A stretch of DNA of 52,694 bases from a virus. Taxonomy: Duplodnaviria; Caudoviricetes. The notes under the pieces were generated by a model that did no database searches, was not told where the DNA came from, and was given only the letters and a program-made list of their open reading frames with translations. This document shows positions 1 to 52,694 of the stretch, in pieces. Positions within the stretch are counted from its first letter, which is position 1; every line of letters starts with the position of its first letter. The stretch is from positions 1-52,694 of IMG/VR virus record IMGVR_UViG_3300035661_000082. One strand, given 5' to 3'. The translations under genes and the position numbers were made by a program.

Positions 1-142
1 CGCTTCTGAGAAGTTCAAAGACCAAAGACAGCGACACATGATTATTGCTCAACCAGCTGGCGACATTAACACGTTCATGCAGATGCTTGGGCGAATCCAC
101 AGAACAGGGCAAGTCAAGCTTCCAAAGTACACTATCCTGAGC
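1..142. repeat. Terminal direct repeat (circular assembly overlap), copy 1
   Basis: 1-142 matches 52553-52694 except G127 vs A52679; falls inside one continuous ORF. Confidence 0.95.
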
Positions 143-3100
143 GTAGACCTTCCAACAGAAAAGCGACCGACTGCCGTCTTGTCTAAAAAAATGCAGTCGC
201 TTAATGCAAATACATCAAGCAATACTGAATCTGCAACATCCGTTAATTCAGTAGATATGCTCAACAAGTACGGCGATGACGTTGTTCGTCAATACTTAAC
301 GGATAACGTAGACCTTGCTAGAGCAATGGGCGTGGAGGATGGACTTACTGGAGACAATGCTCCAGAAGACTACGCACGGAAAGTGACCGGAAGGCTTGCG
401 CTACAACCTATCGCCGTTCAAAACGCATTCTATGAGGATGTTGAATCCCAATACAACGCGCTTATTGATTACCTTAATAAAACAAATCAAAACGACCTTG
501 TGCCACAGACTTTTGATTTTGATGCAAAAGAAATCAATAGCGATGTTCTTTCTTCAGGAACAGACCCAAGCTCACCTTTTGGCGAGGACGCAATCTACGG
601 TGAATACTCAATCAAGCCGCAAGGCATAGCCATGACACCAAACGAGATACGTTCGGCGCTGGATGAAAGTCTTAATGGCGAACAACGACAAGACAAAGCA
701 AGGGAGCTTATTTCCGACCTAGATAAAAAATTCAATCCATTTTATGAAAAGCTTTCGCAAGCAGGAAAAGATGCAGCAAACATCACACGAGATACAGCGC
801 TTCGATTCCTGTCCGATAACCTTATCGGAACAACATTCCGTGCTGAAATTAACGGCGACACGATGAACGCAGTGGTATTGAATGTGCGTAATACGCACAA
901 ATCAAACGGAAATCCATACAGCATGAGTAAGTTTCAAGTCACGATTGCTGTTAACAACTCAATGCGCTCAATAACAATACCGGCATCAAAAATAAGCAAA
1001 ATCAAAGTTGCTGATCTACGAGAAAACCTAGCAAACTCAACAGAGGCGAAAATAGGCAACCTATTCAAGCCGCAGCAAGACAATCAGCGTGACATAGCAA
1101 AAATCGTCACAGGAAATCTTCTTGCAGCCTATGGAGAAATGAGCGATACACGCGGGACTATCATCAACTTCACTAAAGCAGATGGAACACAGGAACAAGG
1201 AATTTTGCTTCCCAAGGCTTTCAGCATAAAAAACAATACACGCGGAGAATACCGCATTGCTTCTGCTGAAGATGTATTGAAATTCTTCAAGGGAAGCAAA
1301 GACGAAAACATTTCGAAGTATGGCATATCAAGTCGTGATGGACTTATTAGAGTAGTGCCAAACGAATCAGGCATAACCATCCAAGTTCCAAAAAGTAAAG
1401 CCAAAGGCGCAAAGTATTTTCTAAATTCTGACCTGCGTTCAACAGTTTACGATGAAAACTTTACGTCATCGGGTAACTTGATGATTGGTCATACAGTAGG
1501 CAAAGAGAAAACAATAAAAGCCCTAGAAGTCATCATGAAAATGCACGCTCTTTACACGCTACCAAGCATGGCGGAAGAAGCAAAAGCAATTCTTGATAAA
1601 AACAACATCAAATTCAGCCGAAGCCCACAAACAAAAACTGCTGACAAGTACGCGCCTTCACAGGAAACACAGGCCAAAAAAGCAGCCAGCATCCAGTCCA
1701 TTGCTGACAACTTGGCAAAGACTTGGAAGAACGCACCCAAGATTGTTGTTGTTTCAAGCATGGATGATGCGGCTATTCCAGAGATAGCCCGCCAAGTGGA
1801 TGCAGACATGCGCGCGAAAGGAGCTAAGGGCAATCCAAAAGGCTTTTTCTACGATGGCACTGTGTACGTTGTTGCAAGCGAACATAACAGCATCAAGGAC
1901 GTTATCACGACTGTTGCGCATGAAACACTTGGACATGCCGGCCTACGTGGTGTATTTGGCAACTCACTCAACAAGGCACTTAATCAGATCATCCTTGCCC
2001 GTAGGGAAGAAATTATTTCAAAGGCGCGTGAATACGGCCTTCACAACGAGTCAATCACAGATCGCTCAACCAAGGCCGAAGTTTGGGAATCTATGAGCGA
2101 CGAAAATAAGCAATCCGCCGCCGAAGAGGTATTAGCTTCAATGGCCGAGAAGCAGCCTGGTACTAGTATCGTGAAGCAGGCGATTGCAGCGATCCGCCAA
2201 TGGTTGCGCAACATTGGAATGCATATCGAACTTTCCAATGATGACATCATTGCCAACTTCATCATCCCAGCGCGTCGCTATATTGAAAGCGGATCAAAAA
2301 ATCAATTGCAACTTAGCGATCGGATTGAGCCGCACTTTAGTCGCAGTGCCGCACAGTTGCAGAATTCCCAGATCAACACACAGAACAACCTCGTCACTAG
2401 TGCAAAGAACTGGTTAGCAAACCGTAGTGAAGATTTGATGCCGGCAGGTCTTGGCCTGTTAACCATGCGCCACTTGGAGGACTTGAGCAAGGCGCGCATC
2501 CCTGAGTTCACAAACTATGTTGCTATCACAGACAGGATGCAGGCAGATCGAAATACAATGATGGCCGAGTCGAGTAAGGAAGTTGATGCATGGCAAAAGT
2601 GGGCATCAAAGAACCGCGCAATGAACGATGTACTTACAAACATCATGAGCGATTCAACGATTTACGGAATACGCCCCGACTTGCCATATAGGGCTTTGAA
2701 CCTTGCAAATTTGCAGCTTGAGCTTGACGACCTTAACGACAAAATAAGCAAGTCAAACTCTCCAGCGTCCATTAGTGCGATGCAAGAAAAAGCTGACCGA
2801 ATAAGCAATCAAATGGACTTTGAAACAAGCGGAAAACGCCGAGCAAAATATGACGAAATGAAGAATGTTTGGGACAACAACCTAAACCAGAAGGCGCGTG
2901 ACATTTACGACACTGTGCGCAAGATGTATATCAATCGCAGTGACATGATGTTTGATTCGCTGAAAGACAAAATCATGCGCAGTCAAATCACTGGCAAGTC
3001 GGCCTTTGTTGCAAAGCTTCGTACTGAGTACGACCAACGTAAGGCCAATGGCGTTTATTTCCCATTGATGCGCTTTGGTGATTACTGGCTTGATGGAAAG

Positions 3101-5080
3101 GACGCACAGGGCGAGCGCGTTTATTTGATGTTCGACACAGCAGAGCAATTAAGAAGCACTGAGCGCAACTTTAAGGCGCAAGGATTTACGAACATTACTA
3201 CTGGGCGAAAGGTTGATGAATCAAGTTCGTCGCCTGCAAATGTCGGTTTCTTGCACGATGTGCTAGGTAAGGTGTCTTCAGCCCTTGGAGCTTCACCAGA
3301 AGGGGATGCGCTGCGTGATGAAATATATCAAGTATTCCTACGATCACTCCCTGATATGTCAGTGCGCAAGGCGTTCATTCACAGAAAGAATGTTGCAGGA
3401 TTTTCAGACGATGCTATCCGTGGTTTTGCGGTTCGCACGCAGCACATGGCGCACCAGATCGCTCGTATGCGCGTATCGCAAGACCTTGAAGAAAGTATGC
3501 AGACGATGCGCGACCATGTGAAGGCTAACCCAGATACTAAAACATCGGCATTGTTCAATGAGATTCAGAAAACACACCAATGGATTATGAATCCCACGGA
3601 CTCTGCGATTACGAACAAGCTAACAGCACTAGGGTTTTTGTGGTACTTGGGTGCGTCACCTGCGGCAGCCGCCGTTAACATGACTCAGCTAATGACCGTC
3701 ACTGCCCCCGTCCTCATGGCTAAGTACGGCGTGAAATCAATAAAAGCTCTTGGTGACGCAATGCCTGGCGCAATGGGTCGAGGGCTATCGCAGGCAGAAA
3801 AAGGCATGATTGATGTGCTGCGCAAGGCTGGCGCAATCGACGACACGATGGTGCATGACCAAGCTGGCGTAGGAGCAAGCGGAACAATGGGATACAACCC
3901 GATATTCAGCAAGGCCATGAATATAGTGGGATGGATGTTCCAAGCCGCTGAAGTATTCAACAGAAAGACGACTGCCATTGCCGCGTATCGACTGGCTATT
4001 TCAAATGGCGAAACGGTAGACGCTGCGACCGAGTATGCGCGATCTGTGATTTATGAATCACACTTTGACTACAGCAACCTTAATCGGTCTCGCTACATGC
4101 GACCGAATATCGCTAAGGTTCTGTTGCTTTTCAAACAATATGCGCTCAACGTGAGCTACTATCTATTGCGCAATGCGTACTTAGCTAGGAAGGGTGAAAC
4201 CGAACAAGCAAAACGAGAGGCGATGATTAAGCTTGGCGGGACAATGGCAGTGACCATGACCACGGCGGGCATTGCTGGCCTTCCTGTGTTTGCACCCATT
4301 GCTGCAATTATTGGATTGTTTGCTGGAGGAGGCGACCCAGATAAGCGTTGGGATACAGAAGATGAGCTTTACGCATGGATTAAAAAGAACTATGGAAGCG
4401 ACATAGCCAATATAGTAATCCACGGGGCAATGAACAAAGCCCTAGGTATTGATATTGCATCACGCACAAGCATGGGCGAACTATGGATTAGATCGCCAAG
4501 CCGAGACCTTGAGGGCAAGGCGCTGGCAGATAATTACCTTGAACAGCTTGCTGGACCGGTATTAGGCATCCCGGTTGCATGGCTTGGCGGAATGCAGCTT
4601 ATGCAAGAAGGCCACTATGAGCGCGGACTCGAAAAGATTGTTCCAAAGGCTGCACGAGATATGCTAACGGCGGCTCGATTCCACAATGAAGGTGCGTTAA
4701 ACATGGATAGTGAGCCACTGGTAAGTAAGCAGGATATGACTCTTCTCGATGTTCTTGCCAAGTCTCAAGGATTTACACCAACGCGACTTGCTGAGGTTTA
4801 TGGCGAAAACGCGCGCGTCAAGAATGCTGAGAGTTTTCTACAAAAACGCCGTCAACAAATCATCAACCAAGCCTGGCTAGCGAAGTCAACAGACGACAAA
4901 GAGGCATGGAGCAAGAATGCAGAATCCGTTAAGAAGTGGAATAGCGAATATCCATTGATCAGTATTAAGCCGTCAACCCTGCATCAGTCATTCAAGATGC
5001 ACGAAAAGAATATGAAAAAAGCAGAAAACGGTATAATCATCAACAAGCATTATGCACCATATGTCGAACAGTACAGATAG
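2..5080 (+). CDS. C-terminal ~1,690 aa of giant DarB-like polyvalent virion/ejection protein (continues from 49404 across the circular junction)
   Basis: In frame with ATG 49404 after circularisation (3186 nt from 49404 to ATG 38). QMLGRIHRTGQ is SF2 motif VI of Strawberry-notch type; VAHETLGH...AEE is a zincin-like motif (~1913-1936); YFPLMRFG is a PLxRFG motif (~3062). Confidence 0.9.
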   Translation, partial: ASEKFKDQRQRHMIIAQPAGDINTFMQMLGRIHRTGQVKLPKYTILSVDLPTEKRPTAVLSKKMQSLNANTSSNTESATSVNSVDMLNKYGDDVVRQYLTDNVDLARAMGVEDGLTGDNAPEDYARKVTGRLALQPIAVQNAFYEDVESQYNALIDYLNKTNQNDLVPQTFDFDAKEINSDVLSSGTDPSSPFGEDAIYGEYSIKPQGIAMTPNEIRSALDESLNGEQRQDKARELISDLDKKFNPFYEKLSQAGKDAANITRDTALRFLSDNLIGTTFRAEINGDTMNAVVLNVRNTHKSNGNPYSMSKFQVTIAVNNSMRSITIPASKISKIKVADLRENLANSTEAKIGNLFKPQQDNQRDIAKIVTGNLLAAYGEMSDTRGTIINFTKADGTQEQGILLPKAFSIKNNTRGEYRIASAEDVLKFFKGSKDENISKYGISSRDGLIRVVPNESGITIQVPKSKAKGAKYFLNSDLRSTVYDENFTSSGNLMIGHTVGKEKTIKALEVIMKMHALYTLPSMAEEAKAILDKNNIKFSRSPQTKTADKYAPSQETQAKKAASIQSIADNLAKTWKNAPKIVVVSSMDDAAIPEIARQVDADMRAKGAKGNPKGFFYDGTVYVVASEHNSIKDVITTVAHETLGHAGLRGVFGNSLNKALNQIILARREEIISKAREYGLHNESITDRSTKAEVWESMSDENKQSAAEEVLASMAEKQPGTSIVKQAIAAIRQWLRNIGMHIELSNDDIIANFIIPARRYIESGSKNQLQLSDRIEPHFSRSAAQLQNSQINTQNNLVTSAKNWLANRSEDLMPAGLGLLTMRHLEDLSKARIPEFTNYVAITDRMQADRNTMMAESSKEVDAWQKWASKNRAMNDVLTNIMSDSTIYGIRPDLPYRALNLANLQLELDDLNDKISKSNSPASISAMQEKADRISNQMDFETSGKRRAKYDEMKNVWDNNLNQKARDIYDTVRKMYINRSDMMFDSLKDKIMRSQITGKSAFVAKLRTEYDQRKANGVYFPLMRFGDYWLDGKDAQGERVYLMFDTAEQLRSTERNFKAQGFTNITTGRKVDESSSSPANVGFLHDVLGKVSSALGASPEGDALRDEIYQVFLRSLPDMSVRKAFIHRKNVAGFSDDAIRGFAVRTQHMAHQIARMRVSQDLEESMQTMRDHVKANPDTKTSALFNEIQKTHQWIMNPTDSAITNKLTALGFLWYLGASPAAAAVNMTQLMTVTAPVLMAKYGVKSIKALGDAMPGAMGRGLSQAEKGMIDVLRKAGAIDDTMVHDQAGVGASGTMGYNPIFSKAMNIVGWMFQAAEVFNRKTTAIAAYRLAISNGETVDAATEYARSVIYESHFDYSNLNRSRYMRPNIAKVLLLFKQYALNVSYYLLRNAYLARKGETEQAKREAMIKLGGTMAVTMTTAGIAGLPVFAPIAAIIGLFAGGGDPDKRWDTEDELYAWIKKNYGSDIANIVIHGAMNKALGIDIASRTSMGELWIRSPSRDLEGKALADNYLEQLAGPVLGIPVAWLGGMQLMQEGHYERGLEKIVPKAARDMLTAARFHNEGALNMDSEPLVSKQDMTLLDVLAKSQGFTPTRLAEVYGENARVKNAESFLQKRRQQIINQAWLAKSTDDKEAWSKNAESVKKWNSEYPLISIKPSTLHQSFKMHEKNMKKAENGIIINKHYAPYVEQYR

Positions 5081-5089
5081 AGGATTCGC

Positions 5090-5644
5090 ATGGAAATCAC
5101 AAAAGGATCGACGTTTGAAGACACCATCCGTTGGGCAACTGATAGATGCGTATTTGCGCCAATCACGGCGATAGCCCAATCTGCCCCGTGCGTTATCACA
5201 TCGGTAGCGCATGGACTTGTTGATGGATGGGATGTCAAGATTGAATCAGTAAAAGGGATGACTGAGATCAATAACCAAAAAGGCGTAGCCCATGTTATCA
5301 GTGCTGACTCAATATCAATCGACTGCCTAAACTCGCTTGACTTCACGGCATACACATCCGGCGGAGTTATCAGGTACATGATACCCGAAGACATGACCGG
5401 GTTTGAGGCTAGGCAAGTTATCAAAGATAGGGTTGGCGGGATGGTTCTGCTCACGCTATCATCAGCCACGGGCGAGATTGTCGTTGACAACGTAACCAAG
5501 CGCATTGACCGCACTATTCCTGCAAGTGTCACCGAGGCTCTTACATGGCGGCGCGGAATTTCAGACTTGGAGCTATTCACATTGAATGGGTACGTCGTTA
5601 AAATTATTGAGTCCGAGGAAGTCACCGTGTCGTCCGAGGTGTAA
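5090..5644 (+). CDS. Tail/fibre adaptor; BppU-like fold with an inserted FCCH-like beta domain
   Basis: RBS GAGGA; KGSTF...W and DMTGFEARQVIK...DLEL flank ITAIAQSAPCVITSVAHGL. Confidence 0.6.
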   Translation: MEITKGSTFEDTIRWATDRCVFAPITAIAQSAPCVITSVAHGLVDGWDVKIESVKGMTEINNQKGVAHVISADSISIDCLNSLDFTAYTSGGVIRYMIPEDMTGFEARQVIKDRVGGMVLLTLSSATGEIVVDNVTKRIDRTIPASVTEALTWRRGISDLELFTLNGYVVKIIESEEVTVSSEV

Positions 5645-5647
5645 AAA

Positions 5648-5974
5648 ATGACTAATGCCACCGTAACCACAAAAGGAATTGTCATAAATGCCACTGTAAC
5701 TACAAATAATGCTACCGTAATCAAAAAAATAAATGCAACAAGCATTGTTAAAAATGGTGTGCGCGGCATCCAAGGCATCCAAGGGATCCAAGGTATTCAG
5801 GGTATTCAGGGTGAGAAGGGCGATAACGGAGGGGGTTCTGGCGTGACCTACTTGCAAGATAACGAACCGTCCACGGCAGTGGACAAAGAAATTCTTTTCA
5901 AACCGACGACGCAGCAACTTATGGTGTACGCTGGATCGTGGAAAACCGTAAATCTTGATGGGGGATACTTCTAA
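5648..5974 (+). CDS. Short collagen-like tail fibre component
   Basis: GVR(GIQ)x5 GEK GDN Gly-X-Y run; C-terminus LDGGYF. Confidence 0.7.
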   Translation: MTNATVTTKGIVINATVTTNNATVIKKINATSIVKNGVRGIQGIQGIQGIQGIQGEKGDNGGGSGVTYLQDNEPSTAVDKEILFKPTTQQLMVYAGSWKTVNLDGGYF

Positions 5975-6498
5975 TGGCCGACTTAATTAAAATCAAAGGT
6001 AGTAATGTCACTGCCGCACCAGCAACCCTTTCTGCGCGAGAGCTTGCATACTCGGAGACTTCAGGAAATCTGTTTATTGGTCGAATCAATGACGGAACGC
6101 CTATCGTCATTGGAGGCAAGACCGACCATGACAAACTTTCATTGATTGAAGCAGGCGCGCAGGTCAACACTATCACGTCCGTTGCTGGGCGAACAGGTGC
6201 GGTCGTGCTTACAACCGATGACCTTGCCAACTTCAATACAGCTACGGATACGCGTATTGGTGCTGCGTCAATCAAAGACCTTGCAGACGTGGGATCAACC
6301 GTACCCAGTGAAGGGCAGACGCTTATCTGGCGCACGAACCAGTATGTACCTGAAGCACCAGGCAGTGGTGTTACGACATTTATTGCGCTGACAGATACCC
6401 CGGCCGCATACGCAGGTGCAGGCGGCAATATCGTCAAAGTTAACGCAGCCGCCAACGCGCTTGAGTTTGTTAATGGGATTGATGGCGGGACGTTCTAA
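5974..6498 (+). CDS. Tail fibre protein, Mtd/hyaluronidase-like N-terminal domain
   Basis: IKIKGS...LSARELAYS...LFIG N-terminus; SVAGRTGAVVLT fibre repeat; ends IDGGTF; TAATG coupling. Confidence 0.7.
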   Translation: MADLIKIKGSNVTAAPATLSARELAYSETSGNLFIGRINDGTPIVIGGKTDHDKLSLIEAGAQVNTITSVAGRTGAVVLTTDDLANFNTATDTRIGAASIKDLADVGSTVPSEGQTLIWRTNQYVPEAPGSGVTTFIALTDTPAAYAGAGGNIVKVNAAANALEFVNGIDGGTF

Positions 6499-8063
6499 TG
6501 GCGGACGTCATCCGGGTAAAGCGAACTGAAAGTGCTGGGGTAGAGCCACTGAGCCTCGCCTATGGCGAGCTTGCCGTCAATGTGACAGACAAGGCTCTCT
6601 GGGTGGGTAGTTCATCCAATGCCGCCGTATTACTTAACGCATCAAGCTCAGGAGAATCTACTGTGCCTATCGGATACAAAGAACAACCGCTCGTCGTCAA
6701 CAAGGGCAGCATTTCCAATACAACCGCTGGACAACTATACAGTCTATGGCGCGCAGCTGGCTTCCCTACTATAGGTAATATTCCAACAACAACTCCAACG
6801 GTATGCACGAGCGCAACGACCGGAGCGCTGATATTCAACAATGCCAACGTTGAGACAAAAAGTTATCTTGGTACATTAAGTATACGTTCATCAAACTCTG
6901 GAACGCTCGTCATTATCGAGGATAGGCTTGCTCATATGGCTGGCCTTGTTGGAAACGTAACCACGGCGCAAACGGTAAATTTGTCAGCAACCATTGCCGG
7001 ATTATCTGCAAGCCGGATTGGTGCGGCAAGCTACTCTGAACTTAGCTGGGGGATGGAGTGGTACGCCGATACCGGGTCAACAGCCACCACTGCAACAGTC
7101 AACGTAACATATTCCGACAATAGCACAGGAAACCTTTCGCCTATCGCGTTGGCAGTAACAACTAGAGCATCAATACGCATTGACTTGAAATACTACATTC
7201 CAGTTGCGGCTGCAATTTTGAACATAAAGTCGATTAACACCGTTACCCTATCAGCTAGCACAGGTGCAGCAGGTAATTTAGGGTTTACGATGTCGCGAAA
7301 TATAACTAGCATTGGTGCGCTGCTTGGCAGCTACCCGACGGATGTTCATCACCCCACAGAACAAATGCCTGATGTACAGAATGATGCCTGTATATCGTTT
7401 GTTATCATGGCAAATAACACAACGACAGGAATTCTAACGGCCTACATGCAGCTATTGCAAAAGGCATCTACTGTTGGTTCTGTATTTAATCGACAAGAGT
7501 TCACATCAAATGGCACGTTCGTCGTTCCAGACGGCGTTACGCAAATCCTTTTGTCTGGTGTAGCTCAAGGCGGAGCAGGTGGACAATCAACGGGAGGAAC
7601 GCAAGGCGCTGCAGGCGGAGGATCGTCGGGCGAATGGATTTTACGCAAGAAATTCACTGTTACGCCGGGCAGTTCGCACGCTGTTGTTATCGCACCTTTG
7701 GATTCATCAAGTTTTGGTGCACTGCAAACGCTTAGGCAAGGTTATAACGGTACTGGAGGCAACCAATCCTACGAAGGTATTTTTGACTCATTGGCTGGTG
7801 CGTCCCCTGGATGGGGCGAACCAGGCGGCGCAGGTGGCGTAGGATTTGACACTGGGTTTGCTGGAATTGCGAATGCGCATCATGGCAATGGCGGTAATGG
7901 CGGTTCCTCACCGTTCGGCGCGGGCGGCAGTGGCGGTAGTCCAAGTAACAATGGCGGCCACGGTACAGGCTACGGTGCAGGCGGTGGGGGTGACGGTGGT
8001 GGTTTGGTTACTAGCTCTGGAACAAACACCGGATCACCAGGGTTGTGGATTGTCGAGTGGTAA
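6498..8063 (+). CDS. Tail fibre / receptor-binding protein with glycine-rich C-terminal domain
   Basis: IRVKR...LAYGELAVN...LWVG N-terminus; FTSNGTFVVPDGVT...GGGG...GLWIVEW C-terminal domain typical of phage fibres. Confidence 0.75.
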   Translation: MADVIRVKRTESAGVEPLSLAYGELAVNVTDKALWVGSSSNAAVLLNASSSGESTVPIGYKEQPLVVNKGSISNTTAGQLYSLWRAAGFPTIGNIPTTTPTVCTSATTGALIFNNANVETKSYLGTLSIRSSNSGTLVIIEDRLAHMAGLVGNVTTAQTVNLSATIAGLSASRIGAASYSELSWGMEWYADTGSTATTATVNVTYSDNSTGNLSPIALAVTTRASIRIDLKYYIPVAAAILNIKSINTVTLSASTGAAGNLGFTMSRNITSIGALLGSYPTDVHHPTEQMPDVQNDACISFVIMANNTTTGILTAYMQLLQKASTVGSVFNRQEFTSNGTFVVPDGVTQILLSGVAQGGAGGQSTGGTQGAAGGGSSGEWILRKKFTVTPGSSHAVVIAPLDSSSFGALQTLRQGYNGTGGNQSYEGIFDSLAGASPGWGEPGGAGGVGFDTGFAGIANAHHGNGGNGGSSPFGAGGSGGSPSNNGGHGTGYGAGGGGDGGGLVTSSGTNTGSPGLWIVEW

Positions 8064-8108
8064 CAGTTTTTTCAACGCCCAATATCGGGTATTTTCGAGG
8101 ACATAAAG

Positions 8109-8426
8109 ATGGCACAAGCACCTGTTTTTTCAGCACAAGTACAATTTGCACGCAACGCAATTCCGCAAGAGGCTGTCAACATTTTGCAGGAAGTGTTAGA
8201 CACAAAAGCGACCACTGGCACAAATGCCGTGTTCGACACGGTTGAAACGTCTCGCATGATGACAGTTGAAGAGCTGACAGAATGGAAAGAGTTGTATGGT
8301 TTACGTGACGGCACTCGCGCATTTGCAACAGATTGTGATAGCAAAAACTTCGGTGAGACGGCATACGGAGGCGGATTATTCGCCGTACCAGTATATCTGA
8401 TGGGCGGAATTTGGATGATTGGATAA
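8109..8426 (+). CDS. Small tail-associated protein
   Basis: RBS GAGGA; GTRAFATD...FG...GGG...VPVY...W.IG resembles a fibre/spike C-terminal module. Confidence 0.5.
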   Translation: MAQAPVFSAQVQFARNAIPQEAVNILQEVLDTKATTGTNAVFDTVETSRMMTVEELTEWKELYGLRDGTRAFATDCDSKNFGETAYGGGLFAVPVYLMGGIWMIG

Positions 8427-8644
8427 AAACTATCATGCCCCACAAGTACGACCAAGGCGCATACACTGTTTTGTTCTTTGACCACCTAGGCCGCAAAACA
8501 GGTGAGAAAGTTGCCAACAGCTTTACCGAGGCGAGCAATCTAGGCAAAAAGCACGATGGTTCATACACTGTGATCCGTTGTGTCGTAAATAGCGCAAAGA
8601 ATAATGCGTCTTGGATGCCTAGGGATAAAAACCATGAGCGTTAA
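8411..8644 (+). CDS. Hypothetical protein
   Basis: 77-aa ORF filling the gap, overlapping both neighbours in operon fashion. Confidence 0.5.
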   Translation: MDDWIKTIMPHKYDQGAYTVLFFDHLGRKTGEKVANSFTEASNLGKKHDGSYTVIRCVVNSAKNNASWMPRDKNHER

Positions 8645-9164
8645 ACGCTATGCTCTCACATCAACAACCATCCTTGCGCTTCTTGGCACGGGTGGTGCCG
8701 TGCTTGAAAGCACTGAGCAGCATGAGGGATATTCGCCTGTTGCTACTGTCCCAGTTAAGGGAGACCCATGTACAGGCGGATTCGGTTCCACAACTCACTT
8801 AGACGGCAGCAAGGTAAAGTGCGGCGATGTGTTCACGCCTGAGTATGCAGAGAAGCGCACGAGCGCCTACCTACTCACACAGAACACGCAGCTTAATGCT
8901 TGCATTACTTCAAATCTAACACCTATCGAGTACGGAATGATTGCAGACCATGCGTATGAGTATGGTGTTGGAGCTACATGCAAATCTGCGATTGTCCATT
9001 ATGCTAATAAGGGCGAGTATATGAAAAGCTGTATATCACACCTGAATTGGAAATACGTGCGCGGGTACGACTGCTCAACTCCTGGCAACAAGTTTTGCTC
9101 AGGCGTTTGGACTAGATCTGTTTTCAGGTACAATTCTTGTATGAATGAACAACGTATACAGTGA
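8634..9164 (+). CDS. SAR endolysin, GH24 lysozyme
   Basis: Weakly hydrophobic N-terminal SAR segment ALTSTTILALLGTGGAVL; catalytic E-x-D-x-T region HEGYSPVATVPVKGDPCTGGFGST; start 8634 chosen after AGGGA. Confidence 0.85.
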   Translation: MSVKRYALTSTTILALLGTGGAVLESTEQHEGYSPVATVPVKGDPCTGGFGSTTHLDGSKVKCGDVFTPEYAEKRTSAYLLTQNTQLNACITSNLTPIEYGMIADHAYEYGVGATCKSAIVHYANKGEYMKSCISHLNWKYVRGYDCSTPGNKFCSGVWTRSVFRYNSCMNEQRIQ

Positions 9165-9171
9165 GGTTTCT

Positions 9172-9288
9172 ATGCAAGGTAATCTAGTAATGTGTCGACG
9201 TAAATCGTCTAAATTCGCACTGATATTTATCATTGCTGTTATTCTTGCAATTCCAGCATTGGTTGTTATTTCTGCTGCCAACCTATGA
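9172..9288 (+). CDS. Small single-TM membrane protein in lysis cassette (38 aa)
   Basis: Translated by hand: MQGNLVMCRRKSSKFALIFIIAVILAIPALVVISAANL; GAGG RBS; ATGA overlap with next gene. Confidence 0.55.
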   Translation: MQGNLVMCRRKSSKFALIFIIAVILAIPALVVISAANL

Positions 9289-9692
9289 ATAGCCTAATTC
9301 TTGCGGTAGCAATATCAATCCTAGTATCTGTGCCTGCTGGCATCGTCATTGGCGTGGATCACGAGAGAAAATCTTGTGAAGCCAAGCGGGTTGCAAGTGT
9401 AGAGCGCGCAATTAAGCAGGCTGAAATTCAGTCATCCATTGATGGATCAATTCTTACAGAAGCCGCAAACCGCAATGCCACTGAGCAGGCAAAAACTCAA
9501 AAAATCATCCGCGAGGTTACTAAGTATGTCGAGCATAAGCGTGTTGAAAGCCCTCCTATTGATGTCGGGCATGGTAGCTGTACTATCGACACTTGCAGGC
9601 TGTGCCTCGCAGCCGAAGCAGTCCACGGTGGAGATGGCTCGATCTGCCCCTGCGGAGCTGATGGTTCCGTGCCAGGCACCAAGCGGCCTTGA
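9285..9692 (+). CDS. Rz-like inner-membrane spanin
   Basis: N-terminal TM, coiled-coil, KIIREVTKYV, Cys-rich C-terminus; follows endolysin. Confidence 0.8.
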   Translation: MNSLILAVAISILVSVPAGIVIGVDHERKSCEAKRVASVERAIKQAEIQSSIDGSILTEAANRNATEQAKTQKIIREVTKYVEHKRVESPPIDVGHGSCTIDTCRLCLAAEAVHGGDGSICPCGADGSVPGTKRP

Positions 9693-9807
9693 TGGGAATA
9701 CGTCCGACGACCTGCTTAACGCTTTTATGGTGAATGCACGCGAACACCGAGCATGTGCTGCACGAGTTGATGACTGGATTACTTGGCAAAAGGGAGCGAT
9801 AAAGTGA
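9526..9807 (+). CDS. Rz1-like outer-membrane lipoprotein spanin (overlaps Rz in +1 frame)
   Basis: GAGG RBS then MSSISVLKALLLMSGMVAVLSTLAGC with lipobox LAGC; PAELMVPC motif. Confidence 0.8.
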   Translation: MSSISVLKALLLMSGMVAVLSTLAGCASQPKQSTVEMARSAPAELMVPCQAPSGLDGNTSDDLLNAFMVNAREHRACAARVDDWITWQKGAIK

Positions 9808-9962
9808 GTGATGTACAAATTATTGCATTGATTATATTCGTACCTGTGCTTGTTGGGCTTTGCGCATTCGCTGTCTCATTTGGCTGGATAAGCGGCGCAG
9901 TGGTTAGCTCAGACTGGCATGGACTATATGACGACGATGATATGAAGGATCGTAACTCATGA
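9804..9962 (+). CDS. Small membrane protein with acidic tail (52 aa)
   Basis: GTGA/ATGA overlaps at both ends, GGAG RBS; MSDVQIIALIIFVPVLVGLCAFAVSFGW...YDDDDMKDRNS. Confidence 0.5.
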   Translation: MSDVQIIALIIFVPVLVGLCAFAVSFGWISGAVVSSDWHGLYDDDDMKDRNS

Positions 9963-10288
9963 GTGACAGTGTTGCAGATGCGGTAGTACGCGAAGGAACG
10001 GCTATTGCTGCAACAGCAAATGTAACCAAGGCCGGGGTTATTGGGGCGCTTATATCTGCGTTTGGGTCACAATACACGCTCGTTGCCGTGTCAATAAGTG
10101 TGGCAATCATTTCAATGATTCTCAATGCGTACTTTCAGCACAAAAAACACCAGCGTGAAGAGCTTGAGAGCGCTAGAAACATGGCGCGTGAGGATGAAAA
10201 ACTAGAGCTTCTGCGTGAACAGAATAATCGCGACAAAGAACTGTATGCGCGTAGGTCACAAGCATTAGATAAAGAGCTTGGAAACTAA
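9959..10288 (+). CDS. Putative holin
   Basis: Two hydrophobic segments followed by highly charged C-terminus; last gene of lysis cluster. Confidence 0.6.
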   Translation: MSDSVADAVVREGTAIAATANVTKAGVIGALISAFGSQYTLVAVSISVAIISMILNAYFQHKKHQREELESARNMAREDEKLELLREQNNRDKELYARRSQALDKELGN

Positions 10289-10312
10289 AGTATTCGCCAT
10301 ACTTCCACAGCC

Positions 10313-10360
10313 TCGCTACTGTTATCCCCGTTTGTAGTAGCGCCAAACAAAGTTTTTTTA
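10313..10360. terminator. Putative terminator between convergent lysis and primase genes
   Basis: CGCTACT...AGTAGCG inverted repeat followed by a T-run. Confidence 0.4.
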
Positions 10361-10361
10361 T

Positions 10362-12635
10362 TCACTTCGCATAAAATGTCCTAACTTTTCTAGTCCCATT
10401 GACCGAATCAACAGCCACAACCAATTTCAGTTCAATCATCTTTGTAAGCGCCTTGGCGATGTCGTCACGATTAAACTTTGTGATTCTATTGGAAAGTATG
10501 CCAAGTGTTTCGCCATGCTCTTTATCAATCCTTCCAAGAATTGAGGCAATCAAACGCTTGTCAGGCGCATTGGTATCAGCGTTTTTTGTAACCAGCAACG
10601 CTTTCATTTCAATATCACGATCAACCAAGGCAAACGCCCACCGTACATGCTCAATGGTACGGACGCCGCCTGGCACTGCAAGAATCGTTGAAATTTTAGC
10701 CACCATCTCGTATGCGCGACGCGGTAGAGCCTCTAGCCCATTCACTTCCTTGTATTTGTCACCCATATTCTCAAAATAAGTAAGGATATTATCGAGCGCG
10801 TTTTTTGCATCATCCTCGGTCGGTATTCTTATCCGTTCGCCCTCAAACTCGATGCGCCCACCATCCATATCATAGATGCCGCCGCTGTATAGGCTAGCCA
10901 AGGCGTTTTTAAGACTATTTGGCATGACTGCCTTGCTAAACCCTCTTTTAGCCTTGGGATTCGTCTCAAGCTCATTGACAAGAAGTGATCGCCCGATGAA
11001 ACCATTCTCGGTAGATTCTCGGTTAACAAGCCCGTCAAACGTTGCAGGCGTTGTAAAACCGATGAGTGATAAGAATGGCTTATCAAGACCGTTGTCGATG
11101 GTATCAAGCGCCTTTTTCAGGCTATTGATACGCCTCTCGATTCGCCCGCCTTGGCTATGTCCTTCGTCAAGTGTTTTTTGAGCGGCCGCAAGCTCAGATG
11201 CCATTGCCTTGCGGACTTCTTCTTTAAGATCGCCTGTTAATAGCATTGAGCCATTCACTTTTGAATAAGCTGCCATCAACTGGCCGATCACGCCATCAAG
11301 GTAAGCTGCGCCACCCTTTTTGCGAGCATTTTCGATCTTTGATAGAAGAATCCCAATTTCATCAATGATGTAAAACGCAGCTTGGTGACGTAGTAAATTG
11401 CGCGTGATTTCCTGCTCTGACTTGATCGAGCCGTGCGTTGCAAGATGGATTCCTGCCGCCCGGTGGATGTCAGTCATCGCTTGCATGATTGATTCTTTAC
11501 CTGTTCCAGACCCGGCCACGCAGAACGTGAAAAGATTTAGACCTACGCCATCGAGTCCATCAGTGTATCGAAGCCCGGCAACATTACCCATTGCCGTTAG
11601 AGCCGCGGCAACTGCAAGCGTTTCACGCGGGTTACGGCACTGGCTGTTAATCCATTCACAGACCTCGCCGACAAACCCGGGTGGGCGCAATAAATCAACG
11701 CCTTGTTTGCTACATGGGAACACATCATCAATGACTGCTGGAACATCAAAATCAACATCAGGACTAAACGTGACTGGTTGCCTCCACCCAGCCTCCTCGG
11801 CGTAATGGGCAAGCGTGCCTATGGTGACGGGATTAAGTGACTTTCCAAAGCTGTGCCATCGCTTTGTTAGCGCCTCAGCCCCTGGATACTTTGTAGAACT
11901 TCCTCTGCTCCAGTTGTCCCACACATCAAACGCCGCGCCCCCGCTGGCATGGTGAAGCGCCGCGCCAACTCGAAACCAAGTCTCATAATCGCAATCGGGG
12001 GATAAAACAGCAACCATATCGGCCAAGATTGCGTCCGAAACATCCATAAATTCAGCGCCTTCGATGCGCGCACGGTATGTTTCAGGTTTTGTTAGCGCCT
12101 TAACAAGGCTTTCAGGCGCATCATCAATTTCGCTTGGTGATCCGACAAGAACTTTGTATGTGTTACCCGACTTGTGCAGGCTGCCCGCCCCAACAACAAA
12201 CCCGCTCGACTTAAAATCAATGCCTGGATAGTCATTAAGATGACTTAGAAGCGGAACATCGCCCCCAATCTTAAAATAAAGATGTTTTGAACCACCGCCC
12301 GAACCCGTCTCAACGATGAAGGATGCGCCACCAATTTCAGGAAACGCTTCTGAAAGTTTTCTGAACGATTCGATACCACCGTTGCGTGCGTCTATGTCAA
12401 TGACTAAAAGTCCTTTAACCAGCACGCCATAACCTGTATCGAACGTGCCGATTTTTTCCATTGTCTCAATAGCTTCGTCAGACCAGTCCGGCGTGTGCTG
12501 CCAATTTGAGAACATTGGGTGTTTGAATGCGGCATTGCAGTCAGTGTTTCTACACTTGCATGAGCCATCATGGTTGCCTCCGTACAGCCCAAAAACTTTA
12601 TAGCCAAGCTCTGCAAACGTTCTGTAAAGCATCAT
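10362..12635 (-). CDS. Bifunctional primase-polymerase (Prim-Pol) + PriCT-2 + DUF3987-like helicase/ATPase
   Basis: LVIDID, TGSGGGSKHLYF, GIDFK AEP motifs; YETWFRVGAALH...WS PriCT-2; Walker A AGSGTGKE; IIDE. Confidence 0.9.
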   Translation of the reverse strand: MMLYRTFAELGYKVFGLYGGNHDGSCKCRNTDCNAAFKHPMFSNWQHTPDWSDEAIETMEKIGTFDTGYGVLVKGLLVIDIDARNGGIESFRKLSEAFPEIGGASFIVETGSGGGSKHLYFKIGGDVPLLSHLNDYPGIDFKSSGFVVGAGSLHKSGNTYKVLVGSPSEIDDAPESLVKALTKPETYRARIEGAEFMDVSDAILADMVAVLSPDCDYETWFRVGAALHHASGGAAFDVWDNWSRGSSTKYPGAEALTKRWHSFGKSLNPVTIGTLAHYAEEAGWRQPVTFSPDVDFDVPAVIDDVFPCSKQGVDLLRPPGFVGEVCEWINSQCRNPRETLAVAAALTAMGNVAGLRYTDGLDGVGLNLFTFCVAGSGTGKESIMQAMTDIHRAAGIHLATHGSIKSEQEITRNLLRHQAAFYIIDEIGILLSKIENARKKGGAAYLDGVIGQLMAAYSKVNGSMLLTGDLKEEVRKAMASELAAAQKTLDEGHSQGGRIERRINSLKKALDTIDNGLDKPFLSLIGFTTPATFDGLVNRESTENGFIGRSLLVNELETNPKAKRGFSKAVMPNSLKNALASLYSGGIYDMDGGRIEFEGERIRIPTEDDAKNALDNILTYFENMGDKYKEVNGLEALPRRAYEMVAKISTILAVPGGVRTIEHVRWAFALVDRDIEMKALLVTKNADTNAPDKRLIASILGRIDKEHGETLGILSNRITKFNRDDIAKALTKMIELKLVVAVDSVNGTRKVRTFYAK

Positions 12636-12826
12636 TGTTGTTTGCCGATAAAGAATTGTGACAACTTTTCAACTGTTTCGTAGGTCGCATTGCGATGATT
12701 AACAAGCCGGTAAACCAAGTTTTTATGGATGCCTGCCGCCTCTGCAACGGCAGCTAGATTCATAAATTTCAATCGGTCGCGTATCTCATCAATGGATAGG
12801 ATTTTTTTGTGTTCGGTGGTGTTCAT
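12632..12826 (-). CDS. Cro-like HTH regulator
   Basis: NLAAVAEAAGIHKNLVYRL HTH; ATGA-coupled to primase. Confidence 0.8.
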   Translation of the reverse strand: MNTTEHKKILSIDEIRDRLKFMNLAAVAEAAGIHKNLVYRLVNHRNATYETVEKLSQFFIGKQQ

Positions 12827-12968
12827 GGTTGTGTGCCCTCTTGGCTAAATTTCATGGTTGAAAAAAATATTTTCATATTGTGTTGCAATAGTAGCAAATT
12901 TCATTATTATTGCAAACGTAGAGAAAAGAAAGCGCGACCTCTACCGCGCAAGCACAAGAGGAAAAACT
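12827..12968. promoter_or_regulatory. Divergent promoter region
   Basis: AT-rich gap between divergent operons; TTGCAA-16-TATTAT on + strand; AAATTTCAT occurs twice. Confidence 0.45.
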
Positions 12969-13802
12969 ATGAGCACATTGGCTCAACTGGTTGAAAAACC
13001 AAAAGACACGCCGATTATTTTAACGATTCTCGGTGATTCTGGCCTTGGGAAAACATCCCTTGCCTGTACCTTTCCGTCACCCATTGTCATCCGTGGCGAG
13101 GACGGTCTTCAATCAATCCCAGATGGTAGACGACCTGATGCGCTTCCGCTGATTGAAAAAGCAGATCAGCTATGGGATCAACTCATGATTCTGATTCAAC
13201 AAGATCACGAGTATAAGACGCTCGTGATTGATAGCGTAACTGCGCTGGAGCGGATTTTCATCCAGAACATTTTGGATGCTGACCCCAAGAAACCAGCATC
13301 AATCAACCAGGCTCTTGGCGGATACGGCAATGGTGCTGCCGCTGTAGGGGCAATGCACCAGCGCGTGCGTAAAGCATGTGGTGTATTGCGCGACCGAAAA
13401 GGTATGCACATCGTCTTCATTGCCCACGCTGAAACTGAAACCATTACGCCCCCGGACGATGAAGACTATACGCGCTACAGTCTTCGCTTGGGCAAGAAGT
13501 CTATCGCCCCCTACGTTGATGACGTAGATATGGTTGCATTCGTTAAGCTTGCAACATTCACGATGGGCGAAGAGGGCAAGCGAAAGGCTATCTCAACAGG
13601 TGAGCGTGTTGTGATTGCCCACGCCACGGCTTCAAATGTATCTAAAAACCGCTACGGAATTGAAGAAGACATTCCATTTGTAAAAGGTGTGAATCCGTTT
13701 ATTCCTTTTATTCCTTCGCTTCGATCTAATCGATCTAAGCCTTCTGTAGCAATCAAAGCTGCACTAGAGGCTGCAAACCAACCAATCACCGAATCTAACT
13801 AA
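12969..13802 (+). CDS. Sak4-like/AAA_24 ATPase (single-strand annealing)
   Basis: Walker A GDSGLGKT, LVIDS Walker B, VFIAH, KNRYG; GAGG RBS before ATG 12969. Confidence 0.85.
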   Translation: MSTLAQLVEKPKDTPIILTILGDSGLGKTSLACTFPSPIVIRGEDGLQSIPDGRRPDALPLIEKADQLWDQLMILIQQDHEYKTLVIDSVTALERIFIQNILDADPKKPASINQALGGYGNGAAAVGAMHQRVRKACGVLRDRKGMHIVFIAHAETETITPPDDEDYTRYSLRLGKKSIAPYVDDVDMVAFVKLATFTMGEEGKRKAISTGERVVIAHATASNVSKNRYGIEEDIPFVKGVNPFIPFIPSLRSNRSKPSVAIKAALEAANQPITESN

Positions 13803-13814
13803 GAGGAATCTATC

Positions 13815-14333
13815 ATGGCAAATTTTTGGGACTTATCCGACGGCTCACAAGCCGAGCAAACAAACACTTTCGACTCTGGAAGCATTGTTCTCATCCCTGA
13901 CAATACAACAGCCTTAGCCGTTATCGAGGAAGCCTCATGGAAGACTGGCTTTGAAGGCGCACCCGACCTAATCTCAATTCGCTGGAACATCGTCAAGCCC
14001 ATTGAGTTTAAGGGGCAGAAGGTATTCCAAAAAATTAAGGTGAAGGATGACGACGCAAAGGTATCTGACAAATCCAAGCGCATGTTGATGGCGATTGACA
14101 TGAATGCCGGTGGGAAGCTTGCAAAGCTGAACAAAGAGCCGTCCGACAATGATCTGATGGCAAACCTCATGTACAAACCTATGGTCATTAAGATCATGGT
14201 GTGGAAGATGAATGACAAGGAAGGAAACTGGGTATCAGCCGTAGCTCCCGTAAAAGCAGGAACAGAAGTTCCAGTTCTAGAAGTGCCTAAGCAGACCAAA
14301 AAAGCCGATGACTTTGGCGATGTTCCTTTTTAA
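13815..14333 (+). CDS. Single-stranded DNA-binding protein (DUF669-like)
   Basis: Follows Sak4; acidic C-terminal tail DDFGDVPF. Confidence 0.75.
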   Translation: MANFWDLSDGSQAEQTNTFDSGSIVLIPDNTTALAVIEEASWKTGFEGAPDLISIRWNIVKPIEFKGQKVFQKIKVKDDDAKVSDKSKRMLMAIDMNAGGKLAKLNKEPSDNDLMANLMYKPMVIKIMVWKMNDKEGNWVSAVAPVKAGTEVPVLEVPKQTKKADDFGDVPF

Positions 14334-14358
14334 TTGATTGCATTTTTAATTGATTGCA
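14327..14358. repeat. Perfect 16-bp tandem duplication TTTTTAATTGATTGCA
   Basis: 14327-14342 equals 14343-14358. Confidence 0.9.
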
Positions 14359-14360
14359 TT

Positions 14361-14388
14361 GCCACGGATATATTCCGTGGCTTTTTTT
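14361..14388 (+). terminator. Rho-independent terminator
   Basis: GCCACGGA-tata-TTCCGTGGC followed by T7. Confidence 0.75.
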
Positions 14389-14400
14389 GAGGAATAAATT

Positions 14401-15294
14401 ATGAACACACAAGAAATCAAACAGCGCACACAAGAATGGTTTGAATCACGTAAGGGGCGCGTGACTGCGTCTAGCGTTGGAGCAATCCTTGGCCTATCGC
14501 CACACATGACATCCGGCGACGTGCTACGAATGATGGTGCGCGAATACCACGGCGCTGAGCGCGAGTTCAAAGGAAACGCAGCGACCGAGTGGGGAACTAT
14601 TAACGAGGATGCTGCAAAATGGGAATTTCAGATAGAGCACGGAATCACGATTAGCGAGTGCGGGTTTTACACGTGGGGCGATTGGGCAGGGGCTTCACCT
14701 GACGGGATTCTAAACGTTGAAGATGAAGGAAAAGATTTAACCATCATCGAAATTAAATGCCCATATGGGTTGAAGGACAATAAAGAGCCAGTATTCAAAA
14801 CGATTGAAGAACAGCCACACTACTACGCACAAATTCAGTTCCAACTCTATTGCGCAGATATGGCACAGTGCTATTTTTACCAATGGACACCTTACGACAC
14901 AAAGACTGAAATAGTTGGAGTTAACGATGAATGGCTGCGTGAAAACATTCCTAAGCTGGAAGAATTTCACAAAATCTACCTATCCGAGCTTAACAACCCT
15001 GAACACCTCGAGCCAAGGCGCAAGTCCATTGAAACCATTGAGGCACGTCAACTCCTTTCTGAATATGACCGCCTAAGCCATGAAATCGACCTGGCTGAAC
15101 AAGCCAAAAAAGACATCATGGATGACCTTGTCAAGATTGCAGGAGATAAAGACGCTCTTATTTGTGGCCGCAAGCTTACCAAGGTTGAAAAGTCCGGTGC
15201 TGTATCGTATGCCAAAGCAATCAAGGCGTTACTGCCAAGCGCAGACCTTGAACCCTATCGAGGCAAGCCTAGTATTTTTTGGAAGTTGACATGA
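14401..15294 (+). CDS. YqaJ/lambda-exonuclease family nuclease
   Basis: QRTQEWFESRKGRVTAS, ASPDG, EIKCP, YYAQIQFQL. Confidence 0.9.
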   Translation: MNTQEIKQRTQEWFESRKGRVTASSVGAILGLSPHMTSGDVLRMMVREYHGAEREFKGNAATEWGTINEDAAKWEFQIEHGITISECGFYTWGDWAGASPDGILNVEDEGKDLTIIEIKCPYGLKDNKEPVFKTIEEQPHYYAQIQFQLYCADMAQCYFYQWTPYDTKTEIVGVNDEWLRENIPKLEEFHKIYLSELNNPEHLEPRRKSIETIEARQLLSEYDRLSHEIDLAEQAKKDIMDDLVKIAGDKDALICGRKLTKVEKSGAVSYAKAIKALLPSADLEPYRGKPSIFWKLT

Positions 15295-17069
15295 AGCTTC
15301 GCCCCTACCAGCAACTTGCGCATGATTCGGTGATGGGTTGGGTGCGCTATTCTCGTGAGCCATGCTTGATTGAGGCCGCAACAGGCGCTGGGAAAAGCCT
15401 CATTATTGCTGCATTGGCTGAAAGTATGCGCACCATATCAGGCGGAAAGCATGTTTTATGCCTAGCCCCAAACGCCGAGCTAGTTATACAGAATCGTGAG
15501 AAGTATTTGGCCACTGGAAACTCTGCCAGCCTTTATTCAGCATCGGCTGGCCAAAAGTGCTTGCGCTATCCTGTTGTATTTGCAACTCCTGGCACATTCA
15601 AAAGCAAGGCGTACGCGATTGGCGAAAGGTTCTGCGCTGTTATTGTTGATGAGGCGCATCGCATATCGCCCGTGATCATCAACATCATTGAAGACATGAA
15701 GGAAAAAAACCAAAACCTTCGCGTTATTGGTCTATCAGCCACACCATACCGCATGGGCACTGGTTACATTTACCGCATGGATGAAAAGGGGCGTGCAAAC
15801 AGTGATACCAAGGCGAAAGACCCGTATTTCACGGCGAAAGTATTCACGATTACAGCCAAGGAGCTTATCGGGAAAGGATTTCTAACGCCACCAGTGATTG
15901 GATCAATTAACGGTGAACATTACGATGCGAAAAGCCTTGAACTCAATTCGCGTGGGCAATTCAACGCAGCAGACATCGACCGCGCATTCGTTGGGCATGG
16001 GCGCAAAACGTCGGCCATTGTGAACAACGTGGTTGAACAGAGCCGCAGCAGAAAAGGCGTGCTTTTGTACGCTGCCACTGTTGCCCATGCCTATGAAATT
16101 CTTGCGTCACTGCCTAAAGAACTATCCGCTATCATTACGGGTGAGACACCGGCCAAGGAGCGTGCAGATATTATTGCGCGTTTCAAGTCACAAAAAATAA
16201 AGTACCTGGTTAACCGTGACGTGCTTACTACGGGTTTCGACGCGCCCCATGTAGATGTGATTGCGCTGCTACGCGCAACTGAGTCTGAGAGTTTATTACA
16301 GCAGATTGTCGGGCGAGGCATGAGGCTATCGCCGGATAAAGAAAACTTTCTAGTTCTGGACTACGCAGAAAATATCGAGCGCCACTGCCCGGATGGTGAC
16401 TTGTTCAATCCTGACGTTAAGGTGAGAGGTGGCGATAGCGAAGCTGGTGAACTTGAAGTGCATTGCCCACTATGCAGCACCATTAACTCATTCACGGCGC
16501 GTCCTAATCCTGAAAACTATGATGTGACAAAAGACGGGTACTTTTCACTGCATGGTGGCGTTATTGAAATAGGTTTCGGTGACAAAAAATACCCGCTTCC
16601 TTCACACTTTGGGCGGCGATGCTTTGGCGAACACAAAGATGGATCAAGATGCGAGTACCGATGGAGCGCCAAAGAATGCCCCGAGTGTGGTGGCGATAAC
16701 GATATTGCCGCTCGGTATTGTTCGCATTGCAAAGCCGAACTTATAGACCCAAACGAGAAGTTAATCGCTGATTTTGTGGCGGCTAAAAAAGACCCTGAAA
16801 ATGTGCAAACGGACAAAGTACTAAGTTTTTCAGTGTCTGACCACATTACTCAAAAGGGCGAATCATGGAAGAAAATAACCGTTCAAACTGAATACCGATC
16901 ATTCAGGGTGTTCATGAATCCGAATCGAAAAGAGTATGCTAAGGTTATTGAAGTCACACATGATGGAAAGAAACCATATACTGTTACGTACCGCAAAGAA
17001 AAATCAAGCACGTTTTTCAAAATCCTAGCCTTCAACCTGCCCGAAGATGTTGCACCAAATGCAAAGTAA
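15291..17069 (+). CDS. SF2 DEAH helicase (RadD/YejH-like) with Zn-ribbons
   Basis: LRPYQ, ATGAGKS, DEAH, SAT, TGFD, QIVGRGMR; CxxC pairs in C-terminal half. Confidence 0.9.
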   Translation: MKLRPYQQLAHDSVMGWVRYSREPCLIEAATGAGKSLIIAALAESMRTISGGKHVLCLAPNAELVIQNREKYLATGNSASLYSASAGQKCLRYPVVFATPGTFKSKAYAIGERFCAVIVDEAHRISPVIINIIEDMKEKNQNLRVIGLSATPYRMGTGYIYRMDEKGRANSDTKAKDPYFTAKVFTITAKELIGKGFLTPPVIGSINGEHYDAKSLELNSRGQFNAADIDRAFVGHGRKTSAIVNNVVEQSRSRKGVLLYAATVAHAYEILASLPKELSAIITGETPAKERADIIARFKSQKIKYLVNRDVLTTGFDAPHVDVIALLRATESESLLQQIVGRGMRLSPDKENFLVLDYAENIERHCPDGDLFNPDVKVRGGDSEAGELEVHCPLCSTINSFTARPNPENYDVTKDGYFSLHGGVIEIGFGDKKYPLPSHFGRRCFGEHKDGSRCEYRWSAKECPECGGDNDIAARYCSHCKAELIDPNEKLIADFVAAKKDPENVQTDKVLSFSVSDHITQKGESWKKITVQTEYRSFRVFMNPNRKEYAKVIEVTHDGKKPYTVTYRKEKSSTFFKILAFNLPEDVAPNAK

Positions 17070-17433
17070 GAAAACAATCACGACGAAAAATAAAAAGCCA
17101 ATGCCAACCGAGCATGCTGAACAAGTCCACTTTGTTCAATGGATGGAAAAGAATCATCCAGGCGTTCGATTATTTGCGATACCCAATGGCGGATTTAGGC
17201 ACGCAGCTACAGCAACGAAACTCAAAGATGAAGGCGTTCGCCCAGGTGTGCCAGACATAATGATACCCGCGCTTCACCTGTTCATTGAAATGAAACGGGA
17301 AAAAGGCGGGCGCTTGTCTGCTGAGCAAAAGGACTGGATAGCGTACCTAAAAGAATGCGGCTATCAAGTAGAAGTATGTGCTGGCTCGCTTGAGTCAATC
17401 GCTGTAGTTAATAATTGCTTTGCACATACATAG
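17059..17433 (+). CDS. VRR-NUC domain nuclease
   Basis: EHAEQ...AIPNGG...GVPD...FIEMK...LSAEQ. Confidence 0.85.
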   Translation: MQSKKTITTKNKKPMPTEHAEQVHFVQWMEKNHPGVRLFAIPNGGFRHAATATKLKDEGVRPGVPDIMIPALHLFIEMKREKGGRLSAEQKDWIAYLKECGYQVEVCAGSLESIAVVNNCFAHT

Positions 17434-17521
17434 CAGGACATACCTTTAAGCCAAACGCGCAAAGGATATTAGTGGGATTACTTCCAGTCTGTATAGTTGA
17501 AAGTCTACGACTGGGCGATTT

Positions 17522-17917
17522 TTATTTGACCGTACCCCAGTCATGTTTTTTATCGAGTTCACGCGCTCGAATTGTGATGGTTGCGTTGGACTTTTTAAGT
17601 TCGTGCCGAGCTTCTTGCGCAGGTGTCTTGGTGTTTTTTGCTGGATTTTCGCCATTAACCATATGTGCCACCGCGTTGGAAAAGTTTCCATTCCATAGCG
17701 AAAGATTGGCTTTTGGAAAGTTCTTAGGCACCCATGTTTGAACTCTTTCCACCATGAGCTGATGTTTTATTATCCCGTGATCGCTTGCCGTCTTGTTAAG
17801 ATCGGCAAAGTCTATGTACCCCTTGTGCCCTCCTACGCAACGTACTGTTTCTATTAGTTGCAAATCAAGCTGCCATGCACGGACAATTTCTTCCGCCATT
17901 GTTTTAGTTAGTTTCAT
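17522..17917 (-). CDS. Hypothetical protein
   Basis: 131-aa ORF with AGGA RBS downstream of the methyltransferase. Confidence 0.6.
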   Translation of the reverse strand: MKLTKTMAEEIVRAWQLDLQLIETVRCVGGHKGYIDFADLNKTASDHGIIKHQLMVERVQTWVPKNFPKANLSLWNGNFSNAVAHMVNGENPAKNTKTPAQEARHELKKSNATITIRARELDKKHDWGTVK

Positions 17918-17941
17918 TCGTCATCCTAAACACAGTGATTT

Positions 17942-18973
17942 TCATTTCAGACTTACTCCTGCAAGGATGCTGAATGCGACTGCCGCTTGGAGCGGGACTT
18001 GTGCGTTACCGAGTCCTTTGATTCTTCCGGATCGGTCTTTAATTCCGGCCGCAACTCGCCCAATGTCTGGCTCGCTTTGCCACCAGCCCGAGTGAACCCC
18101 AATGGGAATCCCATCAGCCACTCCACCCACGCCGGATTGAGCTGGCCGATCTGACCACTGCGGATCATTGCTCCTGGTATGCTGTCCCGATCCGCTTGTG
18201 ATGGCGGAAGGGTACTGTTTTTCGCATCCTGTGCACTTGGTGTTGACCACATCATAACCACAGTCGCAAGTCCGCCCCCGCTGGTCGCTGAACATCCCTT
18301 GCGGTTGTGGTTCCCATTTACTGTTGGTGTCGGCCACATCTGCATATTTGAAACCTGATCCCTTAGATTCGCTGGCTTGATCCTGCCCGGCCTTGTAATC
18401 GTCGCTTCCCTCTCCAATGCTTTTGATGACTTTGGAGGCATCGAGTCTAGCGTGTTCGGTGTTGCCCATTGTTGCCATGCACCACCATCGTTCACGCTTG
18501 TGATTCGCCCCAACGTCGGCAGCAGATAAACACAGCCATTGCGCGTTATAGCCGATTTCAAAGATGTCTTTTGCGATAACTTCGAGGTAGTCTTTTGACT
18601 TAGATGTGATGGCTGCAACATTCTCCAAGAAGATGATTCGCGGTCGAACAATACTTGCGATTCGTAAAACTTCCCGGTAGAGACCGCTTCGTGTATCGCC
18701 CCCAATCCCTGCCTGACTTCCGGCGTTGCTAATATCTTGGCAAGGGAATCCTGCATGGATGATGTCCACTCGGCCGGTGTATTCGGATGGATCGAACAGC
18801 CGAACGTCACCCTCGTGCACATGCAAGTCTGGGAACCAACCACCTGCGGCTCTCTCTTGCAGGACTTGGCAGGCGTACTTATCCCACTCAATAGCAACGA
18901 TTGGTTTGTGTCCGAGGATAAGATCGGAAAGCAAGCCGCCTCCGATGCCGGAAAAAATGTGCATTGTTTGCAT
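17942..18973 (-). CDS. DNA cytosine-5 methyltransferase, alpha chain (motifs I-VIII and X; lacks motif IX)
   Basis: FSGIGG (I), IEWD (II), GFPCQD (IV), LENV (VI), HKRERWW (VIII), RIKGLGNAQV (X). Confidence 0.9.
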   Translation of the reverse strand: MQTMHIFSGIGGGLLSDLILGHKPIVAIEWDKYACQVLQERAAGGWFPDLHVHEGDVRLFDPSEYTGRVDIIHAGFPCQDISNAGSQAGIGGDTRSGLYREVLRIASIVRPRIIFLENVAAITSKSKDYLEVIAKDIFEIGYNAQWLCLSAADVGANHKRERWWCMATMGNTEHARLDASKVIKSIGEGSDDYKAGQDQASESKGSGFKYADVADTNSKWEPQPQGMFSDQRGRTCDCGYDVVNTKCTGCEKQYPSAITSGSGQHTRSNDPQWSDRPAQSGVGGVADGIPIGVHSGWWQSEPDIGRVAAGIKDRSGRIKGLGNAQVPLQAAVAFSILAGVSLK

Positions 18974-18990
18974 AGCTCTTCATCCCTCAT
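17953..18990 (-). CDS. Alternative-frame ORF: putative beta chain of the C5-MTase (TRD + motif IX); true start uncertain
   Basis: 345 open codons over the whole MTase gene; LPT/WATP/WPTP/WSTP repeats and LNPAWVEWLMGFP, resembling motif IX (LTPRExxRLQGFP). Confidence 0.7.
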   Translation of the reverse strand: MRDEELCKQCTFFPASEAACFPILSSDTNQSLLLSGISTPAKSCKREPQVVGSQTCMCTRVTFGCSIHPNTPAEWTSSMQDSLAKILATPEVRQGLGAIHEAVSTGKFYESQVLFDRESSSWRMLQPSHLSQKTTSKLSQKTSLKSAITRNGCVYLLPTLGRITSVNDGGAWQQWATPNTLDSMPPKSSKALEREATITRPGRIKPANLRDQVSNMQMWPTPTVNGNHNRKGCSATSGGGLATVVMMWSTPSAQDAKNSTLPPSQADRDSIPGAMIRSGQIGQLNPAWVEWLMGFPLGFTRAGGKASQTLGELRPELKTDPEESKDSVTHKSRSKRQSHSASLQE

Positions 18991-19184
18991 TCATCAGCCT
19001 CGACACAGTGACTACAAACACCGTATCCAATGGGTGCCCTATCGTTTCGATCACTGCATTTAATGCACAGTGCTTCGCCACGCATTGGATTCATTGCCCC
19101 ATTAACCAGCACGTTCTGAATCTGGTTTTCGAGCCAAAGCTCTGAAAGCTCGCTGGCTTTGTCAAGGTTATCGCTATCGTTCAT
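18987..19184 (-). CDS. TraR/DksA-like C4 zinc-finger protein
   Basis: DNLDKAS acidic tip; CIKC...CSHC. Confidence 0.7.
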   Translation of the reverse strand: MNDSDNLDKASELSELWLENQIQNVLVNGAMNPMRGEALCIKCSDRNDRAPIGYGVCSHCVEADE

Positions 19185-19366
19185 TGTTTTTTACCCAACT
19201 GCTGGCTTTCGAGGTAGCGAATCACTTTGCTAATCATCGAGTATTTCGGTTCAGTCACACCCATGCACATCCAACCGTAAAGCTGGGAATAAGGCACGCC
19301 CGCAGATTTTGCTACCGCCTTCAGGTTGTAGTCTTTTAATTTCAGTTTAATTTCTTCAATGTCCAC
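19181..19366 (-). CDS. Cro-like HTH regulator (paralogue of 12632-12826)
   Basis: NLKAVAKSAGVPYSQLYGW HTH; AGGAG RBS before GTG. Confidence 0.75.
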   Translation of the reverse strand: MDIEEIKLKLKDYNLKAVAKSAGVPYSQLYGWMCMGVTEPKYSMISKVIRYLESQQLGKKQ

Positions 19367-19393
19367 AAAAAACTCCTTTGTCTTGACGGTGAC

Positions 19394-19486
19394 ATGCTAA
19401 CAAACTCAAACAAAAAGTCAACACCTAAAAATAAATCACGCAAACACAAAAAAAGTTGTTTACACAGATTAATTGCCATGTAAAAT
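19394..19486. promoter_or_regulatory. Divergent sigma70-like promoter pair
   Basis: Minus strand TTGACT-16-TAGCAT with TG extension; plus strand TTTACA-16-TAAAAT (19459-19486) with upstream A-tract. Confidence 0.55.
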
Positions 19487-19549
19487 GCCTAGCCATCGAA
19501 GCACAACAACTTCGATGCCAATCCGGGGCAGTCCGGCAGAGTAAACAAA

Positions 19550-20050
19550 GTGAAAATTAAATTCTCGGCAATAACCGACCCAGACAAAATTATGGATGCA
19601 GTCCATAAAGATGTCTTCAATCTACGGTACGTTCCTGAATCACTCATAACTGAGGAAGTGGCAATGGCCGCTATGCTGGAAGACGGCTACATGCTCCAGT
19701 ACGTTCCAGACACGCTCAAGACTGAATCCTTGTTGCTTGCCGCTGTCAATCAAAACGGCGAATCACTCCAGTGCGTGCATGGATCTCTTATGACTGAGGC
19801 CGTGGTACTGGCTGCTGTGCAGCAAGACTGCTACGCACTCCGGTACGTTCCAGACGATCTCAAGAACGAATCAGTGGTGCTTTCCGCTGTGCAGCAAAGC
19901 GGCGAATTACTCCAGTATGTGCCCGAATCATTAAGGACTGAGGACGTAGTGATGGCTGCCGTAAAACAAGACATCGACGCGCTACGATACATTCTTGACC
20001 GGGCAATGTTCGATCTTATCGCAAATAAATTAGGCATCGAAACCGAATAA
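19550..20050 (+). CDS. DUF4116-like tandem helical repeat protein, copy 1
   Basis: ~24-aa repeats AV.Q.G..L.YVPESL.TE.VVL. Confidence 0.85.
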   Translation: MKIKFSAITDPDKIMDAVHKDVFNLRYVPESLITEEVAMAAMLEDGYMLQYVPDTLKTESLLLAAVNQNGESLQCVHGSLMTEAVVLAAVQQDCYALRYVPDDLKNESVVLSAVQQSGELLQYVPESLRTEDVVMAAVKQDIDALRYILDRAMFDLIANKLGIETE

Positions 20051-20088
20051 CAGCACAAATTTACCCACCAAAAACGAAGCGAAACAAA

Positions 20089-20517
20089 ATGAAAATTAAA
20101 TTCTCGGCAATAACCGACCCAGACAAAATTATGGATGCCGTGCGGAAAAATGGCTTCATGCTCAATTACGTGCCTGAGTCGCTAATGACGGATGACATGG
20201 TTCTTGCTGCCGTAAAACAAGATGATGACGCTCTACAGTGTGTGCCTGAATCGAAAATTACCGAGGAGGTGGCACTTGTAGCTGTAAGTCAAAACGGCTA
20301 CGCGCTACGGCGAGTGCCTGAATCAAAAATGTCAGAATCTGTTGTGCTGGCTGCCGTAAAACAAAACGGCGAAGCACTTCGGCACGTCCCAGAATCTAAA
20401 ATAAATGAGTCCGTAGCACTTGCTGCTGTACGGAAAGACCGCTACGCGCTAAGGCACGTGCTAGATAGAGCAATGTTCGACCGCGTGGCTGATGTACTTG
20501 GCATCGAAACAGAATAA
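20089..20517 (+). CDS. DUF4116-like tandem helical repeat protein, copy 2
   Basis: Same repeats; identical first 18 aa and near-identical C-terminus LDRAMFD..A..LGIETE. Confidence 0.85.
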   Translation: MKIKFSAITDPDKIMDAVRKNGFMLNYVPESLMTDDMVLAAVKQDDDALQCVPESKITEEVALVAVSQNGYALRRVPESKMSESVVLAAVKQNGEALRHVPESKINESVALAAVRKDRYALRHVLDRAMFDRVADVLGIETE

Positions 20518-20618
20518 AACGCCACAACCATGCGCAAAGTCGCATAAACAACAAAGCCCGCCGGTGGCGCAATCCACGGCAGGCTTCTAACCAACGATGC
20601 ACGAATGGAGGTGCAAGC

Positions 20619-21131
20619 ATGGCTAACAACACAATACCCCAAACCGCCCGCAATGGGCTACCTGAAAAGAAGTGGTTCACGCTTGATGAGGTTGCGACAC
20701 GCTGGAAGGGCATGACGGGGCAGGCGGTAAGCGTTGAAGATGTTCTGCATTATGGCGCGGAAGGACTTTTGAGGATTAGCTACAACTATTCGTTTGCAAT
20801 ACCTACATTTATCGAGGCCGTGCGAACAGAATCAGGATTACGGTATCAATCTAGGCGAGGACTACCGGAGAAAGGGCCATTCGGATTAAGCGCCATAGAT
20901 ATTGGAAGAGTTGCTAAGGGGGATGTTTTCACGCCAGATTCTGTATTGCCCGATACTGTCTTAACGTACAACGACGGTGAATCCAGCGTGGTGTACACAT
21001 TGCCCGGGTTTGATATGTATTGCCCAGATAGAAAGGTTGACAACACCATCAAAATTGAACGCCTCATTGTCACGCGCGAAGAGCTTGAACGCTTCGAGCA
21101 AGCCCACGACATAGGCCAAGCCGTATTTTAA
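20619..21131 (+). CDS. Putative winged-HTH/excisionase-like DNA-binding protein
   Basis: GGAGGT RBS; KWFTLDEVATRW and IVTREELERFE segments resemble Xis-like proteins. Confidence 0.5.
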   Translation: MANNTIPQTARNGLPEKKWFTLDEVATRWKGMTGQAVSVEDVLHYGAEGLLRISYNYSFAIPTFIEAVRTESGLRYQSRRGLPEKGPFGLSAIDIGRVAKGDVFTPDSVLPDTVLTYNDGESSVVYTLPGFDMYCPDRKVDNTIKIERLIVTREELERFEQAHDIGQAVF

Positions 21132-21192
21132 CACCGAAGCCGCATTCATTGATACTGCGTTGATGGCGACAAGGCGGGTTGTGGATTCTTTT

Positions 21193-21663
21193 TCATTGAT
21201 CGAAGCTCATAAGATGATTAATAACGTTGTCAACATCAGACTCACTTGCATACCCAGAGTGCCGCAAAATCCTTTCCCACACCACGCTCGTGACTGCGCG
21301 ATACACAAAGTTAAATCGCTCTTCACTCATGTTTGAAAATGGAAGGCTTTCGGCTTCAAGTTGCACATCGCCTCGGGCGTTGTACACTGGGCGATAGAAC
21401 CCAGCTAAAATGATCATATCCTTACGGAAGCGTTCAAAGTCCTTTTCAACTGGCTGACCCTTGTACTCGATACTAGGGATTTCCCAGTGATCGAATGCCA
21501 GCTTGAACAATGCAAATGCTTTGCGGTGAAACTTATAATTTCGGATGCGCTTAATATCCACAAACAATGGAGTTCCAATCTTGTAGCTGCGCATCGCATC
21601 GACCGTTGAATCAGAACCAGGGACTAGCACTCCAGAAGCTGATTTTATGAAGTCAAGGGGCAT
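21193..21663 (-). CDS. DUF1367/NinB-like recombination-associated protein
   Basis: RNYKFHRKAFAL...FERFRKDMIILAG...SLPFSNMSEERF. Confidence 0.75.
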   Translation of the reverse strand: MPLDFIKSASGVLVPGSDSTVDAMRSYKIGTPLFVDIKRIRNYKFHRKAFALFKLAFDHWEIPSIEYKGQPVEKDFERFRKDMIILAGFYRPVYNARGDVQLEAESLPFSNMSEERFNFVYRAVTSVVWERILRHSGYASESDVDNVINHLMSFDQ

Positions 21664-21674
21664 AACTTTTTACT

Positions 21675-22040
21675 CTAATGAAAATCACACGATGCCGTAT
21701 CGCACTTATAGCGCCATGGTGAAATTTCAATCTCTGCCAAGAAGAGCTTTTTTACTTCTTGGTTTGCATAATTGCTATTCCAATACAACGCCCAATCATC
21801 CTTGCTCCAGTCCCATGCCGACGCAACGGCTCGTGCCATATCAATAAGTTCTTGTGCCGCGCCGTTGGTTTTTGATTCGTGGTACTTGCCAACTTCGTCA
21901 ACAATGTGCTGTTTGTGCGTCTTAAACCGACGGGTAGCTACACTGGCTAGCTTCCCGCGAAATCTAACTGCATTCCCATCATGAATAATAGATACTCCCA
22001 TTCTGTATAGTTCGGCCATGATGTTATTCATGGTTAACAC
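21675..22040 (-). CDS. Hypothetical protein (N-terminus resembles TubC-N docking-like domain)
   Basis: MAELYRMGVSIIHDGNAVRFRG...HKQHIV; coupled to upstream stop. Confidence 0.5.
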   Translation of the reverse strand: MLTMNNIMAELYRMGVSIIHDGNAVRFRGKLASVATRRFKTHKQHIVDEVGKYHESKTNGAAQELIDMARAVASAWDWSKDDWALYWNSNYANQEVKKLFLAEIEISPWRYKCDTASCDFH

Positions 22041-22552
22041 TATCTCTTTTTTGCGATTACAAAGTTTTCAGGAAAATCATTTATGTTAAATGCTACAAAC
22101 GTGCTTGAAGCGTCCGTGTTTTTCTTGCCAATCCCAGGCACATGCCCAGCGGGTAATGCTGCTAACTTGCGCATGTACCATATTCTGAAAACCTTTAAGT
22201 CGCATAAAATCCACGAATGCAAGTTTGTTTCTTCTGCGTCAGAAAATCCGTAGAAAAAATAATCGCCCCAACCTTCAATAATTTTTGTTAGTTCTGTTTT
22301 TGTTCCGCTTGGCCTTCCTGCTCTGATCGTAAACTCGTCGCCATATTTGCTCGCGTATTGGTGCTTCCTAACTCGGCAACCAATTCGCACAGCGTCGAGT
22401 CTTAAAACCATTAGATCGGTATTCCTTTCAGCGTCTTCTTCATGAGGTGGTTCGCTAATGAGGTAAATGCCAAGGATAGACTTTATTTCTGTCAAAAACC
22501 GATCAGACCATCGTTTATCTGCTTTCCAGTCGCCCTTAATCGCCACTTTCAT
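22040..22552 (-). CDS. Hypothetical protein, possible PD-(D/E)XK-fold nuclease; start uncertain
   Basis: Overlaps MT-A70 stop; ED.ERNTDL...RIGCRVR...EFTIR...ELTKI...DYFFYG pattern. Confidence 0.5.
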   Translation of the reverse strand: MKVAIKGDWKADKRWSDRFLTEIKSILGIYLISEPPHEEDAERNTDLMVLRLDAVRIGCRVRKHQYASKYGDEFTIRAGRPSGTKTELTKIIEGWGDYFFYGFSDAEETNLHSWILCDLKVFRIWYMRKLAALPAGHVPGIGKKNTDASSTFVAFNINDFPENFVIAKKR

Positions 22553-23723
22553 TGCCCCATGTATCAAACCCTTCGATTGACCGTCGGTTGAACATATCTA
22601 ATCTGCGTCCTGCGGTAACGCGGCGCACAACTTCATAGAATTCCTCTGGCTTTTCACTGTGCGCACCACGCGGCGCATTAAAGCAAACTGGAAACGCCTT
22701 GGTGTCGATAAATTCTGGCGTGCCTTTTCTAGCATAAATGGCAAATTCACAGTTGTATTGAGGCAATCCGATTGGCTGGAAACCACCGGGTTTATGCCAT
22801 GTGAATGTGCAAACATACTTCATCCCCCATGCTTCAATTAACCTCAACGCCATTGGTAGGAACTTGTGCGTTGTCCATACCCAAACATGGCAATCATCAG
22901 CAGCCGGTATTTCAAGTAGCCTCAATTCATCCTCGGACATAGTAGGATAATCAAACTCAACTTGGTTTGGCCTAGCGTCACGTTCGATCTTCTGCATTGC
23001 CCATGGCGGGTCTAAAACAATAACGTCATAAAGACCTTGTGCCGCTTTAACCTCCATTGCTGAAACGCTTTCAAGCTTGTCAATAATTTCTTCCCTGCGC
23101 TCTTCGCGCTTAACATCCGCCATCGACTTTTCACCAGAAATAATTTCATAAGCACGATTGGGTGATTTTTCGATTAACGCAGCGGCCTTGATAACTGCCT
23201 GTCTTGGTACTGTTACCACCGGGGTATATCCAGGAATGGCCTTTTCTACAACTGCAATAGCTTCGGCATACTTGCCTGCGCGCCTAACAGTGGGCTGGCT
23301 TACACCGTGTTCTGCGGCTAGTTTGTCTGCGGTGCGTAACCGGTGCTCAATTTGATCACCGGTTGCCTTCGATACGCCAATGCCGCCATCATTCTGAGCC
23401 TTCTTTGCCCGGTTGTATCTGCGCCCAAGCAGCAAAGTAAATTGATCTGGCGTAATGTTTCGCCGTCCGAGTTGATTTGCATCCATCCAATCCATTGCAG
23501 AATCTCGGTCTTCAAACTCTTTAGCCACCGTAGTAAACGTAATCCCAAGCCGGGTGCAAATCTCATAACGATTGTGCCCATCAACAAGTGTGTTGCCCCA
23601 AACCACAAGCGGATCACGGCAACCTTCGGCAATGATGTTTGCCTCAAGCTGCGCATACTCTTCGCGGCTTAATGGTGGAATGAGCGACTTAAATTCGGTG
23701 TCAATTGTGATTTTGATAGGCAT
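22536..23723 (-). CDS. ParB/Srx-like domain fused to MT-A70 family N6-adenine methyltransferase
   Basis: LVDGHNRY and NQLGRRN ParB-like motifs; VIVLDPPW, YPTM, HSEKPEEFY MT-A70 motifs; AAGAGG RBS before ATG 23723. Confidence 0.85.
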   Translation of the reverse strand: MPIKITIDTEFKSLIPPLSREEYAQLEANIIAEGCRDPLVVWGNTLVDGHNRYEICTRLGITFTTVAKEFEDRDSAMDWMDANQLGRRNITPDQFTLLLGRRYNRAKKAQNDGGIGVSKATGDQIEHRLRTADKLAAEHGVSQPTVRRAGKYAEAIAVVEKAIPGYTPVVTVPRQAVIKAAALIEKSPNRAYEIISGEKSMADVKREERREEIIDKLESVSAMEVKAAQGLYDVIVLDPPWAMQKIERDARPNQVEFDYPTMSEDELRLLEIPAADDCHVWVWTTHKFLPMALRLIEAWGMKYVCTFTWHKPGGFQPIGLPQYNCEFAIYARKGTPEFIDTKAFPVCFNAPRGAHSEKPEEFYEVVRRVTAGRRLDMFNRRSIEGFDTWGNESGD

Positions 23724-23728
23724 AAAAA

Positions 23729-23806
23729 AACCTCTTGGCGTTTTGTGAAGCACCACGACCCGCACGGCGTGGCACTTCACAAAAAAACAAGAGGTTAAGG
23801 GTGCGG
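23729..23806 (-). promoter_or_regulatory. Long 5' leader hairpin sequestering the RBS of the ParB-MT-A70 gene
   Basis: Nested inverted repeats AACCTCTTG/CAAGAGGTT, TTTTGTGAAG/CTTCACAAAA, CCACG/CGTGG. Confidence 0.65.
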
Positions 23807-24089
23807 CCTGTTGATGAGGATTGTACCAAAGTTCAAATAAGCCAGCAATGAAAAAAGCCAGGCGCCCCCCCGACCACAACCAATGCCAACAAACGCATAG
23901 GCTGCGTAAGCCATTTTTACAGCTTACCGCTACATCGGCATTCATAACGATTATTTTCGCCTTAGAATCCGTCTAATTAAGTTTAATTGGCATGTGGCGT
24001 TAACACCCGCGCAGAAAAAACCAACTACGCCAACCAACATCCAAGATCGCCTACAAAACCCAGAACTGGGGGGCGTTGATGGTCATTTT

Positions 24090-24315
24090 TGATTTTACAG
24101 TGGTTATGCAGAAGTTTTAAGAAGCTAAGTCATTGATTTTTGTTGTATAATACAATTATACAATTATACATATATATATCTATATCTATATCTATCTATC
24201 TATTTTTCTCTCTCTATTTATCTATCTATATATGCGTAAAACCGTAAAACAAGTAATAACATAAAAATCAACAACTTATCCTCGTAAATAGCTTGTATTT
24301 CACATGTATAATCAT
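24090..24315. other. Putative replication origin (AT-rich core with flanking inverted repeats)
   Basis: Non-coding; TAAGTCATTGATTTTT (24126) and AAAAATCAACAACTTA (24263) form a 14/16 inverted pair around (TA)n/(TATC)n tracts; ACAATTAT and GTAAAAC direct repeats. Confidence 0.55.
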
Positions 24316-24337
24316 TTTTGCGATGGTCATGAAAGCA

Positions 24338-24360
24338 AAAAAGAGGCATAAGCCTCTTTA
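24338..24360 (-). terminator. Rho-independent terminator for leftward early genes
   Basis: AAAGAGGC-ataa-GCCTCTTT with A-run on the left (U-tract on minus strand). Confidence 0.6.
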
Positions 24361-24514
24361 TTAACCCATAAGTTTTTTTTATTTAAGCAGCATAAAGCGT
24401 CACAAGTGCTCCTGAAAAATGGACTACCCACAAAGCATGGGCGGCTAGGATGCTCAGAGCCGGCGTAACACGGCTGGCTGATTTTCTCTTGCGAGTCTTG
24501 TATGAATGTTGGGG

Positions 24515-25036
24515 CTAACTGGAGCTTTTACCTAGCGATAGCATCCGGCGTAATTCTGTCTCTTGCACTGTGCGCTCATCCATGAGCGTAGACGCGGCAG
24601 ATATAACATATTCGATAGTAGTGGCAACATATCGTGTGATAGGAACAGAAGCTGCGGTATATGCGATATAGTCCGGCATGGATTTTGATTCTGTATATGC
24701 AATATAAGCAGACATGCGCGATTCCCTTAGCTCCTCATCCGTCGCTTGGCCGTCGAGGTGGCGTTCTGCTATTTCAATGGCTGCAATGCTGCGTGGGTCT
24801 GTAATCTGGTGCAGCACTTGGCGTATACAACAAATAGCATACCGTCGCATATCAGTATCGTTACCGTCGATGGCACGAAAACACCATATGGCATCATCAA
24901 TTCCGTTGCTATCAAGCACAGTTAAGAGTGGTAGCTCCTCGTCATCCGCTTTTACCTTACCTAAATTTTTTAACAGTTTTTCCCAACCGGTTGCGCATGG
25001 TCCGCATTGTCGTATCTTGTTTAGGGTGGTATACAT
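24515..25036 (-). CDS. Conserved phage protein (Imm5-like helical region)
   Basis: TTLNKIR..GPC..GWEKLL...DSNG.DDA.W and DPRSIAAIEIAER...AT.EEL motifs common in phage early proteins. Confidence 0.65.
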   Translation of the reverse strand: MYTTLNKIRQCGPCATGWEKLLKNLGKVKADDEELPLLTVLDSNGIDDAIWCFRAIDGNDTDMRRYAICCIRQVLHQITDPRSIAAIEIAERHLDGQATDEELRESRMSAYIAYTESKSMPDYIAYTAASVPITRYVATTIEYVISAASTLMDERTVQETELRRMLSLGKSSS

Positions 25037-25073
25037 AATTTTCTCTCTATTTGTGGGTGCTGGCCGGTGGGAA

Positions 25074-25439
25074 TCAGATTAGTTCCCAGTCATCTTCCGT
25101 CCAGGCTAGGAGGGCATCGGCAATGAGGGAGGCCACGTTTTTTATAAACGCGTCATAGCCAAAATCATTGATGTCGTCACCATCTTGATACTGCTCATCC
25201 TCAGGGATGTCGCAATAACCGCTTACGCGGTCAATCTGAATAATTGAACCGTCATCTCGTTGCAACCATGATTGGTCACTGGCCTCTTGGTGGATGAACA
25301 TAGTGTCATCGTGCAGGTCTAGGTAGAGCTGGTAGCTCGTACCGTTGTAATACTCGCAGGACGCGAATCCCACAAAAAATTCGATCAACACATCCTTGTT
25401 TTTTTCGAGGATGGATTCTGCGCGGGTCATGTTGTTCAT
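25074..25439 (-). CDS. Small highly acidic early protein
   Basis: AGGAG RBS; 27 D/E vs 6 K/R in 121 aa (hand count). Confidence 0.75.
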   Translation of the reverse strand: MNNMTRAESILEKNKDVLIEFFVGFASCEYYNGTSYQLYLDLHDDTMFIHQEASDQSWLQRDDGSIIQIDRVSGYCDIPEDEQYQDGDDINDFGYDAFIKNVASLIADALLAWTEDDWELI

Positions 25440-25468
25440 TTTTGTCTCCTTCGTTTTTGTGGTTCAGG

Positions 25469-25765
25469 TCATTCCTGGGTGATGGTATCAAACACCACCT
25501 GGACGATTAATGGTTTACAGTCCCAGTCTCCATCCGTGGGACGAACCATAATGGATTTTTCACCCTTGATGGTGAATGCGCTGATTTCGATCAGCTCGGT
25601 CATCGGCTCATCTTCGAGGATTTCCGCCTGCATATCCGGGGGGAGAATTTCGATGCTTTCAAAAATTCGGTGCTTGAGAGGCACGCCTTCCATATAGGCG
25701 CATTCGTCCCATTCAGGCACCAAAAACTTTTCTAGTTTTTGGAACATTTCAACTTCAAATTTCAT
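25469..25765 (-). CDS. Small acidic early protein
   Basis: First gene after strong promoter; 22 D/E vs 9 K/R in 98 aa (hand count). Confidence 0.7.
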   Translation of the reverse strand: MKFEVEMFQKLEKFLVPEWDECAYMEGVPLKHRIFESIEILPPDMQAEILEDEPMTELIEISAFTIKGEKSIMVRPTDGDWDCKPLIVQVVFDTITQE

Positions 25766-25814
25766 TTTTGTCTCTCTGTGTTTGTGGTTAAGTCCATTCC
25801 CTAACCTTGAATAA

Positions 25815-25860
25815 AGTATATGCTTTTATCACAATGAAGTCAACACTTTTTTTGTGTTTT
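25815..25860 (-). promoter_or_regulatory. Strong sigma70 early promoter
   Basis: Minus strand TTGACT-17-TATACT preceded by A-tract UP-like element. Confidence 0.75.
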
Positions 25861-25923
25861 CACAATTTATTTTTCAGTCGGTGAGCGCTCACCCGAGAAA
25901 TACCAAGCACAAGGCGCAAAAAA

Positions 25924-25950
25924 GCCCGGAAGGTGTTAATGCTTCCGGGC
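25924..25950. terminator. Hairpin, putative terminator on minus strand
   Basis: GCCCGGAAG...CTTCCGGGC with A-run on the left. Confidence 0.5.
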
Positions 25951-26094
25951 GGATATGTGCAAACTGCTGATTGAGGACGGCAAAAAGTCTAAGTTACCAA
26001 CATCGACAAAATAAGTATGCGCACATGCACTGCGTTTGTACAGCAAAATTGCTGTACTGGATAAGTTTTATAGTTAAAAGCTATACTCTCGTGC

Positions 26095-26766
26095 ATGAAT
26101 GTACAGATTAAGCGCGTAATTGATTGGACGACGATTGAGCTTGAATATCGAGCAGGGACAAAGCCGATTAGGGAAATTGCCAAGGATGCAGGGATAACAC
26201 ATGCAGCAATACAAAAACGGGCTGCAAAAGAGGAGTGGACGAGAGACATATTAGCCCGCGTGCAAGCTCGGGCGGATGATATGGTCGCCAAACAGGTTGC
26301 CAGATCAATGGTAGCCAAGACTGGGTTGGCTACCAAAACAGAAAAACAGATCGTTGAAGCCGTAGCAAGTCATGTTGCTGATGTGAAAATCAGGCATCAA
26401 AAACGGATTGATAAAGCAAGTAGCATTGTTGAAAGGATGTTTGCCGAGCTGGATATACAAACCGGTGAAGGTGCGCTCGATATGCTCGAAAGCATTGGGC
26501 AGATCATGCGCAGCGAGGACAATAATGGACGAGACAAGCTGAATGACTTTTATATGTCGGTCATTAAGTTGCCCGAGCGATCTAAAACAGCAAAAACGCT
26601 GATTGATGCGTTAAAAACGCTGATCGACTTGGAGCGCCAGGCCTACGGCATCAAAGATGCGAGCCAATCCGCAGGCGACATCATCAACAATCTACTCATC
26701 AACATCAGCAATTCAGCGCGCCCGCTGACGATTTCCCCCGTGTCGCTGGATATAGAACATGAGTAA
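26095..26766 (+). CDS. Terminase small subunit
   Basis: IDW..IE.EYRAG...IREIA HTH, coiled coil, LERQAYGI; directly upstream of TerL. Confidence 0.8.
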   Translation: MNVQIKRVIDWTTIELEYRAGTKPIREIAKDAGITHAAIQKRAAKEEWTRDILARVQARADDMVAKQVARSMVAKTGLATKTEKQIVEAVASHVADVKIRHQKRIDKASSIVERMFAELDIQTGEGALDMLESIGQIMRSEDNNGRDKLNDFYMSVIKLPERSKTAKTLIDALKTLIDLERQAYGIKDASQSAGDIINNLLINISNSARPLTISPVSLDIEHE

Positions 26767-28327
26767 TATGATCGGCGTTGTGCCGCAAACACCCGAACAA
26801 CTTGCCGAGTGTCTAGCAGACCCGCATTGGCGCATTTTCAGCGGTTTACTTTACAAAATCATGATCAAAGGCGATGGCGACGAAGATGGGACTGTCATTC
26901 CATTCGTCCCCAACCTCGCACAGCGTCGATTTATTGATCGTATATGGCACCGTAACGTAACATTAAAAGCGCGCCAGCTTGGTATGACGACGCTTGTTGC
27001 CATCCTTTGGCTTGATCATGCGCTTTTCACGTCCAATCAGCGGTGCGGGATTATTGCCCAAGACCTTCCCGCAGCCACGGTCATCTTCCGCGATAAAGTT
27101 AAATTTGCATACGACAACTTGCCACAAGTGTTGCGCGATGCAATGCCTCTCGTCAAAAATAGCGAGAGCGAACTATTATTTGCACACAACAATAGCTCTA
27201 TCCGCGTGGCCACGTCGATGCGATCCGGCACGATTCACCGCCTGCTTATATCAGAGTACGGAAAAATATGCGCAAAAGACCAAGGCAAAGCCCGTGAAAT
27301 TAGCACGGGTTCAATCCCAGCAGTCCCAGCAAATGGCATATTGGTCATCGAATCTACGTCCGAAGGCGCAGAAGGCGATTTTTACGATATATGCCAGCGC
27401 GCAGAATCCCTATACAACAGCAAGGCACCGCTAACACCTAAAGATTATCGCTTCCATTTTTACGCTTGGTGGCAAGAGCCAAAGTACCGTATGCCCAATA
27501 GTACCGTCGCCATATCGGTAAAAGACCACGAATACTTCGATGAAGTTGAGTGTGTTACTGGAGCAAGGATTGATATAGACCAGCGGGCTTGGTACGTCGC
27601 GACACGCGATGCGGACTTTTCCGGCAAAGAAGAGAAGATGTGGCAGGAATATCCCTCCTCCACGGTCGAGGCATGGCAGAGATCGGCGGACGGAGCTTAT
27701 TACGCAAAAGATTTAACTGAGCTGCGCAAGCGTGGCGGTATTATGCGCGTGCCAATCCTTGATTTGCCGGTGAATACGTTTTGGGATATTGGAAACTCGG
27801 ACGGCTGCGCGATCTGGTTTCACCAACACTCAAACGGCGAGGATAGGTTTATAGCCTACTATGAGGCGCATAACGAGGATTTGCAGCACTACGTTACCGA
27901 GCTGCGTAAAACGGGCTACTTGTTCGATACGCATTTTTTACCGCACGACGCGGATCACCGCCGGCTTGGAATGGTTAACCGTACAACACGCGAGATGTTG
28001 GAAGAGCTTATGCCGCGCGATGTTTTTGTCACCGTGCCAGTCATTGGCCGGATTATGGATGGCATCCACCAAGTGCGAAAGCATCTAAAGGGCGCATATT
28101 TTGATGCGGTTGAATGCAAGGAAGGGATTGCACGGCTAGAAGGCTACCGCAAGAGTTGGAATCAAAAAGATGCCCGATTCCGCGATGACACGCCTGATAA
28201 GTCCAACGGATGCAGCGAAGGCGCGGACGCGCTCAGGCAATGGGCGCAGGCCAAAGAGATAGGAATACTCGCATCAAATGCAGGATACATTTACGAAGAA
28301 GCACCACCACCCGATTGGCGAACATGA
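26759..28327 (+). CDS. Terminase large subunit
   Basis: LKARQLGMTT Walker A, LISE Walker B, IESTSEG motif III, WDIG RNase H-like nuclease, LPHDA, ADALR. Confidence 0.92.
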   Translation: MSNMIGVVPQTPEQLAECLADPHWRIFSGLLYKIMIKGDGDEDGTVIPFVPNLAQRRFIDRIWHRNVTLKARQLGMTTLVAILWLDHALFTSNQRCGIIAQDLPAATVIFRDKVKFAYDNLPQVLRDAMPLVKNSESELLFAHNNSSIRVATSMRSGTIHRLLISEYGKICAKDQGKAREISTGSIPAVPANGILVIESTSEGAEGDFYDICQRAESLYNSKAPLTPKDYRFHFYAWWQEPKYRMPNSTVAISVKDHEYFDEVECVTGARIDIDQRAWYVATRDADFSGKEEKMWQEYPSSTVEAWQRSADGAYYAKDLTELRKRGGIMRVPILDLPVNTFWDIGNSDGCAIWFHQHSNGEDRFIAYYEAHNEDLQHYVTELRKTGYLFDTHFLPHDADHRRLGMVNRTTREMLEELMPRDVFVTVPVIGRIMDGIHQVRKHLKGAYFDAVECKEGIARLEGYRKSWNQKDARFRDDTPDKSNGCSEGADALRQWAQAKEIGILASNAGYIYEEAPPPDWRT

Positions 28328-28334
28328 GGATTAA

Positions 28335-30740
28335 ATGATGATGATTATTGGGTTTAATGATGCTGACGAAAAAAACCGGCTAAAGAGGAATGAAGCTGAT
28401 TTTCCAGTCGCTGACGTTGAGATTGGTGAAGATGAGGACATGGACGAGGACATGGGCATGGACGATGACATGGATTGCGACGGTGAATCTGATACCGACA
28501 TGGATGGCGATGGCGATGGTGAAGATGATCTTGAACTGACGTTTGAGGAATATCACCGCCTCATTATGGAGATCGACCAGCAACCCGTTTGGCGCAGCAA
28601 GGCTGACCGTGAGGCAGAATATGCTGATGGCAATCAACTCGATAGCGACCTGCTACGATTGCAGCGCGAGAACGGCATACCCCCGGCAATCGAGGACTTG
28701 ATTAGCCCGACGCTGCACTCAATCCAAGGATACGAAGCATCAAGCCGCACCGATTGGCGTGTAACCGCAAACGGCGATACTGGAAGCGATGATGTGGCCG
28801 ACGCCATCAATTTCAAACTCAATCAAGCCGAGCGCCATAGTAAAGCCGACCGCGCATGCGCCAAAGCTTTCAAGTCTCAAATCGCCGTCGGCATTGGCTG
28901 GGTCGAAGTCACGAAAGAAACCGATCCGTTTAAGTTCCCGTTTCGCTGCAATGCTATCCACAGAAACGAAATTCACTACGACATGAAGGCCGTTGAAGAT
29001 GATTTGTATGACGCTCGTTGGCTACGCAGGCAAAAGTGGATGAGCAAAGAGCGTGCAGCGGCAGCATTCCCCGAGCATAGAGATCTGATTATGTCGGGTG
29101 GCCTGGCCACTGACGCATTCGGGTATCACTCGTTTAGTTCGACCGACGGTGGCGCATCGACCGGATTGCAGAACGCACACGCAGACGGGCGAGCGTGGAC
29201 GATGCAGGAAGAGCATTGGTTCAACATCATGTCGCTTGAGGTCTGCATCAGCGAAATCTGGTATAGGCGCTACGTTGATGCGACTGTTATTCGGTTTGTC
29301 GATGGCCGAGTTGAAGAGTTTGATATTAACAATCCGCGCCATGTCGAGGCAGTTATCAGCGGCCAAGCCACGCCACGACAAGCCGTCATATCCCGTGTGC
29401 GCCGTTGCTTCTGGCTCGGACCTCGTCAACTCAGTGATGAGCCTTCACCTTATCCACATAACTACTTCCCTTATGTCCCATTCTGGGGCTACCGCGAAGA
29501 CATGACTAACATCCCCTACGGCTTTGTGCGTGGGATGTTATATCAGCAAGATGCCCTCAATTCGGGCATCAGCAAGCTTCGATGGGGCTTGTCTGTTGTG
29601 CGCGTTGAGCGCACGAAAGGCGCGGTAGAGATGAATGATGCGCAGCTTCGTCGGCAGATCGCCCGTAACGACAGCGATATTGTTCTCAACGCCGACCACC
29701 TGGCAAAGCCCGGATCACGGTTTGAGGTTCACCGCGATTACCAGCTCAACGATCAGCAACATCAAATGATCCAGGACAACAGATCAGCTATCGAGCGCGT
29801 TAGCGGCGTAACCGCGAGTTTCATGGGTAAAAAAAGCAATGCGACAAGCGGATTGCAAGAGTCAACGCAAGTCGAGCAGTCCAATCAAGGATTGGCTTGG
29901 ATGATGGATAATTTCCGGTCAGCACGCTCAATGGTAGGTGAGTTGCTTATGGCGCTGATTATCGAAGAAATGGGCGAAAATGAAACGACCGTAATCATCG
30001 AAGGCGACGCAGTTCGCGAAGACCGTACCGTTGTACTCAACAAGACTGATGTAGACCCAATGACTGGGCGCGCATATATGAGCAACGACATACAGCGCAC
30101 GCGCTTAAAGGTTGCATTGGAAGATGTGCCAAGCTCAAACAGCTACCGATCGCAACAGTTAGGTGCAATGAGCGAGGCGCTGAAGTCAATGCCAGCAGAG
30201 TATCAAAAAGCAGTATTGCCATTCCTCGTGAGTTTGATGGATGTGCCGTTTAAGCGCGATGTTGTTGAGGCTATTCGAGCCGTAGATCAGCAGCAATCAC
30301 CCGAGCAGATAAAAGAACAAATCAAGCAAGCGGTAGAGCAAGAGCGTATTCGAGGCATGATTGATCTGAAGACTAAAGAGCTTGATATTAAGAGCAAGCT
30401 GGCAGACAGCGAAGTTAAGAAGATTGATGCAACAGCAGTGCAAGTCGGCGTTCAAGCAGCGTTTGCGGCAATGCAAGCTGGCGCACAGATTGTCCAGCAA
30501 CCAGGCATCGCGCCCATTGCCGACGTTGTAATGCAGGGAGCGGGTTATCAAGTGCCGAATCCTATTGGCATTGACCCAAATTTCCCGCAGCCACAAGCTC
30601 AACCAGTTGTTCAGCCACAGCCACAAGCTCAACCAGTTATGCAGCGCCAAAACACTAGCCCGCAGTTTCCGGCCAAGCCAATCAATCCTGGGGATGGCGG
30701 TACTGGCATTGAGACAAGCACGCCAACAGACAACATTTAA
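28335..30740 (+). CDS. Portal protein (P22/933W-like)
   Basis: YADGNQL, GIGWVEV, FPYVPFWGYR...YGFVRGM; long C-terminal coiled-coil; position after TerL. Confidence 0.88.
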   Translation: MMMIIGFNDADEKNRLKRNEADFPVADVEIGEDEDMDEDMGMDDDMDCDGESDTDMDGDGDGEDDLELTFEEYHRLIMEIDQQPVWRSKADREAEYADGNQLDSDLLRLQRENGIPPAIEDLISPTLHSIQGYEASSRTDWRVTANGDTGSDDVADAINFKLNQAERHSKADRACAKAFKSQIAVGIGWVEVTKETDPFKFPFRCNAIHRNEIHYDMKAVEDDLYDARWLRRQKWMSKERAAAAFPEHRDLIMSGGLATDAFGYHSFSSTDGGASTGLQNAHADGRAWTMQEEHWFNIMSLEVCISEIWYRRYVDATVIRFVDGRVEEFDINNPRHVEAVISGQATPRQAVISRVRRCFWLGPRQLSDEPSPYPHNYFPYVPFWGYREDMTNIPYGFVRGMLYQQDALNSGISKLRWGLSVVRVERTKGAVEMNDAQLRRQIARNDSDIVLNADHLAKPGSRFEVHRDYQLNDQQHQMIQDNRSAIERVSGVTASFMGKKSNATSGLQESTQVEQSNQGLAWMMDNFRSARSMVGELLMALIIEEMGENETTVIIEGDAVREDRTVVLNKTDVDPMTGRAYMSNDIQRTRLKVALEDVPSSNSYRSQQLGAMSEALKSMPAEYQKAVLPFLVSLMDVPFKRDVVEAIRAVDQQQSPEQIKEQIKQAVEQERIRGMIDLKTKELDIKSKLADSEVKKIDATAVQVGVQAAFAAMQAGAQIVQQPGIAPIADVVMQGAGYQVPNPIGIDPNFPQPQAQPVVQPQPQAQPVMQRQNTSPQFPAKPINPGDGGTGIETSTPTDNI

Positions 30741-30887
30741 CTATCAAGTCATATCAATTTGATAGCCATGTCATTCAAGAAATCCAATGCTAAAAAGCAT
30801 AGCGTTTTTCTATTGGTTGACTTCTGTTAATAGCTAGTTTATATATCGTCGTAAGCACGCGCAGCGATATGCGCAAAGGAAAAAACA

Positions 30888-31838
30888 ATGACTGACCAAG
30901 CTGCACTTATCGAATCATTCGGCGGAACACCCACACCAGAGCAAGCTGCCCAGCTTCTTTATGGCGATACCACTGCGGTGGAAATTGAGGAAGCGCCAGA
31001 ACCTCAAGTTGATGGCGTGGCCGATGATGATGTTGAGCCTGTTGATCCTGTTGAGACTGTTGAGCCTGTTGAGTCCGCAGATAGCGTCATCGTGGCGAAG
31101 GATGGAATCCACACCATCCCCTACGAAAAACTAACCGAAGCCCGTAACAACGCAAATACTTGGAAGGCTGAAGCCGAATCCGCACGCGCAGAGTTGGAAC
31201 GACTCCGTGCAGAAGGGCAAAGCAAGGCAGTAGAAAAGCAAATGGCGGTTGCAGAGGCTGCGATTGATGCGGGAGTTGATCCAGAACTCTTTGGCGACTT
31301 CTCCGAGGAAGACTTGAAGAAGGGCATTCTTAAGCTTGTTGATGCGGAAGTGTCAAGGAAAGTAGAGAAGCTGCTAGAGCCAATCAAAGCTCAGAAGATG
31401 CAATCGGAAGCAGATGCACACTACAGAGAAATCTACAGTGCGCACCCTGACGCTGATTCTATTTTCGAGAGCGGAGAGTTTCAGAACTGGATGGCAAGTA
31501 AGCCGGGCTTCATGCAGAAGGCACTGACTAATGCTCTTACAGCGGGAGCTGCTAAGGACATTATTGAGGTGTTCGGCCAGTACAAGGCCGAAACAGCTAA
31601 GCCCGAAACAACTAAGCCCGTATCAACAGCCAATCAAGATAAGGCAAAAGCGAAAGAAATCGTATCCAAGGCAAAACCATCAACACCAATGAGTCTTTCC
31701 GATATTCCGGGCGGACGAGTTGCAGACAATGCGGGTCGGCTTGAAGCAATCCGCCGCATGACACCCCAAGCGCAGATCGACGCGGTAATGGCACTTTCGC
31801 CAGAGCAGCGTGAGGCGTACATGAACAATCAAGTTTAG
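30888..31838 (+). CDS. Scaffolding protein
   Basis: Acidic N-terminus, TIPYEKL + coiled coil, HPDADSI, SLSDIPGG; between portal and capsid. Confidence 0.75.
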   Translation: MTDQAALIESFGGTPTPEQAAQLLYGDTTAVEIEEAPEPQVDGVADDDVEPVDPVETVEPVESADSVIVAKDGIHTIPYEKLTEARNNANTWKAEAESARAELERLRAEGQSKAVEKQMAVAEAAIDAGVDPELFGDFSEEDLKKGILKLVDAEVSRKVEKLLEPIKAQKMQSEADAHYREIYSAHPDADSIFESGEFQNWMASKPGFMQKALTNALTAGAAKDIIEVFGQYKAETAKPETTKPVSTANQDKAKAKEIVSKAKPSTPMSLSDIPGGRVADNAGRLEAIRRMTPQAQIDAVMALSPEQREAYMNNQV

Positions 31839-31850
31839 AGGACTTAAAAA

Positions 31851-33143
31851 ATGGCAGGCGAAAAAACATTTGCTGCGTATGGTGATAAAACGAACATGAT
31901 CGACCAGGCCGTCGGCCTGTTCGCAACTCACATGCAGCGCAACTCTTCAATAGCTCGACTCACCGGTCCCATGCCCAAGGGCACGGCTGGCGCAGAAGCT
32001 ACATTGCGTAAACAAACTACCCAACACATGCCCATTGTGCGCTGTACCGACCTTTCTAAAGGTCGCGGCGCTGACGTGACTTTCCACCTGTTGAATCCAA
32101 CCAACGCGAAACCGATCATGGGCAAGTCCTATGCCGAAGGTCGCGGTACTGGCATGTCTATCACGCAAGCCGAACTTCGTGTTGACCAAGCGCGCTTCCC
32201 AATCGACTTGGGCGACGTGATGACAACTATCCGTTCACCTGTTGATTTCCGCGCCCTTGGCCGTCCAGTCGCGCAAAACCTTATGGATCGCTATGTTGAT
32301 CAAACCCTGCTCGTTCACATGGCGGGCGCTCGCGGCTTCCATAACAACGTTGAGTGGGTTATCCCAACCAACGCAGATGCCGACTTCAATAGCATCATGG
32401 TGAACCAGGTCAAAGCGCCATCAAAAAACCGTCACTACATTGCCGATGGTTCTGCGGTTAAGCCATTCACTGTGGCGGCTGGTGAAGTCGACTTGCAATC
32501 AACTGACATTTTCAAAATGGACGTTGTGGATTCAATGCGCACCGTGCTTGATCAGATTCCATTGCCTCCCCCGATCGTCATGTTCGAGGGCGATAAAGCG
32601 GCATCTGATTCACCACTTCGCGTATGGATGATGAGTCCAGCGCAGTACAACAAGTTTGCATCGGATAGCTCATTCCGTTCGCTGCAAGCAAGTTCAATGG
32701 CGCGTGCAAGCCAGGCTAATCAGCATCCATTGTTCTTGGGAGAGGCTGGCTTGTGGAACGGGTTCTTGCTTATCAAGATGCCGCGTCCGATTCGCTTCTA
32801 CTCGGGCGATACCATCAATTATTGCGCATCGAACACCAGCGAAACCGAGTCATCTTGCGTTGTACCTGCGTCGTTCGGCACTGGGTTTGCAGTTGACCGC
32901 TCGCTCATTCTCGGCGGACAAGCAATTGCAGAAGCCTTTGCAGCGTCCGACAAGTCTGGCATTCCGTTCTTTTGGAGCGAGAAGGAGCTTGACCACGCCG
33001 ACAAGATTGAATTGCTGATTGGCGCGATTCGTGGCGTAAGTAAGATCAAATTTGAAGTCGATACCGGCCTGGGCAAAGAGTTCACGGACAACGGCATTAT
33101 TGCAGTTGACACCGCTGTTTCTACCATTGGCACACGCAACTAA
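31851..33143 (+). CDS. Major capsid protein, N4-gp56/DUF4043 family (933W-like)
   Basis: PIVRCTDLSKGRGADVTF, EGRG, VHMAGARG, HPLF.G..G.WNG motifs. Confidence 0.88.
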   Translation: MAGEKTFAAYGDKTNMIDQAVGLFATHMQRNSSIARLTGPMPKGTAGAEATLRKQTTQHMPIVRCTDLSKGRGADVTFHLLNPTNAKPIMGKSYAEGRGTGMSITQAELRVDQARFPIDLGDVMTTIRSPVDFRALGRPVAQNLMDRYVDQTLLVHMAGARGFHNNVEWVIPTNADADFNSIMVNQVKAPSKNRHYIADGSAVKPFTVAAGEVDLQSTDIFKMDVVDSMRTVLDQIPLPPPIVMFEGDKAASDSPLRVWMMSPAQYNKFASDSSFRSLQASSMARASQANQHPLFLGEAGLWNGFLLIKMPRPIRFYSGDTINYCASNTSETESSCVVPASFGTGFAVDRSLILGGQAIAEAFAASDKSGIPFFWSEKELDHADKIELLIGAIRGVSKIKFEVDTGLGKEFTDNGIIAVDTAVSTIGTRN

Positions 33144-33151
33144 AATCTAAC

Positions 33152-33165
33152 GGGGCGAAAGCCCC
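33152..33165 (+). other. GNRA tetraloop hairpin after capsid gene
   Basis: GGGGC-GAAA-GCCCC, no U-tract; possible mRNA stabiliser or partial terminator. Confidence 0.5.
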
Positions 33166-33181
33166 AATGAGGTAAACACAC

Positions 33182-33658
33182 ATGGCTACTATTGTATGCA
33201 AACGAATCGTTAACCAATTCGGCGGAGCGTCCCCCTTTGGTAACGCTACTACTCTCAAGTTCCCACTTGTAACGGATTACAACGGTTACATTACCGACTC
33301 CAATACCGTAGCAACTGCTGTTGCGATTGGCGACGTGATTGACCTTGGCCAGCTTCCGTCCGGTATGCGCTTGGACGATGCTCAAATCATCGTCACCACG
33401 GCACAAACCGCATTGACTACGTGGACGCTTGGATTTAAGTACGAGGATGGTGTCGATTCGATTGACGTTCCTCAAGATGCGTCTTATTTCACCGCTTCGG
33501 CAGCTGCCGTCAATACCGTTGGCCGCATCCGTGCTACTGGATCAAAGAATGTCGTCCTACCGAAGAATGCGCGCTTGATTGCTACCGCAGCAGGCGCGAC
33601 CAACGTCAAGGCTTCTAGTATCACGGTTCTCGTATCTGGCGTTCTTACCGGGGCGTAA
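33182..33658 (+). CDS. Capsid decoration/cement-like protein
   Basis: Follows MCP; GDVIDLGQLPSG beta-rich pattern. Confidence 0.6.
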   Translation: MATIVCKRIVNQFGGASPFGNATTLKFPLVTDYNGYITDSNTVATAVAIGDVIDLGQLPSGMRLDDAQIIVTTAQTALTTWTLGFKYEDGVDSIDVPQDASYFTASAAAVNTVGRIRATGSKNVVLPKNARLIATAAGATNVKASSITVLVSGVLTGA

Positions 33659-33707
33659 TCCCCGCCGGTGCGCATAACCTGCGCACCAATTATTCTGAGG
33701 TGTTTGT

Positions 33708-34097
33708 ATGTCTGGAGTCCGGTACATTGGTAAGCGCGCAACATGGGAAGACGCGATTTACGGAAGCTGGCTAGTTTTCGAGAAAGGTCAGTCTCGTAAT
33801 GTGCCGTCACACTTGGCAAACAAATTCCTGCGTCACTATGACATTTTTGAAAAGTCCGATGAATCCGTTGATGATGATACGGCACTCATTCTTGAGCAAA
33901 GCTTAGATAAAGAAAAGCAGCGCGATGAAGTGCTTGAGCAGCTTCTTGAAACACAAATGCGCATTGAGCAGATGGACAAAGATTCAGTTCATGACTATGT
34001 GTTGCACAACTACCGCGAGAAGATGGACAAGCGCCAAAGCATTGAGAAGATGCGCGAACACGCAATTATGCTCATCAATCAGTTTGGTGTCGTATGA
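33708..34097 (+). CDS. Virion morphogenesis hypothetical protein
   Basis: GAGG RBS; YIG...D..YG...F..GQ...VP; ATGA-coupled to next gene. Confidence 0.6.
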   Translation: MSGVRYIGKRATWEDAIYGSWLVFEKGQSRNVPSHLANKFLRHYDIFEKSDESVDDDTALILEQSLDKEKQRDEVLEQLLETQMRIEQMDKDSVHDYVLHNYREKMDKRQSIEKMREHAIMLINQFGVV

Positions 34098-34807
34098 ATC
34101 TTCAAGACCTGATTAACCGTTATCGCTTTGAGGCGTTTGACAGCGTAGTTCCCTACCTTGTCTCTGATGCTCAGGTCATAATGCTGTTAAATGAGGCACA
34201 AGAAGAGGCTGCGTTGCGTGGACGGCTGATTCATGAGAACACTGATAGCGCAGTATGCCGCATAACTTCAACAGAAGGACAGGCAAGCTATCCGCTTCAC
34301 CAAGCACTGTTCGAGCTTTCACATTGTAGCTTCATCGTTGACGGCGAAACGATGCGAAACAATCTTGGCATCGTGTCCGCTGAATACCTGGACAAGCTAG
34401 ATCAGACTGAAAACCAAGGATGGGTTGATTCTTATGGCTCAATGATTGACACATGGCGAGATGCTTATGGCCTTCCACTGTATGTGATTCAAACTGATAA
34501 TGGACTACGCCTTGTTCCAACACCAAGTTCATTCGGTATGATTATTCTCGAAGGCTATCGGTTTCCACTGCAGCAGCTTTCTGCGATGGACGATGTTCCA
34601 GAACTCAATGTGGCTCACCACGTCAAACTCGTGCAATGGGTTTTGCATAAAGTTTTCAACGTACCAGACCATGACTTGTTTGACCCGTCACGCGCCGACC
34701 GCGCATTAGACAGCTTCGAGAAGTATTTTGGCATTCGCCCAGATTCAGACCTGAGAAGGATTACGCGCCATGACGTGCCTCATCATGTTGAGGTATTCTG
34801 GGCATGA
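34094..34807 (+). CDS. Head-tail adaptor protein
   Basis: L.DLI.R.R...SD......LNEAQ; LRLVPTP; typical podovirus adaptor position. Confidence 0.7.
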   Translation: MNLQDLINRYRFEAFDSVVPYLVSDAQVIMLLNEAQEEAALRGRLIHENTDSAVCRITSTEGQASYPLHQALFELSHCSFIVDGETMRNNLGIVSAEYLDKLDQTENQGWVDSYGSMIDTWRDAYGLPLYVIQTDNGLRLVPTPSSFGMIILEGYRFPLQQLSAMDDVPELNVAHHVKLVQWVLHKVFNVPDHDLFDPSRADRALDSFEKYFGIRPDSDLRRITRHDVPHHVEVFWA

Positions 34808-36102
34808 TCAATAAGCCGCCACGCGTAAGCCCACTGATTGAACATGCCGGATTTCCATCCGGTTACAACAATGTCAATCGTCCTGAGCGCATGCCAAACG
34901 GCGCAATGGCAGAAGCTTATAACGTGGATATTACCAACACTGGAAGCGTCCGCAGTCGTGAAGGCTTCGTGAAAGTGTTCAACCAAGCGTGCCATAGCTT
35001 GTGGTCTTGCCACCTTGGAATCTACTTTGTGAGCCAAGGGACGTTATATCGTCTCGCAGACACACCAGTTGTTATAGCTACAGGAATGCGTAGCGAAGCC
35101 GTGAGCTATGCGCTTGTAAATAATGATGTGTACTGGTCAAACGGTTTACAGCGAGGAATCCTTCGCAATGGAATTACCCCAGCATTATGGGGAATTCAAG
35201 CGCCGAATGGCGGTGCGATGCTCTCAGTTGTTGGCGGGTCGTTACCCCGTGGAACATACCAGATTCGCCTGACGTATGTTCGTGGAAACGGTGAAGAATC
35301 AGGCGCAAGTAACGTTGGTGTGATTGACCTTACTTCTGGTGGAGGAGTTCGCATTGACGGACTCATTTCCAGCACTGACCCCGAAGTTATCAAGATAAAT
35401 ATCTATGCGACTCGCCCCAATGGAACAGAGTTTCTAAAGATTGGCGAAGTCATCAACGGGGCAGCTTCTACAGAAGTCACGCTGATGGAGTACGGCGAAA
35501 CGCTCAAGTCATTGTTCAAGTCACCGCCACCGAATGCAACCATTGTTCGCTATTTTAAGGGGCACATTTTATGTGTGGCGGGTGACACTATTTACCAGAG
35601 TGATTCATTCGCGTACCAGTGGTTCGACTTCCGCAATGGATTTGTGCGTATGTCTGGCGATATTACTTTGTGTGTTCCCGTTAATGGCGGTGTGTATGTG
35701 TCTGATGCTGTTGGCACGTATTTCTTGCAAGGCGATAATATAACAACAGCACAACTTCGCTTATTATCGTTCGATAGAGCAGTCATTGGAACCGATGTGA
35801 TGCTATCTGTTTCAGATACGAGACAAGACCCGATAGCAGGTACAATCGAAGCAATCTGGACAACGAATAGAAGCATTGTGAGCGGAGATGACATGGGAAA
35901 TCTTACCGATATTACCAGCAACGACTTCACCATCCCCCAAGCAGAAACAGGTGCGGCCATGCTACGCAAGCAGCATGGTGCAACACAGTACGTCACATCC
36001 TTGTCTGCTGATGAAGGCGTAGCAAACAACAGCGAGTTCAAATCCAAGTCACTCGACTCGGCAGAAATTACCCTTATATCCCGTGGAGGTGTTCCAGTAT
36101 GA
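34804..36102 (+). CDS. Tail nozzle/stabilisation-like protein
   Basis: GYNNV...A.NVDI...G.V..R.G N-terminus of podoviral tail-tube B type proteins; beta-rich. Confidence 0.6.
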   Translation: MINKPPRVSPLIEHAGFPSGYNNVNRPERMPNGAMAEAYNVDITNTGSVRSREGFVKVFNQACHSLWSCHLGIYFVSQGTLYRLADTPVVIATGMRSEAVSYALVNNDVYWSNGLQRGILRNGITPALWGIQAPNGGAMLSVVGGSLPRGTYQIRLTYVRGNGEESGASNVGVIDLTSGGGVRIDGLISSTDPEVIKINIYATRPNGTEFLKIGEVINGAASTEVTLMEYGETLKSLFKSPPPNATIVRYFKGHILCVAGDTIYQSDSFAYQWFDFRNGFVRMSGDITLCVPVNGGVYVSDAVGTYFLQGDNITTAQLRLLSFDRAVIGTDVMLSVSDTRQDPIAGTIEAIWTTNRSIVSGDDMGNLTDITSNDFTIPQAETGAAMLRKQHGATQYVTSLSADEGVANNSEFKSKSLDSAEITLISRGGVPV

Positions 36103-36605
36103 GCAAATTAGTTAGCCAAGAAGCCGTTGAAGGCGTGTTCTCTTTTCAAGTTTTCCGTGACGGTAAGCTGTTTGATTCATTCGATGTTAAGAATGGGCAA
36201 ACACGAGAAGGCGTTGAGTATGGATATAAGACCAAGTTCCTTGGCCTATCCGCAACGTCAACCTGGTATGTTGGCCTCGGCACAACTGATCGCGTAGCAT
36301 CCGAAACCGACACAGCAGCAACCATTGCGGCATTGTGTGGCGAAATCACAACCTACACACCAGCTAACCGAGTTCAGTGGGTTGCGCTTACTGACCCGGC
36401 AGATATGTCTATCAGCAATGCTGCGTCCCCAGCGGCATTCACACTCACAGATGCGGTAATCATTCGCAACGTGTTTCTGGTATCTACCAGCACCCGTAAT
36501 GGTACAACGGGTATCCTTGCATCGACGGCGACCCTACAATCTGCGCGTTCTTATGAAGCTGGTGACGTGTTCCAAGTCGTGTACAAGAACAAGATCACAA
36601 ACTAA
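36099..36605 (+). CDS. Tail structural protein
   Basis: WYVGLG...EITTY...R..W...SN beta-rich motif common in tail proteins. Confidence 0.55.
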   Translation: MSKLVSQEAVEGVFSFQVFRDGKLFDSFDVKNGQTREGVEYGYKTKFLGLSATSTWYVGLGTTDRVASETDTAATIAALCGEITTYTPANRVQWVALTDPADMSISNAASPAAFTLTDAVIIRNVFLVSTSTRNGTTGILASTATLQSARSYEAGDVFQVVYKNKITN

Positions 36606-36617
36606 GAGGGCTACATC

Positions 36618-37013
36618 ATGGCAATGGGATTTAGTACAACTCTACGCACAGCGCGCGCGCAGGCCATCGTAACCACGCTAGGAAACGCCTGCCTGTTCAA
36701 ATGCTACGACGGTACACGCCCAGCAACGGGCGGCACGGCGACTACCCTATTGGCAACGCTGACGGGTGGAGCACCCGCCGGAACAGCCACAAATGGCGTG
36801 CTTACGTTCAACACAATCGCAAGCGATACAGCAGCAGATGCTACCGGAACATGCACATGGGTTAGGATAACAGACTCGTCAGGAACGTTTGTTGCTGATA
36901 TGTCGGCTGGGATTGCGGGAAGTGGTGCTGAGGTCATCTTCAACAACGCTGATTTTGTTATCGGTTATCCAGTTGGAATATCCAGCGCTACGATCACCGA
37001 AGGCAACGCATAA
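36618..37013 (+). CDS. Tail structural protein
   Basis: YDGTRPA...LATL...ADATGT.TW.RI motif of small phage tail proteins. Confidence 0.6.
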   Translation: MAMGFSTTLRTARAQAIVTTLGNACLFKCYDGTRPATGGTATTLLATLTGGAPAGTATNGVLTFNTIASDTAADATGTCTWVRITDSSGTFVADMSAGIAGSGAEVIFNNADFVIGYPVGISSATITEGNA

Positions 37014-37022
37014 GGAATCCAA

Positions 37023-38921
37023 GTGGCTAACTCAGTCACCCGCGTAGTAATACGCGTTAACTCTACGTTTGGTGCTTCCTATGCAAATATAGGTGAAGTT
37101 GAATTTCGCAACTCATCTGGAACGCTTCTAAGTAATTCAGGAATAACTGCCACAGCATCTAGCACATACTTGGGCTGGGATCCTGCGCGAATGCTTGATG
37201 GGAATACTGATTACAGCACTGGGTCATGGTCAAGTAGTGGTTCTTCCCTACCTGTATACGCCTATTTTGATTTTTCCACAGCCCAAGATGTTGCAAGTGT
37301 TCGCATAATAAATGCTACGTCTGGAAGCAATAGCGAATACGTGCAAGGCGTGGTTGTAACAGCCACGCACACGGGTGGAGCTACTTCTAGTAACACGATG
37401 ACTAGGCCGAGTAGTGCAGACGGAGCGCATACAGACCACCCGATACCAGCTGTTGTAACCCCTGCATCCGGCACAATAACAGCGACAACATCATCCGCAG
37501 TGGCTAGGTTCTCTGGATATACTCCGGCGCGAGGAATCGTTAGCGCAACAACAGGCGCAGCAGTAGCCTCAGTTTTTGGTTACATACCAAACATTGGCGT
37601 GCTTTTTAATACAACCGACGCATCAGTAGCATCAGTTGTGGGTTACATGCAATCCCGTGGCGTGCTTAGCGTAGCGACAGAGGATGCGACTTCTAATTTT
37701 TCAGCATTTTCAGCATCAGTCGCAGCATTAAACGCTTCAACATCTAATGCAGTAGCTAGTTTTATTGGATCGACTACATACGTATTCACGCTAGATGCCA
37801 CGACAGATGATGCAGTAGCATCTGTTGCCGCATATATTCCGTTATTCATAGCAGTTTCAACATCATCTAGCGATACATCGTCTGCATCCATTGTTGCGTC
37901 AACTGGGCACGTTTCAATCACTGATTCAGCAAGTGACATGCTATCAATAAGTGCGTTTGGCACAAGCATCATAAATCTAATCGGTACAGCGCAAGCGATT
38001 GACCTCGCTACTTTCATTGATAAAGCAATGCTAATAGCCACAGAAAAAGCAGTTGATACAGTATCAAGCAAGGCTATTGGTAGATATACGGTTTCAGATT
38101 CGGCTAAGGACATAGCAAGCGTAGTTGGCACGGCGTTCATTACGTCGACGGTAACGACGTTAGAACACTCGGTAGATACTGTTACACCGTGGGGCACTGC
38201 CGTCATTGTTGACTCATCAACATCAACTGACACAGCAAAAGGACAAGCATTCGGCCATGCAAGCGTTGTTGACCAAGCCGCAAGCATCGACACATGGCTC
38301 AAGACGCTTGTCGTCACCGTTGAAGCTATCGACCAAACAGGCGAAGAGTCAAGCATTGACCCGCATGTCATTGGCCTTGCCACGATTCTTGAACAGATTC
38401 GAGACCTTGCTTCAGTCAACTCGGCCAACAGATCACAGTTTACATACACGCTGAATACGATACTCAACGCCGGCACGCGATACGGGAACTATGGGTTCAA
38501 TTCATTCGCGGCCACAGACACGGCGTGTTATGGAGCAAATAACAAAGGGCTGTTCTTGCTACAGGGTGCTTCTGATAATGGACTTAGTATTGATGCAGTC
38601 CTTAAAACAAACCTGAGTGACTTGGCGATTGATGGAGTTATTGAAGGATCGAAGCAGAAAACCGTTTCTGATGCGTATGTTGGCTACACGTCGTCAGGCA
38701 ACCTTGTCTTGCGCGTGACTACATCAAACGGAGGCGCCGTATCAAGCAATGACTATGCGCTTGTGAAGCATGGAAAATCATCCCCTGATGTAAGCCGTGT
38801 TCTGTTTGGGCGCGGCGTTCGCGCTAGATACTGGCAATTCACAATCGAAAATACCAACGGCGAGGCTTTCGAGTTCGACAAGATCGAGTTCTTGCCAGTC
38901 GTCTTAACAAGGAGAATCTAG
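37023..38921 (+). CDS. Tail protein: N-terminal discoidin-like domain, S/T/A-rich repeats, nozzle-like C-terminus
   Basis: ITATASSTY...MLDGN...W; C-terminal GRGVRARYWQFTIEN...FEFDKIE. Confidence 0.55.
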   Translation: MANSVTRVVIRVNSTFGASYANIGEVEFRNSSGTLLSNSGITATASSTYLGWDPARMLDGNTDYSTGSWSSSGSSLPVYAYFDFSTAQDVASVRIINATSGSNSEYVQGVVVTATHTGGATSSNTMTRPSSADGAHTDHPIPAVVTPASGTITATTSSAVARFSGYTPARGIVSATTGAAVASVFGYIPNIGVLFNTTDASVASVVGYMQSRGVLSVATEDATSNFSAFSASVAALNASTSNAVASFIGSTTYVFTLDATTDDAVASVAAYIPLFIAVSTSSSDTSSASIVASTGHVSITDSASDMLSISAFGTSIINLIGTAQAIDLATFIDKAMLIATEKAVDTVSSKAIGRYTVSDSAKDIASVVGTAFITSTVTTLEHSVDTVTPWGTAVIVDSSTSTDTAKGQAFGHASVVDQAASIDTWLKTLVVTVEAIDQTGEESSIDPHVIGLATILEQIRDLASVNSANRSQFTYTLNTILNAGTRYGNYGFNSFAATDTACYGANNKGLFLLQGASDNGLSIDAVLKTNLSDLAIDGVIEGSKQKTVSDAYVGYTSSGNLVLRVTTSNGGAVSSNDYALVKHGKSSPDVSRVLFGRGVRARYWQFTIENTNGEAFEFDKIEFLPVVLTRRI

Positions 38922-38922
38922 C

Positions 38923-40788
38923 ATGGCAGGCAATTGTGGGTTAATTGGAACGGGCATCCCCGCACTTGTAAATAGCACAATGGGCTTTGCAGAAGGCGTA
39001 GCATCAACCCAGATTGCAGCGACCAACGAATCATTAGCCCGCATGGCTGATGCTATGGCTGGCCTTGTCATTACGCCTATGCCGAGCGTCCCGGCAGTCG
39101 GTACAATTCCTGTTATTTCAGCACCTCCCGCATATCCTAATTTTATAAACATGCCGGAACCTACGTTTCCTTCTGCACCAGCAGCGCCACCAGCTATTAC
39201 AGAAATAGACCCAAAATTTCCTACCGTACCAAACAACACAGCATATCGTCCGTCAATATCGCTGCCGAATGCACCAGCCCCTTTTAGCGGAGTAGCTCCA
39301 GTATCACCAGGCATAGGCACAGTAGCAATCCCCGAAGCGCCAATTCTTGATACGTCAATCCCAGTTCCTAAGTTGCTCTCCATGGTTGTTCCTGATTCCC
39401 CTACGATCATCTATGCCGAATTTGATGCAGTGCTTAACCCTCACGGATTGACTGTCCCTGATGCGATTTTCGAGTACACAGAAAACCCATACGATTCTGC
39501 GTTGCTGCAAGCGGTAATTTTCAAGCTCAAGAACGACATTCAAAACGGCACGACGGGTTTAAGCCCTGCGGCTGAATATGCTCTCTGGGCGCGTGGTGCA
39601 GAGCGTGAAGCAAGTGCTATCCGACAGTCCAAGGCAGATGCAATGAATGAAGGTGCGGCGCGTGGGTTTAGCTACCCGACAGGTGCAACAGCGCAGCGCC
39701 TCATGGATATTGAGCAGGCGGCACTTAGTAAAAGCATAGAGCTTTCGCGTGAAGTCATGGTTGAGCAAGCCCGCCTTGCGCAGAACAACATGCAGTTTGC
39801 CATTACGTCAGGTATAGACCTTGAAGGCAAAATCATGTCCTACATGGGCGACTATGCCCGCCGCGCATTTGAGGCTGCAAGCCTTGCATTCAACGCGAAG
39901 TTCACAGCATTTTCCGCTGCTATTTCACTGTACAACGCGGACGTGAGTGCATACCAAATACAGTCCGTTGTTTACAAGACACGCATCGAAGCCGAGGGGT
40001 TGAAGCTTGAATCATTCCGTTCAGAGATTGAAGCTCAAAAGCTGATAGGCGAAATCAATAAAGACAACATTGCAATCTATACGGCGCAATTCCAAGCGTT
40101 GCAGGTACAAGCTGACTTGTACAAGTCTCTCATGCAAGGCGCATCTATAGCAATGGACGTAGAAAAAACCAAGATTGAAGCGTACAAGGCCGAAGTGGAT
40201 GCGTTTCAATCGCTAGTCCTGGCGAACAAGTCACAGTTCGATGCGTATGCCTCACAGATCAATGCTGAAATGTCCAAGGTGGATATGTACCGTGTCGATG
40301 TTTCTGCATACCAAGCAGCTATTCAAGCCTATGCAGCCGAGACTACCGCTGAATCGTCACGCATCAATGCTGAAACAAGCATTCAAGAGCTAAACCAGAA
40401 GAGCTTTGGCATTCTCGTTGATTCATACCGCTCCCGGGTCATGGCCGAATCCGAGCGCATGAAGGCTTACGCGACAAATATCACGGCGACAGCCGAGGCG
40501 TACCGCGCAGAAATTGCAGGGTACAGCGCAGAAACGCAGGCATTAGTAAGCCGGTATCAGGCTGAAATGAGCCAGCGCATTGCAGTATTTGAACAAGGTG
40601 TGAAAGGTGTACAGATTGAACTCGATGCTTCGCTTCGGGCAACTCAAATGGCAGTTGCAGCCATCGACGGTGCGGCGAAGAACTCGGCAGCTATTTCAGC
40701 CTCAGCCATCAATGCCATGAATGTCAGCGCTGGCATTAGTGATTCTGTGTCTAACGGCACAAGCTGTTCAACATCGTACAGCTACTAA
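38923..40788 (+). CDS. Virion protein: Pro-rich N-terminal half and long coiled coil
   Basis: AGGAG RBS; PxxP repeats then Y/F-x-A heptads. Confidence 0.65.
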   Translation: MAGNCGLIGTGIPALVNSTMGFAEGVASTQIAATNESLARMADAMAGLVITPMPSVPAVGTIPVISAPPAYPNFINMPEPTFPSAPAAPPAITEIDPKFPTVPNNTAYRPSISLPNAPAPFSGVAPVSPGIGTVAIPEAPILDTSIPVPKLLSMVVPDSPTIIYAEFDAVLNPHGLTVPDAIFEYTENPYDSALLQAVIFKLKNDIQNGTTGLSPAAEYALWARGAEREASAIRQSKADAMNEGAARGFSYPTGATAQRLMDIEQAALSKSIELSREVMVEQARLAQNNMQFAITSGIDLEGKIMSYMGDYARRAFEAASLAFNAKFTAFSAAISLYNADVSAYQIQSVVYKTRIEAEGLKLESFRSEIEAQKLIGEINKDNIAIYTAQFQALQVQADLYKSLMQGASIAMDVEKTKIEAYKAEVDAFQSLVLANKSQFDAYASQINAEMSKVDMYRVDVSAYQAAIQAYAAETTAESSRINAETSIQELNQKSFGILVDSYRSRVMAESERMKAYATNITATAEAYRAEIAGYSAETQALVSRYQAEMSQRIAVFEQGVKGVQIELDASLRATQMAVAAIDGAAKNSAAISASAINAMNVSAGISDSVSNGTSCSTSYSY

Positions 40789-40789
40789 C

Positions 40790-43465
40790 ATGCTCACATC
40801 TAGCCCCAAAATACGGCTTATTGGCGAATTTGCCCATACAAAAATATCGCGGGCACGAGGTGCGCTGCTTAATGCTGCGCTTATTCAAGAGCTTCTAGGA
40901 ATCCAGTCATATTCGCACCGAGTTCGGTCATCGGATGGCAGCGTCATGTCAGTGCGGGCGCAGGAGGATGGGGCGCATAGTATTGCGATTGATGCTCAGG
41001 CAAACCATGATAATGCTAAAGACGAAACTGCAGACAGATACTGCTTTTTAGTGAAAGTTGTAGACGATACAAACCCGAAATACGTTTTAACGGAATACTA
41101 CTTTGTAGCCAAAGTTCAAGGAAACATTAGAGGACATACTAATGCAAATAAAATCCAGCCTATAAATGGTGGATGGAAGGTCATAGGCAAGTTTACCGAA
41201 GATAATGATCATAAAAAGCCGTTTGATATTCCACCAACTGGTATGCGTGGATGGGCAAACAAAAAAGGAGAACTGTATGCGCACGACTGCTCGTTCTCAA
41301 CAAACACCTATGACATTGATGTACGATGCGGAGATATAGACCCTCAACAGCTTAACTTTTACTACCCTGAATTAATATACGGATGCGCTGGGCAGTACAG
41401 CGCTGCAATTCATCATACGACAGTTACACAATTCAATAGCAGATATAGTATCTATACGCAAAATGATTTTGTACGAACCATCAATGGAAAACCTTTATCT
41501 CCAGAAATAATCGAAGGAGAAAAAGAATTTTTTAGTAGATTATCGGCATTGTGGTTAAAGGTATATGGAGAACACCTGCACGCATCTAATATACAGCGGT
41601 TTTCTGTTAACAAAAAACAAGCAGTTATATTTTCTGCTTCTCCACTCTATGAGATTGGAGAGTTTTTGTATGTTGATGGTGCGCAAAACTTAGCCATGTT
41701 GTGGTGGAAAGGAAGTAGCAATGTTGATGCAGGTATAATAAGCGTTAATACATCTGGAACGATGATTACTTTTCCAATATATCCTCCATTAGACACATCA
41801 AGAGACTTCATCAAGCGATACTATGAAGAAGGCACTGATTGCTACAACAGCGCCGGATATGGAGACAATGAGATGACGTCTTTTTACCGAGCAAAGGCGG
41901 CAAGGGCATGGTCATTAAACAGTGGTAAATTTTATGGATACTCGAACACACCTGTAATCATAAATATGAGTATATCTGTTAGTGAGGATGGGACTCTCAC
42001 TGTGTCGAATCATGAGTCAACATCAATAAAATGCAACATTGAAGCAGATGTGTCTAACGAAGCGACAGTGGACAGCTATTCATCCGATGCGGAATCAACG
42101 CTTGAGTTCTCAGGAAGATTGTTTGCATATCGCGGTGATTCTTTAGTGTCTGAATATGTGAATAGCACATACACAACAATAGCCAAGTACCGAAGTGTTT
42201 CAGCAAAATACGCAGGTGCTGGGCCAGCAGAATACAATATAAGGTCTGACCAAATAGGCCCGCTCGTGGCATATTGTGAAGGAAAAGACCATGTAGCATT
42301 TTCAACTGACCCAGTGGGGGAGCGCACGGTTAAGGTGCTAGGGCAATACTTTTCCCCTGGCAGCTTTGAAGGATCATCCTACGCATACGACCAGTCGAGC
42401 AATGTTAAATTCAATGACGCGTGGTCATCGTATGATTTAACAATAAAAACGTTGCGTGGTAGCGGAGCAGTGCAGGGCACCCCATGTGAAGACGATGGAT
42501 TTTCTGACCAAGTTGAAATTATCGTATCGTATATCGGGATGTCTACGGCTCCAGAATATGGGATTATAGAACCTACGCCAAAGTATTTAATAACAACCAT
42601 AACATTTTCAATGGCTGCACCCGAAGAAGCAGTATTTGCAGGTTATGCTGAGAGCAAAATTGCTGCATATACGCAGGCTGCACATGCGGCTTCCGACGCT
42701 GTAGGTGGCGTGCCGGTATCGACTTATGAGTGCGAAACTACATCATCAACAGAAAGTGTGCTTATGGCGAGTGGGTGCGACGACACATACGGCAACATCA
42801 TCGACGTTAAAGTCGGCTTGCTACTTTCACATCCACCAACGCCAACACAGAAAAAGAAAAAACTAAACTTGCGCGCTGGGTTTAATTTGGTCACTAACTC
42901 TACAGGGCTATTGCATGATGATTGGGTAAACGATGGAGTATATGGACTTGATTCAGCAGTAGGTATATTTGACCCAATGCTTGGTGTTGTAGAGCGAATG
43001 TTCTCCGGGTATACAAAAGAGTTACAACAAAAAGAAGATAATATACGGCTTCATTTACTTGAAGTTAAATATCACGCGAACGCAACACCTGTATCCATCG
43101 TTAAGGCAGAAACCATGCCCCCGCACCACTGGTCAGAAAGCTCAGCGCTTGACAGCTATCCGCGTTCAACATACTGCGGATATATTCATGAGCATAGCGC
43201 ACGGTCTACGGTATGTATTAGCTACGGAAGAACATTCGAAGCGAAAAGCATAACCCCGGCTGGATTAGATGACTATCAATCAGCATGTATAGTCGATGGC
43301 GACAATGGAGACGTAATTGACATATTGGCAGTTTGCGGTCTTAAAAATACAAATATGATTTACTCATTAGATAAATATCCTCAGTACTGCTTCGGTAGGT
43401 TTTATGATGTAAGCATCTGTGTTATCCCAAAAGAGCTTATAAAAGAAGACTGGCCACGCCCGTGA
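40790..43465 (+). CDS. Large hypothetical virion-associated protein (~891 aa)
   Basis: Long ORF within structural operon; visibly more AT-rich than neighbours. Confidence 0.7.
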   Translation: MLTSSPKIRLIGEFAHTKISRARGALLNAALIQELLGIQSYSHRVRSSDGSVMSVRAQEDGAHSIAIDAQANHDNAKDETADRYCFLVKVVDDTNPKYVLTEYYFVAKVQGNIRGHTNANKIQPINGGWKVIGKFTEDNDHKKPFDIPPTGMRGWANKKGELYAHDCSFSTNTYDIDVRCGDIDPQQLNFYYPELIYGCAGQYSAAIHHTTVTQFNSRYSIYTQNDFVRTINGKPLSPEIIEGEKEFFSRLSALWLKVYGEHLHASNIQRFSVNKKQAVIFSASPLYEIGEFLYVDGAQNLAMLWWKGSSNVDAGIISVNTSGTMITFPIYPPLDTSRDFIKRYYEEGTDCYNSAGYGDNEMTSFYRAKAARAWSLNSGKFYGYSNTPVIINMSISVSEDGTLTVSNHESTSIKCNIEADVSNEATVDSYSSDAESTLEFSGRLFAYRGDSLVSEYVNSTYTTIAKYRSVSAKYAGAGPAEYNIRSDQIGPLVAYCEGKDHVAFSTDPVGERTVKVLGQYFSPGSFEGSSYAYDQSSNVKFNDAWSSYDLTIKTLRGSGAVQGTPCEDDGFSDQVEIIVSYIGMSTAPEYGIIEPTPKYLITTITFSMAAPEEAVFAGYAESKIAAYTQAAHAASDAVGGVPVSTYECETTSSTESVLMASGCDDTYGNIIDVKVGLLLSHPPTPTQKKKKLNLRAGFNLVTNSTGLLHDDWVNDGVYGLDSAVGIFDPMLGVVERMFSGYTKELQQKEDNIRLHLLEVKYHANATPVSIVKAETMPPHHWSESSALDSYPRSTYCGYIHEHSARSTVCISYGRTFEAKSITPAGLDDYQSACIVDGDNGDVIDILAVCGLKNTNMIYSLDKYPQYCFGRFYDVSICVIPKELIKEDWPRP

Positions 43466-43538
43466 TAAACTACCCACAAAATCTAGCATTAGCATTGAAA
43501 AGCTCTATCACTAACCAATAACACAATCGGAGGCTCAC

Positions 43539-45506
43539 ATGGGCGGTTTTTTTGGATTTAACAACAACGATGAAGCCGCTAAGAAGTCCTCCGCTGAAAA
43601 AGCAGCCGCCGAGCAAAAGGCAAGTGGACAATCATCACAATCACCCCAATCACTCCAAGCTGCCATTACTGGCTACGCTGGCATGAGCGCAATGCAGCGG
43701 CGCGAGAAAGAAGTAGGACTAGCTAATGGCGGCATGGTTCGTGGAAAGGGAACTGGGACATCGGACTCCATCCCTATGGAGCTTCGCAAAGGAAGCTATG
43801 TACTACCTGCCGATAGCACGCGCAAGATGAATGAAGAAAAAGTGCCGGTTCGAGTAAGCAACGGCGAGCGCGTGTTTTCGCCGAAAGAATTGCAAGCCAT
43901 TGGTGCACAAGTGGTTGAGGCTATGAAGGTTGCTACGCATACGCCAGTAAATGAAAAGTCAGCCAAGCTGCAGATGCTTGCAGATGGTGGTGTTGTTGAC
44001 GATAAGAGAAAAAATGTTTTCACCGATGCGAACACTGATACGCAGACCGGAAAGCCTAAGTCAAGCGAGGGATTCACCCCGCAAGGACAAGGTGCTTCAT
44101 TTGTTCAGCGAGCAAAAGCCAACGCAGCCGTGCCGGATATGGCCGCAAGCAATGCCAAAGAGTTTCAATCTGCAATTGATACAGAAGCGAAGATGAATGC
44201 TCCTGCTCCTGTTGTTCAGCCTAGCAAAGTACAGCCAAGCGGATTCTTGGGAAATACTCGTAATGAATTGGGCAATACAATTAAAGGAATGCCTGAAGCA
44301 TTCAATGTGGGTGGGTTTCCAGGAGCGGTAGGCTATGCCATTAATAGGGTTGCTCCAACAGTACAGGCATTATCCGAAGACGTTTTTGCCAAGCCGTTAA
44401 TCAGGGATGCTATACCTTTTGCAAACACTGTTAACACAGCCGTTACAGGTGATGCAACACCACGGATTGGCGATTCAACACCCCAAGGTACTAAACCACA
44501 ATCCCCAGGACAAAGCGTTGTCAACGATACGAGTCAAGGAGCTAGTGCTGCTAATCCAGTGCTGGCGCAAGCTACGCCTAAACCAGCTACCTCCAGCGAT
44601 GAGATATATAAACCACTCGCTAACTTGGATGTTGTTGAATATAAGGGCGATCACGGCGAGCGGGCATTCAGCAACATTCGCCCCGAAGACCGAAATAAGG
44701 GCGGCAATATGACCGTTGTTCCAGCGAACACCTACGGCATGTACGACCCGACTAAGCCATTGCCCGTTGCGCAACCCACACAACAAGCCCAAGGGTTCGC
44801 CCCCGGCAATCAAATCAATCATGTTGAAAGTGTCGGATTTGGATTCGAGCCGAAAGACCCGGCAATCGCGCGAGCTGATGCAATTCAAAGAAACGCTGAA
44901 ATGGCCGCAGGCCGAGCTGGCATTTCCCAATATACGCCCAAAATGCTTGAGGCAGAAACCAACAAGATGCAGTCCTACGACAATATGGCGACCACTGGCA
45001 TGAATAACGCAACACGACAAGCCGAGATTGCATCAAACGCAGAGGCAAGAGGAGCAGAGCTTGCGCAGCGTGGATCACAGTTCGACGCAACCAATTGGCT
45101 TGCCAAGAATGCCGATAATAGGGCGCAAGAAACTCATGGATTCGCTTTGGCCGACACCATGAGAATGCAAAACGCACTAAATGCCGTCAACAACGCAAAA
45201 ACACCCGAAGAGCTCAGATCGGCATCGGATAAATTGCAAGCATTGCAAGGAAAAAACCCGCAAGAGGTTTTCGCAGGACTTCCAGGCGGAAATACGGTAG
45301 ACGCAGCTGGGAACGTTATTAAACTCCAGAATCTTGTCTACAACAAGGTTACAGGCAAAGTAATGAATACTGACGAACAAGGCCAGGCACAGCCGAAATA
45401 CGACCAAAAAACAGCACAAGGAATGAAAGATGTGTTAATGAAGCGCAACATTCCAGCAGATGAAATTCGAAAATTGATCGACGTAATCAACGCCAACACA
45501 CAGTAA
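43539..45506 (+). CDS. Putative internal virion/ejection (pilot) protein
   Basis: GGAGG RBS; LANGGMVRGKGTGTSDSIP...GSYVLPA motif seen in tape-measure/ejection proteins; Q/A/N-rich. Confidence 0.65.
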   Translation: MGGFFGFNNNDEAAKKSSAEKAAAEQKASGQSSQSPQSLQAAITGYAGMSAMQRREKEVGLANGGMVRGKGTGTSDSIPMELRKGSYVLPADSTRKMNEEKVPVRVSNGERVFSPKELQAIGAQVVEAMKVATHTPVNEKSAKLQMLADGGVVDDKRKNVFTDANTDTQTGKPKSSEGFTPQGQGASFVQRAKANAAVPDMAASNAKEFQSAIDTEAKMNAPAPVVQPSKVQPSGFLGNTRNELGNTIKGMPEAFNVGGFPGAVGYAINRVAPTVQALSEDVFAKPLIRDAIPFANTVNTAVTGDATPRIGDSTPQGTKPQSPGQSVVNDTSQGASAANPVLAQATPKPATSSDEIYKPLANLDVVEYKGDHGERAFSNIRPEDRNKGGNMTVVPANTYGMYDPTKPLPVAQPTQQAQGFAPGNQINHVESVGFGFEPKDPAIARADAIQRNAEMAAGRAGISQYTPKMLEAETNKMQSYDNMATTGMNNATRQAEIASNAEARGAELAQRGSQFDATNWLAKNADNRAQETHGFALADTMRMQNALNAVNNAKTPEELRSASDKLQALQGKNPQEVFAGLPGGNTVDAAGNVIKLQNLVYNKVTGKVMNTDEQGQAQPKYDQKTAQGMKDVLMKRNIPADEIRKLIDVINANTQ

Positions 45507-45516
45507 GGGTGCGCTA

Positions 45517-48500
45517 ATGAACTATGAAGCAGAAGTTGACAAGCTAATCGGCGCTACCGCTGCCAAGCCTGCTAATGTCGATCCCGCTGCCAAGCCTGCT
45601 AATGTAGATTACGACAAGCAGGTAGATCAGCTCATTGCATCAAAAAAGAAAGCCCCGATGACGGATTCCGAATGGCAGGCTGAAAAGGAGTCGCACCAAG
45701 AAAACGCCCTGCAACGTGGCTGGCACAGCATGGCTAATTCTGTTGATGCAACGGCAAAGCTGGCGACAAAGGACTATGAAGGCATTGCCGACATTCAGGC
45801 AGATAATGCTAACTACCGGGCAATGAACCCTGGAACCAAGAGCGCCAATGAGTTAACAGACGCATTTCGTGCCGAGGGGAATAACGACCAGTCTGCTGCG
45901 GGAGGTTTCGAGAACTTCAAGGCAGGCGTAGGACGCATGGTCGATGTTGCGGCCAACAACTACAACAAGGCACAAGGATTTATCCCCAAGGCGCGTTCGG
46001 CACTTGATACGGCTGGCGGCGTTGTATCAGTTCTTGGTGAGCAAATACCAAACATGGTTCCAGGACTTGTTGGTATGGGTATAGGATCAGTTGGCGGAGC
46101 GGAAGCTGGTGCGCCAACAGGCGCGGCGATAGGCTCAGCAGGTGGTCCGGTAGGAGCAGCGGCAGGAGGAGCAACTGGCGCGGCAGTTGGTTCGTACATA
46201 GGCGGATCAGCGGGTTCTGGTGTAGGTAATGCACTCGTCGAAGGCGGAGGCATGATCGAGCAAGACTTGCAAAAGGCAGGAATTAAACCGGGCGATAAAG
46301 AGGCAACAGTCGCCTACCTCAAAGATCATGGGGATAAAATCCTAGAGCAAGCTGGAATCAAGGGAGCTGTTATAGGTGCAGTTGACCGTGCAACAATTGG
46401 GATGGCACACAACCTATTGACCGCACCAGGACGCGCGGCAGAGCAACGCGCAATGACCTCACTTGGCGTTGATACAGCGGACAATGCAGCCGTATCTGCA
46501 GCACGGAATACGCAGCGCGAAGCAATTGGCAAACTTGTTGCAAACGATGCAGCTTACCAAGCATCTAAAACGGGTATTGGTGCAGTAGCTCGAGATACGG
46601 CAGCGTTTGGCCTTGAGCCGCTTGGCGAGTTTACAGGCGAGTATGTCGGTGAAGGTCTTGGCCGTGGAAACTGGGACACTAAGGAATCCGCGTTTGAGGC
46701 GCTTATGTCCCTTGGTCAGTCTGGGCTTATCTTTACCGGACAGAAGGCAGCACAGGCCATTAAAGCTCCATTCGAGCAGCAAGATACCTCATCGGGTGCA
46801 GCCACGCCAAATGCAGCTCCACCAAATTCTCCACCAAATTCTCTACCAAACGCTACCCAAAACGCATCCACCCAAAACGCTGCCACCCAAAACGCATCCA
46901 CCCAAAACGCTGCTACCCAAAACGCATCCACCCAAAACGCTGCTACCCAAAACGCATCCAACCAAAACGCTGCTACACAAAACTCTGCTAACCAAAACGC
47001 GGCCACACAATCACAGCAAGCAAACCAGCTCACGCCAGAAGCATTGCAAGCATTGTCGAGAATATCCGACGAGCAGCTACCCGGTGTTCGAGAGAAAGTC
47101 GCTTCAATGCCAGACTCGAAGCATAAGACAGCCATTCAAGAGGCGCTTGATGCTACGGTGGAGCAAAGGGCAGCGCTTGGATATACGCCACACGTTGACG
47201 ATGAAGGCTACACCTACAGCATGGATAGACACGCTGTTGAGTCGTTGCAAGAACAGGCGCGTAAAGCAAGCACAGCAGCCATTATGGAAAGTCTTGGACA
47301 CCTTGCAAATCAGGACAACGCAAGCGATACAACCCGTATTTATGAGCGTGAACTTAACCAACGCTATAAAGAAAACCAGCAAGCAACTCAAGATGTAGCA
47401 GCAAAGAGTGCCGATACACCAACTACAGCAACGCCTACGCCTACAGATGTGCAAGCCGCAAAAGCCAATGCCGACTTAAATCCAACGCTCGCTAATGCGG
47501 CGGATCTTCATTCTAGTATGCAACAAGCAGCTCAGGCAGTGCAGACCGTTGCGCCAGCGAATGCAGCAACAGCAGCGAATGCAGAGACCGCAGCAGCTAA
47601 ATGGGCAAGATTTAACCCGATACAACGCAATGGATTTATTGGAAATCTTGGTATTGAGACACTAGGAGTAGAAGGCGCGAATCTGCGCAATGAGAGCGAC
47701 ATTACCAAGCTGCCCCCGCATGTACAGCAGGTCATCGAGGCTGCGCATAATCCTATCCCGGCAGATAAGTTCAATCCGACACACACTGATAAACTCGGTA
47801 GACCGCTAATGGCCTATCCTGGGATTGATGGCGTTTACCAGGATGAGCGAAGTAATGTTTTCAGGTCTGATTCAGTGCCGCCCACTCCAATCCAACAAGC
47901 GCCTGTAACAACTGCTACTCAGAGCCAACAAGAGACTGTAACACCTCAATCAAGCAGCAAGAGCTTTACACCTAATCCACGATCATGGGGAGCGCAGGAA
48001 ACAAACAATCTTGCGCAGATTATTCGCAAAGCCGGTGGGATACACAAAAAACATGCGACTGAAATTATCGGAGATGAAACTAAGCATTCAAAAACCAAAG
48101 GGTTTTTTACCAACAACGGAATGGGGATTGATGATGCTATTGATCTTGCGAAATCGCATAATTTCATTATCAATCTGCGAAAAGGCGAAGACGAAACAGA
48201 GGCATATATTGATCTATTTGCACGAGCAGCAAATGGCGAAAAAGTAACTAATTACCAAAACGCTGACCTAGAAAGACAATACCAAAATCTTTTAGACGAA
48301 GATGAGGCACGTGCAAAAGAAGATGCACTCGAAGCGCAGCTAACCGCTGATGAAATAAAAAAGAGCGATTTAATCGCACAAGAACTTAGCGATGCAGACC
48401 CAAATGAGGTTGAAAGCGTCATTGATGACATAGAGGGGGCTACTAACGCATTGAGTGATGGCACATTCACCGAATGGCTTAATGAATACACAACAGAACA

Positions 48501-48891
48501 GGGCTACCAAAATGAAACAGAAAACGATCAACAGAATCAAACTGATGCTGGCAAACGTACCGAAGGAGAAACGGGCAAAAGTCCTCAAACTGGCAGCAAT
48601 CAAGGCACTGAAGAAGAAACAGACCTCTTAGGCGATAATTCAAGCAATAAGACAGACACCGTTGAGGATCCTGCACCAGCATCAAAACCCGTTGAGGCTA
48701 CACAAGGAGCTAAAGAGGAACCCCCACAAATCACAGCCGATACCTTTGCCCAGCTTGGCAAGCGAGCATCCAAAGCAAGAACAATGCTTCGTGATAAACT
48801 TGCAGGCACAGAAGCACTTAACGTGCATGACAATTTCAACACGATAGTTACCACGCTTGAGAAAAGCGGGTTTGTTACTAAAGATTGCTAA
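45517..48891 (+). CDS. Large internal virion/ejection protein (1124 aa)
   Basis: Glycine-zipper hydrophobic segment GAAIGSAGGPVGAAAGGATGAAVG, low-complexity linkers; ends ...FVTKDC. Confidence 0.75.
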   Translation: MNYEAEVDKLIGATAAKPANVDPAAKPANVDYDKQVDQLIASKKKAPMTDSEWQAEKESHQENALQRGWHSMANSVDATAKLATKDYEGIADIQADNANYRAMNPGTKSANELTDAFRAEGNNDQSAAGGFENFKAGVGRMVDVAANNYNKAQGFIPKARSALDTAGGVVSVLGEQIPNMVPGLVGMGIGSVGGAEAGAPTGAAIGSAGGPVGAAAGGATGAAVGSYIGGSAGSGVGNALVEGGGMIEQDLQKAGIKPGDKEATVAYLKDHGDKILEQAGIKGAVIGAVDRATIGMAHNLLTAPGRAAEQRAMTSLGVDTADNAAVSAARNTQREAIGKLVANDAAYQASKTGIGAVARDTAAFGLEPLGEFTGEYVGEGLGRGNWDTKESAFEALMSLGQSGLIFTGQKAAQAIKAPFEQQDTSSGAATPNAAPPNSPPNSLPNATQNASTQNAATQNASTQNAATQNASTQNAATQNASNQNAATQNSANQNAATQSQQANQLTPEALQALSRISDEQLPGVREKVASMPDSKHKTAIQEALDATVEQRAALGYTPHVDDEGYTYSMDRHAVESLQEQARKASTAAIMESLGHLANQDNASDTTRIYERELNQRYKENQQATQDVAAKSADTPTTATPTPTDVQAAKANADLNPTLANAADLHSSMQQAAQAVQTVAPANAATAANAETAAAKWARFNPIQRNGFIGNLGIETLGVEGANLRNESDITKLPPHVQQVIEAAHNPIPADKFNPTHTDKLGRPLMAYPGIDGVYQDERSNVFRSDSVPPTPIQQAPVTTATQSQQETVTPQSSSKSFTPNPRSWGAQETNNLAQIIRKAGGIHKKHATEIIGDETKHSKTKGFFTNNGMGIDDAIDLAKSHNFIINLRKGEDETEAYIDLFARAANGEKVTNYQNADLERQYQNLLDEDEARAKEDALEAQLTADEIKKSDLIAQELSDADPNEVESVIDDIEGATNALSDGTFTEWLNEYTTEQGYQNETENDQQNQTDAGKRTEGETGKSPQTGSNQGTEEETDLLGDNSSNKTDTVEDPAPASKPVEATQGAKEEPPQITADTFAQLGKRASKARTMLRDKLAGTEALNVHDNFNTIVTTLEKSGFVTKDC
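46861..47010 (+). repeat. In-frame 15-bp tandem repeat x10 (NASTQ/NAATQ)
   Basis: AACGCATCCACCCAA / AACGCTGC(C/T)ACCCAA alternating. Confidence 0.9.
48512..48631 (+). CDS. Candidate nested +1-frame peptide (39 aa, basic amphipathic)
   Basis: Hand translation MKQKTINRIKLMLANVPKEKRAKVLKLAAIKALKKKQTS; weak AGGG RBS; overlies a polar linker of the host ORF. Confidence 0.4.
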   Translation: MKQKTINRIKLMLANVPKEKRAKVLKLAAIKALKKKQTS

Positions 48892-48905
48892 CCGAGAAAA
48901 TACCT

Positions 48906-49397
48906 ATGCCAGTACGCTCAATGCTAGATAGAAAAACCAAGCAATTCCTCAATGATGCGTATAGCGAAGAACTCTACGCATCGCACCTATACAAACATGT
49001 ATCGGCGCAAGTTAAGCGCCTAGGCTGGGACGGGCTTGCCTCATACTTCATTGGTGAATCTAAGGAAGATGCCAATCACGCAGCAAGCATTGCAGCCTAT
49101 GTCGATGGACGCGCAGACACGATTAGCTCACCTTCGATTGAGTCTATTGAGATTGATATTTTAAGCTTCCGCGATGCGATTGAAGCAGCATTAGAGGCCG
49201 AACAGTCGCTTGAGCGAAAGTATGCCGACTGGTACGCAGCGTGTGATTGCCAAGTGACGAAGCAGTTTCTGCTAGGATTTATTGAAATTCAGCGCGTATC
49301 TGTGGAAAGGTATGCGGGCATTGTGGCTACGCTCGACACGACAAAGGACGATGTTTCAGTCCTGTTGCACATTCAGTCAAAACTAGCGAAAGGCTAA
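48906..49397 (+). CDS. Ferritin (FtnA-like four-helix bundle)
   Basis: LN...EELYAS.LY, G.A.YF..ES.ED..H, EAE, T.QFL..F...Q align by eye with E. coli FtnA; start may be 48885 (TTG), 48906 or 48921. Confidence 0.8.
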   Translation: MPVRSMLDRKTKQFLNDAYSEELYASHLYKHVSAQVKRLGWDGLASYFIGESKEDANHAASIAAYVDGRADTISSPSIESIEIDILSFRDAIEAALEAEQSLERKYADWYAACDCQVTKQFLLGFIEIQRVSVERYAGIVATLDTTKDDVSVLLHIQSKLAKG

Positions 49398-49403
49398 TCA
49401 AAC

Positions 49404-52400
49404 ATGGCATGTACCTACTCGTTTGTAGACCAAAACAGCAAGAATCAAACGCTTGATGCCAACGAGTTCAAGGCATGGCTTGCCAATGGTGGGCTAGAGT
49501 TTGCGCGTGCGTTTAAGGCGGCTGATAACAAAGCAGCGGGCAGCGTCAGTCAGTTTGTAGATTTCTTGTATGCAAAAATTTCGTCAGGCGAAATGCCAAA
49601 AGACAACCCAGCATTAAAGAAGATGGTTGAGCAGGTCGATGGAACACCCGCTTCACCTCAGCGTATGAAGCAGGCGCAAGAGCAGCTTGAATCAGCTATC
49701 GTCCGTATTGCGCGAGATATTGTCCAAAAAAATAACGGCATTGATAAAACATTTAATGACCTATTGGCGCTTTATTCGTCTCAGCCAAACCTTAACGTTC
49801 GCGACAGTACAAGCATCGAGAATCAAGCGTATAGCACGCCTGCACCCTTAGCTTATCTAGCCTCTCTCTTAGCCAGGATAGACAAAAAAACAAGCGTCTA
49901 TGAGCCTACGGCTGGCAACGGGATGCTTACGATTGGAGCATCCCCTAAGAACGTGACCGCCAACGAGTTTCAAGAAGAGCGTGCAAATGCGCTTCGTGCA
50001 TTGAACCTTAGACGAGTTATCGAAGGTGATGCGCTGAAAGCTAATGTTGCGCCTAAATCGCAGGATAGCGTTATCACAAACCCGCCATTTGGCCAGATTA
50101 AAGACGAAAACAACAATTCAATCAAAGTGGATTTTGACGGATTCACTATCGGGCAGATCGACCACCTGATTGCAGCAAAAGCACTTGAGACAATGAAGGA
50201 TGACGGAAGTGCAACGCTCATCATTGGAGCAAATAAAGTTGCTGGCGGCATAAGCAACAATGATCGGATATTTTTTAATTGGCTATACTCAAACTACAAT
50301 GTTACTGGGCATTTTGAAGTTGACGGGAAGCTATACACCAGACAGGGCGCGTCGTGGCCTGTTCGTGTAATTACCATCAACGGAAGACAGAAATCATCAA
50401 ATGTCAGTCCGGTGGAAGGTGTCATCGAGCGGGCGAAAACATGGGAGCAAGTTTATGACTATGCAAAAGACCTATTGGATACCGTCGGGCGATCTAACGA
50501 CGGGACAAGCCGAAGCGCTGGCCGTGGAAGCGAATCAAAAACCGAACGAGCAAGCTTACCGAATGATGCTATTGAGAAAACTCCAAGAAGTAATCAGCCA
50601 GAATCTAGCACTGGCAAAGGAAGCAATGGAGATGTCACCAGAGGCACTGCCAGAAATCTACCCGATAGCGAAAAACGAAATGAGCGAGACGTGGGCAGCG
50701 TCGATAATGAACAGCGACACAATGATGGCAATGCTCAACAAGATCAATTGGGCGGCAAAGGGAAAAATAAAGCCAATGGAGGAGAAAAGCCTACAAGAGA
50801 TACTGGAGCAGATGGATTAGCAAAAAGCACGGGCGAGCTGCAAACACCTTATGTCACCCGAAGCGCCAACAAAGATGACGGCATCCTAATTCCGTCAAAT
50901 ATGGCACAACCTACCCAAGACGCGCTTTCAAAGCTGGAAGACGATGTTGGTGATATTGACGAGTTTGTAAAGACAGAGCTTGGTTACAAGTCCAAAAAAG
51001 AATTGCAAAATGCACTCATGGGGCTGCAAATTGATTCTGTTGCTTTGGCCATCAACCAAATCAAGAATGGCGGTGGGTTTATCATTGCCGACCAAACAGG
51101 GATTGGCAAAGGTCGACAAGCCGCATCTATTATCCGATGGGCAGAACGAAACGGCTACACGCCTGTTTTTATGAGCGCAAAGCCATCGTTGTTTACCGAT
51201 ATGTTCAACGACCTTGAGGACATTGGTTCAACGAACATCAAGCCATTCATCATGAATGCCGATGGAAGCATTAAAGGCAAGAACGGTGAAAAACTTTTTG
51301 CAAACAACCCAAGCCTACATAAAACAAGGGTTTCCTTCATACGTGACAAAGGGCGTTTGCCAGGCGATTCAAACGCGATATTCCTGACTTACTCACAAAT
51401 CAACAAACCAAACGCGCAGCGCGAGGCGTTGCTTTCGATTGCTCCAAATGCTGTTTTTATTCTGGATGAATCGCATTCTGCGGCAGGCAAATCAGCAACA
51501 GGCGAGTTCATTATTAGCGCGCTTGGCTTGGCAAAAGGCGTGACCTACCTAAGTGCAACCTACGCAAAACGTCCAGATAACATGCCGCTGTATTTCAAGA
51601 CAGAAATAGGGAAAGCGATTGAAGATAGTACACAACTTTCAGATGCAATGGATGCTGGCGGATTGTCACTTCAAACTGTTGTCAGTAACAACCTTGTCAA
51701 AGCTGGAAACTTGATTCGCCGAGAAAGATCATACGACGGCGTAAGCATTGATTCTAAATCAGACAGTAAAAACAAAGACTTGCACGAAAGTCTTTCAGAC
51801 ATAACCACACTTGCTTTGCGCGCCATCGTCAATTCTGACGACACGTTCCATTCAAAGTTTGTCAAAACGTTGCAGAAAGAACTGGAGAGAGAAGGCAAGG
51901 GACTCAAAGACAATGCAGGAAACAATGCGTCTAAAACAGTTCAGCACACCGAGTTCTCAAGCGTTGTTCATAACTTCATCAAGCAGATGCTGCTTGGCCT
52001 CAAGGCGCAGACCGCCGCTGATGAAGCGATTGCATCAATCAAGCGCGGCGAGAAGCCGATCATTGCCGTCGAAAACACTATGGGTTCATTCCTGAATGAA
52101 TACGCTTCCGCAAATGGGCTTTCTAATGGAGACCCCCTTGGTAAATTTGATTACAGGACGGTTCTTACTAGGGCACTTTCAAGAACGCGAGCTATCACAG
52201 AAAAAGGGGTAAATGGCGAAGATACCGTAAAAGCAATCCCGCTTTCCGACCTTGACCCGATTACTCGTAAAGCCTATGACGATGCGCAAGATGTTATTGA
52301 CTCGCTTGATGTTGGCATCCCAGTATCGCCTATTGACTGGATTCGCGCTGAAATTGAGCGCGCAGGGTATAGCGTTGCTGAAATCACAGGGAGAGATTTA

Positions 52401-52694
52401 TCTGTTGATTATTCATCCCCTAAAAACCCGATTCTTTCTTCCGTTGATGCAAAAGAGCAGAAAGACAAAGTTAACACGACACAACGGTTCAATCGTGGCG
52501 ACCTTGATGCAATCATCTTGAACGTGGCAGGCTCTACTGGGATTAGCCTGCACGCTTCTGAGAAGTTCAAAGACCAAAGACAGCGACACATGATTATTGC
52601 TCAACCAGCTGGCGACATTAACACGTTCATGCAGATGCTTGGGCGAATCCACAGAACAGGGCAAGTCAAGCTTCCAAAATACACTATCCTGAGC
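49404..52694 (+). CDS. N-terminal ~1,060 aa of giant DarB-like protein: N6-adenine MTase + Strawberry-notch SF2 helicase (not in the ORF track because it runs off the end)
   Basis: Hand translation from ATG 49404 (MACTYSF...): QAYSTP, YEPTAGNG (~49900), ITNPPFG (~50080), ADQTGIGKGRQ (~51090), LDESH (~51465), SAT; joins ORF 38-5080. Confidence 0.88.
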   Translation, partial: MACTYSFVDQNSKNQTLDANEFKAWLANGGLEFARAFKAADNKAAGSVSQFVDFLYAKISSGEMPKDNPALKKMVEQVDGTPASPQRMKQAQEQLESAIVRIARDIVQKNNGIDKTFNDLLALYSSQPNLNVRDSTSIENQAYSTPAPLAYLASLLARIDKKTSVYEPTAGNGMLTIGASPKNVTANEFQEERANALRALNLRRVIEGDALKANVAPKSQDSVITNPPFGQIKDENNNSIKVDFDGFTIGQIDHLIAAKALETMKDDGSATLIIGANKVAGGISNNDRIFFNWLYSNYNVTGHFEVDGKLYTRQGASWPVRVITINGRQKSSNVSPVEGVIERAKTWEQVYDYAKDLLDTVGRSNDGTSRSAGRGSESKTERASLPNDAIEKTPRSNQPESSTGKGSNGDVTRGTARNLPDSEKRNERDVGSVDNEQRHNDGNAQQDQLGGKGKNKANGGEKPTRDTGADGLAKSTGELQTPYVTRSANKDDGILIPSNMAQPTQDALSKLEDDVGDIDEFVKTELGYKSKKELQNALMGLQIDSVALAINQIKNGGGFIIADQTGIGKGRQAASIIRWAERNGYTPVFMSAKPSLFTDMFNDLEDIGSTNIKPFIMNADGSIKGKNGEKLFANNPSLHKTRVSFIRDKGRLPGDSNAIFLTYSQINKPNAQREALLSIAPNAVFILDESHSAAGKSATGEFIISALGLAKGVTYLSATYAKRPDNMPLYFKTEIGKAIEDSTQLSDAMDAGGLSLQTVVSNNLVKAGNLIRRERSYDGVSIDSKSDSKNKDLHESLSDITTLALRAIVNSDDTFHSKFVKTLQKELEREGKGLKDNAGNNASKTVQHTEFSSVVHNFIKQMLLGLKAQTAADEAIASIKRGEKPIIAVENTMGSFLNEYASANGLSNGDPLGKFDYRTVLTRALSRTRAITEKGVNGEDTVKAIPLSDLDPITRKAYDDAQDVIDSLDVGIPVSPIDWIRAEIERAGYSVAEITGRDLSVDYSSPKNPILSSVDAKEQKDKVNTTQRFNRGDLDAIILNVAGSTGISLHASEKFKDQRQRHMIIAQPAGDINTFMQMLGRIHRTGQVKLPKYTILS
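50455..50820 (+). CDS. Candidate overprinted gene (+1 frame, 121 aa) nested in the MTase-helicase linker
   Basis: GGAG 7 nt before ATG 50455; helical globular composition; host frame here is R/G/S/D/N-rich low complexity. Confidence 0.6.
   Translation: MTMQKTYWIPSGDLTTGQAEALAVEANQKPNEQAYRMMLLRKLQEVISQNLALAKEAMEMSPEALPEIYPIAKNEMSETWAASIMNSDTMMAMLNKINWAAKGKIKPMEEKSLQEILEQMD
52553..52694. repeat. Terminal direct repeat (circular assembly overlap), copy 2
   Basis: Matches 1-142 with one mismatch. Confidence 0.95.

What the first reader, a model, noticed from the sequence alone, without database searches (positions are those of the whole stretch)
17942..18990. Two-chain cytosine methyltransferase encoded by two fully overlapping frames
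Seen: frame A (343 aa) has C5-MTase motifs I, II, IV, VI, VIII and X, but its variable region looks unstructured and it lacks motif IX. Frame B (345 aa) is open across the whole gene and contains repeated WATP/WPTP/WSTP units and LNPAWVEWLMGFP, a motif-IX-like segment. Frame B's ATG overlaps the upstream stop (ATGA at 18987-18990), while frame A has its own purine-rich leader. Established: in M.EcoHK31I, motif IX is supplied by a beta polypeptide encoded in an alternative frame within the alpha gene. Inference: this is a phage heterodimeric MTase. The three to four repeated (W/L)xTP units may be multiple small target-recognition modules, i.e. a multispecific and expandable anti-restriction methylase. 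Double ribosomal frameshifting is an alternative explanation.
Basis: partly seen in the sequence, partly recalled or inferred. Interest (0 to 1): 0.72.

Follow-up and report, generated by a model that had tools for sequence, protein, structure and literature searches.

The report
Phage cytosine methylase in two frames
One 1.05-kb gene of this uncultured phage is kept open in two overlapping reading frames that most likely give the catalytic chain and the DNA-recognition chain of a single DNA cytosine methyltransferase, a design proven for one E. coli enzyme and here part of a very large phage family.

Summary
On the minus strand, frame A (17942-18973, 343 aa) and frame B (17953-18990, 345 aa, +1 to A) are both open.

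- **Frame A.** It has the C5-methyltransferase large domain (Pfam PF00145 on residues 1-175 only). A 130-residue unstructured stretch follows, then the motif X helices.
- **Frame B.** It carries three WxTP modules and LNPAWVEWLMGFPLGFT.
- **Conservation.** The same layout occurs in 76 of 78 viral and 75 of 76 metagenome loci. Both frames stay stop-free far beyond synonymous-shuffle expectation, and frame B has its own ATG.
- **This window.** A 22-codon insert separates two motifs that share the same nucleotides in 70 of 71 loci. Each motif survives only in its own frame.
- **Complex model.** ipSAE 0.89 against 0.00 for the best control.

My reading is a two-chain enzyme like M.EcoHK31I, not double frameshifting. 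Multispecificity of the modules is untested. No translation, binding or activity was measured. Similar overlaps have been noticed in print (PMC5601072), and this scan found the design before on other DNA.

The parts
17942..18973 (-). Frame A ORF (alpha chain, 343 aa, stop at 17942-17944). An alternative start lies at 18964.
   Evidence: PF00145 on residues 1-175. PHROG phrog_363 'DNA methyltransferase', E 1.7e-54.
17953..18990 (-). Frame B ORF (beta chain, 345 aa, +1 relative to A, stop at 17953-17955).
   Evidence: No Pfam family. PHROG phrog_1008 'DNA methyltransferase' on residues 74-314, E 8.6e-18. 588 relatives found. 51,821 cluster representatives at E<=1e-3.
18449..18973 (-). Alpha residues 1-175: large catalytic domain, motifs I-VIII. 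These include FSGIGG, GFPCQDIS, ENV and HKRERWW; the motif numbering is recalled from the C5-MTase literature.
   Evidence: Block-mean pLDDT 83-98. Family-invariant residues G12, P77, C78, E117, N118, R160, R162.
18086..18448 (-). Alpha residues 176-296: poorly conserved, unstructured connector that lies over beta's modules.
   Evidence: pLDDT below 50 for residues 183-312, no secondary structure. Frame A is stop-free here in 76 of 77 viral and 74 of 74 metagenome loci, against 5.4 and 6.6 expected.
17945..18085 (-). Alpha residues 297-343: WWQSEPDIGRVAAG...RIKGLGNAQVP (pre-X segment and motif X helices).
   Evidence: Invariant W298, E301, R306, R314, R317, G322, N323, V326. Helices 314-338 with pLDDT 83-96. 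Predicted contacts with beta.
18811..18990 (-). Beta residues 1-60: Cys-rich N-terminal extension, optional within the family.
   Evidence: pLDDT about 40 and no predicted contacts. Absent from the 33 loci whose beta starts at +130..+193. Frame B has stops here in the relatives L018 and L028.
18511..18798 (-). Beta residues 65-160: predicted docking part (helix 72-102 and two hairpins). It is encoded over alpha's motifs IV-VIII.
   Evidence: Interface residues 65-122 and 138-164. pLDDT up to 88. Frame B is stop-free here in 76 of 76 loci against 12.2 expected.
18142..18474 (-). Beta residues 173-283: three WxTP modules (WATP 175, WPTP 219, WSTP 248), the putative target-recognition part.
   Evidence: In some searches this stretch is conserved in frame B, and frame A's first codon position is the most variable there.
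18091..18141 (-). Beta residues 284-300: LNPAWVEWLMGFPLGFT, the motif IX-like segment.
   Evidence: Invariant or near-invariant L284, N285, P286, W288, V289, E290, W291, L292, M293, P296, T300. Contacts alpha residues 15 and 321-327 at 0.4-0.6 A expected error.
18025..18090 (-). 22-codon insert found only in this window. It separates beta's motif IX-like segment from alpha's EP..GRVA segment.
   Evidence: The offset between the two motifs is 68 nt here and 2 nt in 70 of 71 loci. Three-frame view. Window-only alignment columns.
18987..18990 (-). ATGA: beta's start codon overlaps the stop codon of the upstream gene.
18987..19184 (-). Upstream 65-aa ORF (weak DksA-like zinc-finger match) whose stop is coupled to beta's start.
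   Evidence: phrog_54, E 3.8e-4. No Pfam hit.

Best explanation
The gene encodes two polypeptides from two overlapping frames, and together they form one DNA (cytosine-5) methyltransferase.

- **Alpha (frame A).** It is the large catalytic domain (motifs I-VIII), then a roughly 120-130-residue unstructured connector, then the motif X helices. The connector exists only because frame A must stay open to reach motif X.
- **Beta (frame B).** It starts at its own ATG, here coupled to the stop of the upstream gene. It has an optional Cys-rich head (1-60), a docking part (about 65-160) predicted to pack on alpha's motif I and motif X helices and extend its sheet, three WxTP modules (173-283) that most likely read the target sequence, and a motif IX-like helix (284-300).
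- **Role.** No restriction enzyme gene is nearby, so the enzyme is most likely an orphan phage methylase that protects phage DNA from host restriction.

**Shown here:** the two ORFs, their conservation, stop avoidance in both frames, the start-codon pattern, and the separation of the two 3' motifs in this window.

**Inferred:** translation of both frames, heterodimer formation, target recognition by beta, and the anti-restriction role.
For: 1. **Layout.** All 78 viral loci with both pieces have the module/motif IX part at +1 to motifs I-VIII. In 76 of 78 the motif X part is back in frame A. A second sample gave 75 of 76 metagenome loci.
2. **Frame A kept open across beta's modules.**
   - Viral loci: 76 of 77 have no stop, against 5.4 expected. 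There were 14 stops in all, against 269.8 expected.
   - Metagenome loci: 74 of 74 have no stop, against 6.6 expected.
   - All 14 observed stops lie in L034, where alpha ends after motif VIII. Its count matches the neutral expectation of 12.8, which checks the null model.
3. **Frame B kept open upstream of the modules.** Over about 100 codons, 76 of 76 loci have no stop against 12.2 expected (0 stops against 132.7).
4. **Frame B has its own start.**
   - The first ATG lies within 5 codons of the frame-opening stop in 59 of 76 loci, with a median of 1 codon. For all 632 long ORFs in those loci the share is 26%.
   - Start positions cluster. 22 of 69 loci have NTGAATG, with B's start 4 nt after A's. 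33 of 69 start at +130..+193.
5. **The two 3' motifs share nucleotides.** Beta's LNP..GxT segment and alpha's EP..GR segment use the same nucleotides in 70 of 71 loci, so one ribosome pass cannot make both. In this window they are 22 codons apart.
   - The first segment keeps every conserved beta residue. Alpha's invariant E, P and R there have become Q, S and G, in two cases through changes that are silent in B.
   - The second segment keeps alpha's invariants and has lost beta's motif.
6. **Complex model.** ipSAE was 0.89 in 3 of 3 runs, and the best of 3 controls scored 0.00.
   - The tool's mark was reached by 58 of 80 solved complexes and 2 of 110 mismatched pairs. These counts are only rough here because I supplied my own alignments.
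   - The runs agree in at least 46% of contacts, and the partner's pLDDT is at least 55.
   - The predicted interface starts at beta residue 65. This is where the short-beta class begins, at window-equivalent residues 50-71.
7. **Single-chain models.** Alpha alone has a confident large domain and motix X helices joined by residues 183-312 at pLDDT below 50. Beta alone has confident elements at 72-102, 112-125 and 147-156.
8. **Variants that only make sense for separate chains.**
   - L029 carries motif X at the end of beta's frame.
   - L034 has alpha ending after motif VIII, a free-standing beta, and a separate small ORF with motif X.
9. **Precedent.** M.EcoHK31I needs an alpha chain and a beta chain, beta is encoded in another frame inside alpha's gene, and N-terminal deletions of beta weaken association (passages of PMC2836561).
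Against: - No experiment or expression data were used. Translation of frame B, binding and activity are all inferred.
- Beta has no detectable relative among solved structures. The profile search gave a best E of 0.3. Foldseek gave a best E of 5. VIA gave Z below 4, on one helix only. So 'motif IX' and 'target recognition' rest on pattern resemblance, position and the model.
- My test for extra amino-acid conservation of frame B over alpha's catalytic part was confounded. The unused +2 frame also exceeded the null (z 30, against 42 for frame B), because the sequences are related.
- For this window alone, frame B's openness over alpha is only modestly unlikely (2.9% of permutations).
- Beta residues 1-55 are low confidence. 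That part of frame B has stops in L018 and L028, so the true start of beta here is uncertain.
- L010 has a stop in frame A after motif VIII.
- The complex score is a model's confidence, not a measurement.
Confidence: 0.78

Rival explanations
1. Beta is real but shorter. Translation of frame B starts at an internal ATG (for example Met57 or Met79 of the 345-aa ORF). The first 55-80 codons of frame B are open only by chance or because of alpha's codon constraints. The enzyme is still two-chain, but the genes are not 'fully' overlapping in function.
For: - 33 of 69 loci start beta at +130..+193 nt, which corresponds to window residues 50-71.
- Beta residues 1-55 have pLDDT about 40 and make no predicted contacts.
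- Frame B has stops in this part in the relatives L018 and L028.
- The Cys pattern of beta's head lies over a strongly conserved alpha segment, so it may be a shadow of alpha.
Against: - In this window the ORF begins with an ATG that overlaps the upstream stop codon as ATGA.
- In the window's subfamily (L004, L005, L006, L011, L012) frame B also starts 5-14 nt upstream of alpha's start.
- 36 of 81 loci have no frame-B stop over the whole motif I-VIII match, against 4.6 expected.
Confidence: 0.3
2. A single polypeptide is made by two programmed ribosomal frameshifts: +1 after motif VIII into frame B, then -1 after GFPLGFT back into frame A. This would rebuild a canonical I-VIII / TRD / IX / X methylase.
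For: The order of conserved pieces (A, then B, then A) is that of a canonical single-chain enzyme. In this window alone the insert places beta's motif upstream of alpha's segment, so a linear path exists.
Against: - Frame A is kept stop-free through the whole frame-B part (76 of 77 and 74 of 74 loci). A shifted ribosome would not need this.
- Frame B has its own ATG and at least about 100 conserved open codons upstream of the supposed shift site.
- In 70 of 71 loci the two 3' motifs use the same nucleotides.
- There is no frame-A stop at the junction, which many known +1 frameshift sites use (this feature is recalled).
- I did not scan for slippery sequences.
Confidence: 0.04
3. Only frame A is expressed and functional. 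Frame B is an untranslated shadow frame kept open by codon bias or constraints at the nucleotide level.
For: Most database annotations call only one gene here; for example, Acinetobacter phage ABMM1 has only gp60 annotated. Part of frame B's sequence similarity over alpha's catalytic domain can be a shadow of alpha.
Against: - Across the modules frame B is the better conserved frame. B_mid matched at 30-58% identity where A_mid mostly gave no match. Frame A's first codon position, which is B's third, is the most variable there.
- In the window's first 3' segment, beta's motif is intact while alpha's invariant residues are lost.
- Alpha alone lacks any structured small domain.
- The start-codon pattern argues for translation of frame B.
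- The complex model scores 0.89 against 0.00.
Confidence: 0.03
4. It is a broken gene or a sequencing artefact: two compensating indels in an ordinary methylase gene.
For: The window is a single uncultured-virus record, and I did not look at reads.
Against: The same +1/0 layout occurs in 76 of 78 viral and 75 of 76 metagenome loci of 30-60% identity, and in cultured phages of Paenibacillus and Acinetobacter. Both frames are fully open here.
Confidence: 0.01

Closest known systems
M.EcoHK31I (E. coli HK31, YGGCCR). I know it from passages of PMC2836561. The 1995 paper, PMC306636, is not held.
   Same: It is a C5 methyltransferase that needs two polypeptides. [quoted passage not shown]
   Different: According to that paper, alpha also holds the TRD and beta is a small chain nested inside alpha. 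Here beta is as long as alpha, starts upstream of it, and carries the docking part and the WxTP modules as well as the motif IX-like helix. Alpha's 'variable region' is unstructured. I could not test sequence relatedness to M.EcoHK31I because I had no sequence of it.
Overlapping C5-methyltransferase ORFs of Streptococcus thermophilus 5093-group phages, pneumococcal phage MM1 and Tn5252 (passage of PMC5601072; the MM1 and Tn5252 papers were not seen).
   Same: [quoted passage not shown]
   Different: The overlap is only noted in the passage I read, with no function or mechanism assigned. No Streptococcus phage appeared among the organisms listed in my tblastn searches with frame B of the window or of phage Diva. 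They may therefore be a separate subfamily, which I did not test.
Paenibacillus larvae phage Diva gp49/gp50 and Acinetobacter phage vB_AbaM_ABMM1 gp60 (GenBank annotations).
   Same: They have the same two-frame layout and a homologous beta (E 1e-21 and 9e-10). In Diva the second frame is annotated as 'g49 internal gene', DNA methyltransferase.
   Different: Diva's beta starts 184 nt into alpha (the short class). ABMM1 has the ATGAATG double start, and only alpha is annotated. Neither has the 22-codon insert.
Canonical single-chain C5 methyltransferases (M.HhaI, M.HaeIII; PF00145).
   Same: The alpha profile matches M.HhaI residues 12-178 at E 8.7e-39. The catalytic motifs are intact.
   Different: No match beyond motif VIII. 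The small domain is not in alpha's frame.
M.AquI (alpha/beta C5 methylase split within the variable region) and the multispecific Bacillus phage methylases (SPR, phi3T, rho11s). Both are recalled, and I read no paper on either here.
   Same: M.AquI is a natural enzyme of two chains, with motifs IX and X on the second chain, like variant L029. The multispecific enzymes have several short target-recognising modules in tandem in the variable region, like the WxTP modules.
   Different: As I recall, M.AquI's chains are not co-extensive overlapping frames. The multispecific enzymes are single chains, and no link between the WxTP modules and separate targets has been shown.

Membership tests
DNA (cytosine-5) methyltransferase, PF00145 | Large-domain motifs I, IV (PCQ with the catalytic Cys), VI (ENV) and VIII. 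| tested here: met
   PF00145, E 6.6e-37, residues 1-175. M.HhaI 12-178, E 8.7e-39. Invariant G12, P77, C78, E117, N118, R160, R162.
DNA (cytosine-5) methyltransferase, PF00145 | Motif X (GN..) helix at the C-terminus of the same chain. | tested here: met
   Invariant G322, N323, V326. Helices 314-338 at pLDDT 83-96. The Pfam profile itself did not align this part.
DNA (cytosine-5) methyltransferase, PF00145 | Target-recognition domain and motif IX in the same polypeptide, between motifs VIII and X. | tested here: not met
   Alpha residues 183-312 have pLDDT below 50 and no secondary structure. Pfam and M.HhaI matches stop at residues 175-178. The conserved sequence of this stretch is in frame B.
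Two-polypeptide C5 methyltransferase of the M.EcoHK31I type | A second chain encoded in another reading frame within the first chain's gene. | tested here: met
   Frame B is open, has its own ATG, and is conserved.
Two-polypeptide C5 methyltransferase of the M.EcoHK31I type | The second chain supplies motif IX. | tested here: inconclusive
   LNPAWVEWLMGFPLGFT fits the recalled motif IX pattern (L.P......L.GFP..F). It is the most conserved part of beta. It is predicted to pack on alpha's motif X helix. No profile or fold search links it to solved methylases.
Two-polypeptide C5 methyltransferase of the M.EcoHK31I type | The first chain keeps the TRD and the second chain is small. | tested here: not met
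   Beta is 345 aa and holds the conserved modules. Alpha's middle part is unstructured. This differs from the description in PMC2836561.
Two-polypeptide C5 methyltransferase of the M.EcoHK31I type | Both chains are required for methylation. | not testable with these tools
   This needs expression and a methylation assay. The only support here is a complex model (0.89 against 0.00 for the best control).
Two-polypeptide C5 methyltransferase of the M.EcoHK31I type | Sequence homology to M.EcoHK31I alpha and beta. | not tested
   No sequence of M.EcoHK31I was available from any tool, and the 1995 paper is not held.
Programmed ribosomal frameshift gene | The second frame has no initiation of its own, and the first frame need not stay open after the shift site. 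| tested here: not met
   Frame B has its own ATG next to the frame-opening stop in 59 of 76 loci. Frame A stays open in 76 of 77 and 74 of 74 loci.

The most novel reading that the evidence does not exclude
Beta is a free-standing specificity subunit built from exchangeable WxTP cassettes. Each cassette may read its own target, as in the multispecific Bacillus phage methylases. Placing the cassettes over alpha's unstructured connector would be the point of the design. Cassettes can then be gained, lost or swapped by recombination with almost no cost to the catalytic chain, which only needs to stay stop-free. Phages could thereby re-aim their anti-restriction methylation quickly. This window's 22-codon insert would be a snapshot of such a rearrangement at the one place where both frames are constrained.
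Probability: 0.25. Interest if true: 0.78.

Novelty: new variant of a known kind. Interest (0 to 1): 0.6.

Why it matters
- **Overlapping genes.** If both frames are translated, this is one of the longest and most widespread same-strand overlapping gene pairs in prokaryotic viruses. About 1 kb is read twice. The beta profile finds 51,821 cluster representatives at E<=1e-3 and 15,079 at E<=1e-30.
- **Annotation.** Gene callers keep only one frame, so databases hold either a methylase without a recognition domain or a 'hypothetical protein'. Of the 120 best relatives of beta, 119 carry no Pfam family.
- **Restriction-modification biology.** It would extend the single M.EcoHK31I case to a general phage design. 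It would also place the recognition part on the second chain.
- **Evidence for overlapping genes.** This window adds a rare natural control. The two 3' motifs, normally written in the same nucleotides, have come apart here, and each is kept only in its own frame.
- **Engineering.** A naturally split methylase with a modular recognition chain is a possible scaffold for targeted methylation.

Tried and rejected
1. **Near-identical DNA in cultured phages.** None found.
2. **Close relatives for a dN/dS-type test.** The metagenome scan gave nothing closer than 37-45% identity over a long match, so no such test was possible.
3. **Synonymous-shuffle test of frame-B amino-acid identity over alpha's catalytic part.** Frame B exceeded the null (z 42), but so did the unused +2 frame (z 30), because the sequences are related. 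I do not use it.
4. **Fold of beta.**
   - The AF2 monomer has mean pLDDT 59.
   - Foldseek against the PDB gave a best E of 5.
   - VIA wide search gave Z below 4, matching only the long helix 54-106.
   - The beta profile against PDB sequences gave a best E of 0.3.
   - This says nothing either way about the fold.
5. **Is the window's 22-codon insert a tandem duplication?** The two 66-nt segments are not significantly alike as DNA (217 of 1000 shuffles reach the score). I call it an insert, possibly an old duplication.
6. **Promoter and terminator scans of 17400-19700.** Counts were at chance level.
7. **Protein Atlas.** The nearest clusters are unnamed and mostly viral. This adds nothing beyond.
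8. **The Cys pattern in beta's head (C56, C58, C65, H68) as a zinc site.** It lies over a strongly conserved alpha segment and is lost in L012, so I could not separate it from a shadow of alpha.
10. **Not done.** I ran no slippery-site scan and looked at no reads or RNA runs.
11. **Papers not read.** I read passages only of PMC2836561, PMC6070908 and PMC5601072. Supplements are closed, and those of PMC2836561 may hold sequence details of M.EcoHK31I. The Paenibacillus phage paper (PMC6070908) lists two DNA-cytosine methyltransferase genes, but the passages I saw say nothing on their overlap. Searches for a printed description were. They do not cover subscription journals.
Full report
**What is in the window**

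On the minus strand two ORFs overlap almost completely. Frame A runs 17942..18973 (343 aa). Frame B runs 17953..18990 (345 aa) and is +1 to A. B's ATG overlaps the TGA of the upstream 65-aa ORF as ATGA at 18987-18990. A's first ATG (18973) follows GGGATGAAGAG, and a second ATG lies at 18964. The window is a whole uncultured-virus record of 52,694 bases, estimated 97% complete.

The gene sits in a minus-strand run:
- a small regulator (19181-19366, phrog_18104);
- a 65-aa ORF with a weak DksA-like zinc-finger match;
- the methylase;
- a 131-aa ORF of unknown family.

This run converges on a helicase and a VRR-NUC-like nuclease gene on the plus strand. No restriction enzyme gene was seen nearby.

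**Frame A**

- Pfam PF00145 matches residues 1-175 only (profile positions 1-168 of 324, E 6.6e-37).
- A profile of 60 alpha sequences matches M.HhaI residues 12-178 (E 8.7e-39) and nothing further along.
- In the AF2 model, residues 1-170 have block-mean pLDDT 83-98. Residues 183-312 are below 50 without secondary structure. Helices 314-338 have pLDDT 83-96.
- Family-invariant residues include G12, P77, C78, E117, N118, R160, R162, and then W298, E301, R306, R314, R317, G322, N323, V326.

Alpha is therefore a complete large domain (motifs I-VIII plus X; the numbering is recalled) joined by an unstructured stretch where the small domain should be.

**Frame B**

- It has no Pfam family.
- It matches PHROG phrog_1008, named 'DNA methyltransferase', on residues 74-314.
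- It has 588 relatives at E<=1e-3 among 2319 candidates. Many cover 85-99% of it, and 119 of the 120 listed have no Pfam domain.
- A profile of 81 sequences finds 51,821 cluster representatives at E<=1e-3, 40,210 at 1e-10 and 15,079 at 1e-30.
- The most conserved part is LNPxWVEWLMGxPxGxT. WxTP modules precede it, and a block of the type SWKT..Q.S....TWPRxG lies further upstream.

**Is the layout conserved?**

I fetched 80 viral loci by patterns from frame B only. I then located five pieces of the window's two proteins in them by tblastn.
- 2 of the 80 loci lacked a piece (L027, L028).
- In all 78 others, the module/motif IX piece lies at +1 to the motif I-VIII piece.
- In 76 of 78 the motif X piece is back in frame A. 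The exceptions are L029 and L034.
- In 75 of 78, frame A runs uninterrupted to motif X. L010 has one stop.

A second sample of 80 metagenome loci gave the same layout in 75 of 76. The exception is L094, and 4 loci lacked pieces. Cultured phages show it too. In Paenibacillus phage Diva the second frame is annotated as gp50, 'g49 internal gene'. In Acinetobacter phage ABMM1 only gp60 is annotated. The beta of Diva finds 92 phage records, with hosts including Paenibacillus, Salmonella, Escherichia (N15 gp58), Burkholderia, Xanthomonas and Gordonia. Sequencing error or a broken gene is therefore excluded.

**Are both frames kept open by selection?**

I permuted synonymous codons within each sequence as the null.

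| Test | Loci with no stop | Expected | Stops observed / expected |
|---|---|---|---|
| Frame A across the frame-B module part, viral | 76 of 77 | 5.4 | 14 / 269.8 |
| Frame A across the frame-B module part, metagenome | 74 of 74 | 6.6 | 0 / 206.8 |
| Third frame across the same part, viral (control) | 0 | not calculated | 564 / not calculated |
| Frame B over about 100 codons upstream of its modules | 76 of 76 | 12.2 | 0 / 132.7 |

- In the first viral test, 4 of 81 loci were dropped because the HSP held a stop or N.
- All 14 observed stops are in L034, where alpha ends right after motif VIII. Its count matches the neutral expectation of 12.8, which is a useful check of the null.
- In the frame-B test, 5 of 81 loci were dropped: L010 and L034 for a frame-A stop, and 3 cut by a contig end.
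- For the window alone the figures are weaker in one direction. Frame A over B: 0 of 5000 permutations are stop-free. Frame B over A: 2.9% are stop-free.

**Does frame B start on its own?**

The first ATG of frame B lies within 5 codons of the stop that opens the frame in 59 of 76 loci (median 1 codon). The share is 26% for all 632 long ORFs of the same loci. Among the 69 loci with clean ends, the starts fall into classes:
- 33 lie within -14..+16 nt of alpha's start. Of these, 22 have NTGAATG, where B's ATG follows A's start codon by one base.
- 33 lie at +130..+193 nt.
- One each lies at +22, +79 and +280.

The window belongs to the first class, at -17 nt from A's first ATG. The late class begins at window-equivalent beta residues 50-71.

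**The window's special feature**

In 70 of the 71 loci where both motifs were found by pattern, beta's LNP..GxT segment and alpha's EP..GR segment are offset by exactly 2 nt. They are written in the same nucleotides (10 of 81 loci were not matched by my patterns). In the window they are 68 nt apart, because a 22-codon insert (18025-18090) separates them.
- The upstream segment keeps every conserved beta residue (LNPAWVEWLMGFPLGFT). In frame A, the family-invariant E, P and R have become Q, S and G. Two of these arose through third-position changes that are silent in frame B.
- The downstream segment keeps alpha's WWQSEPDIGRVAAG...RIKGLGNAQVP. In frame B it reads GKASQTLGELRPELKTDPEE, with the motif gone.

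Each motif is thus kept only in its own frame once they are uncoupled. This shows that neither is merely the shadow of the other. The two segments are not significantly alike as DNA, so I cannot show that the insert arose by duplication. None of the 22 relatives aligned has it.

**Structure models**

Alpha and beta, each with its alignment, gave ipSAE 0.89 in 3 of 3 runs against 0.00 for the best of 3 controls.
- The tool's mark was reached by 58 of 80 solved complexes and 2 of 110 mismatched pairs. This is only roughly applicable here, since I supplied my own alignments.
- The runs share at least 46% of contacts, and the partner's pLDDT is at least 55.
- The interface uses beta residues 65-122, 138-183, 209-214 and 280-304. 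On alpha it uses 10-46, 120-163 and 294-340.
- Beta's long helix is predicted to pack on alpha's motif I and motif X helices. Beta 143-154 pairs with alpha's edge strand 143-150. The motif IX-like helix touches alpha residues 15 and 321-327.

The model supports binding and does not show it. Beta has no sequence relative among solved structures, so the pass is not a recall of a like complex by sequence, though memory of the fold cannot be excluded. Beta alone is modelled with mean pLDDT 59. Residues 1-55 are at about 40, and the confident elements are 72-102, 112-125 and 147-156.

**Variants**

- L029 has motif X at the end of beta's frame after an insert of about 110 residues, while alpha stops after a degenerate EP..GRVAD.
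- L034 has alpha ending after motif VIII, a free-standing beta, and a separate 81-codon ORF carrying EP..PRVA...RLKQLGNSVVP.
- L010 has a single TAA in alpha's connector.

The first two are natural for an enzyme assembled from separate chains.

**Modules**

The window's beta has three WxTP modules, each a loop followed by a short helix, and the last helix is the motif IX-like one. Across 81 beta sequences a rough pattern count gives 1 to 6 units with a mode of 3. The count is inflated where my anchor pattern failed, as it did for the window itself. Signatures of the window's module types occur in different combinations: type 1 in 32, type 2 in 27 and type 3 in 3 of 81. Only the window has all three. 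The module set is therefore mosaic. Whether each module reads a target of its own is untested.

**Comparison with what is known**

- Passages of PMC2836561 describe M.EcoHK31I. Alpha and beta must associate. Beta is encoded entirely in a different frame within alpha's gene. Alpha holds motifs I-VIII, X and the TRD. Beta holds motif IX. N-terminal deletions of beta weaken association.
- A passage of PMC5601072 notes that the C5 methylases of S. thermophilus 5093-group phages show 'apparent total overlap' in different reading frames. It says similar overlaps were seen in pneumococcal phage MM1 and Tn5252.
- I found no paper that assigns the recognition part to the second frame or describes the family-wide pattern. 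Subscription journals and the 1995 paper were not available.
- This scan has noted the same design many times on other DNA: 145 notes hold my search words. I used those notes as leads only and tested the claims on this window myself.

**Verdict**

The two-chain reading is well supported by comparative evidence and a model, but not by experiment. Double frameshifting is unlikely. Multispecificity is open. The gene is a variant of the M.EcoHK31I kind with a much larger second chain. This window adds a natural uncoupling of the two 3' motifs.

Noticed in passing
window 46589-47398 (+): A 269-codon stop-to-stop ORF rich in PPKT(L/H) repeats has a completely stop-free +2 frame. It is probably the shadow of a repeat-containing gene, or the reverse.
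   Followed up: no
L029:2670-4056: A variant locus. Motif X (RVDRLKAIGNGQVP) sits at the end of beta's frame after an insert of about 110 residues with no Pfam match. Alpha ends after a degenerate EP..GRVAD.
   Followed up: partly
L034:599-2082: A variant locus in three pieces: alpha ending after motif VIII, a free-standing beta, and a separate 81-codon ORF with the pre-X and X motifs. Frame A over beta's modules carries 14 stops, which matches the neutral expectation of 12.8.
   Followed up: partly
P0048 (protein): A 326-aa called protein has motif I (residues 6-45, E 3e-4 to alpha) in frame with beta's core (residues 93-306, E 6e-50 to beta). It is either a different frame arrangement or a frameshifted contig. 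Its DNA could not be fetched.
   Followed up: partly
window 18795-18825 (-), beta residues 56-68: The pattern C-x-C-x6-C-x2-H is nearly invariant in the window's beta subfamily. It lies over a strongly conserved alpha segment (LHVHEGDVRLFDPSEY) and is lost in L012. A zinc site cannot be told apart from a shadow of alpha.
   Followed up: partly
L003, L008, L014 and 19 other loci, start region: The double start NTGAATGAG(C/T)T recurs in 22 of 69 loci. Alpha's start codon, one base, then beta's ATG, with beta's frame opened by the TGA inside ATGA. Both chains could therefore be started from one ribosome landing site.
   Followed up: partly
window 17047-17433 (+) and 15279-17069 (+): The helicase gene (phrog_16) and the VRR-NUC-like gene (phrog_824) overlap by 23 nt and converge on the methylase operon.
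   Followed up: no
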